Of a DNA stretch of 64,000 nucleotides, positions 1 to 64,000 are shown one piece after another. Numbering within the stretch: position 1 is the first letter of the stretch; each line of letters starts with the position of its first letter. The position numbers were made by a program, and so were the translations under genes. The notes under the pieces are model-generated. The model saw only the letters and a list, made by a program, of their open reading frames with translations, searched no databases and had not been told where the DNA came from. This stretch comes from Catajapyx aquilonaris. Its lineage: Eukaryota. The DNA lies in the NCBI GenBank assembly GCA_000934665.2, contig KZ538094.1:1-64000 (forward strand), given 5' to 3'.

Positions 1-145
1 CCCCCCCCCTACGTCTGCCACAGTTCACACTGTTAAATACCTTACTCTTTCGCCTCACTGGATTTCGCAAGATGTTGTGCGGGATTGCTCTGAATAGCCA
101 GGATAACGTTAGAAATCGGCTCGCAAGGGAACTGATTCAATCAAT

Positions 146-385
146 ATGTCGGCGACTGTACATGAGGGCAGGACTGTCAATGCCCAGTACTATTGCGAAT
201 TTATTCTTGGAACCCCATCTGAGAGCAGCAATATGACGCAAATGACCACACTACCTGAACACCAGCCATATCGTGTTACACGACAATGGGCCTTACCATG
301 TCGCAGCTGCAGTGAGAGAATTATTGCTTCGTTGGCAATAGGAAACACTGGAGCACCCTCCCTAATCTCCAGACATGAGAAGTAG
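146..385 (+). pseudogene. Degenerate mariner transposase fragment (catalytic region)
   Basis: Across frames it reads VHEGRTVNAQYYCEF, IVLHDNGPYH and ETLEHP, matching the mariner TVNxxYY, LHDNARPH and EVLPHPPYSPD motifs; frameshifts and stops present. Confidence 0.7.
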
Positions 386-2212
386 CGATAGTACTGGACA
401 TCGACAGTCCTGCCTCGCCACCTGGATCTTCAACCAAGAGCGCTGTTCTAACTTCGATGCCATGACTTAGGCCAGTGCACAAGAATGCGGCCTCTTTGAA
501 TTACCCTGTCACCGTCACCAGTAGCACAATCAGGTCCAAACTTGACATGAACAAGCCCCACGTCTGTCTGGATCTCCCTTCCTGCAAAGAAGCCGCAACC
601 CCGTTTTCGTGTGCGAGGGGTTGCCACTATTTAAAATCCAACCCTCATATCAATCAACATAAACTCTTCCTCACAAGATGTCCCCTTGTGCAGGACTCTA
701 CAATCCTCGGTACTCTTATAGCTAATAGAGAAACTGAACAATATTGTTCAGATGGTATCCTATAAAATAGCTGGTACAGATGTGTAATACAAAATTGCAA
801 AGCCCAGATTCCAATAAGCAGAGATCTATACAACTTCTTCCCAAATTTCCCACTCTTCAAAAATTCAGTACCATGTCCCACAAATAATAACTTGTCGAAT
901 AGAATTAGCTCCCATTTTGGTGTAACATTTGGGCATGATATGTATTAAAGCTTCACGTTCAAATGCAAATATACCATACCTATCAAATACTGCAATCCAT
1001 GTGTCATGGTCAAACTTGGTGCAAATGGAACAATCTGTTCCAAGTACTACATGTAATACTGGCACAATAAGAAGTAACAAATAAGTAAACCTTCAAGCAT
1101 CCCTGGACTAGTAATATTCAGTGATAGACCTCCCAAAACAGCTTCACACTTCTGTCCCTAATTACCTCTTAACATATTGAAGGTGCATGCAATATTCAGT
1201 TAGACTAATGCCACTTTCAGGCAATTAACAGCAAATTGTGCAAAGGAGGAGTGGTGGCAGGGTGACCCCAATGGGGGGTCAACTCTTTGCCACCTGCTGC
1301 ACCAGAGTCAGTTGCATGTTAGCCCTCCTCCTCCCCACTTACAGTCACAGTGGAAGAGTCACCCTACTGATGCATCAACCTGATATCAGGGTACCGGTAC
1401 CAATACAATTTTCACTTATCAGGAGGTAGCAAATAAGTACTTGTTATAGGCCTACACATTTGCAGAAGTTCAAGCCCATTTTCGAGGCAAAGAAAATGTT
1501 TGTTGAGAAATTCCCTGACCCAAGTATGCAACTCCTGATGCGAGGGCCTTGATTTCATTAATAATTTCACTATTGCACATTTATGACATGACCCAAACTA
1601 CCACAGGTCCTTGAGGGTTTACTACATCTTTGGGATAATAATCTTTGGGATAAAATCACAAGTAAAACAACGTTCTGGTCACTGAGCTCCAAGTTGATCA
1701 TGGCAAAGCAAATGACTGTGGCTGCTATGAACTCAAGCAATTGAAAATGGGGAATTTTAAACACACACCTTTTCCCTTTTTGCATACTGTACATAGCAGG
1801 AAAAAACTTCATGAGGGAAAAGTAGTCAATGAGATGCCTCACCCAAGAAATACATCACCCAAATAACACATGAAGAGTCCAGGAGAAAAAGGGGGAATGT
1901 CAAATTCCATTGGGGTTCCTGCCAAGTGCACAGTACAATAGTAGTGTAGGTGCCACTTATACCTGGAGGCTTTCCATGGGTACAAGGGGGACAGTTGCAT
2001 ATAATGACGTGAAGATATCCCTATAATTCTTTAGACACATGAAGAAATAAAGCCATTTCTTCGATTTCTCACAAACATTTTTTGTGACATTCCCCCTTTT
2101 TCCCCTGGACTCTTCACATGGATTATGACAAGAAATTGCTTAGTGCTGGTAATTAAGCGTAATTGCCCATTTCTAGAGGTCATATTTTTCCTGACTAGAC
2201 AAATCAAGCTAT

Positions 2213-3098
2213 GGGCAATTCCACGAAAGAGCGGACATGGGGTGCGGTTCTTACATCTTGACGCAGTTGGAATCTGAGTGACTAAAACCGATAGCATGTG
2301 GACCATGGTTTCCTTAGACATGTTAGTTTGTGACAGTATCATTCCCAACAACACAGTATTATTCCCAGAGTATCTAAGCGTGCGCTCTGTGATATCCGTT
2401 CGGCTAATGCGCATTGCCAGCTGGTTATTCGCTGTAGCGATATGTGAAAGGAAGAGAGACAGACGTTTTCATATAATTCAAGGGCACAAAATGCAACATC
2501 GACCTGTGCAATCACTTTGCTGTATTCATGAATGTGTGACCTTCCACAGCCACACCAAAAGGTATCCAAAGGGCAAAAACTGACCTAGTTCCTATTTCAG
2601 TGCAGCGGAGCCATTATAAGATTATGAATTAACAGACATTCCAATCTCCAAAAATTTATGCTACTCCCAGTAAATCGCTGTAGGTTGTACGTAACGATGC
2701 CGGGTGGTACGTAACGGGTGGATATCTCAAATGTTTTCACGTTCAAAATGAGAATTCTCCCAATCTAATGGCATGATGAGGTTCCTCGCACCCTACTGCC
2801 CCACATGCACTTGAGCTTCGAAACCTGTGCTGTCAAATTTCGCAGAGTTTCCCCCTAGTTGCATATACCCCAGAAAGTGGTGTCCAATGACGGATTGTAC
2901 GTAACGAGATTTCAGACAATCGCACACGCGTGGATGGCCATCGAATGAAATTTCCATGATGTTCCTCACCTTCACATTTCTGCGCTGCATCTGATTTTCA
3001 TAACAGTTAATCTATTACGGCAAGTACCTAGCCGCGGTGGACTCCTAAACACCTCAATACAGCTTCCGATTGTCTGTACGTAACGCGTGGAATTGCCC
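2213..3098. mobile_element. Non-autonomous TIR element, Sola-like
   Basis: TIR GGGCAATTCCACG / CGTGGAATTGCCC; 4-bp TSD CTAT on both sides; four internal GTACGTAACG repeats near the right end. Superfamily inferred only from the termini and 4-bp TSD. Confidence 0.7.
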
Positions 3099-3486
3099 CT
3101 ATACTAAACTAAGCCATAATTGTACGACCCTGCATTTAACTCAGTCGAGTTCTGCTTTTCCCAAAACACTATTGTCTTCTTAGCCTGTTTTCTGTTCAGG
3201 GATGAATTATTCATCCCTGAACCAAAAATAAATAAAAAATAGGGCCTCAGTGAAAGGGGGTAGCCACATGCCTTTAAAGGTGTAGAGTACACTGGTTTCC
3301 TGAAACCCTGTTTCAAGTGGTTTCTGGTGTTTCAGCTTGCAAGTGTACACCTGTTCCAGTAAATGGCTATCCCCTTGCCTCAGTGTGAAAATCAGAAAAA
3401 CAAGGCAAGTCAAAGTACATTTTGCTAGTAACTGATGTGAATGCCATAGTTGTGCAATTATACTGCTATAAACTTTTATTCTCACA

Positions 3487-4236
3487 AGGGACAGTTCCCG
3501 GGTGATATTGACGGATCTTGATGAAGCTTAACATACTAATACAGGACAATATAATTATGATAACCAGAAATGAAATATTTCGGGCTGAGGCCCATATTTG
3601 CAAAAGTTATGATGTCCAAAAGTTTAAGTTCCAAAAATAATACATTTTCATACACAATGGGATTACATTAGCGACCACATATAATGACACCGAAGTCTGC
3701 AAACAGTTTTTATATTTTTTTCTCATCTGAAGAAAATGTTATAGAGAGGCTCTGTTTCATGGTCAACTTCCGGTGACTCGCCACTTCTGGTTTCCTGGGT
3801 TCACTCTATCCGCACAAGTCTACTTTATGAGTGGTTTAGAAAACCGGAAGTCGCAGGTCACCAGAAGTTGACCATGAAACCTATTTTGGTCACGCTTAAT
3901 CTGAATATGAAAACCGTTTGTCGCTATCTCTTACGGTTTAGGCCTTGATACCTGCCCACAGACTGACGGACGGATGGACAGAGCCGTTCTATAACACTAT
4001 TTTCCGATGAGAAAAAATCTAAAAACTGTTTACACACTTCAATGTCGTTATATGTGGTCGCTAATGTAATCCCATTGTGCATGAAAATGTATTATTTTTG
4101 GCACTATAAGACGTCATAACTTTTGCAAATATGGCCCTCAGCCCGAAATATTTCATATGTGGTTATCATTATATTGTTCTGTATTAGCACGTTAAGTTTC
4201 ATCAAGATCCGTCATTATCATATGGGAACTGTTCCT
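3487..4236. mobile_element. Palindromic MITE (Kolobok-like termini) with a nested smaller palindrome at ~3754-3880
   Basis: Imperfect inverted arms of ~250 bp (AGGGACAGTTCCC...GGGAACTGTTCCT); internal inverted pair GTTTCATGGTCAACTTC / GAAGTTGACCATGAAAC. Confidence 0.8.
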
Positions 4237-4432
4237 CAGTTTCTTTGACATAAGCATCAGTGAGTGACACAGCACAAATGCACTATTTTATGCCATTGCC
4301 TGTCAATCTTCCCTCACATCCTGACACCCTCCTTTGTCAATACCCCCAGGATGCCAGGAAGGCCTCGGCCAACATGTCCCCTTTCGCAACTTGACATGGT
4401 GCCTACTTACTCTCTTACCACATAGCCTATAG

Positions 4433-4907
4433 CAGGGGTATTCAACTAGTTTATGACAAGGTCCAGTATTTACCTTTCCTGGGCCACTGAAGGTCCGGAC
4501 CCCCCTCCCCCCCCCNNNNNNNNNNNNNNNNNNNNNNNNNNNNNNNNNNNNNNNNNNNNNNNNNNNNNNNNNNNNNNNNNNNNNNNNNNNNNNNNNNNNN
4601 NNNNNNNNNNNNNNNNNNNNNNNNNNNNNNNNNNNNNNNNNNNNNNNNNNNNNNNNNNNNNNNNNNNNNNNNNNNNNNNNNNNNNNNNNNNNNNNNGGGG
4701 GGGGTTGAAGGTCACACGAGCTTAGGTGAAAGTTGGGAGATTTGAATGGGTGTGTATTTGATAAAATTAGTAGCACTTTTTTCCAAAAAATCATGAATTA
4801 GTAATATTTCTACTGCTATTTCAAAGTGTCCTGTATATCGTCGCGGTCCGGACAAAATTACGTCGCGGTCCGAATCCGGACCGCGGTCCACCAGTTGAAT
4901 AGCCCTG
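4433..4907. mobile_element. hAT-family MITE spanning an assembly gap
   Basis: TIR CAGGGGTATTCAACT / AGTTGAATAGCCCTG; 8-bp TSD GCCTATAG/GCCTATAC. Confidence 0.8.
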
Positions 4908-4981
4908 GCCTATACTGTAAATATCTCTTAAAGGTGCTTTGCCTTCCACAACAACATTTGAAACTTGCTTTCAAGGAAATA

Positions 4982-5857
4982 CGAGGGCGAGTCAATAAAG
5001 AATGAGAAAGCGAAACAATTTTTTGGGGGAATGGTCAGGTCTTGTGGGATTGGCTAAAAAATTATGAGCTTGTAGGCGTGTGCGTCAGATAACATTTAGC
5101 CAAAGAGGCATGCATGATGGGAATTCGCCTACCTAAAATGAAGTAAGTTTGGGATGATCAGTACGCTTCAGCGTCTGGTAGCGGAGTATGGCGAGGCCTG
5201 CCTGAATGCCATCATTACAGGTGTTTAGAGTTGGCTTCACCACTACAATCCCGAATGCAAACAGGCGAGCTCAGTCTGAAAATCACCCAGTTCTCTGAGC
5301 TGAAGAAGGCTGAGATTGTTCGGTCAGCAGGAAAGGCAATGACCATTACCTTCTTCGAATCCCGGGAAATGGTTTACCAGTATGAAGTGCCCCTGCATAC
5401 AAAAGTCACTGATAAGTATTACACGGGTATTACGTGACAGTTTTGAAGGTCCTCATCTGACGAAAGCGCCCTGAGCTGCATCCTGCCTACACCAGGATAA
5501 TGCATGGCCACACATTTCCAACGTTGTTGCCCAATATTTGACCCAACGAAACATCGAAGGTGTGCCATACAGCCCGGACCTAGCTCCCTGCACTGTTTTC
5601 TGTTCCCTTGTCAGAAATCGGTACTGTGGGGCCACCATTTTGGATTAACAACTGCCATTATGAAGAAGGCGGAGGCGATTCTGAAGATGATGTCATAATA
5701 CGGGTTCTAGCATGTCATCCATGACTGCCATAAATGTTGCGCCAAGTGCATACAACTCAATGGGGACTTTCTCGAAAAACACAATATCAACCTGGACCCT
5801 GCTTAATGTATTACGTGAGAAATAAATTCTTCCTCATTCTTTATTGACTTGCCCTCG
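4982..5857 (+). mobile_element. Internally deleted, degenerate mariner element
   Basis: TA TSD; TIR CGAGGGCGAGTCAATAAAGAATGAG; relic motifs SAGKAMTITFF, LHQDNAWPH and PYSPDLAP. Confidence 0.9.
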
Positions 5858-7093
5858 TACATGCCACAATGACACAGTTCTTGACACTGTTTACGCAAAT
5901 CAAGCTTTCTTGGCTATTGCAGGAACTGATCTCTAAAATGTTTCATTACACAAAAGGAAGAATGGAAAAACTCTAAAAATGAACTTTTTAAGTGACCAAA
6001 TGTAACTGCATATTATGTTCCATTGAGTGGAGAAAAATCAGAGTTACAAGAAAAATATGTACCGATAAAATGACAATACACACCAGCATAGTTGTATATC
6101 TATTTGACACATCCCATGTGGCATTCCATTTCTGCTGGCATGTGTTTTGAAGGTCATGTGATGTTTTTAAAATACAATTTCAAGTTTTAATTATTGGGCC
6201 AGTGGTCCTTTAGACAACGTCATGGTCTTCAATCCCTAACCTCACTTGCGTGAACCTTTTTAAAAACTCTAATTACACATTCAATACCCTAGAGTGGGAT
6301 ACCTACATTTTTTTACTCTACAATTTTTTGACTCCCTATGTCATAATCAGGTTTCTCATTTCAGGGAGCCAAAGTGTGTTCCTCCTAATGCTGGTGCAGA
6401 GCTACTGCAAACATTAAAATTTACACCACTTGTTCTACAGATCAACATAGACCCTCTCTCTACCAAAGCACACAATTCATTGTATTTGTTTTTAAAAACG
6501 AACACACATGCGCGCACACAATGGTGTAGCCATTGTTCAGCAATGAGGTATATCAAGTAAGAGCTTATTTATCTAAACAACAGTGAAGCAAATATATGCC
6601 AAAATCACCGTTATTTTGCCTGAATCTATCATATATTTATTACTTTTGCTGGAACTACTCTGATATATGAAAGACCTCTGGGGAAATGACCATGGTCCAT
6701 GTTTAGTTAAAAGGGAATTACAAAAAATATACACTGAATAAAAAATTACTCTTCTTATTGGGACCAGTGCTGGCCCTACAACGTAAAAACACTTCCAAAG
6801 AAGGATGTGGAAAAACTTGTCAACAAACTAGCATAATATACTGCATATAGAACACAAAATTACATATTTCAAACTAGGGTGTTTACTCCTCAGGGACTCG
6901 GATCATATTCCTTCTCTCACACAATTTATATTATAAACCCATCATCTGACTTGTCCACATGATTGCAATGTAAAGGCTTCCCTTGGACATATTACTGATC
7001 CCCTCTTCTCCTGTCATAGGAAAAAATATATATTCTGGAAGATGGCCTACTTTCAAGACAAAAGTAACTAAGCTACCTGAAAACACATTGGCA

Positions 7094-8107
7094 CTATTGT
7101 TCACCATCCACTGACCCTGCACTCTGAATATACAACTGAATGTCATGAACATGCATTTCAGACAAGGAAATAAGACTGGAGAGAAACACAAAACCCAAAT
7201 ATTGTACAGACATCAGAAATTCCCACAGCTTATCAAAAAAAACAGCAGTTAAAATGAGCTGCAGCAAATTAAACACATTTAACAATCGCCACAACCAGAA
7301 GATGAACCACATGATGGCTGACTTCATAACTTGCTCCTGAATGATGGACTGGCGTGGAGTGACCGCTTCTTTTTGCAAGGCTTCCTGATAGAGAGCAATA
7401 TATCTGTTCCAAGCAGTAGAACTGAGCAATGCCTGCATGGCAAAGCACACAACCAAGCGCACTATCTTACCCATGGACACATGGCTCTTAGTTTGTCCTG
7501 AATCTTTTTGTTCAAATAAAGCCAGAGGCATGTACGGTCCTCGGCGTGGTGGGTGGCTCCTAAGGTACAGCATGCATCCAACAAAAACAAAAATGCACCC
7601 TAAACCATCACATATCCCATCTACAAAATAGCCTAGAGAGCCAACTTCTGAGATGTTTGTGTCGATATTCTTGGTAGCACGAGCAACCACTCCATCTAGG
7701 GCATCCAAAAAATTCCTAACCATAAAGAGGAAGACCCCCATTCGGCGTATGGAGAGAGAATCATTGGTAAGCAGACGGGCTGACACCAGTCCAACAAATA
7801 CATGCAAAAGGCTTATCATGTCGGCAGTGATAAACGGAAAATTTTTGGGGGTGTTGAACACCATGTTGAAAGCCACAGCAAGTGGGTGATGAACATAATG
7901 ATTTGTATGATCAAGCATTATCATCTTCACAGTTACATGGCAGAAGGGTGAGATCTGGCATAGCCTGCTTGCAGTCTCATTTTTTGGTGGTCTCATATTT
8001 CCATTTTGAACACAAAAATACAGGTGAATATCCAGCAGCAAGTATATGACCACCACAAACAACAGTCCACCTAACAAGCATTTGTTTCCTGAAGGGAAGA
8101 GGCTCAT
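7094..8107 (-). CDS. Cpes: Ceramide phosphoethanolamine synthase (CDP-alcohol phosphotransferase family), 337 aa, single coding exon
   Basis: Intact ORF with the CDP-alcohol phosphotransferase motif DALDGVVAR...G...DGICD, several hydrophobic segments and an N-terminal MLDHTNHY block I recognise from insect CPES. The true start is ATG 8107 (context CAAG-ATG), not the TTG at 8119. In-frame stops lie upstream, and a splice acceptor (tttgctccttgcacag|G) opens the exon at 8144. Confidence 0.9.
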   Translation of the reverse strand: MSLFPSGNKCLLGGLLFVVVIYLLLDIHLYFCVQNGNMRPPKNETASRLCQISPFCHVTVKMIMLDHTNHYVHHPLAVAFNMVFNTPKNFPFITADMISLLHVFVGLVSARLLTNDSLSIRRMGVFLFMVRNFLDALDGVVARATKNIDTNISEVGSLGYFVDGICDGLGCIFVFVGCMLYLRSHPPRRGPYMPLALFEQKDSGQTKSHVSMGKIVRLVVCFAMQALLSSTAWNRYIALYQEALQKEAVTPRQSIIQEQVMKSAIMWFIFWLWRLLNVFNLLQLILTAVFFDKLWEFLMSVQYLGFVFLSSLISLSEMHVHDIQLYIQSAGSVDGEQ

Positions 8108-8731
8108 CTTGAATTCCAATTTATTTTACTTGCGCTCTTCTCACCTGTGCAAGGAGCAAAGAAGACAAAAAAAGAACAAATTAATTGAAGTCATGTGGTG
8201 CTTCACTAATACTCTAAAAACCTTAAGGACTTGAACATCTGCGAGAAGCAACATGTACCAAAATGATGCTGCAGCTTGTGGTGCACCAAAATGCAAGAAG
8301 CAGCCTCACAAGAGATAGTAATGGAGTTGGATTTAACAACACATTCCAGCAAAGCAAACCACAATAATTTTTTAATTAAACTGACACTGGGAATGATAAA
8401 TGCGCAAACTCATAATAATTTGGTAACCTTAAATTTCTGATTGTTCAATTTGCAGAGAGGCATCCCATATCAGACAGGTCAAACCTGGAACTTGAGGAAA
8501 CTAAAAATGGCACCACTCACACAAGTACTAGATGAACTAGAAGGGCATTAAAATGTGCAACAGAATAATTCTGCCACAGTCTGTGGTGAGTTGAAATAAT
8601 ACAGTGGGCCCTCCATAACTGCAGATTCAACCAGATATGGATCGAAAATACTTTGNGGGGTGAGGGGGGTAATTATAGGTAATCTGGAGATGATTATTTT
8701 AAAGTATACAAGAGAAAGTGAATATGTTGTA

Positions 8732-9467
8732 CAGGGTGGGGCAAAAGTCATGGGCGGGTTTAAACGACGCAGCATGGCGTAAGTAACGAACGATTATATA
8801 TTTTTAAAATTACACTACACAGAGAAAGATATGCCATTTATGGATGAGGTCCAAAAAAGCCACTTCTTGAAAACAACACCGGATAGATGTCCACCTTTGC
8901 AAGCAACACATTATTCCTCCAAACGCCGGACGAAATCCTTCATAACGTGCTCCAGGTGTCCAGGGAAATGTTTCTCACGGCTTGCCTTGTCTGATCCTTA
9001 AGAGCAGCCAATGACTGAGGACGTGTGGCGAACACCGAACAAATTAAAAGTCAAGTGTTTCCTGGGAGGGTCATTTCGAGATTTGGGGACATTCCTTGGC
9101 AGTCGCGGTCGCCGGATTTGACCACCCCCGACTTCTTCATGTGGGGGTACCTGAAGAGTTTGGTGTTCGCCACACGTCCTCAGTCATCGGCTGATCTTAA
9201 GGATCAGATAAGACACGCCATGGGAAACATTTCACTGGACATGCTGGAGTGCGTTATGAAGGGTTTCATCCGGCATTTGGAGGAATATGTGTTGCCCGCA
9301 AAGGTGGACATCTATCTGGTGTTGTGTTCAAGAAGTGACTTTTTTGGACCTTGATCCATAAATGACATATCTTTCTCTGTGTAGTGTAATTTTTAAAAAA
9401 TATAATTGTTTGTTACTTACGCCATGATGTGTCATTTAAACCAGCCCATGACTTTTGCCCCACCCTG
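8732..9467. mobile_element. Foldback Tc1/mariner-superfamily derivative with a transposase C-terminal fragment (ORF 9025-9354)
   Basis: TA TSD; TIR CAGGGTGGGGCAAAAGTCATGGG; inverted arms of ~290 bp; peptide FPGRVISRFGDIPWQSRSPDLTTPDFFMWGYLKSLVF is typical of DD41D/DD37D-type transposases. Confidence 0.9.
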
Positions 9468-10850
9468 TACAATGGAAAATGCACTGTAATGCAAATGGCA
9501 TGGCATTCGAGTGCAGGAATGGAGAAACCATACTGTTTTCTCCAGTTCTTTTGCATTTTTCACCCATTAAACAGTTCCTTTGTTTGCAAGAATACTGCTC
9601 TGCTAACACAGGATGTTACTATGCCCAAGAAGAGGGTCTGAACTAGGAGGGCTGAGGGGAGAGTTGATAGATTAGTCAATCCTGGGCCTCATTTGAACTC
9701 TAGTTCAGATTCTGCACAAAATTAGGACTTCCTTGACTTTTCTGCACATTTTTGTGCCTGCACAAAGCATGCACAAGAGTAGTGGACTCTTCTAGTCTTA
9801 CACCATTTACACACAAAAAAACATTCCGCAACACTCGACCAATATGCAAATACACTGCAAGACGGCTGTCAACTTTACTGGCATTGACAGGGGTAAATCT
9901 ATCCATCCCCTCTCCACTGTCTGCCTCATTGGGAGCATAAACTTGAACAGAGTAACACCCGTGTATGTCACTGACTACAGGACCTGTGCCAATGTTTTTA
10001 AAATTGCACCATCCTTTCTACACACAAACAACATAATTTTGTGCAGCCTAACAAGTGCATATGTGCACATGCTTTTGTGTTTTCTGTTTAAAGACATATG
10101 TCACTCACTCCAGACAACTGAGGGTGGTAAGAAATACAAGAACACACAGAGTTCCCATATGTCATGCATTTGACGCAAAGTACCTTGGCATAATATCATT
10201 GGCAAGACTTGACAACTCCTCGTCTTGCCAAGCCTCATATCACCTTATAGCAACATGGATTGTCCCAAGTTGGTGATATTCAGATAAAATAGTGAGAGTG
10301 AGATCTGCCTTTAAACAGAAACTCCATAACATGCTCATAACATGAAAACAAGCCAAGCAAAAAACGGATACCTGTAGAAGTAAAAGAGGGCAAGTGACAC
10401 ATACAAAACTACAATAGAAGGGATGAACAACTAATTAGGGGCATAAACCCCATGTCATAATATTCAATATTGTTCCAAAGCTTCATCCAATTACATTTGT
10501 TAGACACAATACACAGTATGGTCTACTTCATCCATACTAATGACAGTAGAATTGCTTATAAGAATCACTGCTCCAATAAACTGGTTCAGCATTGTCAACA
10601 ATGTGTTTCTATTCACTCCTCTTAAGTAGTTTATCAAGACATATGTTATGTAGATTTAAAAGCTTTCTAACGCTGTATAACATAATTTTTTTGGGCCCTT
10701 TTCCTGGGTGTTATGTAGAGTCAAACACAGGGGCCAGTATTTAAAAAATCCGATAGTAGGTATTTTATACAATCCCTAGGCAAAGTATGTAACATATTCA
10801 AAACAAAACAGACATTTCATACTTTGCCTAAAAACTTCAGGCATTCTATA

Positions 10851-11277
10851 CTGGGTGTTTCTTACTAGTAGGTCCAAAGTCAGCTTATTCCTTGGGCCAA
10901 AACAAGTCGAAAATGTAGGGGTGAGAAATGTCGAGAGACCAACCTTTAACAAGGTAGATGACCAGAAACATTTGCCAGTGGTTGCCAAAGGAGCAGTATT
11001 TGAGCAGGAAAATCGTGACCGTTGGGATTTGGAGGGTCTCCTCTTTCACGGAAGTGATTATCTCAGCTCATATCCTGCACCTTCAGGCCCTATCACGGGG
11101 TAAATTTTAAAAAATAATAATAATAATAAATATCCTGCACCTTCGGCAACCACCGGCCAATGTTTCTGGTCATCTAACTCGTTACTGGTTAGTACCTCGA
11201 CATTTCTCACCCCTACATTTTCGAATTGTTTCGAAATACGCCAACTTTGGGTTGACCTACTAGTAAGAAACACCCTG
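10851..11277. mobile_element. Tc1/mariner-type MITE
   Basis: TA flanks; TIR C(T/A)GGGTGTTTCTTACTAGTAGGTC; inverted arms of ~140 bp. Confidence 0.85.
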
Positions 11278-11438
11278 TATAATGCATGCTTTTCACACAT
11301 TGCCAGTAACATACATACTCAAAACCTTCAAATTTGGACTTTGTGGATTTCACTTGTATGCTGATGATATCTTCTTTCTACATATGTTGCTTCAAGCCAT
11401 GGCATGTATTGTTTTATTACAGCTGAACATTCCTAATA

Positions 11439-11613
11439 CAGTTGACTCCAGACATAAGAGACTTCAAGGGACCATGAAATTGGTATCCTATAACCAAGCT
11501 CTGTTACAGCCAGATACACAAGCCATATATGGAAGTACGCCGGGACCAGCCTTTCAAATTGGCAATAACCCAGGGTTGCTTATAGCCGAGGCTTTTATAT
11601 CCGCAGTCGACTG
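11439..11613. mobile_element. Tigger/pogo-like MITE
   Basis: TA|CAGTTGACT...AGTCGACTG|TA. Confidence 0.65.
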
Positions 11614-12721
11614 TACATAATCAACATATTGTAGTTTCAAAAACCTATTGAATATCCCAATCACAGAGTATGCAAATGGTGAATTGGTACTAAGTGCCCC
11701 ACTCCCATCCCTCTTCACTGACATCATATAAAGATCAAACCTGATTTTCAGAAAAGAGGGTCAATTTTTTAATGACTGCATTAGATACCTTGCATGTCAA
11801 GGTATGTACAGGACCGCTCATAAAGAATGTACGACTCTATGGACAAATTGTTTATCTTGTTCCCAACCCCTGGGTCGCCAGCACAATTTTAAGTGTGGTC
11901 GCAAGGAAGTCCAGGAAAAAATAATCAAAATAAAGTAAAAAAGAGAAGACAAAAATAAGAGAAAGTAAGAAAATGTTAGGGGGGAAATTCACATCAAAGC
12001 TACGTAAGCATTGTACCTGGTTGAACATTTTAGTAATTAAAAATTTCATTGAAAATTGGGATGGGTCATACAAGTCGCCAGGGGTCCAGAAAAGGTTGTC
12101 CATAGTCGCGTCGGAATAAAGGGGGGAAAACTGCTGGAAATTGAGAATCAACATTTCGTCAATCGAGTCTTACCATTCTTTATGAGCAGTACTATACTAT
12201 CAGCACAATACACTTTACTCCCAGTTGCTGTACTCTGCAGTGCTCAACGTGAACTGAGCCTTGGGCTGACCACCCCTTCACACCTCATCTGGCATGCCCC
12301 CCTGTGGGGGGCTCGCTAGCCTAGCCTACATGAATTTCACTTCGGGGTGAGTCAAAAACAGCATGCATTTTGCCAGTCAAGGATATGGTACAACTGACCA
12401 AATGCCACCATGTGGCGTCCTGCACCTGCAATACACCTTTTGCCCAGGGCCAAGAGACATTTAAGAGGTAGCTTGGTCAATTTGGCAATTTAATTAATGT
12501 GCCAGTTTAACATGTGGAGGTGGGGAAGAAGTGGGATTCCAGCTGACTATGTGACTGGTGCCAACAGAAATCTTGCTTGTGTTGCCAACTAGGCAATCTC
12601 ACAATGCTGCTAGTGCTGACAAATTGATTGGCAACATTTAAGAAGGCTGGCATTTTATCTGAGGACTTAAACCACTCCTGGGGGCTAGCTCTCACACAAA
12701 CTGATTAACCCAGGGGGTTAA

Positions 12722-13051
12722 CCACTTCGGTACTCCGGTGTACATCTGCAGTGGTACTCCTTAGGTACCCCTGCGAGCATAAAGATGGAGACGGCAGGCC
12801 CTTTTTTTGACCTTTCTTTATCAGACTCAAATTAATGAACTCTTTTTGGACCGAGTTAGCTGCATCGGGAATGTGTTTGTGTATTTATGACAGTATATTT
12901 GATACCGTAATAGCTGCAATTGGCAGAGCAGCCTGCCGAAGGAGAGGGCCTGCCGTCTTCTCCATCTTTATGCTCACGGGTGTACCTTACTCTGGTACTC
13001 CTTGGTACTCCTTGAATTTGGTACTCCAGTGTACACTTTACAGTAGAGTGG
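12722..13051. mobile_element. TTAA-flanked MITE (piggyBac-like)
   Basis: TTAA|CCACT...AGTGG|TTAA; internal inverted segments (AAAGATGGAGACGGCAGGCCC / GGGCCTGCCGTCTTCTCCATCTTT). Confidence 0.65.
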
Positions 13052-13068
13052 TTAACCCCTTGGATTAA

Positions 13069-13795
13069 TCCCTTCCCTACCAGATCTAGGCGATGAGATT
13101 TGTTTCTGTTCAACTTGCATGTACTCTGAAGATATGGACAAGATATTTTACAAATAACAACAGCTATACTTGAACGTTCATGCTCTACACTATGAATGCT
13201 TTTGGAACCATTTTCCACTTCTAGAAGTCTCAAAAGTAATTTCCAAAAAGATCACGGTAACAACTCGAAATTAAATTACTACCGGCCACCTGTTAGGCTG
13301 ATTTAATTATGAAATATGTTTCAATATACTAAATAACAACCTTGAGAATCGATAAGAATCGAGAGTGAAACCAATAGTGCCAGATCCAGTGATTCTCACC
13401 TAGGGAGCTATTTTTAAACCCCCACCCAAAGAGCTGTGCATAATGGAGCGGGAGACAAAGGGTTAATTCTCACGAAGTACAACAGTTTCAGCAGATTCAT
13501 CATAGCACGATTCTCAAGGTTGTTATTCCGTATATTGAAACGTATTTCAAAATTAAATCTGCCTAACAGTTGGCTGGTAGTAATTTAATTTCAAGTTGTT
13601 TTGGCGATCTTTTTGGAAATTAATTTTGAGACTTCTTGAAGTGAAAAATTGTTCCAAACATATTCATAGTGCACAGCATGAACGTGTAAGTATAGCTGTT
13701 ATTATTTGTAAAATATCTTGTCCGTATCTTCAGGCGTATCTACGTGCAAGTTGAACAGAAGCTAATCTCATCGCCTAGATCTGGTACGGACGGGG
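13069..13795. mobile_element. piggyBac-like MITE with long TIRs
   Basis: TTAA on both sides; CCC...GGG termini; inverted arms of ~290 bp (CCAGATCTAGGCGATGAGATT / AATCTCATCGCCTAGATCTGG). Confidence 0.85.
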
Positions 13796-14482
13796 TTAAC
13801 TGACAGAGAGCTGGTGGAACCATGTATAAGTCAACTTACCCCTAAAATGATACACAATGATTTTCAGAAGTACATGGTAGTAGCAAAACAACCAAGTAAC
13901 TTAAACCAGAGCTGTTATTTATTTTCCAAACAAGGTGCAATTAGGCTTCAATGGGCCCCATCAAGTGACAAAAATTAAAGATTTTCATGGCCAGGTGATT
14001 CTTTATAAACAAGATCCACTATATTCTGTACCAAATGGTAAAACAAAAAATATTATCATCACTTAAAATAAATAGTTTTTGCAGGTTCATGTGGCATTAC
14101 AAAAGGTAAAAGAAAAGACAGTTAATTTACTAGTAACACCTTCTAGGATACATTTGCAACTAAAATTAACACTCATCACAAAACATAAAACCATGATAAT
14201 GGTGTCACTATCCAGCCTGATTTGATACATATGAGAATGACATAATCAATTCAATGTGAGGAGCATGTGTTGTTAGGAATACATTCAGGCATGCACATAA
14301 CAAAGAGTGTGCTGCAGCATATCAAGTCCAACCAAATTGTGGGGATGTAATGTGCAAAACTGTACAGTTCATATATTAGTGTTCTGAAGTGCATGTTCTA
14401 ACCCTATCAATCAAAAAAATTTCAATCAACTTCCTAGCATGTGCCATACTTAATAAAATACATATGGACCCTGCCTGGCCTA

Positions 14483-14707
14483 GGGGCCGTACACATATTA
14501 CGTCATCACATTTTTGACATTTTTTAACCCCCTCCCTCATGATACTTCATTTGGCAACCCCCCCTCACCTGTCCCCCTGGTTTTTGGTTGGTTTATTCAT
14601 CCCAACTTGGACGCCCCCTTCCCCTCTCGTCTTCTTTGGTCATCAGGTAGCAAACCCCACCCCACCCCCACTCCCCCTCGATGATGACATAATATGTGTA
14701 CGGCCCC
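14483..14707. mobile_element. PIF/Harbinger-like MITE
   Basis: TIR GGGGCCGTACACATATTA / TAATATGTGTACGGCCCC; 3-bp CTA/TTA flanks. Confidence 0.8.
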
Positions 14708-14849
14708 TTAAAGCAAAGCAAAATAGGAAATATCTCCCAATTGTGGATAGATATTCAAAATACATAACCCAACTACTGCATAAGTGTCATTAACATGTAA
14801 AAAAGTCAAAGAGCATATCTGAAAGCTATTACAACACACTTTTAAAACA

Positions 14850-15200
14850 GTCACCACGGCTATTAAGTTACTTCTCCCACTGTGATACCAGATGTTTGAT
14901 TCCTTGTGCATAGGTGTTGGATTGCTGGAACCATTCCCTAATAGCATCCTGCATCACTTCATCCAAATAAAATCTGTGACCGTGCAAATGCTTCTTCAGT
15001 TTCCCAAAAATGTGGATGATACAGTGACAAACCTGGACTCTATGGTGGATGGGATGCTCGTGTGTTTCCCACCTGAATTTGGAAGTGCAATGCTGGATGA
15101 TTTTTGCCATGTTGAGGCAGGCGGTTTATCAAGAAGAAGAATTACTCCTTGTGTGCCCAGCCCAAGCCGCTTAAACTTGATTGATGCTAAACTGCACAGG
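14850..15200 (-). pseudogene. Mariner transposase relic (C-terminal part)
   Basis: GVILLLDK, KFRWETHEHP, HIFGKLKKHLHGHRF, DEVMQDAIREWF and GIKHLVSQWEK spread over broken frames. Confidence 0.8.
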
Positions 15201-15849
15201 TCATATTGCCCGTTTTCGATCACAAGGGCTAACTGTTTGTCAAGTTTCTCACCGCCAGAAACACCATAAATGCTGCCCGAAATGCAACACCACCACCATC
15301 ACGACATTTCCCTAAAAGGGGTAGTCAGCGGTGAAGGGAGATGCAAGTCAACCCCACATATCAACTAAATTAAAAACTTGTAAAAATAAAACTATAAACA
15401 ACCCCTGCCCATCTCAGACGACGGACAGAGCGGCAGGTACCCCGAGCACCATGTGCTGGCCAGCAGGATCCTGCCCGGCCACTCCGACACCCTGGCTGCC
15501 CAGTCGACTTCACTCCTGCCCTAAGTTAAGGCATGAAGGCCTTACTCCGCCGCGTACCGAGCGTCGGGGCTCTCCCTGCCCGCCCGATCCCGCGGCCGCC
15601 TGGTGTGTGTAATTGTCTGCATGAATGCTCCTGTCATCTCCTGTGTACCTCCCTCCTCCTCCATTATTCACCCCTACAAATTAACCTGTGCCATTTACAC
15701 CTATCCAAACAAACAACCTAAGCCTCAGCCACGTCCATGGTCCTCTTGACACATGAACGTCTAGGCTTAACACTAGCAACACCTTTATGCTTATGACACT
15801 GAAATGCCTGAAATGCAGAAACTCTCAAATCTCTGTGAGCATCAACCAA

Positions 15850-16160
15850 GTCCAGGCAGAGTCATTCTTCTTCATAACAACATCTGACCCACCATGTGAA
15901 AATCCTCTGGGATTGCCTTATCAAATTCAGGGGACCTTCCAGCATCTGGCAAATAGCTCAGGTTTGTCCCTGTGTCTTCCACATTTTTGGGGAGCTTCAT
16001 ATCTGTGGGGTAAAAGATTTCACTCAGACGAAGGGGTGCAGGATGCTGTTCGGGAATGGCTCTGCCAGCAACCCATCCCTTTCTATATGCATGAGGAATT
16101 GAAAGTCTGTCAGTGTGAGATAAGTGCCTACATAAATTGCTGCAGTGATTATTTTTAAGC
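15850..16160 (+). pseudogene. Mariner transposase relic (C-terminal part)
   Basis: HIFGELH and GKRFHSDEGVQDAVREWL; similar to 14850-15200 in the opposite orientation. Confidence 0.7.
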
Positions 16161-16564
16161 TACATTGCAATATCTTTCTAATATGCCTTTTGGGTCATTT
16201 TCATTAGAATGTAGGTTTCCTCCCTAATTTGAGTTCATAAGGAGCATGATTGATAGTACATCCAAAAAACAAACATTAATCTACCTGAATAACAAGAACC
16301 TATCAAATGTTTAAGATGGATCTACCATCAATCATGAAACCAGACCTTAGGGAGTGGGATTCTCATGATTTTCTCTCATTTCCAGACAAATGCCTAATAG
16401 TTCCCAAAACAGATGACACAACCACTTCCACTCCCCATAATTTAATCTACCTTCACTGGAAAACATACCATATCTAGAAACAAAAACAAATACAACCCTC
16501 CCTCAAGAAGTCTCACAGTCTTAATCACAGGATGAAATATCACTATTATTATAATAATTAATTA

Positions 16565-16935
16565 GGGGGAGGTGTGATTGCAGAGTTGGTAACCACTCAG
16601 CTTGCTGAGCGAAAGGTCCCGGGTTCGATCCCCACCCGGGAGTTCCCTTTCACCTGCATCAGGAGGGTCTCTGACACGCGCCTTGGAGGCATCTGGCAAC
16701 CTAACCTCCAAGGAGATAGCACATGACCCCTCTACTGACATTGCACTTGCACCCATGTTTCCTCCCCAAAAATCCCCATTCCCTTCCCTACGACCTTTCT
16801 CTCTGGCATGGGGTCTGATGAAAATACATAAGAAAATAGTGATGGGAAATGGTGGTATTCCACCCCCCTAAAGGAGCGATGTTCTCCCGATGGGGTAAGT
16901 AAAATAAAATTCTAAAAATGTAATAAATAAATAAT
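16565..16935 (+). mobile_element. tRNA-derived SINE
   Basis: A-box-like TGCAGAGTTGG, B box GGTTCGATCCC, non-tRNA body and TAA-rich tail; body shares segments with the SINEs at 27045 and 28744. Confidence 0.8.
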
Positions 16936-16945
16936 TATTATAATT

Positions 16946-17999
16946 GAAGGGTTTGGTGCAAAAACCGGATAAGTCCACTTTTGGCCGAAAATAAGTTATG
17001 TGTCCTTCTGCCATCTTGTGGCCACTCTGCACCTTTTGGTACAAAAATCAGACCTGTCATGTAGTCCACTGAGGAAATATAGCCCTCCCAAGTGACAAGC
17101 GTCTTGTCCAGAGCGCGCACAGGCTTCGTTTTTGCCCTCTAGTGGGTGACATTCCAAAAGTAACCACCTAGACTTTTCAGAAACATGGAAGCACACATTT
17201 CACATTTTATAATGAGGTCCATTCAAAAAATCCCAAAAGTAGCGAACTTTGAGATGTATTAAAATCAAAATTTCGCCGCCATGTTGAAATTGAAAGATTT
17301 TATCCCGGCTATTTTCAATGAGATATTATTAAAGGCTTTTTAAAAGAGCTTCCAAAATCACGTATCAGATTTAGATTCACTTTAGGGGTTCAGAGGTTAC
17401 GGGCCTCCATTACAAGCCCTGACAGCATCAAGTGAGTGAAAAATGGCAATTACAGACCCTGTAGTTTCGCAACCCCATGTCACAGAGAGACGAAATCTCA
17501 GTTCCTTACATACGACGACGACTACTACAAACCCATGAATTTTGGTCATAATCGGAAAATATTTGTCGGAAAAGTGGTCCGAGTTGACGTGGAATGCCCC
17601 ATTAGTATAAGTCACTAAAGCGCAGCAGTATAGCCGAACAGAGTGATGAGGAGTCTGGATGTCTAATGATGAATTAGGTGATGAGTTTGTAACACTATGT
17701 AGCCTATGCCTTGAGAAAAAAAGTTTGTCCATGCTCATAACATACACACAAAAATTTATTTGGACAATCATGTCTGGGTCTCATTCGGTGCAAAAACAAG
17801 ACTTGTCCACATTATACTCCACTGTAGAATGTGTAATATGCATCGTCCAAACTTTAGACTCTGGTGCATGTTCACTTTGGTATCATCCTACTCAACAAAA
17901 AATTATCATTATAAACATTTCTGAAATTTTCCGGGAATTCAATTTTTCTTTGTTTTCTTGAAAGTAACAGAAGTGGACTGTTTTTGCACCAAACCCTTC
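16946..17999. mobile_element. Non-autonomous TIR element, Sola-like
   Basis: TIR GAAGGGTTTGGTGCAAAAAC / GTTTTTGCACCAAACCCTTC; 4-bp TSD AATT. Confidence 0.8.
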
Positions 18000-18361
18000 A
18001 ATTATTAATCACAATAATTTAGCTGACAACCTCGATAAAACTTGCAAAATATGCATCATAAGTCAGCATTTCAACCTTGGATGAACCTTAGAAGATTCCC
18101 TCCTACAAGATATATGACTGTGCAACATTTGATGTACCAATACATCTCATCTATAACATCTTTAACACCTAACCCAAAATAAATATGAAAAGTCATAATA
18201 CTTGAAAACACATGCCAATAGACACAAGACACAGAAGAGCAGAGGCTCTGCACTCAACATGATGTTATTTGACAAGCAGAATTATCCCCAAAAAATTAAG
18301 GCAAAGCAGTGGCAGCGGTAAAGCATGCTTAGGGAGATACAAATTACATTGGGAGACTCAC

Positions 18362-18692
18362 CTGGCAGACCTGGGTACTCTTTCCACAACCTGTTTCACC
18401 CAACAGGATCAGTGTTTGCCACTTTTCTACGATGTAAATAATTTCGTTGCGATAGTGGAAGATGGGTAGCCGCTCACGCTGTTGTTCAATGCTCTTGGAT
18501 ATATTCCGATTGTAAACAAAAGCAGTGTGCTCGTCTGGGTTGAGATCTGATTTATCCTGTCTCCAGGGTATATCAAAGGACCCTGAAAAAGAAACAAATG
18601 ATTGCAGCTCACTCCAAATGTAAGTTAACTTTGCTGTCGATATACAGGACATACTCACTTGGCTTCACGAATTGGGGTTTAGCACCACTCAT
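18362..18692 (-). CDS. DHX35: DEAH-box RNA helicase, DHX35-like, first two coding exons: join(18659..18692,18362..18582); downstream exons not found in the window
   Basis: Spliced translation MSGAKPQFVKPR-SFDIPWRQDKSDLNPDEHTAFVYNRNISKSIEQQRERLPIFHYRNEIIYIVEKWQTLILLGETGCGKSTQVCQ matches the DHX35 N-terminus (SIEQQRxxLP, Walker A GETGCGKSTQ). The 76-nt intron is GTGAGT...TTTCAG; the next donor CAG|GTGAGT is at 18361; an upstream acceptor opens the exon at 18734. Confidence 0.88.
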
Positions 18693-19029
18693 AATACTGC
18701 TAATGCATCAGTCACCTCAGTAGTAGTACAGTAGCTGAAATTACAAGCAATATCAGTACACCACCCAAGAGTACTGCATAAAACCAGCTTTTTAGTACCC
18801 TATTAACCCTATTCACATAAGCACAAGGCCATGTCCTACTTCCTCTATTGTTAGCCAGAACACGCTTCACGCACATCAAATCATTTCTCAGCATTACACT
18901 TTCTGCTATAATTCAGGTAGTTTCAAGGTTTCATCGGCAAAAATTATTTGACTGACGTAAAGTAAGCTTCTTTCTGATAGTGCTGAAATAACATATGGAT
19001 CCTTTGTGTTGTGTGTCATAGACTATATA

Positions 19030-22000
19030 GAGGGTGATCCATATTACATCTGATTGCTTTGGATATTTGTTGGCACTAAGCTGCTTATTTTAAGTGGTAA
19101 CTTTTGCATAGTTACTTTTAATATTAATGGTTAAAATATAAGGTGCTAATATTACACCAAAGTGAATCATCCACTAAAATGCTGAACTGCAAAGCATTAA
19201 ACAGTCCATTGGAACAACTGGCATCTCATATCAATGACAGAACCCACTTGTGCATGCCAGACCCCCTTGCAGGCTTTTCAAAGGATGGGTACCCATAACC
19301 TAATATTAGCAGCTAGTAATTTTGAGTTTTGATAGTCTTTTTGATAAGGAATAAGGCCCGGATAGGCCACGCCCACTAGATATTCACCTTTGGAAACACG
19401 TCCCTAGTGGTAGAGAAAGCTTATGAAGGAATATACTGTATTACCTCACTTAAAGCAGCATGCCGGTATAACCTGGCGTGCCGCAATAACTGAGGTAGAT
19501 TTCCATCATTTTGATCTTTGACAAATTTTTTGGAATGCAAGGTAGGGTAGATGGGGCACAGTGGTCCTTTCCATTTTAAAAATATAAGAATAAACCGCAA
19601 TAACATCTTCATCTAGTACCTCGTAAAACAGGTCACTATTGTGCTTCTTGCCAACATGACAGCCATGTGTGAGATGCCTGTGATCCTGCTGTATCAGGGG
19701 AAATCTATTTGAAAGGTAGTGAAGTTACTTCTAACCCACAGTTTAAATGCCATGTCTGGTGTAGATGCTGGGCATGACCCTGATGTAAAAATGCTGCTGA
19801 ATAGTGCCATCCTTTGTGCATAAATGCGGGAAACTTGGAAAGCGTCATTTGCAATGGAAGCTACGATTAATAACATCATGTCAGTTGCTGCCCTCTGGGG
19901 CACAGTGGTCCATGGACCAGTGAGCACCTTTTTGTGGACGACCCTTTTGCCTCTGTACAGCACTTTATATCATCGTAGTTTTATATACTAATGGTTTTGA
20001 CAGACACTAGTATGAAATAAAGTTCATTCCCCCAAAGGATGTGGCAGGACAAGGTCAACTTTCCGGAGAGAGACGCTGTTTCACTTGTGTCCGCAGGTTG
20101 CAAGAACAGAAGTCCCTTTTATTTATTTCGTGTTTGTCTAGAGGGGTTAGATGTAGGATAAAAAATAAAATAAACTTCTTGTGTGAATTAGAGGTCCCAA
20201 TCACTTCCTGACCACTGTGCCCTGGGTATCGGGGCACAGTGGCCCATTTGCATATGGCAGCTTCTAAAATATTTTGAAGCCAAATGGATGGCACTTCATG
20301 TGAATATACAGGGTGAAGGGAAACTCGTGGACAATCGCCAGGTAGACTGATAGTACTCGCAAAACTAATATAGGGATGTGCAATTAGTTTTTGGCTCCTT
20401 TGCGTAGTTAATGCGTACGGTGCCCTTAAAGTGTAGAGGGCCAGATGGTGGAATATGAGGCAAAAATGAAAAAGTGCATGGGTGTCGTACCCGGATTCTT
20501 ACTCTGACAGGATTTGATCGCTTTTTGCACATGAACGATGTGTTAGGGGACCATGGCAAGGGATTGGAGGCCCTCGAACTGACTTTTGCTTCTTCGAAGC
20601 TGGCGGAACGGATGTGACGTCACGAAAGTTTGATGGCGCCGTATGCATTAACTATGAAACGGAGCCCAAAACTAATTGCACATCCCTATATTAGTTTTAC
20701 GAGTACCATCAGTCTACCTGGCGATCGTCCGCGAGTTTCACCCTGTATTAGTGACGTGTATTACCAATGAGTACCTCCACCATGCTGGAAAATATTGGGT
20801 GTGTAGGTATAAAAGGAGCTCTTATAAAAATACCAAATGTTCAAAAGTGGACCACTGTGCCCCAGTCTCCCCTACTAAAATAATGTTACGGTGAAAAACG
20901 TGCAAGTACAGGCCTACAGGGCTGTGAGAATATGCAAGTTCATCTGTTGCACAGGGAATAAAGTATGACCAATCCCATATTCAGCCTGCTCTGAGAGGGG
21001 AACCCCCCTAAACATTACAAAGGATAAAGGCAAATTCCCTCCGTCTTTCGGTTTGCTCAATAGGTTGCTGGTCGTAGATTTCATTGACAATCAGAGGAAC
21101 TATTAGTGTAGTGGTATCAATTTGTCTGAGAAGACTCGTTGCTCAGAAAATAAAATCCATACCCAACATATGAAATATCCTGGTAGGTATGCTTCCCTTT
21201 TTGCAGCCTCGTACTGTTAATTGAAGTTGCCATGAAAGAACTTATCGAACGATCTTATGAGATGTGTCTAGAAATAGAAGTGTCCTGGGCTGTATTCACA
21301 CTGTACAACTTGGTGAAATGAATTCATTTGAGTTATAATAGTTTTCACAGAGATCGTGATAATGCTGTGCTTAAGAAAACCTTACCTTATACCTAAGGTG
21401 GCCATATTTTTCGCGAGCTAAAGCGGGACGGTTTTCATAATCGCCAATTTCGGGCATTTAAATTTGTGTCATAGGGAAATGTCGTGATGTTGTTGTTGTT
21501 TTGTTGTTGTTGTTGTCACTGACTCTGCTTCAGGGGCGAATCCAGACCTTCGATTTTGGGGGGGGGNNNNNNNNNNNNNNNNNNNNNNNNNNNNNNNNNN
21601 NNNNNNNNNNNNNNNNNNNNNNNNNNNNNNNNNNNNNNNNNNNNNNNNNNNNNTTGTTCTGTACCATACCCGCATACTTGGGGGCGATGCGAGGTGGGGG
21701 GGGGGGGGTTCTTGATTTGAGGGATATTAATGTACTGTATCTTATATGGGGTTGGGGGGTGGGCATGAGCCGTAAAGGGAGGGGAAGAGGCCCGCCGCAG
21801 GCGAAAATTTTTTGGGGTGCACTGATTTTTAGGGATTTTCGGGGATTTTCGGGATTTTTAGGGTCTATATAGGCTCAAAGCGGGACATTCGTGCGTCCCG
21901 CCCATCACGTCTGCGACAGCGGGACACCAATCTGAAATTCGGGACTGTCCCGCCTAATTCGGGACGTATGGCCACCTTACTTATACCGGCATACCTCGCT

Positions 22001-22294
22001 TAGACCGGCATAGCCACCAGATCGTGCATTTCTAAAAACTGGTCGACCTCAACTACACAGGCATGCTGCTTTAAGTGAGGTAATACGGTAATTGGAGTAG
22101 AGCTTAACCGTAATTTCTGGCTTGACACACTCCTGCTGAGTTGCCAAGTGCAGCAATCCCGTTAAGGCTGACCAGAGAGGGAGGGATGTGGGGAGGGGCG
22201 GAAGGGAGTTTATTGGAGTAAGTAACTGCTTAAAATAAGAAGCCTAGTGCCAACAAATAGTCAAATCATGGGTCAAGTATTTTGGATAACCCTG
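19030..22294. mobile_element. Nested DNA-transposon stack: Tc1-type MITE (19030-22294) > Tc2/pogo-type element (19436-22088) > Fot1-like element (19545-20872) > MITE (20309-20745); plus a hAT Blackjack-like element (21394-21979)
   Basis: Each layer has paired ends: GAGGGTGATCCA/TGGATAACCCTG; C(T/C)GTATTACCTCACTTAAAGCAGCATGCC; GGGGCACAGTGGTCC; CAGGGTGAA/TTCACCCTG (all TA-flanked); TAAGGTGGCCATA with 8-bp TSD CTTATACC and CGGGAC subterminal repeats. Confidence 0.8.
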
Positions 22295-24379
22295 TATGAG
22301 GAAGTCAGTGAAATGGTCCCCTCACCGTCCTTCCCCCACTATCTCACTCTCTTTTCTCTTTACTCTCTCACCCATTTGCATGATATTCAGAACATCTGTA
22401 GTACCACATCATCCCAAAATTAGCATCATGCAGGAAAAATGTGGTGACAACAATTCAGAAAATTCCATTATGGTGTCTATACCAGATGCTAGTATAAAGC
22501 AAGTTAGGTGGCACCTAGCTGAGTTTTTGTCTACTCTTGTCATGCAAAAAGTACATCACGAAATAATATTTTTTTCAACAAGGGTGAAAATGGCAGTAAC
22601 TGAGCCCCCACCCTTTTCTCCTATCAGTCAATGCCCATGTGTGAGTTCTATGCTCCCTAAATCACTTCACAACTTTAGTGGCAAAATGCAACCATTCCAC
22701 CATTAATAAAACCATGCTCATGCATGCTTCCACTCATGCACACATGTGTGCTCCTTGCCGAAGTATAAGGCAGTTTTTTCCAGTAGTCTACTAGCTTTAT
22801 TTTAAAATGTAACTAGGCCTATATTGATTTCTTCTTTCAACAGTTTCTTGTGGACAAATGTTACTCACTTTTGGAATGCAGAAATATTTCCAAGCGCTTT
22901 TCACTCTTTCTCTGCAGAACAGAACCGCTTTTATCTTTTATGTACCGTATCTTTCAATTAAGTTAAAAATAACAAATTTAAAAATTTGTTGAGCCACAAA
23001 GTTTGGAAATTTTCAAACTTGTACACTGATGTTTTGACTGGGCCTTCAACTGTCTGTGGATGTGTATTCTGTAACGCCAATCGCAAAAGTGGACCTCTCA
23101 CCTTTTGATATCAGCTAACATGTCCCCCAAACAAGCCAACGGCTTGATCATGGGGTATGATAAAAAAAGATACCAGCTAACTTACGTAAGTGGATCATTC
23201 TGCATCATTATACATAAGTCTAATTTTATGTAACTTGGAACCTTCCTTTCATCATACAGTCTACAGAAAGTGCCTGTTTTATGCCGGTTAATTTTACACC
23301 TATTCACATTAACCCTGTTTTCATTATTACATATTTTGAAAAATTTTCAATCTAAAAATGTTGACAAAAATTTGAAAACAACAAAAATCTAAACATAAGA
23401 ACATCGCTACAGCACTTCTGAGTTCAAACACTACAGTTCACCCATACAGGCGCTTCTTTTGTTCGTGGTGCATAGTCATGTGGCACAGTCTAAATCAGTG
23501 GTTCCTTTCGGGTCACGACCCCCTTTAATGATAGTCAAGTAACCTGCGACCCTGTGACACCCCCCCCCCCCCCNCACCCCCCCCCCCCCCGGGGTGTTAG
23601 GTGTTGAAAAAACCTCCGTGATGAATAGGGGGCGGATAGTTATGTTTTTACATAGTTTTTTCCTTTGTATGCACGAGGGTGTGATTTGTACGAAAATCCG
23701 AATCATGACATCAGGAGTCCAAAAAAGTGGGTCTTATTTTGCATATAAAGGCATATTTCGAGCTTAACGACATATTTTGGCTTTAGCGACATATTTGGAA
23801 TATTTCACGCTTTTTACTTCGTTAATCTTGTTACCCACCTTTTTTTTGTATTGTATTTATTACGTTGCAAACCTTGGGACAATAGCTTCCCTTTTTGAAA
23901 CGCACCAATAACGACATGTGATGTGGAGAGGTCATTCTCAAGGCCACTCTGAGTGAGACAAGGCAGCGATTAACTGCATCCAATATGGAAAAAATTATTG
24001 TCTCTCATTGTCACTTCAATAGTGAAACTGAAGACAATTGATGAAATGAAGTTGTGCAAGAAATAAACCTCTTGTATGAGATAAAGTCTCAAGTCCATGG
24101 CACATAATTTGCATGTAATTATTTTTCAGGGTAACGCAAGAATAAATCGCGAATTAAATGCAGGTTTTAGAGAATATTTGAGAGAATATTTCGCTATTTT
24201 TGGGGGAATATTTTTGCACAATTATTTGCCCTTGCAGGTAACCACCAATCAACAGATGACAAATGGGTTGGTCCAGAAATGGGTATCAATTAGTAAGGTA
24301 CTGCTAGTGTTCCTAATATCATGCAAATTGGTGAGGGTAAAGAGAAAAGGTGGCCCATTTCACATAGAATACCTCACAA

Positions 24380-25080
24380 CAGGGTGTCAGATAATATGGG
24401 TAAAAGCAGGATAACACAGGTGTAGGATGCCATTCTGTGTCAAAATATCCTCTGGCATGTTGTACAAATTACAGCTGAGCTGATACAGCCCTCCAAAATT
24501 GGGGAAAGAAAGTTCTAAAGCACAATTTTGACAAGCAGTGATTTGCCCAAATTCAGTGACTAGTCAAGACTAACAAACACCTCCCTGGCCCAGTTTGGCA
24601 CATGATTACTTATTAGTGCACCCCACTTGTACAAATAATGCAGATCAAAATGTTCAGTGCTACTCATTGAGAACGAATAAAGGAGAGATTTTTAAAACAA
24701 TACCTCCGATTTAGAACAAGTTATTAATTGTATGTTTAGGAAATGTTCCAAATTGCCATTACTGATCAGGTTTTTGTTAGCGTCTTTGACTAAATAAGTA
24801 GCACAACATTTTAATCTGCATTTTTTGCCTCATTGTGCACATTGATATGTATTCATCTGTCCAACTGGGACACTAAGGCTTTTGTTAGTATTTACTTGAA
24901 ATCAAATTTGGACAATCTCTGCTTAGCAAAATCATTCTTTATAGCTTTTCACCCAATCTTAAGACAGCTGTAGCATCTCGCCACAATTTTTACAGAAAAA
25001 AAGGGCCATGGCATTTCTGGCTCAGAATGGCATCCTACAAGTGCGGTGTCACATTTGACCCATATTATCGAAGCACCCTT
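24380..25080. mobile_element. Old palindromic MITE
   Basis: Degenerate inverted arms (GATAATATGGGT..GTAGGATGCCATTCTG / CAGAATGGCATCCTAC..ACCCATATTATC). Confidence 0.7.
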
Positions 25081-25442
25081 CGTATTGTTACATCTTCACT
25101 AGATTTGCATAGTCAAATTGATTTTTGCATGCAATGAAATTCAGATATCTCCATTCCCCTTTGCATGTGAATCCTCCATACCTGCTTACTATCTCAGGGC
25201 CCACACTCTTCACCTGTAATTTACAGAAGTCAAATTTTTCCACAGTTATTGCTGCTTAGGTATCCATAACATGCAGAGAGCAAAGTGCAGGCAGTGGACG
25301 GCCCAGGCACAAGGTGTTTAGCCCCCTTTCCTGATATCTGAATGTCCCTAAGTAGCAGGCAGACAAAGAGAGATACTTTTTTATTTTTTATTTATTTCAA
25401 AGAGAGATACTTGGGACTTTCTGCCCTCAACAGTACATATAT

Positions 25443-26358
25443 GGGTTATTCTCCAAAAACTTACCAATACCATGTCCCAGCATAATAACTCAAAAATGGC
25501 TTGACTGAGAGAGTTGATTTTTTAAACATTTGGAGAAGCAGTTGACACCTAGCCATACCCATGAAAACAAAGAAAAATATTAAATTAAGTTTTACTGCAA
25601 AAAATGTCAAAGGGCCTAAAATCACTATTCTTGGCATGTCCCGATCTCATTTGAAAGCATGCTATATTTTCTTACAATTTTATTATTAACATTAGACAAG
25701 TTTCAATACTATAATTAAATTGTACATAGTTGCAGGTATAAAACAACATTTTTAAAACCATTTATTCCTTTGACATGACCTTGCTGCATCACTCCAAAGT
25801 GTGTCCCGAGTTTTCCCGGAAATAAAAAGTTCACACTCCTGGCTCATTTTTCTATGTCACAAAATAGCTTAAATATTTTGAAATAACTGTGATTCCATGG
25901 CATGAAGGGTCTTCTTGAACCCACAGAAATGTCCAGAGTCAACGTTCGTTCTTGACCGTGATATTAATCCTAATGCATCCAAAGGTCATTTTTCTCCCGG
26001 AAATAAAAAGTTCACACTCCTGGCTCATTTTTCTATGTCACATAATAGCTTAAATGTTTTGAAATAACTGTGATTCCATGGAATGAAGGGTCTTCTTGAA
26101 CCCACCGAAATCTCCATAGACAACGTTTGTTCTGGACCGTGATATTAATCCTATTGCATGCATAGGTCATTCTTCTGGCTCCCGAACTCCTGGAAATATT
26201 CACTCTCCTGGCATTAGAATATCAGAATTAGCTCTCCATATTTTTTCCTGATTTGTGACCTCATATAGAGTAAGTGAGAATTTTTCCAGATTTTTAAAAC
26301 AAGTTTTGAAATTCATTCATTCTTGCTTTGAAAATGGTAAGTTTTTGGAGAATCACCC
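25443..26358. mobile_element. Sola-like non-autonomous element with an internal ~181-bp tandem duplication (~25815-26176)
   Basis: TIR GGGTTATTCTCCAAAAACTTACCA / TGGTAAGTTTTTGGAGAATCACCC; TSD ATAT; repeat units start CCCGGAAATAAAAAG at 25815 and 25996. Confidence 0.8.
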
Positions 26359-26371
26359 ATATATGTACGTA

Positions 26372-26661
26372 GGACCGAAGCAGTAGTGGTGGAGTGGATA
26401 AGGTGTCCGAATGCTAATCGGGAGGTCCTGGGTTCGAATCCCGGAGGCCGGCGACCCTGACCATGGTTTTCTGTGGTTTCCCATGGTCCTCGCAGGATAA
26501 TTCCGGGGTCGTTACCGTAATCATAGGCCACAGCCGCTTCCTTCCTTCCCTATCCCTGCTTCATTCCGATGAAAAAGTAGTAAAATGAAAAGAGTTCCAG
26601 ACAAAAAATTGGGAGAAATCCCCCCCTAGAAAAGCCCGGTAGGCTGATAATGGGGTATCAA

Positions 26662-26715
<54 letters not shown>
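26372..26715 (+). mobile_element. tRNA-derived SINE with an (ATT)n tail
   Basis: A box TGGTGGAGTGG, B box GGTTCGAATCC, GGTTTTCTGTGGTTTCCC core, (ATT)n tail. Confidence 0.85.
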
Positions 26716-26955
26716 GTTATTTATTTTTTATTTTTTTTAGTTTACCCCATGATAGGCCAGTGGCCTCTTAGGGGGGAAGGGGGTGGTTCCCTAGGGAGGG
26801 CGCTGCAATTTTTGCGTCATTTCTGACTTCCGAAAAACACCAGGCCTTTTCTCCTGGCCCCGGGCAGATAGGGAGTGCAATTCTGCCCCGGCATGTCGGG
26901 TGAAAAGCGGAAAAAGACCCGGCCAAGCAGAGGTGACGGGGACGGGATTTGAACC
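26716..26955 (-). mobile_element. 5'-truncated tRNA-derived SINE inserted in the (TTA)n tail of the previous SINE
   Basis: Minus strand starts at B box GGTTCAAATCCC and ends CCCCCCTAAGAGGC..ATGGGGTAA plus an A-rich tail; (TTA)n lies on both sides. Confidence 0.7.
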
Positions 26956-27044
26956 TTATTATTATTATTATATATGTATGTAGGTTGATTCAGAAGTCAT
27001 TGCACTAATTTTTTACTTGTAAAGCAGTAATGTATACAGAGCTG

Positions 27045-27372
27045 GGGAGGCGGAGTGGCACTGCGGTAACGTACGCGCCCACAGATGTTAAGGTCCCGGG
27101 TTCGATCCCAGCCCGGGGACACCCCCTTCATCTCGTGCAGAGTTTAGGTCGTCTCTGGCTTCGTCTCAGGTGGAATCTCCAATAGACATATCCACCCGGG
27201 GGAGTTCACAAAATGTACCTATATCAGTCCGCGCACTGCACTTTGCACATCCCCTCCTGTCATCCTCCCCGTGGGCCTGGGCGCTTCAATGAATAGGCAC
27301 CAGCTGTACCAATATCAAAATAAAGGTTCCGTGTGATATACCCCCATTTGGGGGTGAAAGCACTACCCCAGG

Positions 27373-27441
<69 letters not shown>

Positions 27442-27443
27442 AA
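27045..27443 (+). mobile_element. Full-length tRNA-derived SINE (family B)
   Basis: B box GGTTCGATCCC, (ATT)n tail, perfect 17-bp TSD TAATGTATACAGAGCTG. Confidence 0.92.
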
Positions 27444-27739
27444 TAATGTATACAGAGCTGACCTTTACGATCATGACCCCCTCCCGCCACCACTGCCCTA
27501 AGATGGCCTGAGCCTGACCGGCTTGGAGTGGCAAAGTTTGCCCTGGTTATTCTCAGCTATGGTGCCATTGCCATCCATGAGCAGTTGGTGAAAGCTGTAG
27601 GGTCATTGGCTCTCGACCACTGCCAGCAGTCCAACACTGGGCCATAGCTTCTTTCAGCAGAGGGTGAAAGGAAAGACTCTTCGACCACTCCATGTCTAGT
27701 AGACCTCCACAGCACCATTCCACATCAATGTTGCATGCA

Positions 27740-29080
27740 TTTGAATGAGAATAAGGGCTGACCTAACCTTCAGGTCCTACAGCCGAAATTCCCTGCTGTT
27801 TATTTCAACTAAAATAAATACAACAGGGCAACAAATACTCCAGACATTGCTTCCAGTCACCAATACCAGCCAGTCCATCCAGGAAAAGGCAGGAGTCCAT
27901 GGGCAGCACCGGTCCAGGAACGTACCACCCCACTCCATCAAGCCACCAGCTACAGCTCCGTTCTCTCCTTCTCTTTCCACTGCAGCAACTCGACAGGTCA
28001 CTTGCAGCTCAGCTCCGCCATGAGTTCTCCTCTTTCAGGTTGGCCTCGACCCGTAAACAAAATTCATTGAAAGCACTGAGCAACTGTGACACCAGCGCAC
28101 TCTTAGCCAACCCAGGCCTGCAGAAACCGCCGACCTCTTCACTTCCCCCCTGGCCTGCATTGTCTTCGGCATGGTGCAAGTCCAGAGGACGTATGCTGCA
28201 TCCTGAGGTCCCTCACCACATGGGCAAAGTTCTCCCCAAACCTGTTCTTCTAACAGGAGTTTGAACTGGGCTAGGTAGGCCCTGTACAGGCCATGGCGAG
28301 AAACAAGGTGGGCGATGTGGCCGTGGAGATGTCTAAATGTCGAGAAGTCACGGAAGAAGCCCTCCAGAGCCATCTAAGCCTCCTGCCAGCCAGTCAAGGT
28401 GTCTCTCCAGATCCGACTGCACAGTTCCCGCCATTTCAGGGAGAAAGTGTCTCCTGGTGGCAATCTCCGTGACCCACCTAGCTTCCCTGTCTGCAATCTC
28501 GTTGCCTCACGTGCCTGAGTGGCCCGTCATCCAGCAGAGGCGAACCTCCGCCTGGGAACTCCTGAGCATGTCTCGAGCCGTAAGTGCCAAGGGCCATGTA
28601 CTTCCAGGGTTGGAAATGGCTTGAAGGGCCGACAGGAAGTTGGACACCACTAGCACCGGTTCAGTGGTGTCTGGGGCCAGTTCTTCCACCAATATATTCT
28701 AAGGTCCTCACGATGGTTGCCAGTTCTACTTGAAAGATGTCCAGGGAGATGAAGTGGCGCCGCGGTAACGCGCGCGCCCACGGATATTAAGGTCCCGGGT
28801 TCAATCCCCACCCGGGGTTCCCACCTTTATCCGTGCAGAGTTGGGCCATCTCTGGCTTCATTTCGGGTGGCAATTTCCGACAGACTAAGCCACCCGGGGG
28901 AGTTCACAAAATGACCAAGCAACGACATTGCACTTGCACTTTGCACATCCCCTCCTATTCATTCCCCTTTCGCTCGCGGTACCCGGGCGTTACGGAAAAG
29001 GACCACTTGTAAAAGCTTGTACATCTTAAGCAAATAAAGGTACCGTGCCAGATGCCCAATTAGGGCGGTGCACTAACCCG

Positions 29081-29113
<33 letters not shown>

Positions 29114-30843
29114 CTTGAAAGATGTCCACTCCAACCACGTAGGGGATGTGCTCCAAGAAAGAAATGTTCCCAGCCTCATTCCAGCTCCCCACGGCTCCTC
29201 CGGCTCTCCCATCTCTAGCGACCGAGCCATCCGTAAAGATCGTCGAGCCACTCCTTGTCGGCTGCTCATCCCAATTGAAGATGTCTAATCGGCTTCCAAC
29301 CCAAGGAGGAGATCTGGCGCAATATCGCTGTGACTGACCCATACTGACCTGTTCAGAGTAGGTCTTCCAGGCCTCCCATTTGTATCTCGCTAGCCGCTCT
29401 GGAGGAGCCACCCTGCTCAACACGTAGAGTAACTCGTTAGGGGATGTACAATATGATCTGGTAACTGCTAGCAGGAATGCCGAATGCAGGCGGGTCTTGA
29501 TACGTTGATTGTCTGAACGGGCATCCCAGATTTCCACCCCAAAGAGAAGCATACGAAGGATGGCACTTACAACAATTGTCCTCCTGCTGCAAGGAGAAAG
29601 GCCCCATCTCTGGCCAGCCACCCTCCAAAGTCTCACGGTGACAGCTCTCACTGGCTGAAGCCCTCTTCACATGCGGCAAACAGGTAGATCCCCACGACCA
29701 GTATCTCGTCCTACTGTGGAATACATGCCCCTTGAAGTCTCAACACGGACTTGCTATTGAAGTGATGATGTGGAAGGAACATCCCTTCAGTTTTCTTCAG
29801 GTTGTATGACATGCCAGTTACTCGAGACCATGTGATCAGATGGGCTTCCAAATTGTGCCAAGTCCTGTCAATGGAGGGGCTGCAAATTAAGATACACTGG
29901 TCATCTGCGTAGCCCTGCAGTAATGTGTCTTAGTTGGACCTTTCACGGACGGCCTGGAACCATGGATCCATCACCACGTTCCACAACGTGGGCCCTCGGC
30001 TAGTCCCTTGGGGGCGCCCCCTAGACATGGTGAATGTACCAGTGTCGGTGACCACTTTTCTGGGGCACAAAAATCCATCTATCATGTGCAACAGCCCTTC
30101 TAGACAGCCCAGGGAAATCAGGTTGCAGATTATTCGCTCGTGGGGTATGCTGCTGAACGCATTGGAAATGTCCAAGGTAACCAGGGCACAATGGTTGCCC
30201 TCGCTCCAGGCTCTCCTCACTCTATCCACCAAATTCCCGACAGCATCCCTGCTGATGCCTAAAGCTGTACTGATGCACATCCAAAAGTTGACCCATCTCG
30301 AGCCAGTAGTTCAGGCGACGATTTAGGATCCGGTCTCAAACTCTACCCAGTGCAGGTGTTAGGCATATTGGTCGAACTGCCTCAGACTGATCCTTTGGAA
30401 TCCACACTACTCTGGCTTCCTTCCAGGCCGGTGGGAAGATAGCGTGATGGTAGAGGGACTGCAAGAGCTGCAGCCAGAAGCCTCCAACTGCACTGAGGAT
30501 GTTTTGAAGACAGGCCAAGGGAAGATTTTCGGGTCCCGGGGCCTTGGCAGGGTTCATGGCTCAAACCACCTCCTCCAGTTCCCCCATTATGAGGGGATGG
30601 TCAGTGCAGGCCAGGCTCTTCGGAGGAAGCACTCTGGAACTCCAGGTACCATCTGAATAAGGCGTTGATCCCAGGTACAGCACTTCCATCCTAACGTTGA
30701 CCCCCCCCCCCCCTCCCCCTGTGAGTCCTCTCGAGTTCTCAATGCTCTGTCCGGCCCCACCTCTGAGAATCCTGTACAGCAGTGAGAAGGAGTTGACATC
30801 AGAGTGCTGCTCGCAGAACTTCCTCCAGCTCTCCCTCTTGCTA
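27740..30843 (-). mobile_element. 5'-truncated, degenerate R1-clade-like LINE (RT, RNase H, C-terminal Cys motif)
   Basis: KAPGPE, RPICL, LDISNAFSSI, GRPQGTSRGPTLWN, YADD, IFTDGS, LCWMTGH..GNEIAD and CPCG..YVLWTC; many stops and frameshifts; 7-bp TSD GCATGCA (27733-27739 / 30844-30850). Confidence 0.88.
28744..29111 (+). mobile_element. tRNA-derived SINE (family B) inserted in the LINE RNase H region
   Basis: Similar to 27045-27443; perfect 17-bp TSD TACTTGAAAGATGTCCA; (ATT)n tail. Confidence 0.92.
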
Positions 30844-30867
30844 GCATGCAGGAAACTCAAGGATGTA

Positions 30868-31107
30868 CTATATCGCTCAAAAAATGGAGACCATTGTGCA
30901 TTTGGTTTCAATGCAAAATCGTCTCCATCTTTTTGAGCAATATAGTACAGTGCTGGACATAATCGAGGCAACTGCCAGTGACATTTTTCCTAAGCGGCAG
31001 AAGAAGGAATCACAGATAAGCATACTTCAAGCCGGGCGAGCAAGATTCCTTTTTCTGCTGCTTCGGAAAATGTTGCTGGCAGTTGCCTCGATTTATGTCC
31101 AGCACTG
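30868..31107. mobile_element. Two adjacent Tc1-type mini-MITEs (30868-30945 and 30948-31107) sharing one TA
   Basis: TA|CTATATCGCTCAAAAA..TTTTTGAGCAATATAG|TA|CAGTGCTGGACATAA..TTATGTCCAGCACTG|TA; removing both restores similarity to the other mariner arm. Confidence 0.85.
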
Positions 31108-33321
31108 TACAACAGGGGAACTTGTTTCCAAGGTGGGACAAGTGAAAGTACTATGATGCTTAGGATTCTGTAAGACAAGGGACTCACGAAGTTGGCATCA
31201 AAATTCACCAGCTCTCTGAGGTGCAAAAGTGGCACCACTTCACTGCCCTCACCTAGAGAGAGAAACATTGGGAAACCTATCGTAGTGAGGGTGATGGTTT
31301 CCTTAAACAGATTGTGGCGATGGATAAGTCATGGCTCCAGTCATAGTGCTCTCACTTGTCCCACACTCGAAAGCAAGCTCCCATGTTGTCCATCATAGTT
31401 TCCTGCATGCAACGTTCAACGGCCCCAGTGATGGAATTATGCTGCGGAGGTCTGCCAGATCTGGAGTCATCGAAGAGTCTTTCCTCTCACCCTCTGCTGA
31501 AAGAAGCTTTGGCCCAGTGTTGGACAGTGTGCAATGGTAGAGTGGCAATGACACCTGTAGGCTGCAGCTCTCACCAACTGCTCATGGATAGCAACAGCAG
31601 GGCCATAGCCAAGAATAACCTGGACTTTGATGAACAAATGCTGTCACTCCAAGCACGTCAGGCTCGGGCCATCTTACGAGTGATGGTGGCTGTAGGAGGT
31701 CATCATCTTCTTTTGTTTACTTACCCCCTTGTGATCTGTGATCCATCTATAGTATACCAGACCAAATTGTAATCACTGGATTAGAAACTTAGTACAAGTC
31801 ATCTCTGTATAATTATGCTATTACTTTCGAATATAAAAATATGCGCAATGTCTTATGAATCAACCCATGTATAAACTCGGCTCGCAATTAACTACTAAGA
31901 GCTCATAGCTCTGACTTGGTCAATTGTAAGCTGCGTTTATTAGGCCTATACATTTGTGTGAAGCCATGAACAGAAAGTATTCACTGCCTTTCCTTTCCCC
32001 CCTCTCTCTCCCTGGCCCCCTGAAGTTAGCAACTTCCACTAACCCATGTGTAGTATTGGTAAACAACCAGCTGCAACCAGTGTACGCCATCAGTGAACGT
32101 TAATAACCCCTCGACGTTACTCTCTGTCCAACCTTCTTACAACCAAATAGCCTTAGTAGCTTTGGCTTCGTATCACTCCATTAACCACCCTCGCCCAAAA
32201 TGAATGACAATGTTTCCTTCATCTGTACACGTGCAGTCAACACTGCTCTCACCCTGTACCCTGTATGCTGATGAATGGGGGGAAAAAAAGTACCTGGTGA
32301 CGCCCAAAGCGGCACCCAAAGCTTTCCCGTCACACTCTCTCGCTCACATCAACCCGTAGCCGGTACACCTCTCTGTCAGTGTCCACAACGCACTGGTGTC
32401 ACCACAAAACCGCACAATAATTAGACCAAAACAGTGCAAGTCCACACTGGATTAACGTATACTTGGTTGGTGCTTCGCACGATCCACGGCACGATGGCGT
32501 GACGAGACCCACATCACGTAGCAGCTACTCTGCACAGCTGATAATAATTATTGTTCAAAAATAATAGCTTACTACTACAATAGCAGCGATTTTAATAGCA
32601 GTTCAAGGCAAAGTTCAGGGCACGGTTCACGGTGTTCACTGGCTCGTAAGGCCGAGTTTTGGAGCAAATTAGATACTTACTACCGTGGGTAAGTCCACAG
32701 ACGGGCTTCTTCCTCTCGCTACGACCGATTCTCGTGAGCTTGGGAACATAATTTGATATGTATAACCGCTACTTGCAATAGCTACTCCAATCGCGAGGGA
32801 GATCAGCATGCCGTGCTTTGATTATTGGATGGTGCTGCCGTTGTGTGAGAAGTGGCTTCTGTCAGAACTTGGAAAAAGGCGCGAGGTCTGGGGCATGTGA
32901 AGAATGAAAATCAATAAGCGCCGCATTTAATGATGGCCCAATCATTGATGGCAATCGGACTTGCTTATACCGGTAATCTAAAATCTTTGTCCAATTGGGA
33001 ATGGCCAATTAGAATAATTGGCATCAAGCGCTAATGGCAGAACTCATTTTGTTCAAATCCCTCTTGTAGTAGATGTAAAAAGTGATGCGTCTATGCAACT
33101 AATATTAGCAGCCAATGTTTTTGATAACCAATAAAAATCTAAATTTCCCAACCCTAAATAAGGATTATAAGTAGCACTACAAAATAGAGCCCGACCATTG
33201 TTTCAGTTCATTACAAAAAGCTGTTGTTTACGACAACGAATTTATGCTAGCTGCTGCTTATGACGGTGACTTGTTAATGCCAATTTAAAAATAAATAATA
33301 ATAAAATATGTTGCCACTTAC

Positions 33322-33410
33322 CCGTTTGTTCCCATCCATGTACGTAGAGTCAGATGATGCTTATCGTTTGGGTATTCTTAGACACCATTTTTTTCATTGT
33401 CGGAAGTCGG
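33322..33410 (-). promoter_or_regulatory. Probable promoter and first (mostly non-coding) exon of the DHX35/CPES transcription unit
   Basis: Donor CGG|GTAAGT at 33321, YY1-like AAAATGG (33385-33391) and ETS-like CGGAAGT (33401-33407), inside the CpG-rich zone. The DHX35 ATG exon has an acceptor and so needs an upstream exon. An alternative donor lies at 32680. Confidence 0.5.
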
Positions 33411-34355
33411 GCAATAGGCTACTGAATAGCTCCTGAATAATATTGTGGTAATATTAGCTTTCATTTTCGGTCAGTCATTTAGTCAAAACTGATGTGAAAA
33501 TCCCCCTTTAATGACTGCTACCAGAAAGAAAAATTTTCACGTTCAAATTCACTGTGATAACACTACTGCATGCGGCACTGTGTAAACCTAAGCTCATTGT
33601 ATAGGCCTATACAGAACATTCACGCAAGGGTGACGTAATCCTTTTGTCTTCTTTCACGAAGTGTATTTTCAGTTCTCCTGTACCCGTTGTATAGTCTTTC
33701 TTTTATTCATGATTACATCACTTGACTTCCTAACGCGAAATAGTCGTCTACATTGCAGCCACGATGCGACAGCACGATGTCGTCAAGCCAGGACAACGTC
33801 GTGCATAGGCTAATGTAAGCTGTTTCTCGTGGGAAAACGTGCTCCATTTGTAGAGAATGTCATCATGTCGTATAATGAGGACTTCGTCTACCAATACGTT
33901 TTACAGTCGTAAGTGCGTCTCACCAGGTAAGCCACTCCGCTTTGAAGACCTGCGGTTACTGATGATTACATTAAGATATTTTCCATAAGGAAATATTGCA
34001 AAATTATATAATTACATGACATAATGTACACCTGATTACGTGAGTGGTCCAATTTTGACAATAACTGCACATTACCATATCGACTTGTGGTCCATAAAGT
34101 GAAGCAACTCTATACGTGACAAAAGCATGATTCTCAATCCAAAGGCCATTCTCCAAATTGAGAATGGTGAGTGCCTCCGGCCTACTCATTCCCGCCTGTA
34201 ATGATCTACCTTGCATGTACGTAACAAATGGCGCGCATTTGCAGCCGGCAGCCCGCACGTACCCTACCGTATAATCATAATACGTGGAAACTGCCTTCAG
34301 GGAAGCATTTGGGTCTCTCTCCCTTTGGTGGGATCCTGTGTCCAAAGCAAAAGTG

Positions 34356-34510
34356 CACGTGCATCGGATGTACCAGCGCCGTCCAGACACGAGACCCTTC
34401 GCTCTTCCCAGGGTGCTATGGGTTTCTCCATTGTGTGACACGTGACGACGCCGCTGACGTCAGCTGTTCCACGTGGCCATGGGCCTGGGAACCGAACCGG
34501 GGCGCACGTG
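34356..34510. promoter_or_regulatory. E-box cluster (four CACGTG) with a CRE
   Basis: CACGTG at 34356, 34439, 34470 and 34505; TGACGTCA at 34455; CAGCTG at 34461; CACGAG at 34388. Confidence 0.6.
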
Positions 34511-37500
34511 CCAGGAGACTCCCCGGATACCCATCCACTGAAGGGTTTGACTGCACTTTGTCAATGATTGCACTCGGGGTTCTCCAGCTCGGATGGCTAT
34601 TTGCCTTTCTCATTTCGTATCGGGGGCAATCGAGTTGAAATTTTTACAGCTGTCATCACGATGCCGGGATGGCATGAATCTACCTGTTGGTTAATGAATC
34701 GATCGTGGGCTGACCGTGGGAAGATCACGGACTTGAATGCTTGATGTGACGGGGGTTGGCGCACTTGCGAAATCATGGGATAGTCCGATAGGTTACGTCG
34801 GGGTTGTATGGAGACCTCGGGCTCCTGAGGGGTAATGACTGCATGTTGTTACGTTGAGGGACAGCCGTCACCATTATTTGCAATCATGATGTTATGCAAT
34901 TAGCTGTAATCAGCATCTACTTAAATATTGTAGGCTACATAGTGGTTCAGATAATGCTGTCACACTGCAGATTGAACAATATTGATAATGAAACTAGTTT
35001 AAAATACTTCAGTCACGCAACAATGGTCCTAACGCAAGTTTTAAATGATTATCAAATTAATGGGTGTAAAGGTAAAGAATGTTATCTCCAGAATATTTAA
35101 TGGTATTTTGACTACTCCTATCTTCTGAACGAGCTCTATCTAATGCTGCAGTTGACGTTATGCAACAAAATATGTTCTCCTGATTTACATGTATCATAAT
35201 GCTGCCTGTTTTCCCATGATACACGCTGGTGCACGCTGTTTATCTGCTTTTTTTCTCGATTTGCTCAACGCTATCTCAACTGGATATAAAAATAACTAAG
35301 TTCTTCAAATGTTGTGCTATACATATCTGAAAAGATACAATATTTTGCCCCTGTCCCTTTGCTTAATATGCATAATACCATGTGCATATTAACTTGGCAT
35401 AATTGATAACAAGTCATGGAGATTCACTGCAGCCCACACGTCTGGCAAGAGATGATTCAAATCTTGGCTCACATTTGAAATACAAAACCTACGTTTATTA
35501 TGGTAAAAGGGAGGCTTGTATAATTATGTTGGACAGCCTGGCAAGAACTGTTGAGGACTGAGGACTGGCAAGTCGTAAAAGCCCTGCACAAGGAGTCTTC
35601 ACATGATGGAAATGACTAACACACCCCATGTAAAATAACCTGACCACTTCGCCCAACTCGATGTTTTGCACATTTGGAAGGCCAGCTTTTGGCATACTTG
35701 CGGTCATGTCGATGCCTTTGTATAATGGTGTTGGCAAACCCCAAAAAGATGCTGAGGTGCAGTCAAGGCATCTCCTGGACTTCGGATACGGCAACCTGCT
35801 GAGAAGAAATTGGCTCCCCGGAGGGGCAGAGGGGGGAAGAAAGGTCACCCCAAGAACCCACTTGGAATGTTCTGTCGACCCCAGCATCACTGGCCATTTC
35901 TCGGAAGACAGCCTGCCCACTGCTTTTCAACACAAAACATGCCCCAACCACTTGTTCCAAATTCTCTACATATACTAGCAAAATGGCTCGCAAACAAAGG
36001 TAAACAAAAGTGAGTCTGCTTATCTCAAGAAGCTATTGCGTGATTCTGTGTGAGTTGGAGAGGTCATCTGGGCACCTCCCGCCGGTTGCCAGGTCCCGGA
36101 AAGTTTGAAAGGCGGGGCGACAGCCCACACCATTAATCAGTCAAAGTAATGAAGGCTCGGAACCGAAAAATGGCAAGCTCAGCAGGGCACTATACAGGGG
36201 TGCTCAATGGGAGGGCTAGGACGCAATTTTAGGCACCGCCAACGTTGATCGTTCTCTCTTTTTTTCCGAAAGCAAAAAAGTTCTTATGGGGTTTCAAAGA
36301 CACCGGTTAAATAAATAAATTTGATTTTTGTTTACTACTGATGTTTCTTGCCTCTTGAGATATTAAGTGTCGAACTGGGCAAGACTTGTGATCGACGGTA
36401 AGTTATTCGCATATGATGAATCACATACTATTAATTATATGTATTATTACAGCTTCTTACAAAAAATCGCTGCCCATTTGGCGTCACCTGATATTCATTA
36501 TTTCCGTCTTTAAAAAAACAGCTTAATTCCTTGCAATTAGTTGCTTTCCTCCTGCTGTGGACATGATCGATACGATTCCGAGCAACCTTTTGTTTCATCC
36601 CCAAAGCAATGTTTCTGTTTCTCTTCTGGAACATTGTTGGCAACAACGTCAGACCTCCCCGAGATCGTGGTCTGTGGGTCGAAGCGAGGGGTGAGGGGCA
36701 GACCACTAAATCAGAACCAGCAGGCAAGGAAATCGAAGCTGTGGGGGTTTTCAGGAAGGGACATTCCTTTCCAGTTTGGGTGTCGGCGACAGCTAACGAA
36801 TACCAGCAATTATGGTGCCAAAGTGACACGCTCCTCTCTGGAAACACTCCATTGCGGACTGACACATGTTGGGCAGCACCAACTTTTGGTCCCCATTGTT
36901 TGTCGCCTTCCACCCCACATTAAGGGGAAATTGGTATGTGAGTGGGTGTGCCAAAATGTTCTTTTGTGGAGGAGGAGGGTCTGAGAGCAAAAGATCATCA
37001 CCGTCATCCCCGTCTGACCATATGGACTTGGTTCTGTTTCCCTTCCTGCGACTTCTTTTTTTTATACGCTGCTCTTATTCATGAGTCCCATTATTATGTA
37101 ATGGCACAAATTGGCGCCTTTTTTGCCCTCACCCTTTTGTCTCCTGACACTTGGAAAGCGAGGAAGAAAAGCTTGCAGAGGCGAAATAAACGCGAAGAAA
37201 GGGGAGACCGCGAACTGGGCTGACATCACACATGTTCCTAATGAAGAAATAACGAAAACGAATGGGAAATGATGAACGTGCCATCACTTGCACTCTTGGC
37301 AGACCCAAGTGGAGCCATAAATCGTCTTTCCACCCACGACCCAACATGGCCCTCACTGTTTCCTAACAGGCACGTTCTTTTTCTACTCAAGGATTTTACC
37401 TAGTTTGTGGCAAACAAGGGCTTCACGTGATGTGATGTGTTGAAAGGGTATGTGCATATATGAGGACCTGAATTGTGCAATGCTCTGTCACATTTGGCTC

Positions 37501-40500
37501 AAAATTGAGTTAGGCCATGCGATGATCAAATTAGTTTAATATCTGCTATATAGACTATCAATTAAGTTCTTTTTTTAATGGTAAAAAATTCTCATAAAGT
37601 GGTATGTATAATCTTCAACAGGGAACCCTCTCGCAAATATTCAAATGTCACACTCAGCGTTCTGCATTTTAGGTATTCATATAGCTTAACTTGAACGTGA
37701 CAACATCTCTAAACTAGTATGCTTTTCGCCTTACAGAAAAGTCCCTTGTCACACCCTAAACTTGAGTCATCCAGCACGTATGCCACTCATACTTTTGGAT
37801 GTTCGTGTCAAACATCCAAATGCCCGCATTAAAACACACTCCCAAGAATACTTGGCACGAGATTTCCTGATTAGTCCAACACATTATCCTAATGTTTGAG
37901 GTCAGAAGCCAACCCGTGCAAAAGAATGAATAATCTCCGCGCGTGCGTTCCTCGTCGCAGATGTGCTGCGAGACTTGTGTCGCCATTGCCACCCAATATG
38001 CAAACGCAATCCTGACATTATTACACCGACGACTATGTCACTTGACGGGTGACACCATGCCAAGGCTTGCGGTAGGTCAACATACGAGCCTACAAATCGA
38101 CAAAATTCAAGGCTATAATCACTCTTAATTTATTCAAATTATACCCCCATACCAGTCGCATGTGCAAAACAGAGTGGGTGATGTGGGACCTCGCCTTTAG
38201 ACTGTTTCGAAGCATTACCTTCCACATATCTCATAGAGAGTATAACCCCTCCTGGCTGCTTATCCGGTTTGATTAGTCCCTCCAGCAGGTGGGGCTGGAA
38301 CAGGGGAGGGGAGGATGACCTGAGGGTTCCAGCCCGCAGATACTGTATTATATACCCGAGGGGGTGACCACGCTTGTGTGGTCCTCCCCAACCTAAAAAG
38401 GGGAGCGTTATTGTTATTTTTCAGGTCATCACGTGCTGTAACCTCGATTGAGCAACAGCAGGTGTAGAAGTTAGACCTCCTTTTGTGACACCCAGTACCG
38501 TGTCCTGCAGCGAATTGACTATTTAGCAAAGCTCATGTTGAGAGTTTTTTGAAGGGTCCGTAATAACTAGCTCACTAAATTCCTGTTGCCTGTCGCTGAC
38601 GCCCACTCACGGCTGTTTTAAAGCCGGGCATAAGTGCCACGGAATAGGAAAACATGGGGATATGGATGGCTAAAGAGAAGCAGCTGCGCCTGGGGAAGGA
38701 AGAAAACCATTTGAGTTTTGTTGGGGAAAAATGGAGACGGTCCTGGGCAGATTAATGACAGCCTTTGTCATCTTCCAGGCGAGGACGCCAACCCGGAAAA
38801 GCAAGCGAGTTCGTTCATCCAGCAGACGATTGCTGCCATAAGGGCATAAGTAATAACCCAAGTCGCATACTTGTTCGTCGGCACGTACTGCCAAGGCTGT
38901 ATCGGCGATTTTTAAGAGGGAATAAAAGGCGGGATATAGCCAAAGGGTGCGGGGTTGCCAATTGTGAGGGATATCGGCTCTTCGTATGCATGTGGCATCT
39001 CTGCGACAATCTCATGGTATGTTCAACCAATGAACAATACTTGAGGTGGTTCACATAAAGCAGGATTGGCAATGAGCAGCTAGTGACGTATGACTAAATC
39101 AGTCTGACAGAATAATAATCGGATTCTTGATGCAATTTTACGGGCCAGCCACAGAAGCATTGCCAGCTCAGCAGGATATCGTACCTTGTGAATAAGACGT
39201 AGTATGGTTGGGGGTGAAGACCATGACCTCTGCACTAAGTCAACCCTACAGTGGAAATCGCGCTGGTGTGGTGCTTAGCAGCCACTTGATCAGCAGTTAC
39301 GGTGCCAAACACTGTTATACGCATGTAATCATACATGGCTGATTTAACCCAAGCAACATATGTACAGTACTTCCGGACTGCGTGGTAGACAGACCAACCA
39401 CGCCCAATTCTAATGAATGTATGCATTTGCATACAGGCCCGGGATCGCATGTTTGAAGCTTCACTTCTAATCCTGAAGCGTGCTGGAATGCTACGAGGAC
39501 AATACCAGTGTATCAGGGACCCCGTGACAAGCGTGTCTAAAAGGAGCATATAAAGCCTAATATAGGATGGGGAGGTAAGAGAGGGCCGGAGATAGGCAGT
39601 CCTCTACTCCCAATTAAAAATACTCCCTCTCCCCATCCACCCCGGGCTTTCGTCTTCCTTCCTTGACCCACCTATCTTGCCTCTAATTAGCCTCTTGCAC
39701 TATCGGTACTATGGCTTCTCTTCCTCCCGGAAATTTCCTCTTTACGTCGCAACGTTTTCCGCTGTGCATAGACCCAGCGTAGATATGTCTGGCACATTCA
39801 ACTCGGGAAATTGCTCCTTTATTGTCTCGTTACGTCATGAGTGCGCTAATGACGATTAATGACGCCAATTTCGGCGCCACGTTTGAAGTCGGTGATATTA
39901 TAGTTACACGGAGGAACGTCCGACCCAGCAAAACTCATAAAACTAACCTGGACCATCATCTCCTTTTGTCTTTGTCCTAAGGTTCTGCTGAATACGTATG
40001 AACACTTGCGCCTACAGCCCTACATCATGAGGGTTGAGTTCATCATCTTTCATGTGGAAGGGGAGAAGGAACGCATTCTGATGCGGTCACTAGTATGACA
40101 TCCGTGAGGCCAGAAGGCAGTCCTGCAGGGGAAGAAGTCCCAAAAAGGGCTGCGACATGAATTATTTATTAACGAATGAATGCCATGTTCGGTATTTGCA
40201 TATAGGTTTGTTGGCAGAGATGCATGACAACGGACTGATTACTCAGCGTGTGCATAATCGCAAGTAATATTTACTCGAGGACTATAGCTTTGTACCGATA
40301 GTAGTCCTGCACTAGCATGCAAGTTGCGTCACATCCTGAGTGATTTGGTGACCGGTCGAAACGTAACCTGCCAGTTACAGTAAGGAAATGGAGTAGGGTA
40401 TCGTGCTCTATCTGTAAACGAGTTTGGGGCTAAATCAACCCGACTTATTAGTATGCAGAAGAGTATCCTGAAAAAAATTCCATCAGCAATATCCCAAATT

Positions 40501-42933
40501 GATGGCAACTTGAGGAGCGATAGAGAACCTAGCAATAGCAGATAAGGCTAACAAGAAACAACGCAACGGTTCGTCTGCACGTAATCCTCCAGCATTCAAA
40601 GAGTCAAGAACTACTTTCTGTAAATGGGCATCGAAATAAGGTGGTTTTTCCGGTCCCGATCCTTTCTGACTACAGAAATTTAGACTTCTGCTTCCTAGTG
40701 TCAAGGCGCCGCCGAGTCAAGTGCAAAGATCTCGCCCTATATTTCTTATCTTTTTTGTCTCACCTGAACGCCCACAGGTAGCCATATACTTTCCAACATT
40801 TCCGGCATGCTCTGATGTGGATGCAACTAGTGTAGACTATTTGTTACGGTGCCCTTGTTCATCAGAGGTCTAGGGACCAACAAACGGTATTCAAGTCTAG
40901 GCCAGCCAAGTTTCATGCGCAACGTGGTGCGCATTATTGACCACCTTCATTAAGACACCTCGAAGTGTCCACAAATAATAATAAAAAACAAAAGAAACCT
41001 GTTGCTAAATTTCCTTATCGGCGTGAGGCCTTATTTGTTATCTCGAAACCAAACGTCGGAACTATCTCGGCAATAACTTTCCAGGCGAGAAATTGAACTA
41101 ATTTGCACACTGATGAAAGGAGACGGATCTGTCAAGGCAGGAGATAGGATAAAAATAGTGTCCAACGAAGCCATTAATCAACGTGGCTTCAGTCTTTCGT
41201 AATGAGAAAGAAGAAAAAAACGCCAAAGTCAATTGCATGCACATTCGGACCGAGAGAGACAGACCCTATTTACTCCTGGATAGGTCATAATTCATGGCGA
41301 CGGAATACTCGAAACGGATCTGTAAGTTCTTATCTTGTGAATGATGTACGAGAGTTTTTAACACCTTTAGTTACGCCTAAGTTATCCATCCGTGTAATGA
41401 TAGGGAACTTTGGAATAGACCGCCGTGTGAGTTAACCATACCCTGTGTTCCGCAACAGTCCACAATTACACTGTTACCGATTTTAATTGTCCCAACAACC
41501 CCTATACTTCTGATGAATATTAGTATCGCAACCTCCACTGTTCCAAAGTGGCGAAAGAGAGCCCACAAAGCCCCCAAAAAACAACAAAAAGCAATGGGAA
41601 GTGGCGAAGTGTTGGTTGTGAGGTTCCCTGCGGCGCGCAAGGTAACCAAGTGGAAAATGGCGCCCTCCGTCAACGACACCGGATTTACGAGTATGCCCCA
41701 GGGGAGGCACGAGGGGGTGAAGAGGGGTGAAGGGGCCTACGAGTGGGGTCAGCATCCTCCCTATGCCCATAATTCCCCGGATTAGGAGCCTGGATGGGCC
41801 GGATTGGCCGCCAGAGTCTTTCCATCCAGTCAGGATTGCTGGATCTGACTAGACTGAATGTAAATTATCCTCCTTTACGTGAACCCTGCCGGCTCGCTTC
41901 ATACCTTACGTGCTAGTTTATTTCACGTCCCCCCCCCCCATCCTACCTGCCTCCCTTCTTCCCCTATCCTCTTCCCCAATGCTGATTCACACCGCCCTTG
42001 GTTCTCTTCTACTTTGATTTGCATTTTGGAAGGGGATAGTTGCTAGGGTTGTCAGTCTCTATATCGGATGTGATTTTTCTAGTGCGAAGAAACATATGTT
42101 GTATGGGGATTAAAAAGAGCTTATGCTCAATCGTGAAGGGGTTGTCCGGATCTATTAATTCTAACGGGATCTGAAGCGTCAAACATCTTCTAGTTTTAAG
42201 TCAGAGAAGCCACTATTTGTAGATTATACTTGTAAATTAGGGCCGGTTTTGTCAACTGAAATTAAGAAACAATCTCCGTTCACACATTGCGACTATGTAA
42301 ACTATATTCGGAGATTTTCTCTAATTTGTCCCCAACCAATCATTTTTGAATGAATTTATTTCATTATATTGGTTGGCTTCTAATGGAATCTTCTTCCATT
42401 TTCTTCCCCACTTATTCCATTCACATTTCACTCTATAAAAGGATTTCATCTAAATATTTTACACATTTATCATGGAATCATAATAATCACTAAAGCTGCA
42501 TTCTCAGAAATGCAATGGAGCAAAAAATATACATTTCAATATGTGTAATGTCACTCTCATGTCCACTGCATAAAACGGAGTTTGCACATGAAGAGGAAAA
42601 GCATTTTTCTTCCATGATCAGAAATAATGTAGCCTTAAAAAGCTAGGGGGGAAGAGAGATTTTCGTCCTACTCCTAACATACTGCTAAAGCTACCGCTAG
42701 CCACTTCTAACTATACGGATCCGTCCCCAGTTACAGTGGCATGGAATTTTCGTCTGAGTGCTAAGCACAGTTAATAATAGTTACTGCTAACTCCGTAGAA
42801 GGATCAGACGACACTGTTCTGATGATTGCAGAATTCTAACATTAGATTTTAGTCCAACAAAGCGACCCAAAATTTCGGCTCGCATGCATTGCATTATATA
42901 CTACTGTAGCCCTGTAGGTCATTATGGTGGATC

Positions 42934-43312
42934 TAGAGAGGCTCTAACTTGTAAGAAGAGAGTCGCCAACTTATCATGTAAGGTCGTCTCTGATTGGCTG
43001 GAGTCATTTTGGAGTGTTTATACGTGTCCTATGGAGGCCGCAATCGTGAATTGCTATGGACACAGTATTCTAAAACCGTGGAATGCCCTCGCACAATTTG
43101 GATGCAGCCAGAAGGCCTGAACTACAATCGATATCGATCGTGACGTCAGAACCGGCCACCGTTTCCACGGTTTTAGAATACCGTACTGTTTCCATAGTAA
43201 TTCAAGATGGCGGCCTCCATTGATAGGACACGTAAACACTCCAAAATGACTCCAGCCAATCACAGACGACCTTACACAATAAGTTGGCGACTCTCTTCTT
43301 CAAAGCTCTCTA
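42934..43312. mobile_element. Palindromic MITE with an 11-bp TSD (Mutator-like)
   Basis: TAGAGAG...CTCTCTA ends; inverted arms of ~150 bp; TSD TATGGTGGATC; the empty site is visible in the right arm of the duplication (~47640-47660). Confidence 0.88.
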
Positions 43313-43416
43313 TATGGTGGATCAGATGGTGACGCAAGAATACGGTATATGACCAAGTAATTGGGGCAAAAAATCTGATTATATTGCTCCACCAACGTAA
43401 CCCAAACGCCAAACCG

Positions 43417-43615
43417 CAGGGGTCGAAATATTCGGATGCAAAGGTGCAATTTGCACTCCAAACTGAGCGTTGGGGTGCAAAGTTTGCACTTCAGTTGGTT
43501 CTGCTTTTTAGCGTAGCTTAACACAGTAGTTAAAAATTAAGCACTCCAAGTAAATAATTTGCACTCCAGCTGAAAGTGTGGATCAGAAACAAAATAAAAT
43601 AAAATTCCACCCCTG
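43417..43615. mobile_element. Small hAT-like MITE
   Basis: CAGGGGTCGAA / TTCCACCCCTG; flanks AAACCG/AAACTG; internal TTTGCACT repeats; absent from the right arm. Confidence 0.7.
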
Positions 43616-44071
43616 AAACTGGATTAATATATTTTACGACCCAAAATGTTGGGTTCACAAAGTTATCCGAACATTTTGGTTATTTTTAAAAACCCAAATG
43701 ACCTCTGGGACTGCTGCTGGGTTACTTTTATTTTGTTTATTTTTAGAATTGTGTTATTCTGCTTTTGTGTGTAGTTAGTCTTAACTTACTGGCCAGTCTA
43801 TTAACTTGTAGTACTATTTTATTTATTTTACCTCACATGTATTTTTTAAAACATTATGATCATTTATTACCTTGCATTTCCGCCCTGCTTAGTCCTTTAA
43901 AAATGCATTTGAAATTATTTTATACGGTTGTCATTACTTCATTCCCTGGTTTCCATGCACAGTACCTACACTAGCACCCCTCACACACAGATAATACAGT
44001 AATAATATACTGAACGTCTGACCCACGTTTGGTGGAACCTTTTATTCTTGTTTAGTACACTATGCCATTTT

Positions 44072-44490
44072 CTACAAGGGGATGAACCACGAAACGGCGG
44101 TAACGCGCCATTTGGTTGCTTCCTCCAGGATGGTCGGCGTGTCCAACCAACGCCCTACATTCTCCACAAGACCTGCAATAGTGCAATAATGCATCCCATT
44201 ACACTCTGTAGATACTGTATATCAGTTTATACTGGCAGGCATCGTTCACACTTAGACTACTGTTAGTGAGCAGTGTAACATGACGGCTACTCACCCCTTT
44301 TCGTGTCATCGTTATCTGGCATACACTTTCTGCATATGCAGCAAATGCGCTGCTTAGCATCTAATTCTGCAAAAGTGCACAGAAAGTACACATTATAAGT
44401 TAGTATGAGTTGCGGGTACAGGAATGCGTGTGACACCTCCTTCACTTGCCCTAATGACTGAACTAAATGTGCCTTACCTTGTGCCTCCAT
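44072..44490 (-). CDS. Unknown CxCxxC microprotein A, 61 aa, three exons: join(44478..44490,44295..44366,44072..44172)
   Basis: MEAQELDAKQRICCICRKCMPDNDDTKRGLVENVGRWLDTPTILEEATKWRVTAVSWFIPL*. Introns are GTAAGG..TACTAAC..TTTTGCAG (111 nt) and GTGAGT..ATTGCAG (122 nt); AATAAA at 44046-44041; paralogous to protein B. Confidence 0.8.
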
Positions 44491-46139
44491 CGTCCCAACA
44501 GTGCCAATACTCTATCCTATCTGCAAAATAAGATTGGTGCCAACCCGTGCCAACAGTGCAGTGGTGTGAACGGGTGTGAAACATGAAAAGCCAACAAAGC
44601 CAATCACGCCAAGTCGCCAACAAGTGTACCCAACCGTCACACTGTTGCCAAGGTGTTGGGTTAACTTTGTGAACTCGGGTCGTAAATTAACCCAGTTTGG
44701 GTTACATTGGGAGCAATAATTATGTAATCAGATTTTTTGCCACAATTATTTGGTCATATTATTACGTCACCATCTGATCCACCATATAAGGGATACCGGT
44801 ATAGCTGATATTTTTGATAACTTCCTACGAATAACTGTTCGAAAATAACTGCCGCTTAATAACAAGCAACGTAGATCCAAATTAATCGATATCTAATATG
44901 CCATGTGCCTATAGCACATTTAGAATCGTATCTGGAACACACCATTTTAAACTATAGCCTAAATAGACTACTTGATACTGTTCATCCTGTTATACAGTAA
45001 GAAAGTTTACAAGATAGTCTGGCAATGCAGTGCCTTGCAGTTGCGCGCTTCGTGAATAGCTATTATTACCAAGTCAGTTTAATAAAGATATAATTCCTCT
45101 CTTTATTTGACTCAATGTCTGGACTCTTCATTATGATTACCTAGGCCATTCAAAACAATAACAGAGGCCACTTTCGTGATGCAGGTTAAGAGATCTTCCG
45201 CGTCATTAATTAGACCTGTACGAGCGCAATTCAAACAGCTAATAAAAATTTGTCTTCGTGTGATCGGTATGACATGTTCCTAACTTTATTTTAGGTGACG
45301 TGCCAACTCTTATGATTTTAACTAGGCCACATGGGAGGCACTGAAACATATGCCCATATTGGGATGGGGTCAGAGGTCACTCCGATGGAGGACACGGTCT
45401 CTGACGTCGGCGACGCGACGCCTAGAGTGAAACGTGTCTGGTGACCTGCAATTAAAATATCAATGCTATCGACATTCGTTGACATTAGTGGATGAGAAAT
45501 GACAATTCTCCCAGATCATGTTCCTATGTCAGTGCTAGGCATTAATAATTATTATTCAGGCGTCAGTTACACTAAGTGAAGGCCCAATAACCGAATTATG
45601 GATGGCACCACGGATAGTCCACCAGTTCCAAGTCACGTCCTCGTCCACGTCTTCCGCCATCACCCACGAGCCCTCCGTCACGACATTCTAACTCTGACGA
45701 CGACAAATAATAATCAGTCCTAGGACGTTACTAGTATAAGCTGTTATTGCGCTTTACCAGGTGAAAATAATAACTTCTTCCCTAAGTCGGATCCAAAATG
45801 GCGCATAGCGTGCTAAAAAAAACCGTTTTTCGCCGAAAGTAGCTGCGTATAACGGCTATTTCCGTAAGCAGTAGCAACTTACTGCTAATGTTCACGTGAG
45901 CTTTGCATCTACGTTACCGTACTCTATGATTTGCTTCAATCACAGGTAATGTTGTGGGATACAAATTAATGAATTATTATCCAAGATGGATAGAATACAT
46001 CTTGTTATTATCCCTCCGTCTCGTATAGGTGGAAGGTGGCATGGTTACACTAAGCTGCTACTCTGTCCGAAAAGTAGCTTTCCTTGACTTCTGTAGTTTC
46101 TTGTACAAACCGCCAACTGTAATCGAGGCCCTCGTGCGG

Positions 46140-46581
46140 TAGCGTTGCCAACTTATCGAAATTTCAATGACGGATTTTATGCCACGCGTCAACGGGGAAA
46201 ATGTTGCATTTAGCGGTCAGTTGAATTTTTAACGGATTTATGTAAGGAGTCAATAGGTCGAATTTTCGTATATATTAGCTACCGCTAACAAGAAATGGCC
46301 GTAGAAACCATTGTTGACAACAATGATTTCTACGGCAAAAATTAGCAAGGGGGGCAAAACATGGGCAAAACATCGCATCGGCGAGTTGCGGGAATCGATA
46401 TTCTACCATCTACCTCATTATTACAAATTTTCTCTTCTTTTTGTTTTACCTTAAATCGTGCCTTAAATATATGAGTTTTACCATTTCTGAGCGGTATAAG
46501 GCAAAATAAAATCATTTAGCTGATTTGAGGGGATTTTAAACTTATTTGCTTCAACTGAATTTTTCTCAGTTGGCAACACTG
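46140..46581. mobile_element. hAT-like MITE with a 5-bp TSD
   Basis: TAGCGTTGCCAACT / AGTTGGCAACACTG; TGCGG on both sides. Confidence 0.7.
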
Positions 46582-46724
46582 TGCGGGAACACTGCTGACA
46601 CTGTGGCCAGTGTGACGCTTGGGTACTAGGATGAGAGAAAGAGGATAGACGACACTGAGCTGGGATCCTGCCGTAAAATAACGGTTTCAGCTGTAACAAG
46701 ACTAACAACTGAACTGCGAGACTA

Positions 46725-47161
46725 ATGGAAGGTAATGTATATTTTGATCAGTGTCATGAGGGCAAGTGAAGGAGGCGTCACACAACTGATCATTCGGACC
46801 TGTGCCCGCAATGCATACTAATTTAATTTGTACCTTTTGTGTACTTATACAGCTGCGATTGAACCAGGTATGGCGAAGAAGGAAAAGATGATCATGTGCA
46901 GGTGCCACGAGTGTCTTCACATGAACGACGACACTCGAGCTGGTGAGTACATACACTGCTCATGAGTGTGACACTACTGCATGATACCTGCCGGTATAAA
47001 TGGACATACAGTACCTACAGCGACCTACAGAGTGTAATTGGATGCATATTGCAGGTCTCATTGATGAGAGATATTTTCGACGGTGGGCAGAATCCAAGAA
47101 TGTGATTGAAGAGTCGCGTAAATGGAAGGTCACATCTCTGTCATACTTTTTACCGCTGTAA
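46725..47161 (+). CDS. Unknown CxCxxC microprotein B, 67 aa, three exons: join(46725..46731,46853..46942,47055..47161)
   Basis: MEAAIEPGMAKKEKMIMCRCHECLHMNDDTRAGLIDERYFRRWAESKNVIEESRKWKVTSLSYFLPL*. Introns are GTAATG..TACTAAT..ATACAG (121 nt) and GTGAGT..ATTGCAG (112 nt); ATTAAA at 47170; paralogous to protein A. Confidence 0.8.
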
Positions 47162-47849
47162 AAACGGAAATTAAACAATCCTAAACTAAAGTTAACTTTA
47201 TTATTAGTGTTTTATCTGTGTGTGAGGCATGCTGGTGTACTATACATGGAAACCAGAGGTATGAGTAATGACAGTATCAATGTAAGTTCAAATGCATTTT
47301 TTAATTACTTAACAAAACAGGGGCGGAAATCCAGGTAATAAATGAGATAATAAGTTAACGAATAATACCCATGAGATAAAATATGTAGAATAGAATACAA
47401 GTGAATGAACTGGCCCATAAGATTAATTACACACATAAGCAGCACAACCCAAACTGGGTTTTTAACAATATCCCAGCAATGATTGTCACAGAGGTAATTT
47501 GTGTCAAAATAACCCAAAATGTTGGGTTAACTTTGTGAACCAAAATTTTGGGTCATAAATTAACCCAGTTTGGGTTATGGTGATGGCCCTAAAATACAAT
47601 CAGATTTTTTGACCAAATTAGATCATGATATTACTTCACCATCTGGCCCACCATAATGACCTAAGTCTAATGCTGCAATGCATGCGAAACAAAATTTTGG
47701 GTAGCTTTAATGGGTCACAGACAAACTAATGTCAGTATTTTGCAATCATAAGAGTTTTTTTCCTGGAACTCAAACATGGAACAGTAGTATGCAACAGGTT
47801 AAGTCACACACACAAAAAAAACATAATTTCATATCCACATAACCTTATA

Positions 47850-47980
47850 CAGTTGAGAACCCTTCATTCGAAATTCCAAAATCCTAAAACCTCAAAAATC
47901 CTATTTTTCACATGCATGAATATTCCAAAATCCGAAAGCAGTAATGTTCCAGAACATTTTGGATAAAGGATTCCCAACTG
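47850..47980. mobile_element. Tigger-like MITE
   Basis: TA|CAGTTGAGAACCCTT...AAGGATTCCCAACTG. Confidence 0.6.
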
Positions 47981-48047
47981 TTATAACATTACTATACCAG
48001 CAATGATCACAAGAGCTCTTCACAACTTGACAATTTCTGAGGAAATA

Positions 48048-48217
48048 CAGGGTGACTCTAAAGTCTGGATACATATTTTATGTCATTGGATTGCATTGTT
48101 TGTTGCCAGTTGTGCCAACTCAATCTTCACTGAGTGTCAACAATCTGCTAGTTGGCACAACTGGAAGCCAACAAAGCAATCCAATTGCCTATGTATCCAG
48201 ACTTTAGAGTCACCCTG
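48048..48217. mobile_element. Tc1/mariner-type MITE
   Basis: TA|CAGGGTGACTCTAAAGTCTGGATAC...GTATCCAGACTTTAGAGTCACCCTG|TA. Confidence 0.9.
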
Positions 48218-48439
48218 TATTAGCTATCAGTGTATGTATATTAAGAAATGTAAGTCTTGCTGAATTTCAATCTTGTGCCTGAGAAATAGTGTGTCTTGTA
48301 TTGAGATAACTGGTCAAAGCACTAGTCCCTATATTTGCTGCAGTGTAATAATCAAAATCCAGTGCCTATCATCATGTGGTACATGTTCACCCATAATAGC
48401 CCTACAGTCCTACATCCTACATGACTGCAGGACTGAGGC

Positions 48440-49200
48440 TTCATGAGTTCAGCAGTTGTGTACTGAGGAGGTCTTCAGGTTTTTCTTTACCACAGTCCAT
48501 AGTACAGTACTAATAATACTGTTCAGTCGTGTAAGTGTGAAATCTCTTCTCAGAAATGAAAATCTGAATGACAAGTTTCAGCACATAGGCATAATGTATT
48601 CACAAAAATTGTTAACCTCCAGCAGTAGACATATCCTAAATCTAGCCTAGCAGTATCCTAAATCATTCAAGGGACAGCTCTGCTTAACATCACATTCAGA
48701 CTCATCCATATTTCCAGTTAAACTGTCACAAGCTGTTATTTATATGACTGTTAATTTCTGTTGTCTCATTTTCAGTTGTGGCTTTTCTAATATTTTTCTT
48801 TTCACTTAGGCAAAACCTGCACATGCTGTCTAATAGCTTGAAAATGACTCCACAAAACCAATAAGTGTAATGAGACCAAAGTTATCACCTGCTATTTGGA
48901 AATAGGTTGCTTTGACTTTTCTTTTGCTGCCACTGCACTGGGCAAATTCAGAAAAACACCATTTTCCTGCAAGTCATTCAAGTCTCGCAAGAGTGGCTCC
49001 ATGATTGGTGTGTAAGAGTACAATACTTGGAGACATCTATAAGTATGAGTGCATTTGTGCAGCAAAACAATAATATTCAGCTGTGAATTAAGCCAAGGTG
49101 GTAAATCGTTTACATCCCAACAAACATAACCTTGCTTATGAAGGGTCTTGGGCAAGACCAGTGGATTAGCTACTTCCACATCATCCCTATGTGATGTGCT
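48440..49200 (-). pseudogene. EnSpm/CACTA-type transposase relic
   Basis: DDVEVANPL, NDLPPWLNSQL, IMEPLLRDLNDLQENGV, VKQSCPLNDLGY and FTLTRLNSII, in the order seen in animal EnSpm-like transposases; heavily broken. Confidence 0.7.
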
Positions 49201-50467
49201 GAAGAAAATAAAGACCATAATTATCATTCACACACAGAATGTCACATTTTAGCACATGCTAGAGAGGAAATGAAGATGTTTCATATATGAAATGGCATGC
49301 ACTGTAATGCAGAATAGATCACCAAATGGTGAGGCATAAATTAATTCCATAATTCAGAATCAGCATTAAATGCTCACTGGCCATTGACACTGACTAGTCA
49401 TAATTCAGTGCTAATAGCTAGTAGCAAGAGCTCTTGCTAGTTAGCATTATTTTACTGAATAGCATGAAAATGTACTGATGAAATGAGAAGGTTTTTTGAT
49501 ATATTACTACACATGAAAGGCTTCACACATGTAGCCCACTACTTAACATACACGATGGAAATGTTACATTCCCTAATACTGTATTATTAAATAATAATCA
49601 AACAAATAATAAAGAAGCTGTACTGCCTGTTGAAATTCAACATGATACTCACTTTGTGCCATTACTGCCATATGATGTCACCAGCAGGTCAACTTAGATT
49701 TGCACAAGTTTACTGTTCTCAAGACAGTATATAGGCTACCCTGTATTAATTCGTTATCCAGAATCCAAATTTTATTTGAAGGCTACATAATATGGCAATA
49801 AGTTTCAACTTTTGACTGCAGGTCTCTGTATGCAGTACTTACATAGCTTATATGTACTGGTATGCATGCATGCTTGAACAAACAAAAGACTTTCACCAAG
49901 CAATAGAGTAGTTAGCGTCAAAAGGCAAAAGGCAGTATCTGGACATTGCGGGTCCATGCAGATACTGCCTTTTGCCTTTGGACGCTACAGTAGAGAAATG
50001 GCTGACAGTATAGTTCAGAAATTCATATAACTTACTTCTTCAACACCTGGCAGTATGATATTTTAAGGGTTGTGCTACCAAAAGAGCAACTCTCGCTACC
50101 TGGTAGTGGTAGGTACATGAATGAAAATGGTAATCATAACACTGAATAAGAAAATGTTTAGCGTATTGGATGGTACCAATTTCAAAAAGGGAAATGACAA
50201 ATTCTCGCATTTAAATGAAGAAAAATAATTTCTAATGCAAAAAAAAGTGCAATAAAAAGAAATGTAAGCTGACCACAGCATAAAAAATCATATCGCGTCA
50301 TTGGTACAGCATCATTGTGGTGGTAGGAGCTACAATTTAGGCACTGAGAACCTTTCACTAGGCCTACTCGTAAGCGAAAAAATGCACCCAATGCTAATTT
50401 TGGCTTGTGGTAAGTCTTGCTGTTGAAATCTACATTATGTACTTGGGTTGCATATACAGTAGTACAT

Positions 50468-50526
50468 ATACCAAAAAAGGCTGATGGTTGACAAACTGTT
50501 TGTCAACCATCAGCCTTTTTTGGTAT
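50468..50526. repeat. Perfect 59-bp palindrome (29-bp arms, 1-nt centre)
   Basis: ATACCAAAAAAGGCTGATGGTTGACAAAC-T-GTTTGTCAACCATCAGCCTTTTTTGGTAT. Confidence 0.95.
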
Positions 50527-52261
50527 CACAAACAACTTAAGTGAAACTATCAGTGTGAATATAAGGTACAGCACCTCACACTATGCTGTTGTAGAATGCA
50601 TGATTGTGTAGAAGTTACTGATGCCAGAATATTCAAGCAAAGAAAAATCCATCAAATGGCAGTACCGGTAATGAAATGATGAGTGTCAAGTAGTATACAT
50701 GAGTAAAATGATACTGATGTATCATTTCTATCTCAATGCACCACAATGAGGCAACTGCCAGATATGAAACGACTTCTAGTTTCCAATCCAGCAAGCTGAC
50801 TGTCACTGTGTTTCAGGCCTTCTAATATTTTTTCCACTTTCAGTCAAGGGCCAAGAGATGGTATCAACCAAGAGCTATCAACCTGTATGAACTCATTCAG
50901 GGTGTCCTCTTGAGTAGCTTCAGAGCTTGTTCATCAATATTTCATTTTCTGTGTAAAACTCAGATATACATTATGCAATAGTTCCTACATCTCATAATAT
51001 CTCATTGTTAGAGATTCTCCTCAGGTTCCACATAACGTGATAGCACATAATGAGCTACTACAGATGAAATTATTATTAATGTACAGTACCGGTATTTTAA
51101 TTTTACTGGAATATTTCAGCTAAATGCATGTGGCATATGCTGTACGTACATATACTGCATGCATTGATACCTATAGCTAATGGGGCATCTAGTAATGGCA
51201 CTGCAGTGCTTGCAGGTACTGTACTTGATTGTCAATCCCATGCATTTCAGTACTAATATGACTGTACAGTACATGAAGGGCAGTACCATTAAAATAATGC
51301 AGTGTCAGTTTTGGGAAGTCTGAACAAATACACCTTTGGGTATAATACACCCAAAGGTGTAAGGTGTAAGAATGATTGACATATTATGTCATGCATTCTT
51401 AGCATTTTTTTCAGTCTTCATAACCAATATGGTGGGTGGCCATGATTGTTTGTGTTTCAGATTATCCTTTACCAATAAAATATTTATATTTTACATATCT
51501 GAAAATTTAGAATCTTCTTCAGAATGAATATAGCTTCTCCCAGGAAAGTGAAATATCTTTAATATAAAATATTATGAACATAAATCATTTAAAGAGCAAC
51601 TCTTTTCTTCTGTGCATATTAAAACAACAATTTAAAAGCATCATTGCATCAATTACACATACTGATGCATATGTAGACAAGTCTGACTCTCCCAGGGTGT
51701 GAAATCATTGTTTTCTAGTAGAATTACTGTAGAAGCCTTACATCAATACTCTGGTGATAGTAGTGTTACATCAGAGTATTACTGGTGATATAAAACAGCA
51801 ATTCAAACACCACACTAGTTGATTTAAAAGCGAGTGACTTGTAGGTTGCTCTTGTGTTAGATTTGTGCATGTGGCAGAGGTGGAAACAACAGATCTCTCA
51901 AATCAGGTGACACTAGTAAGAATATTGTTTGATGGCCTACAATGCCTATAATGCTGCCACCCTTGCTAATAGATGCTGGCCCTATATGTGCAATATACAT
52001 ATACCGTACCTCACACACAGTAGGCTACTTCTAAGTTGTAGGAAACAAGTTACAGTCTCCATAACATTCTTAATTATAATCAACTTATAGGTGCCCCTTC
52101 CATTCCTGTCACCTTCCCTACTGCTACAACTGAAGGATTTTCTCTCAAGATATCGCAGGCCAACTTATAGTGTCCCAACAGACATTTTCTGTACTGAACA
52201 GATGTTTCGGCGGTATGTGACTGAATACTACTTATACAATCGTCTGTCAGGATCAATCATA

Positions 52262-52472
52262 CAGGGTGTCTCAACTTTTTTGTCCGAACAGTTATCGGAA
52301 ACATTGCACTAAGCTGCTTATTTGTTAGCAGTGACTTGCAACCAGTGACGCTTCCGTGGCTTTATCAGTTGAGGGATGTGCCAGGAATGTTGGGGCATAT
52401 TCTGGCTACGTAGCTAGAAGCTACATAGGATTTTTCCTACAACTGTTCGGACAAAAAAGTTGAGACACCCTG
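52262..52472. mobile_element. Tc1/mariner-type MITE
   Basis: TA|CAGGGTGTCTCAACTTTTTTGTCCGAACAGTT...AACTGTTCGGACAAAAAAGTTGAGACACCCTG|TA. Confidence 0.9.
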
Positions 52473-54229
52473 TATAGGCCCATCATGGACAAACCGACGT
52501 ATCTAGGGCCCGTTATAGACAGGTATCAGGGCGTATTACCTTTAATTCCCATGAAGTAGATTGCATTAGTCTAGTTCCAGAAAATTTGGTGAGCTATAGA
52601 CTGGTAAGAGAAGATTTCACTGAAGTTAGGAAGCTGTGTCACCTGTTTGCAGTACTTGGTCATATGAGCTACTTACTGCTTTGCACCTAGAGCTGGAAGA
52701 GTATTTTCTCATAGTTATGGCCAGGTTTATAATAGGATAATATTACAGTCAGCTAGAGGAGTTTTTGAAAAGCACATGCTATAAGGGATAAATCAATATT
52801 TTAAATCAATATTATGATGAATGAGAGGAGGAGATATTACCTCCCTTTCTCACTGTTCTGCCTTTGGGACTCTGATTGTTCTGCATTTCAAGTCTTCAGG
52901 TATTAATCTTTCTGAAGAGTATGTGATTGTGTTATTCTCAGTGTTGTTTTACTCAACAAAAAATATAACACCAGGAAAAAGTTTCAAATCCAAAGTGTTG
53001 CAGAAATTTTGCACAGAACTGTAGTGTCCTTATTCAGTTTGTAATTTCCAACAGTCGTAATAACAAACTTGATTCAACGATCCGGAAATGTGCCGCAAAG
53101 CAATCTTCAGACGTTGTAATGATAGGGAACAAGAATGGTAGGCCTATACACAGAAAAAAGTACCGTACGCGTCGCATAATTTCTTTCCCGTGAATAAGCA
53201 AGGCGGCAGTAAGTCCATAAGTCTTGACACTTCCTTGTTCCTTCCATCACAACATTGGCTGTCACATTTTTGTCAGTAAATAAGCAGTACTGCACTCGTA
53301 CAGTTATGCGACGTAAGACGCATAAAAGTATCCTCAAGTAGTAGTGTACCGGATGTAGGTTAATAAATAAAGATAAAATGCAGCACCATGAGCGTAATGT
53401 GACATTGCGAAACAATTGCCCTATAATTCCAATGAATTAGAAAGTAATGTCGTGTCCTACACTCTCCTGTCCCAGCCACGATGAGGTCAGACCTCTGAAG
53501 GGTATCTCCAATTCATAAGAAATGGACACACGACTATTTCCTAATACCAGCTTTAATACTACTTTGAAATATTGGTCACATGAGCCGAGTGTGAGCTGGG
53601 GCTGGTCTGGGTGGGGGCAAAAGGTGTGTGCATGTGTGTGGGTGTGTAGAGGTCATCCAGCACCGGCTACCGTGCGCTCTTCAGAGACGGGAATGCGGTG
53701 GCGCAACTCGGGAGGCCAAACCACAATCTGCGGGCGGGGAGAGCACGTGCCCACCCGCAAACTCCCTCCCTCAGGTTTCAACCCACGACCCCAGGATGGA
53801 AGTAACGATCCTCATATGTTACGGGTGCTGGCCCTATCCCGCGCGTTATTCATCTTGGGTTAAGACCAATCAAGTGTCGCCTCCTCCGTGACGACCTGCG
53901 CGGACAGGTTGCAGGGAGGTTGCGCGACCTCCATTATAAACTAGTCGGGAGATGATGTCGAGAAGTCGCACAGGTTACTGACCCTCGCTATATAGCCAGA
54001 GCCTCCTACTGGACACAAAGGCATATGCAGCTCCTGGACGTCCAGGTGCGATATGTACTAAAACCTAGGGAGGTTGTACTTGTACACCTTAAACGCTCCG
54101 TGAAATTTTTTTGCTATGTCACTAACAACCTATGCATGGATTCGTTTAATATTCAAAAGCTAAACACTGCCTATGAGTCGAAGTAAGGTTAATTATTATG
54201 TGTATAAGTATGACATTGTTCAATTTCAA

Positions 54230-54429
54230 ACGGGGGGTGTGTATTAGCAAGTGTTTCTGAATTCCGTCCTTACTAATTTCTAAATTAGTAATTTCGAGAT
54301 AATAACCGTAAGAGGCCAAGAAAATTACAGCAAATTTATAAGATGAAATCCACCACCTGACCCTGGCTTCGAACTCACGACCTTAGAAGATTAGTGGTGT
54401 AAACCACTGTACCGCCGCGCCGTGCCGCC
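54230..54429 (-). mobile_element. Degenerate tRNA-derived SINE
   Basis: Minus-strand head GGCGGCACGGCGCGGCGGTAC...GGTCGTGAGTTCGAAGCC; 3' boundary uncertain. Confidence 0.5.
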
Positions 54430-57400
54430 AAAAGAAAAGACACAAAGTGACACGGGATTTTTTAGGCAGTTACCACAATGTACTGTAAATATAGGTAATG
54501 TATTCATGGTATTAGCTGTTTCTGTTTCGAAAGTCTTTCCAAACATGTTCCAGAAAAAAAACCACACGACACAAGTGAAATTGATACACGTGTAAGCTAC
54601 TCCTAAGGCCCACCCATGCCCGCAGTCACAATTTCCTTCAAGTCCCCCTAAAATCATAACAATAAAAAAAGAGGCACCCAAGGCCGCTCCAGTTTGTCTT
54701 CATTTTAAAATCTCTTCCTAACCCCCCTACTTCCCCCAGATTAAAATCTGTAACCTCATGTGAAGGTGGTTATCTCAAGGAAGACGACCTACATTCGAAT
54801 CGATGCGGTAAATGAGTCCGCAGAAAAAAAGGGGAAGGGGAATGATGATAAAGGGTAATGGAGAAAGGGTTCGGGGTTTTTGGGTAGTTCCTCTCACTCT
54901 CTCGAGATGAGACGTGATGATAAAATCCTGATAAAGACAAGGTGTACGAGGCGTCGATGATGTAGCCCTTCAAAAGACGTTGGTGAAACAGTGCAAAATT
55001 TGCATGAGCTCACGTCTTTTCAAGGATTACGTTACACGCGGCCCTCGTTTTGGGTACGGGCTAATAATTACCCTTATACTTCCTCAATTTGGGAGGGAAA
55101 GATGGATGAAATAATATATAAGAGCAGGAGGTGTAACACGAAATATTATTCACGGAATTAATTTATCAGCTAATTGATATACTTCCCACCTGAGCTCGTA
55201 TAAGGTTAGATTAAATGTTGATATATAGGCCTACCTTTTGTTGAGTTCATGAGGCAAGCGGCGTAGTCCTTTTGCGGTGAGATATAATTACAATGATTTG
55301 GACCAAAATTTCGCAAGAGGGTTTTGTAAAGTGTGTGTGTGTGCGTAAATTAATTAAAAACCGGCAGATGAATGGGAAATTGTGAGCTAATTGTAATATC
55401 TGCCTTATTTTTCAGGAATGTGGCCAATACGCACCTGCTGAAAAATCAGTGTTATTAATTTTTTTTGTATAACTATTTTGATTTTCATTCAGTATTAGTG
55501 ACATCTGGCCTATCTTAGCAAATATGTGCAAACTCGTAATTAGTCATTTCGGACACTTCCGAGTAAGTTATTTTGTGCTCGCTCTGACTCTGAAACCGCA
55601 GGCAATAGAAAAAGAGCGACACAAGTAACTCAATTTTTATGTTCAAGAATAACTTCAATCAGCAATATCGAACATTTCACATTGTCTTCTATCTGGCATT
55701 CAAGTCCCACACTATTGATGTACCCCGCGCTGTCATTCTTTACAAAAATGGTCCCCCATTCCCCTGCTGTTAAATATGATAACCAACAACGCATACAAAT
55801 TTGTACAACCTCCCATTCAATTGGCTTCTGCTATTTTTCGACATGACACCACTAAAATAAAATAAAAAATAAAAAAATAAAAAATAAAATAAGTTTTTCT
55901 CTTCCAACCTGTAGCAAAAATACATCCTCATTGCATCAATCTTGTCTCTCCCGTCCTATTACCACATCTGTACAAATCACCTGCATTTTGCGTGTGTTGG
56001 CTCCTAGCTAATTATCCGGAAGTCCATCCTTGTCCCCCTCCTTTGGGTCGATGGTCATGACGCGCCAGGTTGGAATTCAGACAAAAAGGACCAGACAGAT
56101 GTATGGAACAAACCCCTATGGAAACACAAAAAAATGAAGAAGAAAGTGCACCATCCCTCCAGCTTCATTCTTATTCCTGCTTCCCCTTCACCTGTCTGGT
56201 ATCGCCATTTGTCCCACGCAGCGGGGTTCCCATCTCGTTGCATCATGGCGCCGTCTGTCACAAGGCGGCAATCGCTCGAAATTGATTGAGCTGGCCGATT
56301 AGATGCTGCTGGAAGCGGTGACCGCCACTTGACGGGGAGAGGGTCTATGGGGAGGGGTGCCCCAGGCGAATTCCATCTGGGACCATTTGTCACCATCGCA
56401 CCTTCACTTCCAATAGCGATTGGTAATTATTGCCCTGGCTCTTGCAGGCTGATTAGACCAGGGGCTGAGTAATAAATGATTGCCCCGGATAATTACTGCT
56501 GTTGGCCATATAGCTGTGTACTGTGTGGCAAAAAAAAAAAAATCAGACAAACAATATTCTGGGGGTATGCAACCCTCAGCATTCTAAAAATTGACGGTTC
56601 TGTTGTTTTTTAAATATACATTTTCACTTTCGTACACACCTGGTATGTCCCAGATTCTAGCTCATTCCAGCTTATAGACAGATTAGAAACATCGTCATTA
56701 ATGAATTTATTATACCAATGTTTGATAGTTGAAAGGAAGATCTAGTAACAAGCCTAGAGCAACTGTTGTTGTTATTTATTTTGTTTGCTTTATATTCAGA
56801 CACATCTTATCTCCAATGCTCTGGGTTTAGCCATTGAAAAAAATCGTGGTGTCTTGCTGAGAAGTGGTAAATGAGGACAGCAAGATGCGTATCATGCAGC
56901 TTCTCGTTGACCGCTACACATGGCGGCAGCAACAAATGTCCAGGGAGTGCCTTTTTAGTCGGTTCATGTGCGTCGTAAAACCTCTGTAAGCCATTGGCTG
57001 TGCAGTCGCATTCTTCCAGTCAACATCTATTGATCTGTGAACAGGATTTGTCTAATTTCAGGCCGCATCTCAGCTTTGCTTAACTCCGTCACATCTGCTG
57101 GAATTTGTTGCACATACGTCCATGTAGAGCGATGTAGAGGTTAATTGGACAACTCGTTATGGGCATCTGGTATCGATTGTTATTTTTTGCACGCGACTCG
57201 ATATTTAAGATTCATTTAGTGCATTTTACGCAGGGTACAGTACCAGATGAATCCCTGATTTTTGTTAAAATTGCTCCCACTTTATAGACCAGTACGAACA
57301 GAATGATAATGGATTTCTTGCTACAAAAAACTGGAAAAAGTGCGCGATATTTTGTGCTCATGTGTAATGTAAGTGGAATATATTATCACTATAGGTTATT

Positions 57401-60400
57401 AGTTATGCCAAAATTAGGTTTGCATTTACATTTTCACATCTCGATGATGATTAGTACTAATTTTATGAAAATAATGGATGAGTGAATCGATTTTTACGAT
57501 GCTAAAATATAGAGATCAGCGCAATAAAGTGTTATTTTAGCAGAATTTGTTTCGCTCTGCAAAAAGGCACTTAATTTGCAGGAAGAATATATTATACTGT
57601 AAATTTTGAAACACAGTAACGTATACGATATAATCCACAGTTTATTGTCAGAATGGCAAAAGCCCCGCCAGGAAAAAATAAAATAAAAGATCCGAGTGAT
57701 GACGCGTGGTTGAGACTGCAAGTGAAGTGACAAGCCTTCTGACAGAGGAATGTGTCTCCTCCCAACCGCCTCTGCATTATATGATGCTAATTCTATGCAA
57801 AGAATTAGTACCGCATCACGCTGAACGCACCTGTGAATTTGTGATCTTAGTCGTTATCTTCATGTGCGATTTTCGTCAACGTCAACAGCAGAATGTGAGT
57901 GTGCACCATGCTTGGAATTTGCATGAACAATGTGACACATAATGATCTCAGGAATGTATTACTGGTATCATGAGGCATGTGGGCAAAGCAATAACGAACT
58001 GAAAACATAAATACAGAACAATCATAGTCGCGTTATAGTCGAAGCATTGCGCTATTTCATATGTACAGTACCGTACTTTCAGTGGCGGTTACAGCAATTA
58101 CTGTCCCCTGTAAGGACATGTTACAAAGCGAATGAGCAATCAATAATAAAATTTTCAAAATTCAAATTCTCATACCGTAAAATATTCTAATTTGCATTGC
58201 AAGTAGTTAATTTAATATTTCAAAATACATCGGTCTACTCGTTTAGCTTAACTTTCCATCCGTATAATAAAAGAAAGTCTGCTGGTTGCAAGCTGGTGCA
58301 GAATCATGCTCCTCAATTGCTGAGCAAATACAGCGATGGTAATCATCGTTTTGTCAACATCCTGCGGTACATTATGCGCGGTAGCTCCTGTCGTGTATAA
58401 TTCACGGTAAGTTCCAGCTGAGAGTGTTATTAAAGCGAGACTGGCTTTGGAAGAAGCGACAGGCCCGAGCTGACACGTGAGGAGTCATACCGAGGGTGCC
58501 TAAAAAATGACTAAATTCAAAGGCCGGATCAGACAAAAGTTCGATGGACTTTGAGAGGAGGCAGTAATGTGCAGAGCCCCGCGGCAGATTAGCTGCGCCT
58601 GACTAAGAGGAATTGTGATTGATGACCTATCGGGATCCCGCCTCTCCAGCCCCGTATCCCCCACCTACCCGACTCCATGACTGCCTCCTGGGCCTTCCAA
58701 ATAGACAGGCGGACAGCTAGGCCTAGCTGCGATGATGGACCACCGGAACTAGAATAATGCGCACTACTTGGAAAACATCCAATGTCGAGTCACGAGTCGC
58801 GGAACCCTTCATATAACACACCAGTTTTTATATATCTGATTAATACAATATTGCAACGTGTGACAGGTTGTTTCATGACACTCTAAAATGCGCAAAATCA
58901 TTCCTCGAGTTCTTATGAGAGTCAGCATCAGCGTGCCATACTTTGTTCAGCATAGTGCTATATATGCCATTTGGAATGTTCCATGGCACGAGGAGAAAGC
59001 CTGACCTCGAGATTCGCCACGCATAAATCTAAGTTCAAGTAGAGCAGGCTGTGGATGATTTTTTTTCTTCTTCTTCTATCCCTTCTCTCTTGCAGTGATA
59101 ACTGTGAGCAATATACCCCTGGCATTTATAAACTGGAAAGACATGATTTGCGATTGTGGCGAGTATCCTTCCTAAATACAACGCGTTGTTCGTTTTCTTG
59201 GAAAGCACATAGATCAGTGCACTCCGAGTCCCCCACATTTTCCAAAACGGCCAAAAATTGACGCCCTAAATTATGAGCCATTGTTGCAGCCAGCGTGAAT
59301 AATGCCACGTCACGAACACAAAGCCCATTTGCGAAGCACAATGCTCATTACTATATTTAGGCGGCAGATGAAATTTCGGCTGTCAACCCTGCCCCATGTT
59401 ATGATTGCGGTTATTGTTATAGCGCTTGTTTCTCTTCAAGCAGCCCTCCAGAAAACATGGAGTCGCAGACACTTCATTTGCATACCTCTTCTGCTGAGGC
59501 CCCCCCTTCATGCTGGCTGCATTAGGATTTTGTTACGGGGCAGGGCCTGAAAGCACTTCAACTTCTCGCCCTAATGACGGGTACAAATTCAAAGCTCCGC
59601 CCTTGGTTGAAGCTGTCTGGCTTTAGCAGAGTCCCAACATGCATATAATCCAGCTATATGATCAGGACAAGACAGGTTATAAGCTGGGCGGTTCTAATTG
59701 CCCTTCGTTTTGGCTCCCCGCGTGGGTTTGCTATCAATTCGTAATTATGCTTTATAGTAAGATTCTCCTGGCTATAGACAAAAGTCTAATGTCCACTTGG
59801 TAAGGAGTGGGCGCTGAGTAAGCAGTGCAGGCTGCTTGAGGCCATTAGAACAGGTTGGCCCCTTTCAGCCTTGTCCGAGGCGCCCAAGTGTGACCGCCTG
59901 TCGGAAGGAGGTCAACTGTCCCTCCTGGGCCACCTTCAATACTTGCACAACCTTACCCCCACCCTCAGAAGAACAAAACGAAATAAAATGCTGGTGGGGG
60001 TTGCGAAACCGAGTAACTGTGCGTGTTGGATGCGTCAAGAAACAAGATGGAGTCTGGTCGATCAGGTTGAACAATGTGGATGGAGTTTTCAGGTCTTGTT
60101 CCACGAACCTGTGCCTTATGCACCCCTCCTCATCTCCCCTTCTGCCCCCCTCACCCTCATCCGAACTGGCGGCCAAATGAGAGGTTATCTGCCTCAACAA
60201 CCCCTGCACACCTCCCCCGAAGGAAGGAAAAGGTAATCCAGCGATGAACTTTCGTCTCTAGAAGGCAGCCCTTTCCTTTTTCTACTTTTTTTGTGTATTC
60301 CTCCCCACCCCCTCCTTACAAAATCCCCCTCATCTCCCTTCCTCCTTAAGTTGTGATCCCCCGGAGCAGATCGGGGAAATATGCGCTGGGCGTTGCTTCA

Positions 60401-63400
60401 TTCGAGGTCTCATCATGGTATGTTTCTCTGGTCTGCTCCTGAGGCAGTTGCATTTTTGATACCCGGCCTGCAATTAGGGGCCACTTACAAAAATGTTCCC
60501 GGATCTCCGTTGTCTTTATTTCGGGAATTATTCCCGGACTTGCGCATTTAATTTTATGCAAAAATATGTCTGATCAGTGGCGAAAGATACTTTGTGGTTA
60601 GATTTTTTTGTTGTTGTTGTTTTGCATCCGGAAAGAAGTGTGGATAGCAACAGAAAAACTGGTACAGCTCATTTAGTCTGGAACGCTTTGCTCGTGTGTG
60701 TTCAGATTACAAGGAAAATGATACGATTCTTCCGACGTCTTTCCAGCTCATATTGCATGTCTCGTTGACCCAGTCATCACAAATGAGGTTACGAGACGAC
60801 TTGTACATAAATTCTAGACAGATTTTTCAGTGATAACACAGTGACACATAGCTCTGATGCAGACGCTAACACATCATTCTATAGGTCATTATAATGTTAG
60901 ATAAAAGACACGCGCGTTATAAAACTACTGTGTGTCTCTTAAGCATCCTAAATCATAAACATATTATACTGATGTGTAGATGTAAGTTACTGAGGCATTA
61001 TTCAGAACTCGCATCACTTCATTTTGTATCAGATGTATCATTTTGCTCCAGTACTCAACATTTATGTTCACATTGCATGCTAACAACTTTTTAACGTCAT
61101 TTTTTTTCAGCAATTCAATAATATTCATCCCCATCGCGAGAACCCAATGGTGCACCCAAAGTGCGAGTCTGAATTTCACGCACTAACGCTTAGATCCGTA
61201 TAATTTAAATTTATGTATGCAGTATAGCTCAAATGGCTTTGTCCTAAATTCCTTCGTTCTTTCTCAAGAAGGCCAAGAGTCCTCCTCCCCTCCCTTTACG
61301 AGGTAATTAAGAGTTGTTTAAGATCTTTTTTTCTCTCTCTCTTCTCTCTTTCCATTTGTTGACGTGGGCGCTTCTCAACCCCGCAGGACTCAACCCAGCC
61401 CGAAGCCAGTATTGATGACTGCAATAACAATAAATAATGCACACAAATAAATAGTTCTCCTCCACTAACACCCTGAAGGTCCATATGTTCTTACGTGCAA
61501 CCACCACTAATTTCCATGTCCTCCTCCCCAAAAAGTCGACCTCGCCTAATGTCCAAAAAACGTAACCTTGCAACTGTATCGGTAGCGCCTGATCAGATTG
61601 GCCTCCCACCTTGTGTTAGCCTCCTGATACATACACGAAGAAATCAGTGCCAATTGGGCAGGTGTGTTGGGTGATCCTTACGTAGATAGGACCCCCGAGC
61701 CCGTGTCCCTGTCATGAAAGAGGCCATTGGATTCTCCTCCGCCTACTACCAAATAGATCCATTCCCCTGGAGAACGTCTGATTGCAGGGCACCGGACATG
61801 ACGGAACCCCACACGGCAGACATGCAAGGCCGGAAGGAGGCTTCCCAGGACAATTAACCGCCCTACAAAAATGCCCGCACTAGTAGCTGCCACTCACAGG
61901 CTACACAAATTAGCAGTGGGGCTGGAATTCATAATTGACATGTACATGGGGACAATGCCATGTACAACTTCTTTAAAAAATGGTAGAAATATTGAGAAGA
62001 GTTAGATTTTCATCTTTCCTTTAAGGGTAATTTGAAATGGGCATTGCATCTGCGGGTTGGAACTATCAGTTATCTCAGTTATCTGGCCAAAATAATATTG
62101 GTGTCCTGCACGCACCATGTACAGGTGGGATCAAGAGGGGTTGGAATGCCCGCTCTGCTGGAGGAGGTGTGTAGTGGAGAGATATGATAACACATCATTG
62201 GTTACAACGCATTGAACGCAAGTATTGTATGCGTCATAGATTTATTGGGATTCAAGGAACTCGCATCTTCAAAAAACATTGGATCATTAAAGCGTACACA
62301 ATCGTCGTATATATACAGTACCGATATTATTTTGTATGCAGAATAATGCCTCAGCTATACCGTATAAGTCATATGAGTGATCACAACAACGACATTCCAA
62401 ATGGGGTGAAATTGAACACGCAAGTTAAATCATTCACAAGATAGTCTGAAACAGCTTTATAAATATCTATAAAAGTGATCAAATTGCCACTCTATAGTAT
62501 AATTGCAATCAACTTATCAAAGCCCCCATACAGCCAGATGTCATACTTCCATTTTTATATTGTTTAGCAATATACTAAAGTATAGGGCCAAAATTATCTT
62601 GGATCCGAATCAGTAGAAAAAGCATTGTTTTTTCCTCTCCATCCAGTCGGAATTTTTATTCCAATAATAAATGAATTGCCACCTAGGGCGTGACAAAAAT
62701 TATGAATGGCTGGAAAATTGTTTTCGCCCCTTTTATGGTCACTTGAAGCCTAAGGTAGTATTATGCCTGATTTCCAGCAAGGCTGATGCCACATTGCCAC
62801 TCTGTGCAAAAACTGTTGAAGTTTTCATCCAAAATTGCAATTTGTGACATTTAGTTCAATATTGTACTCCATAAGTCACTGAAGTCTGCGAAGTTCACAG
62901 CTGACCTGTGTTATCTTGTGCACATTCAGTATACGTAAATGAATCACATCAGCTCACTTGTCAGATGTACAGGGCTTGAATGCATATGTTATTTTGAACC
63001 ATGGCCTCGCACTTTGGTCGACTGTTAGATAATCACCTCGGACACTGGACCTAGTAGAGGAATTAATTTTTAGATGTCCCTTCCTTATCACCCCTGTCAA
63101 AGTGAGGTATTCTTTGCACGTATGGAGGTACTCTCTGTTTTTAAAAAAAAGTTATGGCGTGATACATCCATCAGCACTAGCCCAAGCTGAAGTCTGTGGT
63201 TTAAAAACACAAGAGTTCTGGTGGTTTTATAGCGGCGGGGTACATCTGGCAGTAACATTTTCTGACAGATAGTGCAGTATACACATAACAGACATTTTGA
63301 AGGCACTATATCATGCAATTTTCTTTCACTTCAATTTTGATCCAAATGACCAGCTATAAGCCAGTGAAAAACGCTGCGTAAGGCTCTTATTAACCACTAA

Positions 63401-64000
63401 ACTAGCTGTACAAATTTATCTCCTAAAATGTAGGCGAACCGTAAAAATCGGTCAGTCAGGCTCAGTGAAGTGGGTGAGTTGACTGATTCCTATCTGAAGA
63501 GGCCCTTCTTCTGGAGGATGAACCTCAGTTCTGCTTCAGTCACCTCCCTTGCCCACTCTACAATTACGCCATTAGGACAACCAGTTATTATATTCATAAT
63601 TCGATTTTTTAACCTTATCGGGCACCGCATCCACCCAAAGTTTCGTGGGAAATGTGGCCACACAAGAATGTGTCCAATGACAAGGGGGGACTCCCTCCAA
63701 GTTTGACATCCCTCGATTTCTCACGTTCCTCGCTTGGGCTACTCGACTTATTCGTCGGCGTGACCTCTGCCCTCCGAAGTACCTGGACACCAGTGATTCT
63801 TCCCTGCAAGGAGAGTCAGAGACATAAAAAAGGAGAGAGAAGAGTGCCGGCTCCAACAATCCTGAGAAGGTGGGGGCCATTCATCAGGATAGTGCTGGGT
63901 GTGACCTCAGACCAAGGACACGGATTATTGCCCCGACCAAGGTAGATCCCCACCATGACAAGTGGAAATGGAGGTGATTCTCTGGCGCTTTCTCACTGCC

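Follow-up and report, generated by a model that had tools for sequence, protein, structure and literature searches.

Two candidate three-exon CxCxxC microprotein genes with diverged exons and similar introns in Catajapyx aquilonaris

The window, the whole 64,000-nucleotide stretch of Catajapyx aquilonaris DNA that was analysed, holds two candidate three-exon genes that point away from each other, A on the minus strand and B on the plus strand. They had been proposed as two spliced ORFs, and joining the exons at the proposed GT-AG sites yields open frames of 61 aa followed by TAG for A and 67 aa followed by TAA for B. All four introns are GT-AG, of phase 1 and at equivalent positions, and the exon coordinates are those of the original prediction. 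The features of the locus are the following.

43616..44071, minus strand: gene A 3' flank, aligning with the 3' flank of B; the outer end meets a MITE-like repeat
44072..44172, minus strand: gene A exon 3, 101 nt including TAG, encoding the predicted C-terminal helix region with the PL end
44173..44294, minus strand: gene A intron 2, 122 nt, phase 1, GT-AG
44295..44366, minus strand: gene A exon 2, 72 nt, encoding the CCxCxxC and NDDT motifs
44367..44477, minus strand: gene A intron 1, 111 nt, phase 1, GT-AG, with TACTAAC at 44399-44405
44478..44490, minus strand: gene A exon 1, coding part, 13 nt (ATG and 10 nt, then a GTAAGG donor)
44491..46724, no strand: spacer between the start codons, 2.2 kb, unique, with dissimilar upstream regions
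46725..46731, plus strand: gene B exon 1, coding part, 7 nt (ATG and 4 nt)
46732..46852, plus strand: gene B intron 1, 121 nt, phase 1, GT-AG, with TACTAAT at 46816-46822
46853..46942, plus strand: gene B exon 2, 90 nt, encoding the CxCxxC and NDDT motifs
46943..47054, plus strand: gene B intron 2, 112 nt, phase 1, GT-AG
47055..47161, plus strand: gene B exon 3, 107 nt including TAA
47162..47571, plus strand: gene B 3' flank, aligning with the 3' flank of A; the outer end meets a MITE-like repeat

An in-frame stop lies upstream of the ATG of gene A. The predicted branch sites in intron 1 and poly(A) signals after the stops were recovered in both genes: TACTAAC and TACTAAT are 32 and 30 nt from the intron-1 acceptors of A and B, respectively, and the stops are followed by AATAAA for A (44041-44046, minus strand) and ATTAAA for B (47170-47175). 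In random sequence of the local composition, a frame remains open by chance in 1.9% of cases over 61 codons and in 1.5% over 67 codons. A and B are predicted to be transcribed and spliced as modelled. The spacer contains a weak U12-like match (46458-46610).

Common to both proteins is a Cys triad, CxCxxC, followed by NDDT..GL, while RW, EE, KW, VT, S.F and the PL terminus are invariant in the C-terminal part, which is predicted to form an amphipathic helix. Three Cys are conserved out of totals of four in A and three in B, which is not the even number of a disulphide scaffold. Averaged over the 25 N-terminal residues, hydropathy is -0.79 in A and -0.21 in B, and the maximum Kyte-Doolittle mean over 15 residues reaches 0.61 and 0.01, respectively; judged from hydropathy, there is no signal peptide, hydrophobic N-terminus or membrane segment. 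With His absent from protein A and no fourth Cys conserved, there is no evident zinc site of the classical type with all four ligands in a single chain. The exon-3 peptide was modelled as a single helix (residues 3-32, mean pLDDT 80.5) from an isolated 35-residue fragment and a two-row alignment. The products of A and B are predicted to be soluble, non-secreted proteins of 7-8 kDa with neither signal peptide nor membrane segment.

The proposed relationship of A and B is borne out by a global alignment score of 130 against -30 +/- 11 for shuffles, none of the 5000 shuffles reaching 130. The remaining eight frame combinations all scored negatively and all contained stops, and tblastn cross-matches between the two genes inside the window had E values of 1.8e-7 and 2.8e-9. 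Of the 61 residues aligned across the full length, 24 are identical and 41 BLOSUM62-positive. From the first shared Cys onwards, the 21 identical positions counted in the original prediction were found again, over 48 aligned codons instead of the 50 given.

In the protein-guided alignment, A and B differ at 32, 18 and 45 of 61 sites for codon positions 1, 2 and 3, respectively (chi-square p 6e-6), and in a nucleotide-only alignment at 24/57, 17/58 and 37/58 (p 8e-4). These differences track codon position, and the exons therefore evolved as coding sequence. The proportions of differing sites were 0.43 for pN and 0.875 for pS, and dN/dS was not estimable because synonymous sites were saturated. 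The indels in the exons are exclusively multiples of 3 (6, 18 and 6 nt) and those in introns and flanks are irregular, as had been observed before. Purifying selection on the two proteins, which had been put forward as the explanation, stands with regard to the coding signature (codon positions, pN < pS and indels of 3n nt); in its plain form it is incomplete, as the introns and flank are 67-81% identical despite the saturation. Since no homologue was found beyond the window, the selection argument draws on one pairwise comparison of about 61 codons.

Nucleotide identity between A and B was 44% in exon 2 and 50.5% in exon 3, compared with 44 and 43% in shuffled controls, respectively. Intron 1 was 80.7% identical and contained a 31-nt core at 94%, intron 2 was 66.7% identical and contained a 23-nt block at 96%, and the 3' flank was 69-72% identical over about 400 nt (72% over 415 nt). 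The upstream regions showed 48% identity and no similarity. Third codon positions differed more than intron 1, intron 2 and the flank (Fisher p 3e-12, 5e-7 and 1.5e-10, respectively), and at four- and six-fold sites in codons of identical residues 8 of 9 differed versus 197 of 672 aligned non-coding sites (p 4e-4). Within the A/B pair alone, non-coding identity exceeds synonymous-site identity, a feature looked for in multigene families, and it is patchy along its length with 12 to 27 matches per 30 columns. This contrast between exons and introns calls for an additional explanation, be it faster evolution of the exons, homogenisation of the non-coding DNA or constraint on the introns. A literature search for the exact phrase of introns "more conserved than exons" in a gene family returned no match.

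DNA contigs from the same sample match either side of the exons but not across them, with joints at 44251>44365, 46828>46910 and 47059>47169, the last of which omits almost exactly gene B exon 3. The matched sides measure 58-69 letters, and the contigs were aligned at 85% likeness; such joints can also arise from repeats, and summed depth is not a copy number. Matching introns and flanks and skipping exons, these contigs suggest further copies elsewhere. Intron 1 of gene B is covered by at least five further same-sample DNA contigs, with 46788 G>C in 5, and the three variants listed for B exon 2 in other such contigs, A10V, I16S and H21R, are all non-synonymous. No third copy was present within the 64 kb window. 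A and B are probably members of a small, lineage-restricted family that has additional copies elsewhere in the genome.

MITE-like repeats occur at 43311-43407, 43616-43690, 44648-44788 and 47514-47655, so that each arm runs into such repeats on its outer side and A also has one upstream, and a very high-depth repeat adjoins at 43500-43640. Depth bins of run X1 amounted to 70-190 over the genes versus 2662 in the adjacent repeat. Run X5, the kind of which is not recorded, covers the repeat at 43516-43582 alone and not the genes. Around A and B, neither terminal repeats nor target-site duplications that would delimit a cassette were identified. A neighbouring ORF is 39-50% identical to insect ceramide phosphoethanolamine synthases, which gives indirect support to an arthropod origin.

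The original prediction could not place the proteins in a family, and the searches agreed, giving no Pfam family, solved structure or credible homologue, the large ones having been made with exon-sized pieces. In Pfam-A, protein A had no match at the gathering threshold, the best being PH_17 (12 bits vs 22.4), GGN (10.3 vs 27) and Transpos_assoc (10.4 vs 27.7), and protein B had no match at E<=10. The Transposase-associated domain (PF13963) was rejected at E 0.8, with residues 6-27 of A aligned to positions 29-50 of the 74 in the profile and B giving no match. Proteins of the COX17-like/CHCH family carry twin Cx9C motifs besides a CCxC copper site; a copper chaperone of this type was rejected as A has CCxC and no Cys after residue 19, and B is without the first Cys. 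A host gene for snoRNA or miRNA was likewise discarded, with no Rfam match at E<=1 over 43000-48500 and fold z-scores of -0.93 to +1.07 for the four introns. The intron-1 core, searched as a DNA pattern, had no match in metagenome or viral contigs.

Among proteins of 36-118 aa, a word-index search with peptide B yielded no candidate with three common 5-residue words. A profile of 35 exon-3 positions from A and B was compared with 1.84 billion representatives, and one match at E<=0.001 was obtained, P0076 (103 aa, E 5.7e-4), which consists of three tandem KWR[IV]TA[LV]SC units on one metagenome contig and is named gluconate kinase by its source. It was rejected as a homologue and taken for a chance or repeat match, the shared 8-mer being expected about ten times in such a library (estimated from typical residue frequencies). 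A 35-residue profile has low power for distant relatives, and the search at this scale covered exon 3. In the ESM Atlas, exon 3 of B retrieved unnamed clusters alone, at a recognition of 1770 that is below the useful range. The best match among solved structures was a de novo designed protein (E 0.073), and exon 2 of B had no match there at E<=10. Of 50 metagenome contig stretches that fitted back-translated exon-3 patterns, one passed tblastn (L001), and it was rejected because the match spans 14 residues in the interior of a long, unrelated ORF and neither a stop nor a PL terminus is close to it. Literature searches on arthropod microproteins and on CxCxxC found no paper describing the family, and the CxCxxC listing consisted of unrelated proteins.

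We lean towards the view that A and B are paralogous protein-coding genes of a lineage-restricted family with exon-focused divergence. In this view they occupy the two arms of an inverted duplication, each arm being about 0.9 kb long, starting about 40 nt ahead of the ATG and ending about 400-450 nt beyond the stop. That the exons are so much less alike than the non-coding DNA would then reflect accelerated divergence focused on the exons of a fairly young family, a pattern described for the gene families of venoms. A point against this view is that the synonymous sites outpace the neighbouring non-coding DNA, contrary to what simple positive selection predicts. A more tentative proposal, to which we give a minor share of belief, is that non-secreted microproteins, a class previously undescribed for this, have exons that change faster than the surrounding neutral DNA, synonymous sites included. 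Exon-targeted mutagenesis might bring this about, or else diversifying turnover from an intracellular conflict with a selfish element, a virus or a meiotic driver. The three non-synonymous variants of B exon 2 fit such faster exons and do not prove them. Speculatively, the Cys triad may hold a metal ion or be S-acylated, the conserved aromatic face of the C-terminal helix could dock onto a partner, and the variable surface might have been reshaped through some genetic or host-parasite conflict; this combination is a long way from probable.

Saturated synonymous sites together with 39% protein identity are typical of old paralogues, and A and B could instead be ancient paralogues under ordinary purifying selection, with non-coding parts homogenised by gene conversion between the arms or other copies and diverged exons kept apart by selection. 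Gene conversion is favoured between inverted repeats that lie 2.2 kb apart, and the patchy non-coding identity would suit it. However, it would need to act solely on four separate non-coding stretches of about 110-450 nt and to halt at every exon boundary, and exons at shuffle level leave little homology from which to initiate it. Moreover, contigs from apparently other loci likewise skip exons and share introns, and the roughly uniform non-coding identity (67-81%) fits a single duplication date. We regard homogenisation as rather unlikely.

Lower still in probability is a functional element residing in the conserved introns or 3' flank, as regulatory sequence or non-coding RNA, the transcript being mainly a host and the small ORFs secondary or decaying. 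Intron 1 differs at 19% of sites compared with 30% at second codon positions, its core reaches the identity given above, and several other genomic contigs carry it. Yet the exon differences follow codon position and the frame was kept in both copies despite saturation, while no intron folds better than its shuffles and Rfam offers no match. The intron indels are irregular, and the similarity extends across all non-coding parts rather than one element. It is similarly improbable that A and B form the passenger ORF cassette of a repetitive or mobile element, or an unexpressed relic pair, and that the extra contigs are repeat copies. The MITE-like repeats around both arms and upstream of A, the adjoining high-depth repeat, promoter regions that A and B do not have in common and the lack of homologues in the word-index and exon-3 profile searches would all be in keeping with a cassette. 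Nevertheless, A and B are the sole copies in 64 kb, their excess of depth in run X1 is modest beside that of the adjacent repeat, and no bounding terminal repeats or target-site duplications were identified. Nor would relics retain all eight splice sites and two open ORFs in matching frames while their nucleotides diverged to saturation. If A and B were an unexpressed or repeat-borne cassette, they would be of small interest.

For paralogous genes with exon-focused divergence, snake-venom families are the closest parallel, as the non-coding parts of their paralogues stay similar and the differences sit in exons. In crotaline PLA2 genes, intron divergence is reportedly about a quarter of exon Ks, a figure attributed to Nakashima et al. 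in 1993 and 1995. As far as the excerpt of PMC2711939 goes, the intron segments of three-finger toxin and phospholipase A2 genes are >85% similar, and profound differences occur in exons only. Unlike A and B, which lack a hydrophobic N-terminus, have only three conserved Cys and gave no toxin-family match, the venom proteins are secreted, disulphide-rich and equipped with signal peptides. The likeness is one of evolutionary pattern and not of membership. In conotoxin and polydnavirus cys-motif families, introns and flanks are also reportedly more conserved than the mature-peptide exons, and synonymous rates raised. Their products are secreted cystine-knot peptides with gene structures unlike those of A and B. 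Beyond venoms and immune genes, the exon/intron contrast of A and B is a compact case in which divergence focused on exons can be tested, and it offers a means of telling whether such patterns stem from selection, from targeted mutation or from homogenised non-coding DNA.

According to the excerpts of the sources that describe them, the CxCxxC spacing recurs in the zinc clusters of polyomavirus small t antigen, in metallothioneins, in the three-Cys As(III) sites of ArsR and in the N-terminal motif of separase. None of these matched A or B as a Pfam model at E<=10, and they have no relation to A and B in length, context or remaining sequence; so short a motif cannot by itself establish kinship.

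If expressed, A and B would define a protein family overlooked by ORF-based annotation and family libraries, and spliced microprotein genes would be recoverable through paralogue comparison alone. Arthropod smORF genes such as tarsal-less/pri, sarcolamban and hemotin are mostly single-exon or polycistronic, and several encode membrane peptides. With A and B, to which no sequence similarity would be expected, they share products of <100 aa that are missed by standard ORF tracks and annotation, whereas A and B are three-exon, monocistronic and, as predicted, soluble.

Two divergently oriented, putatively spliced ORFs, with 2.2 kb between their start codons, lie in a part of the window free of N, the window itself being eukaryotic-looking with a G+C of ~42%. 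Joining the stretches put forward as exons by the original prediction gave open frames in both cases:

44490-44478, 44366-44295, and 44172-44072, minus strand: exons of gene A, a spliced ORF of 61 aa
46725-46731, 46853-46942, and 47055-47161, plus strand: exons of gene B, a spliced ORF of 67 aa

All four introns have GT...AG ends and phase 1, measure 111 nt (intron 1) and 122 nt (intron 2) in gene A and 121 and 112 nt, respectively, in gene B, and interrupt the two proteins at equivalent points. The predicted branch sites (TACTAAC or TACTAAT, 30-32 nt 5' of the intron-1 acceptor) and poly(A) signals (AATAAA or ATTAAA after each stop codon) were found. Exon lengths differed between A and B by 6, 18, and 6 nt. 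In the stretch 44287-44511 (minus strand), intron 1 of A (111 nt) is without in-frame stops, and an unspliced A transcript would be read into a 67-aa variant that carries a hydrophobic insert and terminates shortly past exon 2. B, whose intron 1 is 121 nt long and contains a stop, has no equivalent, and the readable intron of A is therefore probably incidental.

The two proteins aligned with 24 of 61 positions identical and 41 BLOSUM62-positive. Their global alignment score was 130 compared with -30 +/- 11 for shuffled B, none of 5000 shuffles scoring as high, and the remaining eight frame combinations all gave negative scores and contained stops. Counted from the first Cys common to both, identity was 21 of 48 positions, close to the earlier count of 21 of 50. 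A tblastn search with each peptide across the whole 64-kb window recovered the partner gene as the sole match (E 1.8e-7 and 2.8e-9), with everything else at E>=0.1. In 1.9% of trials with random sequence of local composition a frame of 61 codons stayed open; for 67 codons the figure was 1.5%. The paralogous spliced ORF pair exceeds chance, and the observation is confirmed.

Differences between A and B were distributed by codon position. A protein-guided alignment, which is biased toward first and second positions, placed them at 32 first, 18 second, and 45 third positions out of 61 each (chi-square p 6e-6), and a recount after aligning exons 2 and 3 purely as nucleotides gave 24/57, 17/58, and 37/58 (p 8e-4). 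Different codons were used in 14 of 24 identical-residue pairs, and 8 of the 9 four- and six-fold degenerate identical-residue codons differed. The codon-position differences support the coding inference made earlier, and the exons have evolved as protein-coding DNA under protein constraint. Nei-Gojobori proportions were 0.43 for pN and 0.875 for pS; synonymous sites are therefore saturated, and the dN/dS ratio suggested as a check cannot be given. Purifying selection, as originally proposed, holds at the protein level and leaves unexplained why the non-coding DNA looks younger than the synonymous sites.

The halves of the locus carrying A and B (the arms) align as an inverted duplication, with the following identities between A and B:

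Intron 1: 80.7%
Intron 2: 66.7%
500 nt 3' of the stop: 69% (blastn 72% over 415 nt)
Exon 2: 44%
Exon 3: 50.5%
300 nt 5' of the ATG: 48%

Shuffled-exon controls aligned with 44 and 43% identity for exons 2 and 3, respectively, and the exons are therefore at background on the nucleotide level. Third positions differed more often than intron 1, intron 2, and the flank (Fisher p 3e-12, 5e-7, and 1.5e-10, respectively), and even second positions differed at 30% of sites compared with 19% in intron 1. In a 30-column sliding count, identity fell within exons 2 and 3 and recovered ~35 nt past the stop. In this one pairwise comparison of A and B, the exons are far more diverged than the introns and 3' flank. 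Shuffle-level exons within well-conserved introns and flank place the locus beyond an ordinary orphan ORF pair.

Contigs assembled by Logan from four DNA runs of one sample of the same organism were aligned at 85% likeness, together with one run of unknown kind without coverage of A or B. Across the compared region this last run touches only a very high-depth repeat at 43500-43640, where bin depth in one of the DNA runs reached 2662 compared with ~45-60 in neighbouring bins. Two contigs of similar depth covering 45855-46149 (295 nt) were 15 substitutions and 20 gap positions apart; two haplotypes are present at the locus, and the sample is highly heterozygous here. Many more single-contig variants were listed across 43500-47700. 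Among the 40 of 120 rows tallied, at least three fell in B exon 2 (A10V, I16S, and H21R, each of them non-synonymous and outside the conserved Cys) and at least two in A exon 3 (E46E and T42A). Five contigs carried 46788 G>C in B intron 1, and these do not represent gene A because 46788 sits in a 10-nt stretch absent from A in the arm alignment. Several contigs matched either side of an exon and not across it:

44251>44365: contig joint spanning A exon 2
46828>46910: contig joint spanning the 3' end of intron 1 together with the initial 57 nt of B exon 2
47059>47169: contig joint spanning B exon 3 almost exactly

The sides of these joints measured 58-69 letters, and weaker joints with sides of 27-30 letters ended at the last intron-1 bases (46851, 46852); at 85% likeness repeats can produce joints, and summed depth does not equal copy number. 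To judge from where their matches stop, the exon-skipping contigs apparently belong to further family members sharing introns and flanks and not exons, and shuffle-level exons between conserved introns and flank would apparently recur in other copies.

We consider it moderately probable that A and B are genuine genes for paralogous microproteins and belong to a small, lineage-restricted family whose exons change far more rapidly than its introns and flanks. The non-coding parts would then have decayed neutrally since one duplication, with the exons accelerated. Such exon-focused acceleration is favoured by a roughly even non-coding identity (67-81%), by indels of irregular length, and by a 5' boundary that is sharp. 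Phospholipase A2, conotoxin, and polydnavirus cys-motif genes are reported to behave comparably. The same pattern has been described for snake-venom gene families, whose introns are >85% similar and which show "profound differences ... restricted to exons only" (PMC2711939). A and B are predicted to be non-secreted, unlike those families, and the likeness would lie in evolutionary behaviour, not membership.

The inverted arrangement could have let conversion between the arms homogenise the non-coding DNA of old paralogues, a reading that would fit the saturated synonymous sites and that we regard as unlikely. Still less probable is that introns or flank are the functional part and the ORFs secondary. 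The well-kept intron 1 would suit it. Indels of introns and flank are irregular in the arm alignment, which makes concealed coding capacity in these parts less likely. Folding of the four introns was in no case better than that of their dinucleotide shuffles (z -0.93 to +1.07), and an Rfam scan inside genes A and B gave no family at E<=1. The intron-1 core was not found among contigs from viruses and metagenomes. About equally improbable is a cassette that is repeat-borne or unexpressed. Searched against the window, the arms matched each other and a MITE-like repeat only (outer ends and upstream of A).

The MITE-like repeat, of ~140 nt with a palindromic core, has copies at 43311-43407, 43616-43690, 44648-44788, and 47514-47655. 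Both arms have it at their outer end, and a further copy lies 160 nt 5' of gene A; the copy downstream of A is apparently split by other sequence.

Proteins A and B have masses of 7.1 and 8.0 kDa and pI values of 5.2 and 7.7, respectively. Both lack a hydrophobic N-terminus and any hydrophobic stretch long enough to cross a membrane, and the prediction is therefore that they are soluble and do not take the classical secretory route. Common to them are an acidic/basic N-terminus, CxCxxC, NDDT, GL, RW, EE, KW, VT, S.F, and a terminal PL. In A, a fourth Cys directly precedes the CxCxxC triad and His is absent; B has two His near the triad. An exon-3 peptide model gave a single helix over residues 3-32 (mean pLDDT 80.5), which, coming from an isolated fragment with a two-row alignment, is weak evidence for a helix in this region. 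As reasonable guesses, the triad may be a putative metal site or S-acylation site, and the aromatic face of the helix may dock a partner. The first five codons of an inverted-repeat arm (43031-43067 and 43184-43220, within a 73-nt/93% inverted repeat at 42948-43305) open with ATG and read MEAAI, as does the spliced B N-terminus in other codons, which is probably coincidence.

The family remains unassigned within the limited reach of the searches made. Pfam gave nothing near threshold for either peptide, a word-index protein search with peptide B gave no candidate, and neither ESM Atlas (B exon 3) nor a PDB sequence search returned anything usable. The large-scale searches covered exon 3, as an unbroken translation. 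An exon-3 profile had one match among 1.84 billion representatives (E 5.7e-4), a tandem-repeat metagenome ORF rejected as chance. In a pattern-based metagenome scan, 1 of 50 pattern matches passed tblastn, and this one was discarded because it falls within a long, unrelated ORF.

Elsewhere in the window lies an ORF with relatives in the protein collection searched:

7094-8125, minus strand: intronless CDP-alcohol phosphotransferase ORF, 343 codons (Pfam PF01066, 23.7 bits)

Its best relatives were insect ceramide phosphoethanolamine synthases at 39-50% identity, with no near-identical protein and no close relative of the organism in that collection, and it is the one feature here that suggests an arthropod-like origin. 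A weak full-length match to the U12 minor-spliceosomal snRNA (RF00007) lies at 46458-46610 on the plus strand, 115 nt upstream of the B ATG, its 23.1 bits falling short of the gathering score of 53 (E 0.012 when 371 nt are scanned and 0.18 for 5.5 kb). Retained are 5' GUGCCUUAAA..AUGA, UAAGG.AAA.UAA, a Sm-like site (AAUUUUU), and a 3' stem, and the first loop is enlarged by an insertion of 22 nt. The match may reflect a U12 gene that has diverged, a pseudogene, or chance. A G+C-rich block at 28000-32000 (0.49-0.53 versus ~0.40-0.45 elsewhere) contains several ORFs of 140-185 codons without a Pfam match at E<=0.01 and may be a degraded mobile element. A nested perfect hairpin at 48044-48221 (arms of 32 nt, 100%; inner arms of 36 nt, 89%) matched two plant/other miRNA families below threshold (23-26 bits versus gathering scores of 70-99) and is probably another foldback or MITE element.
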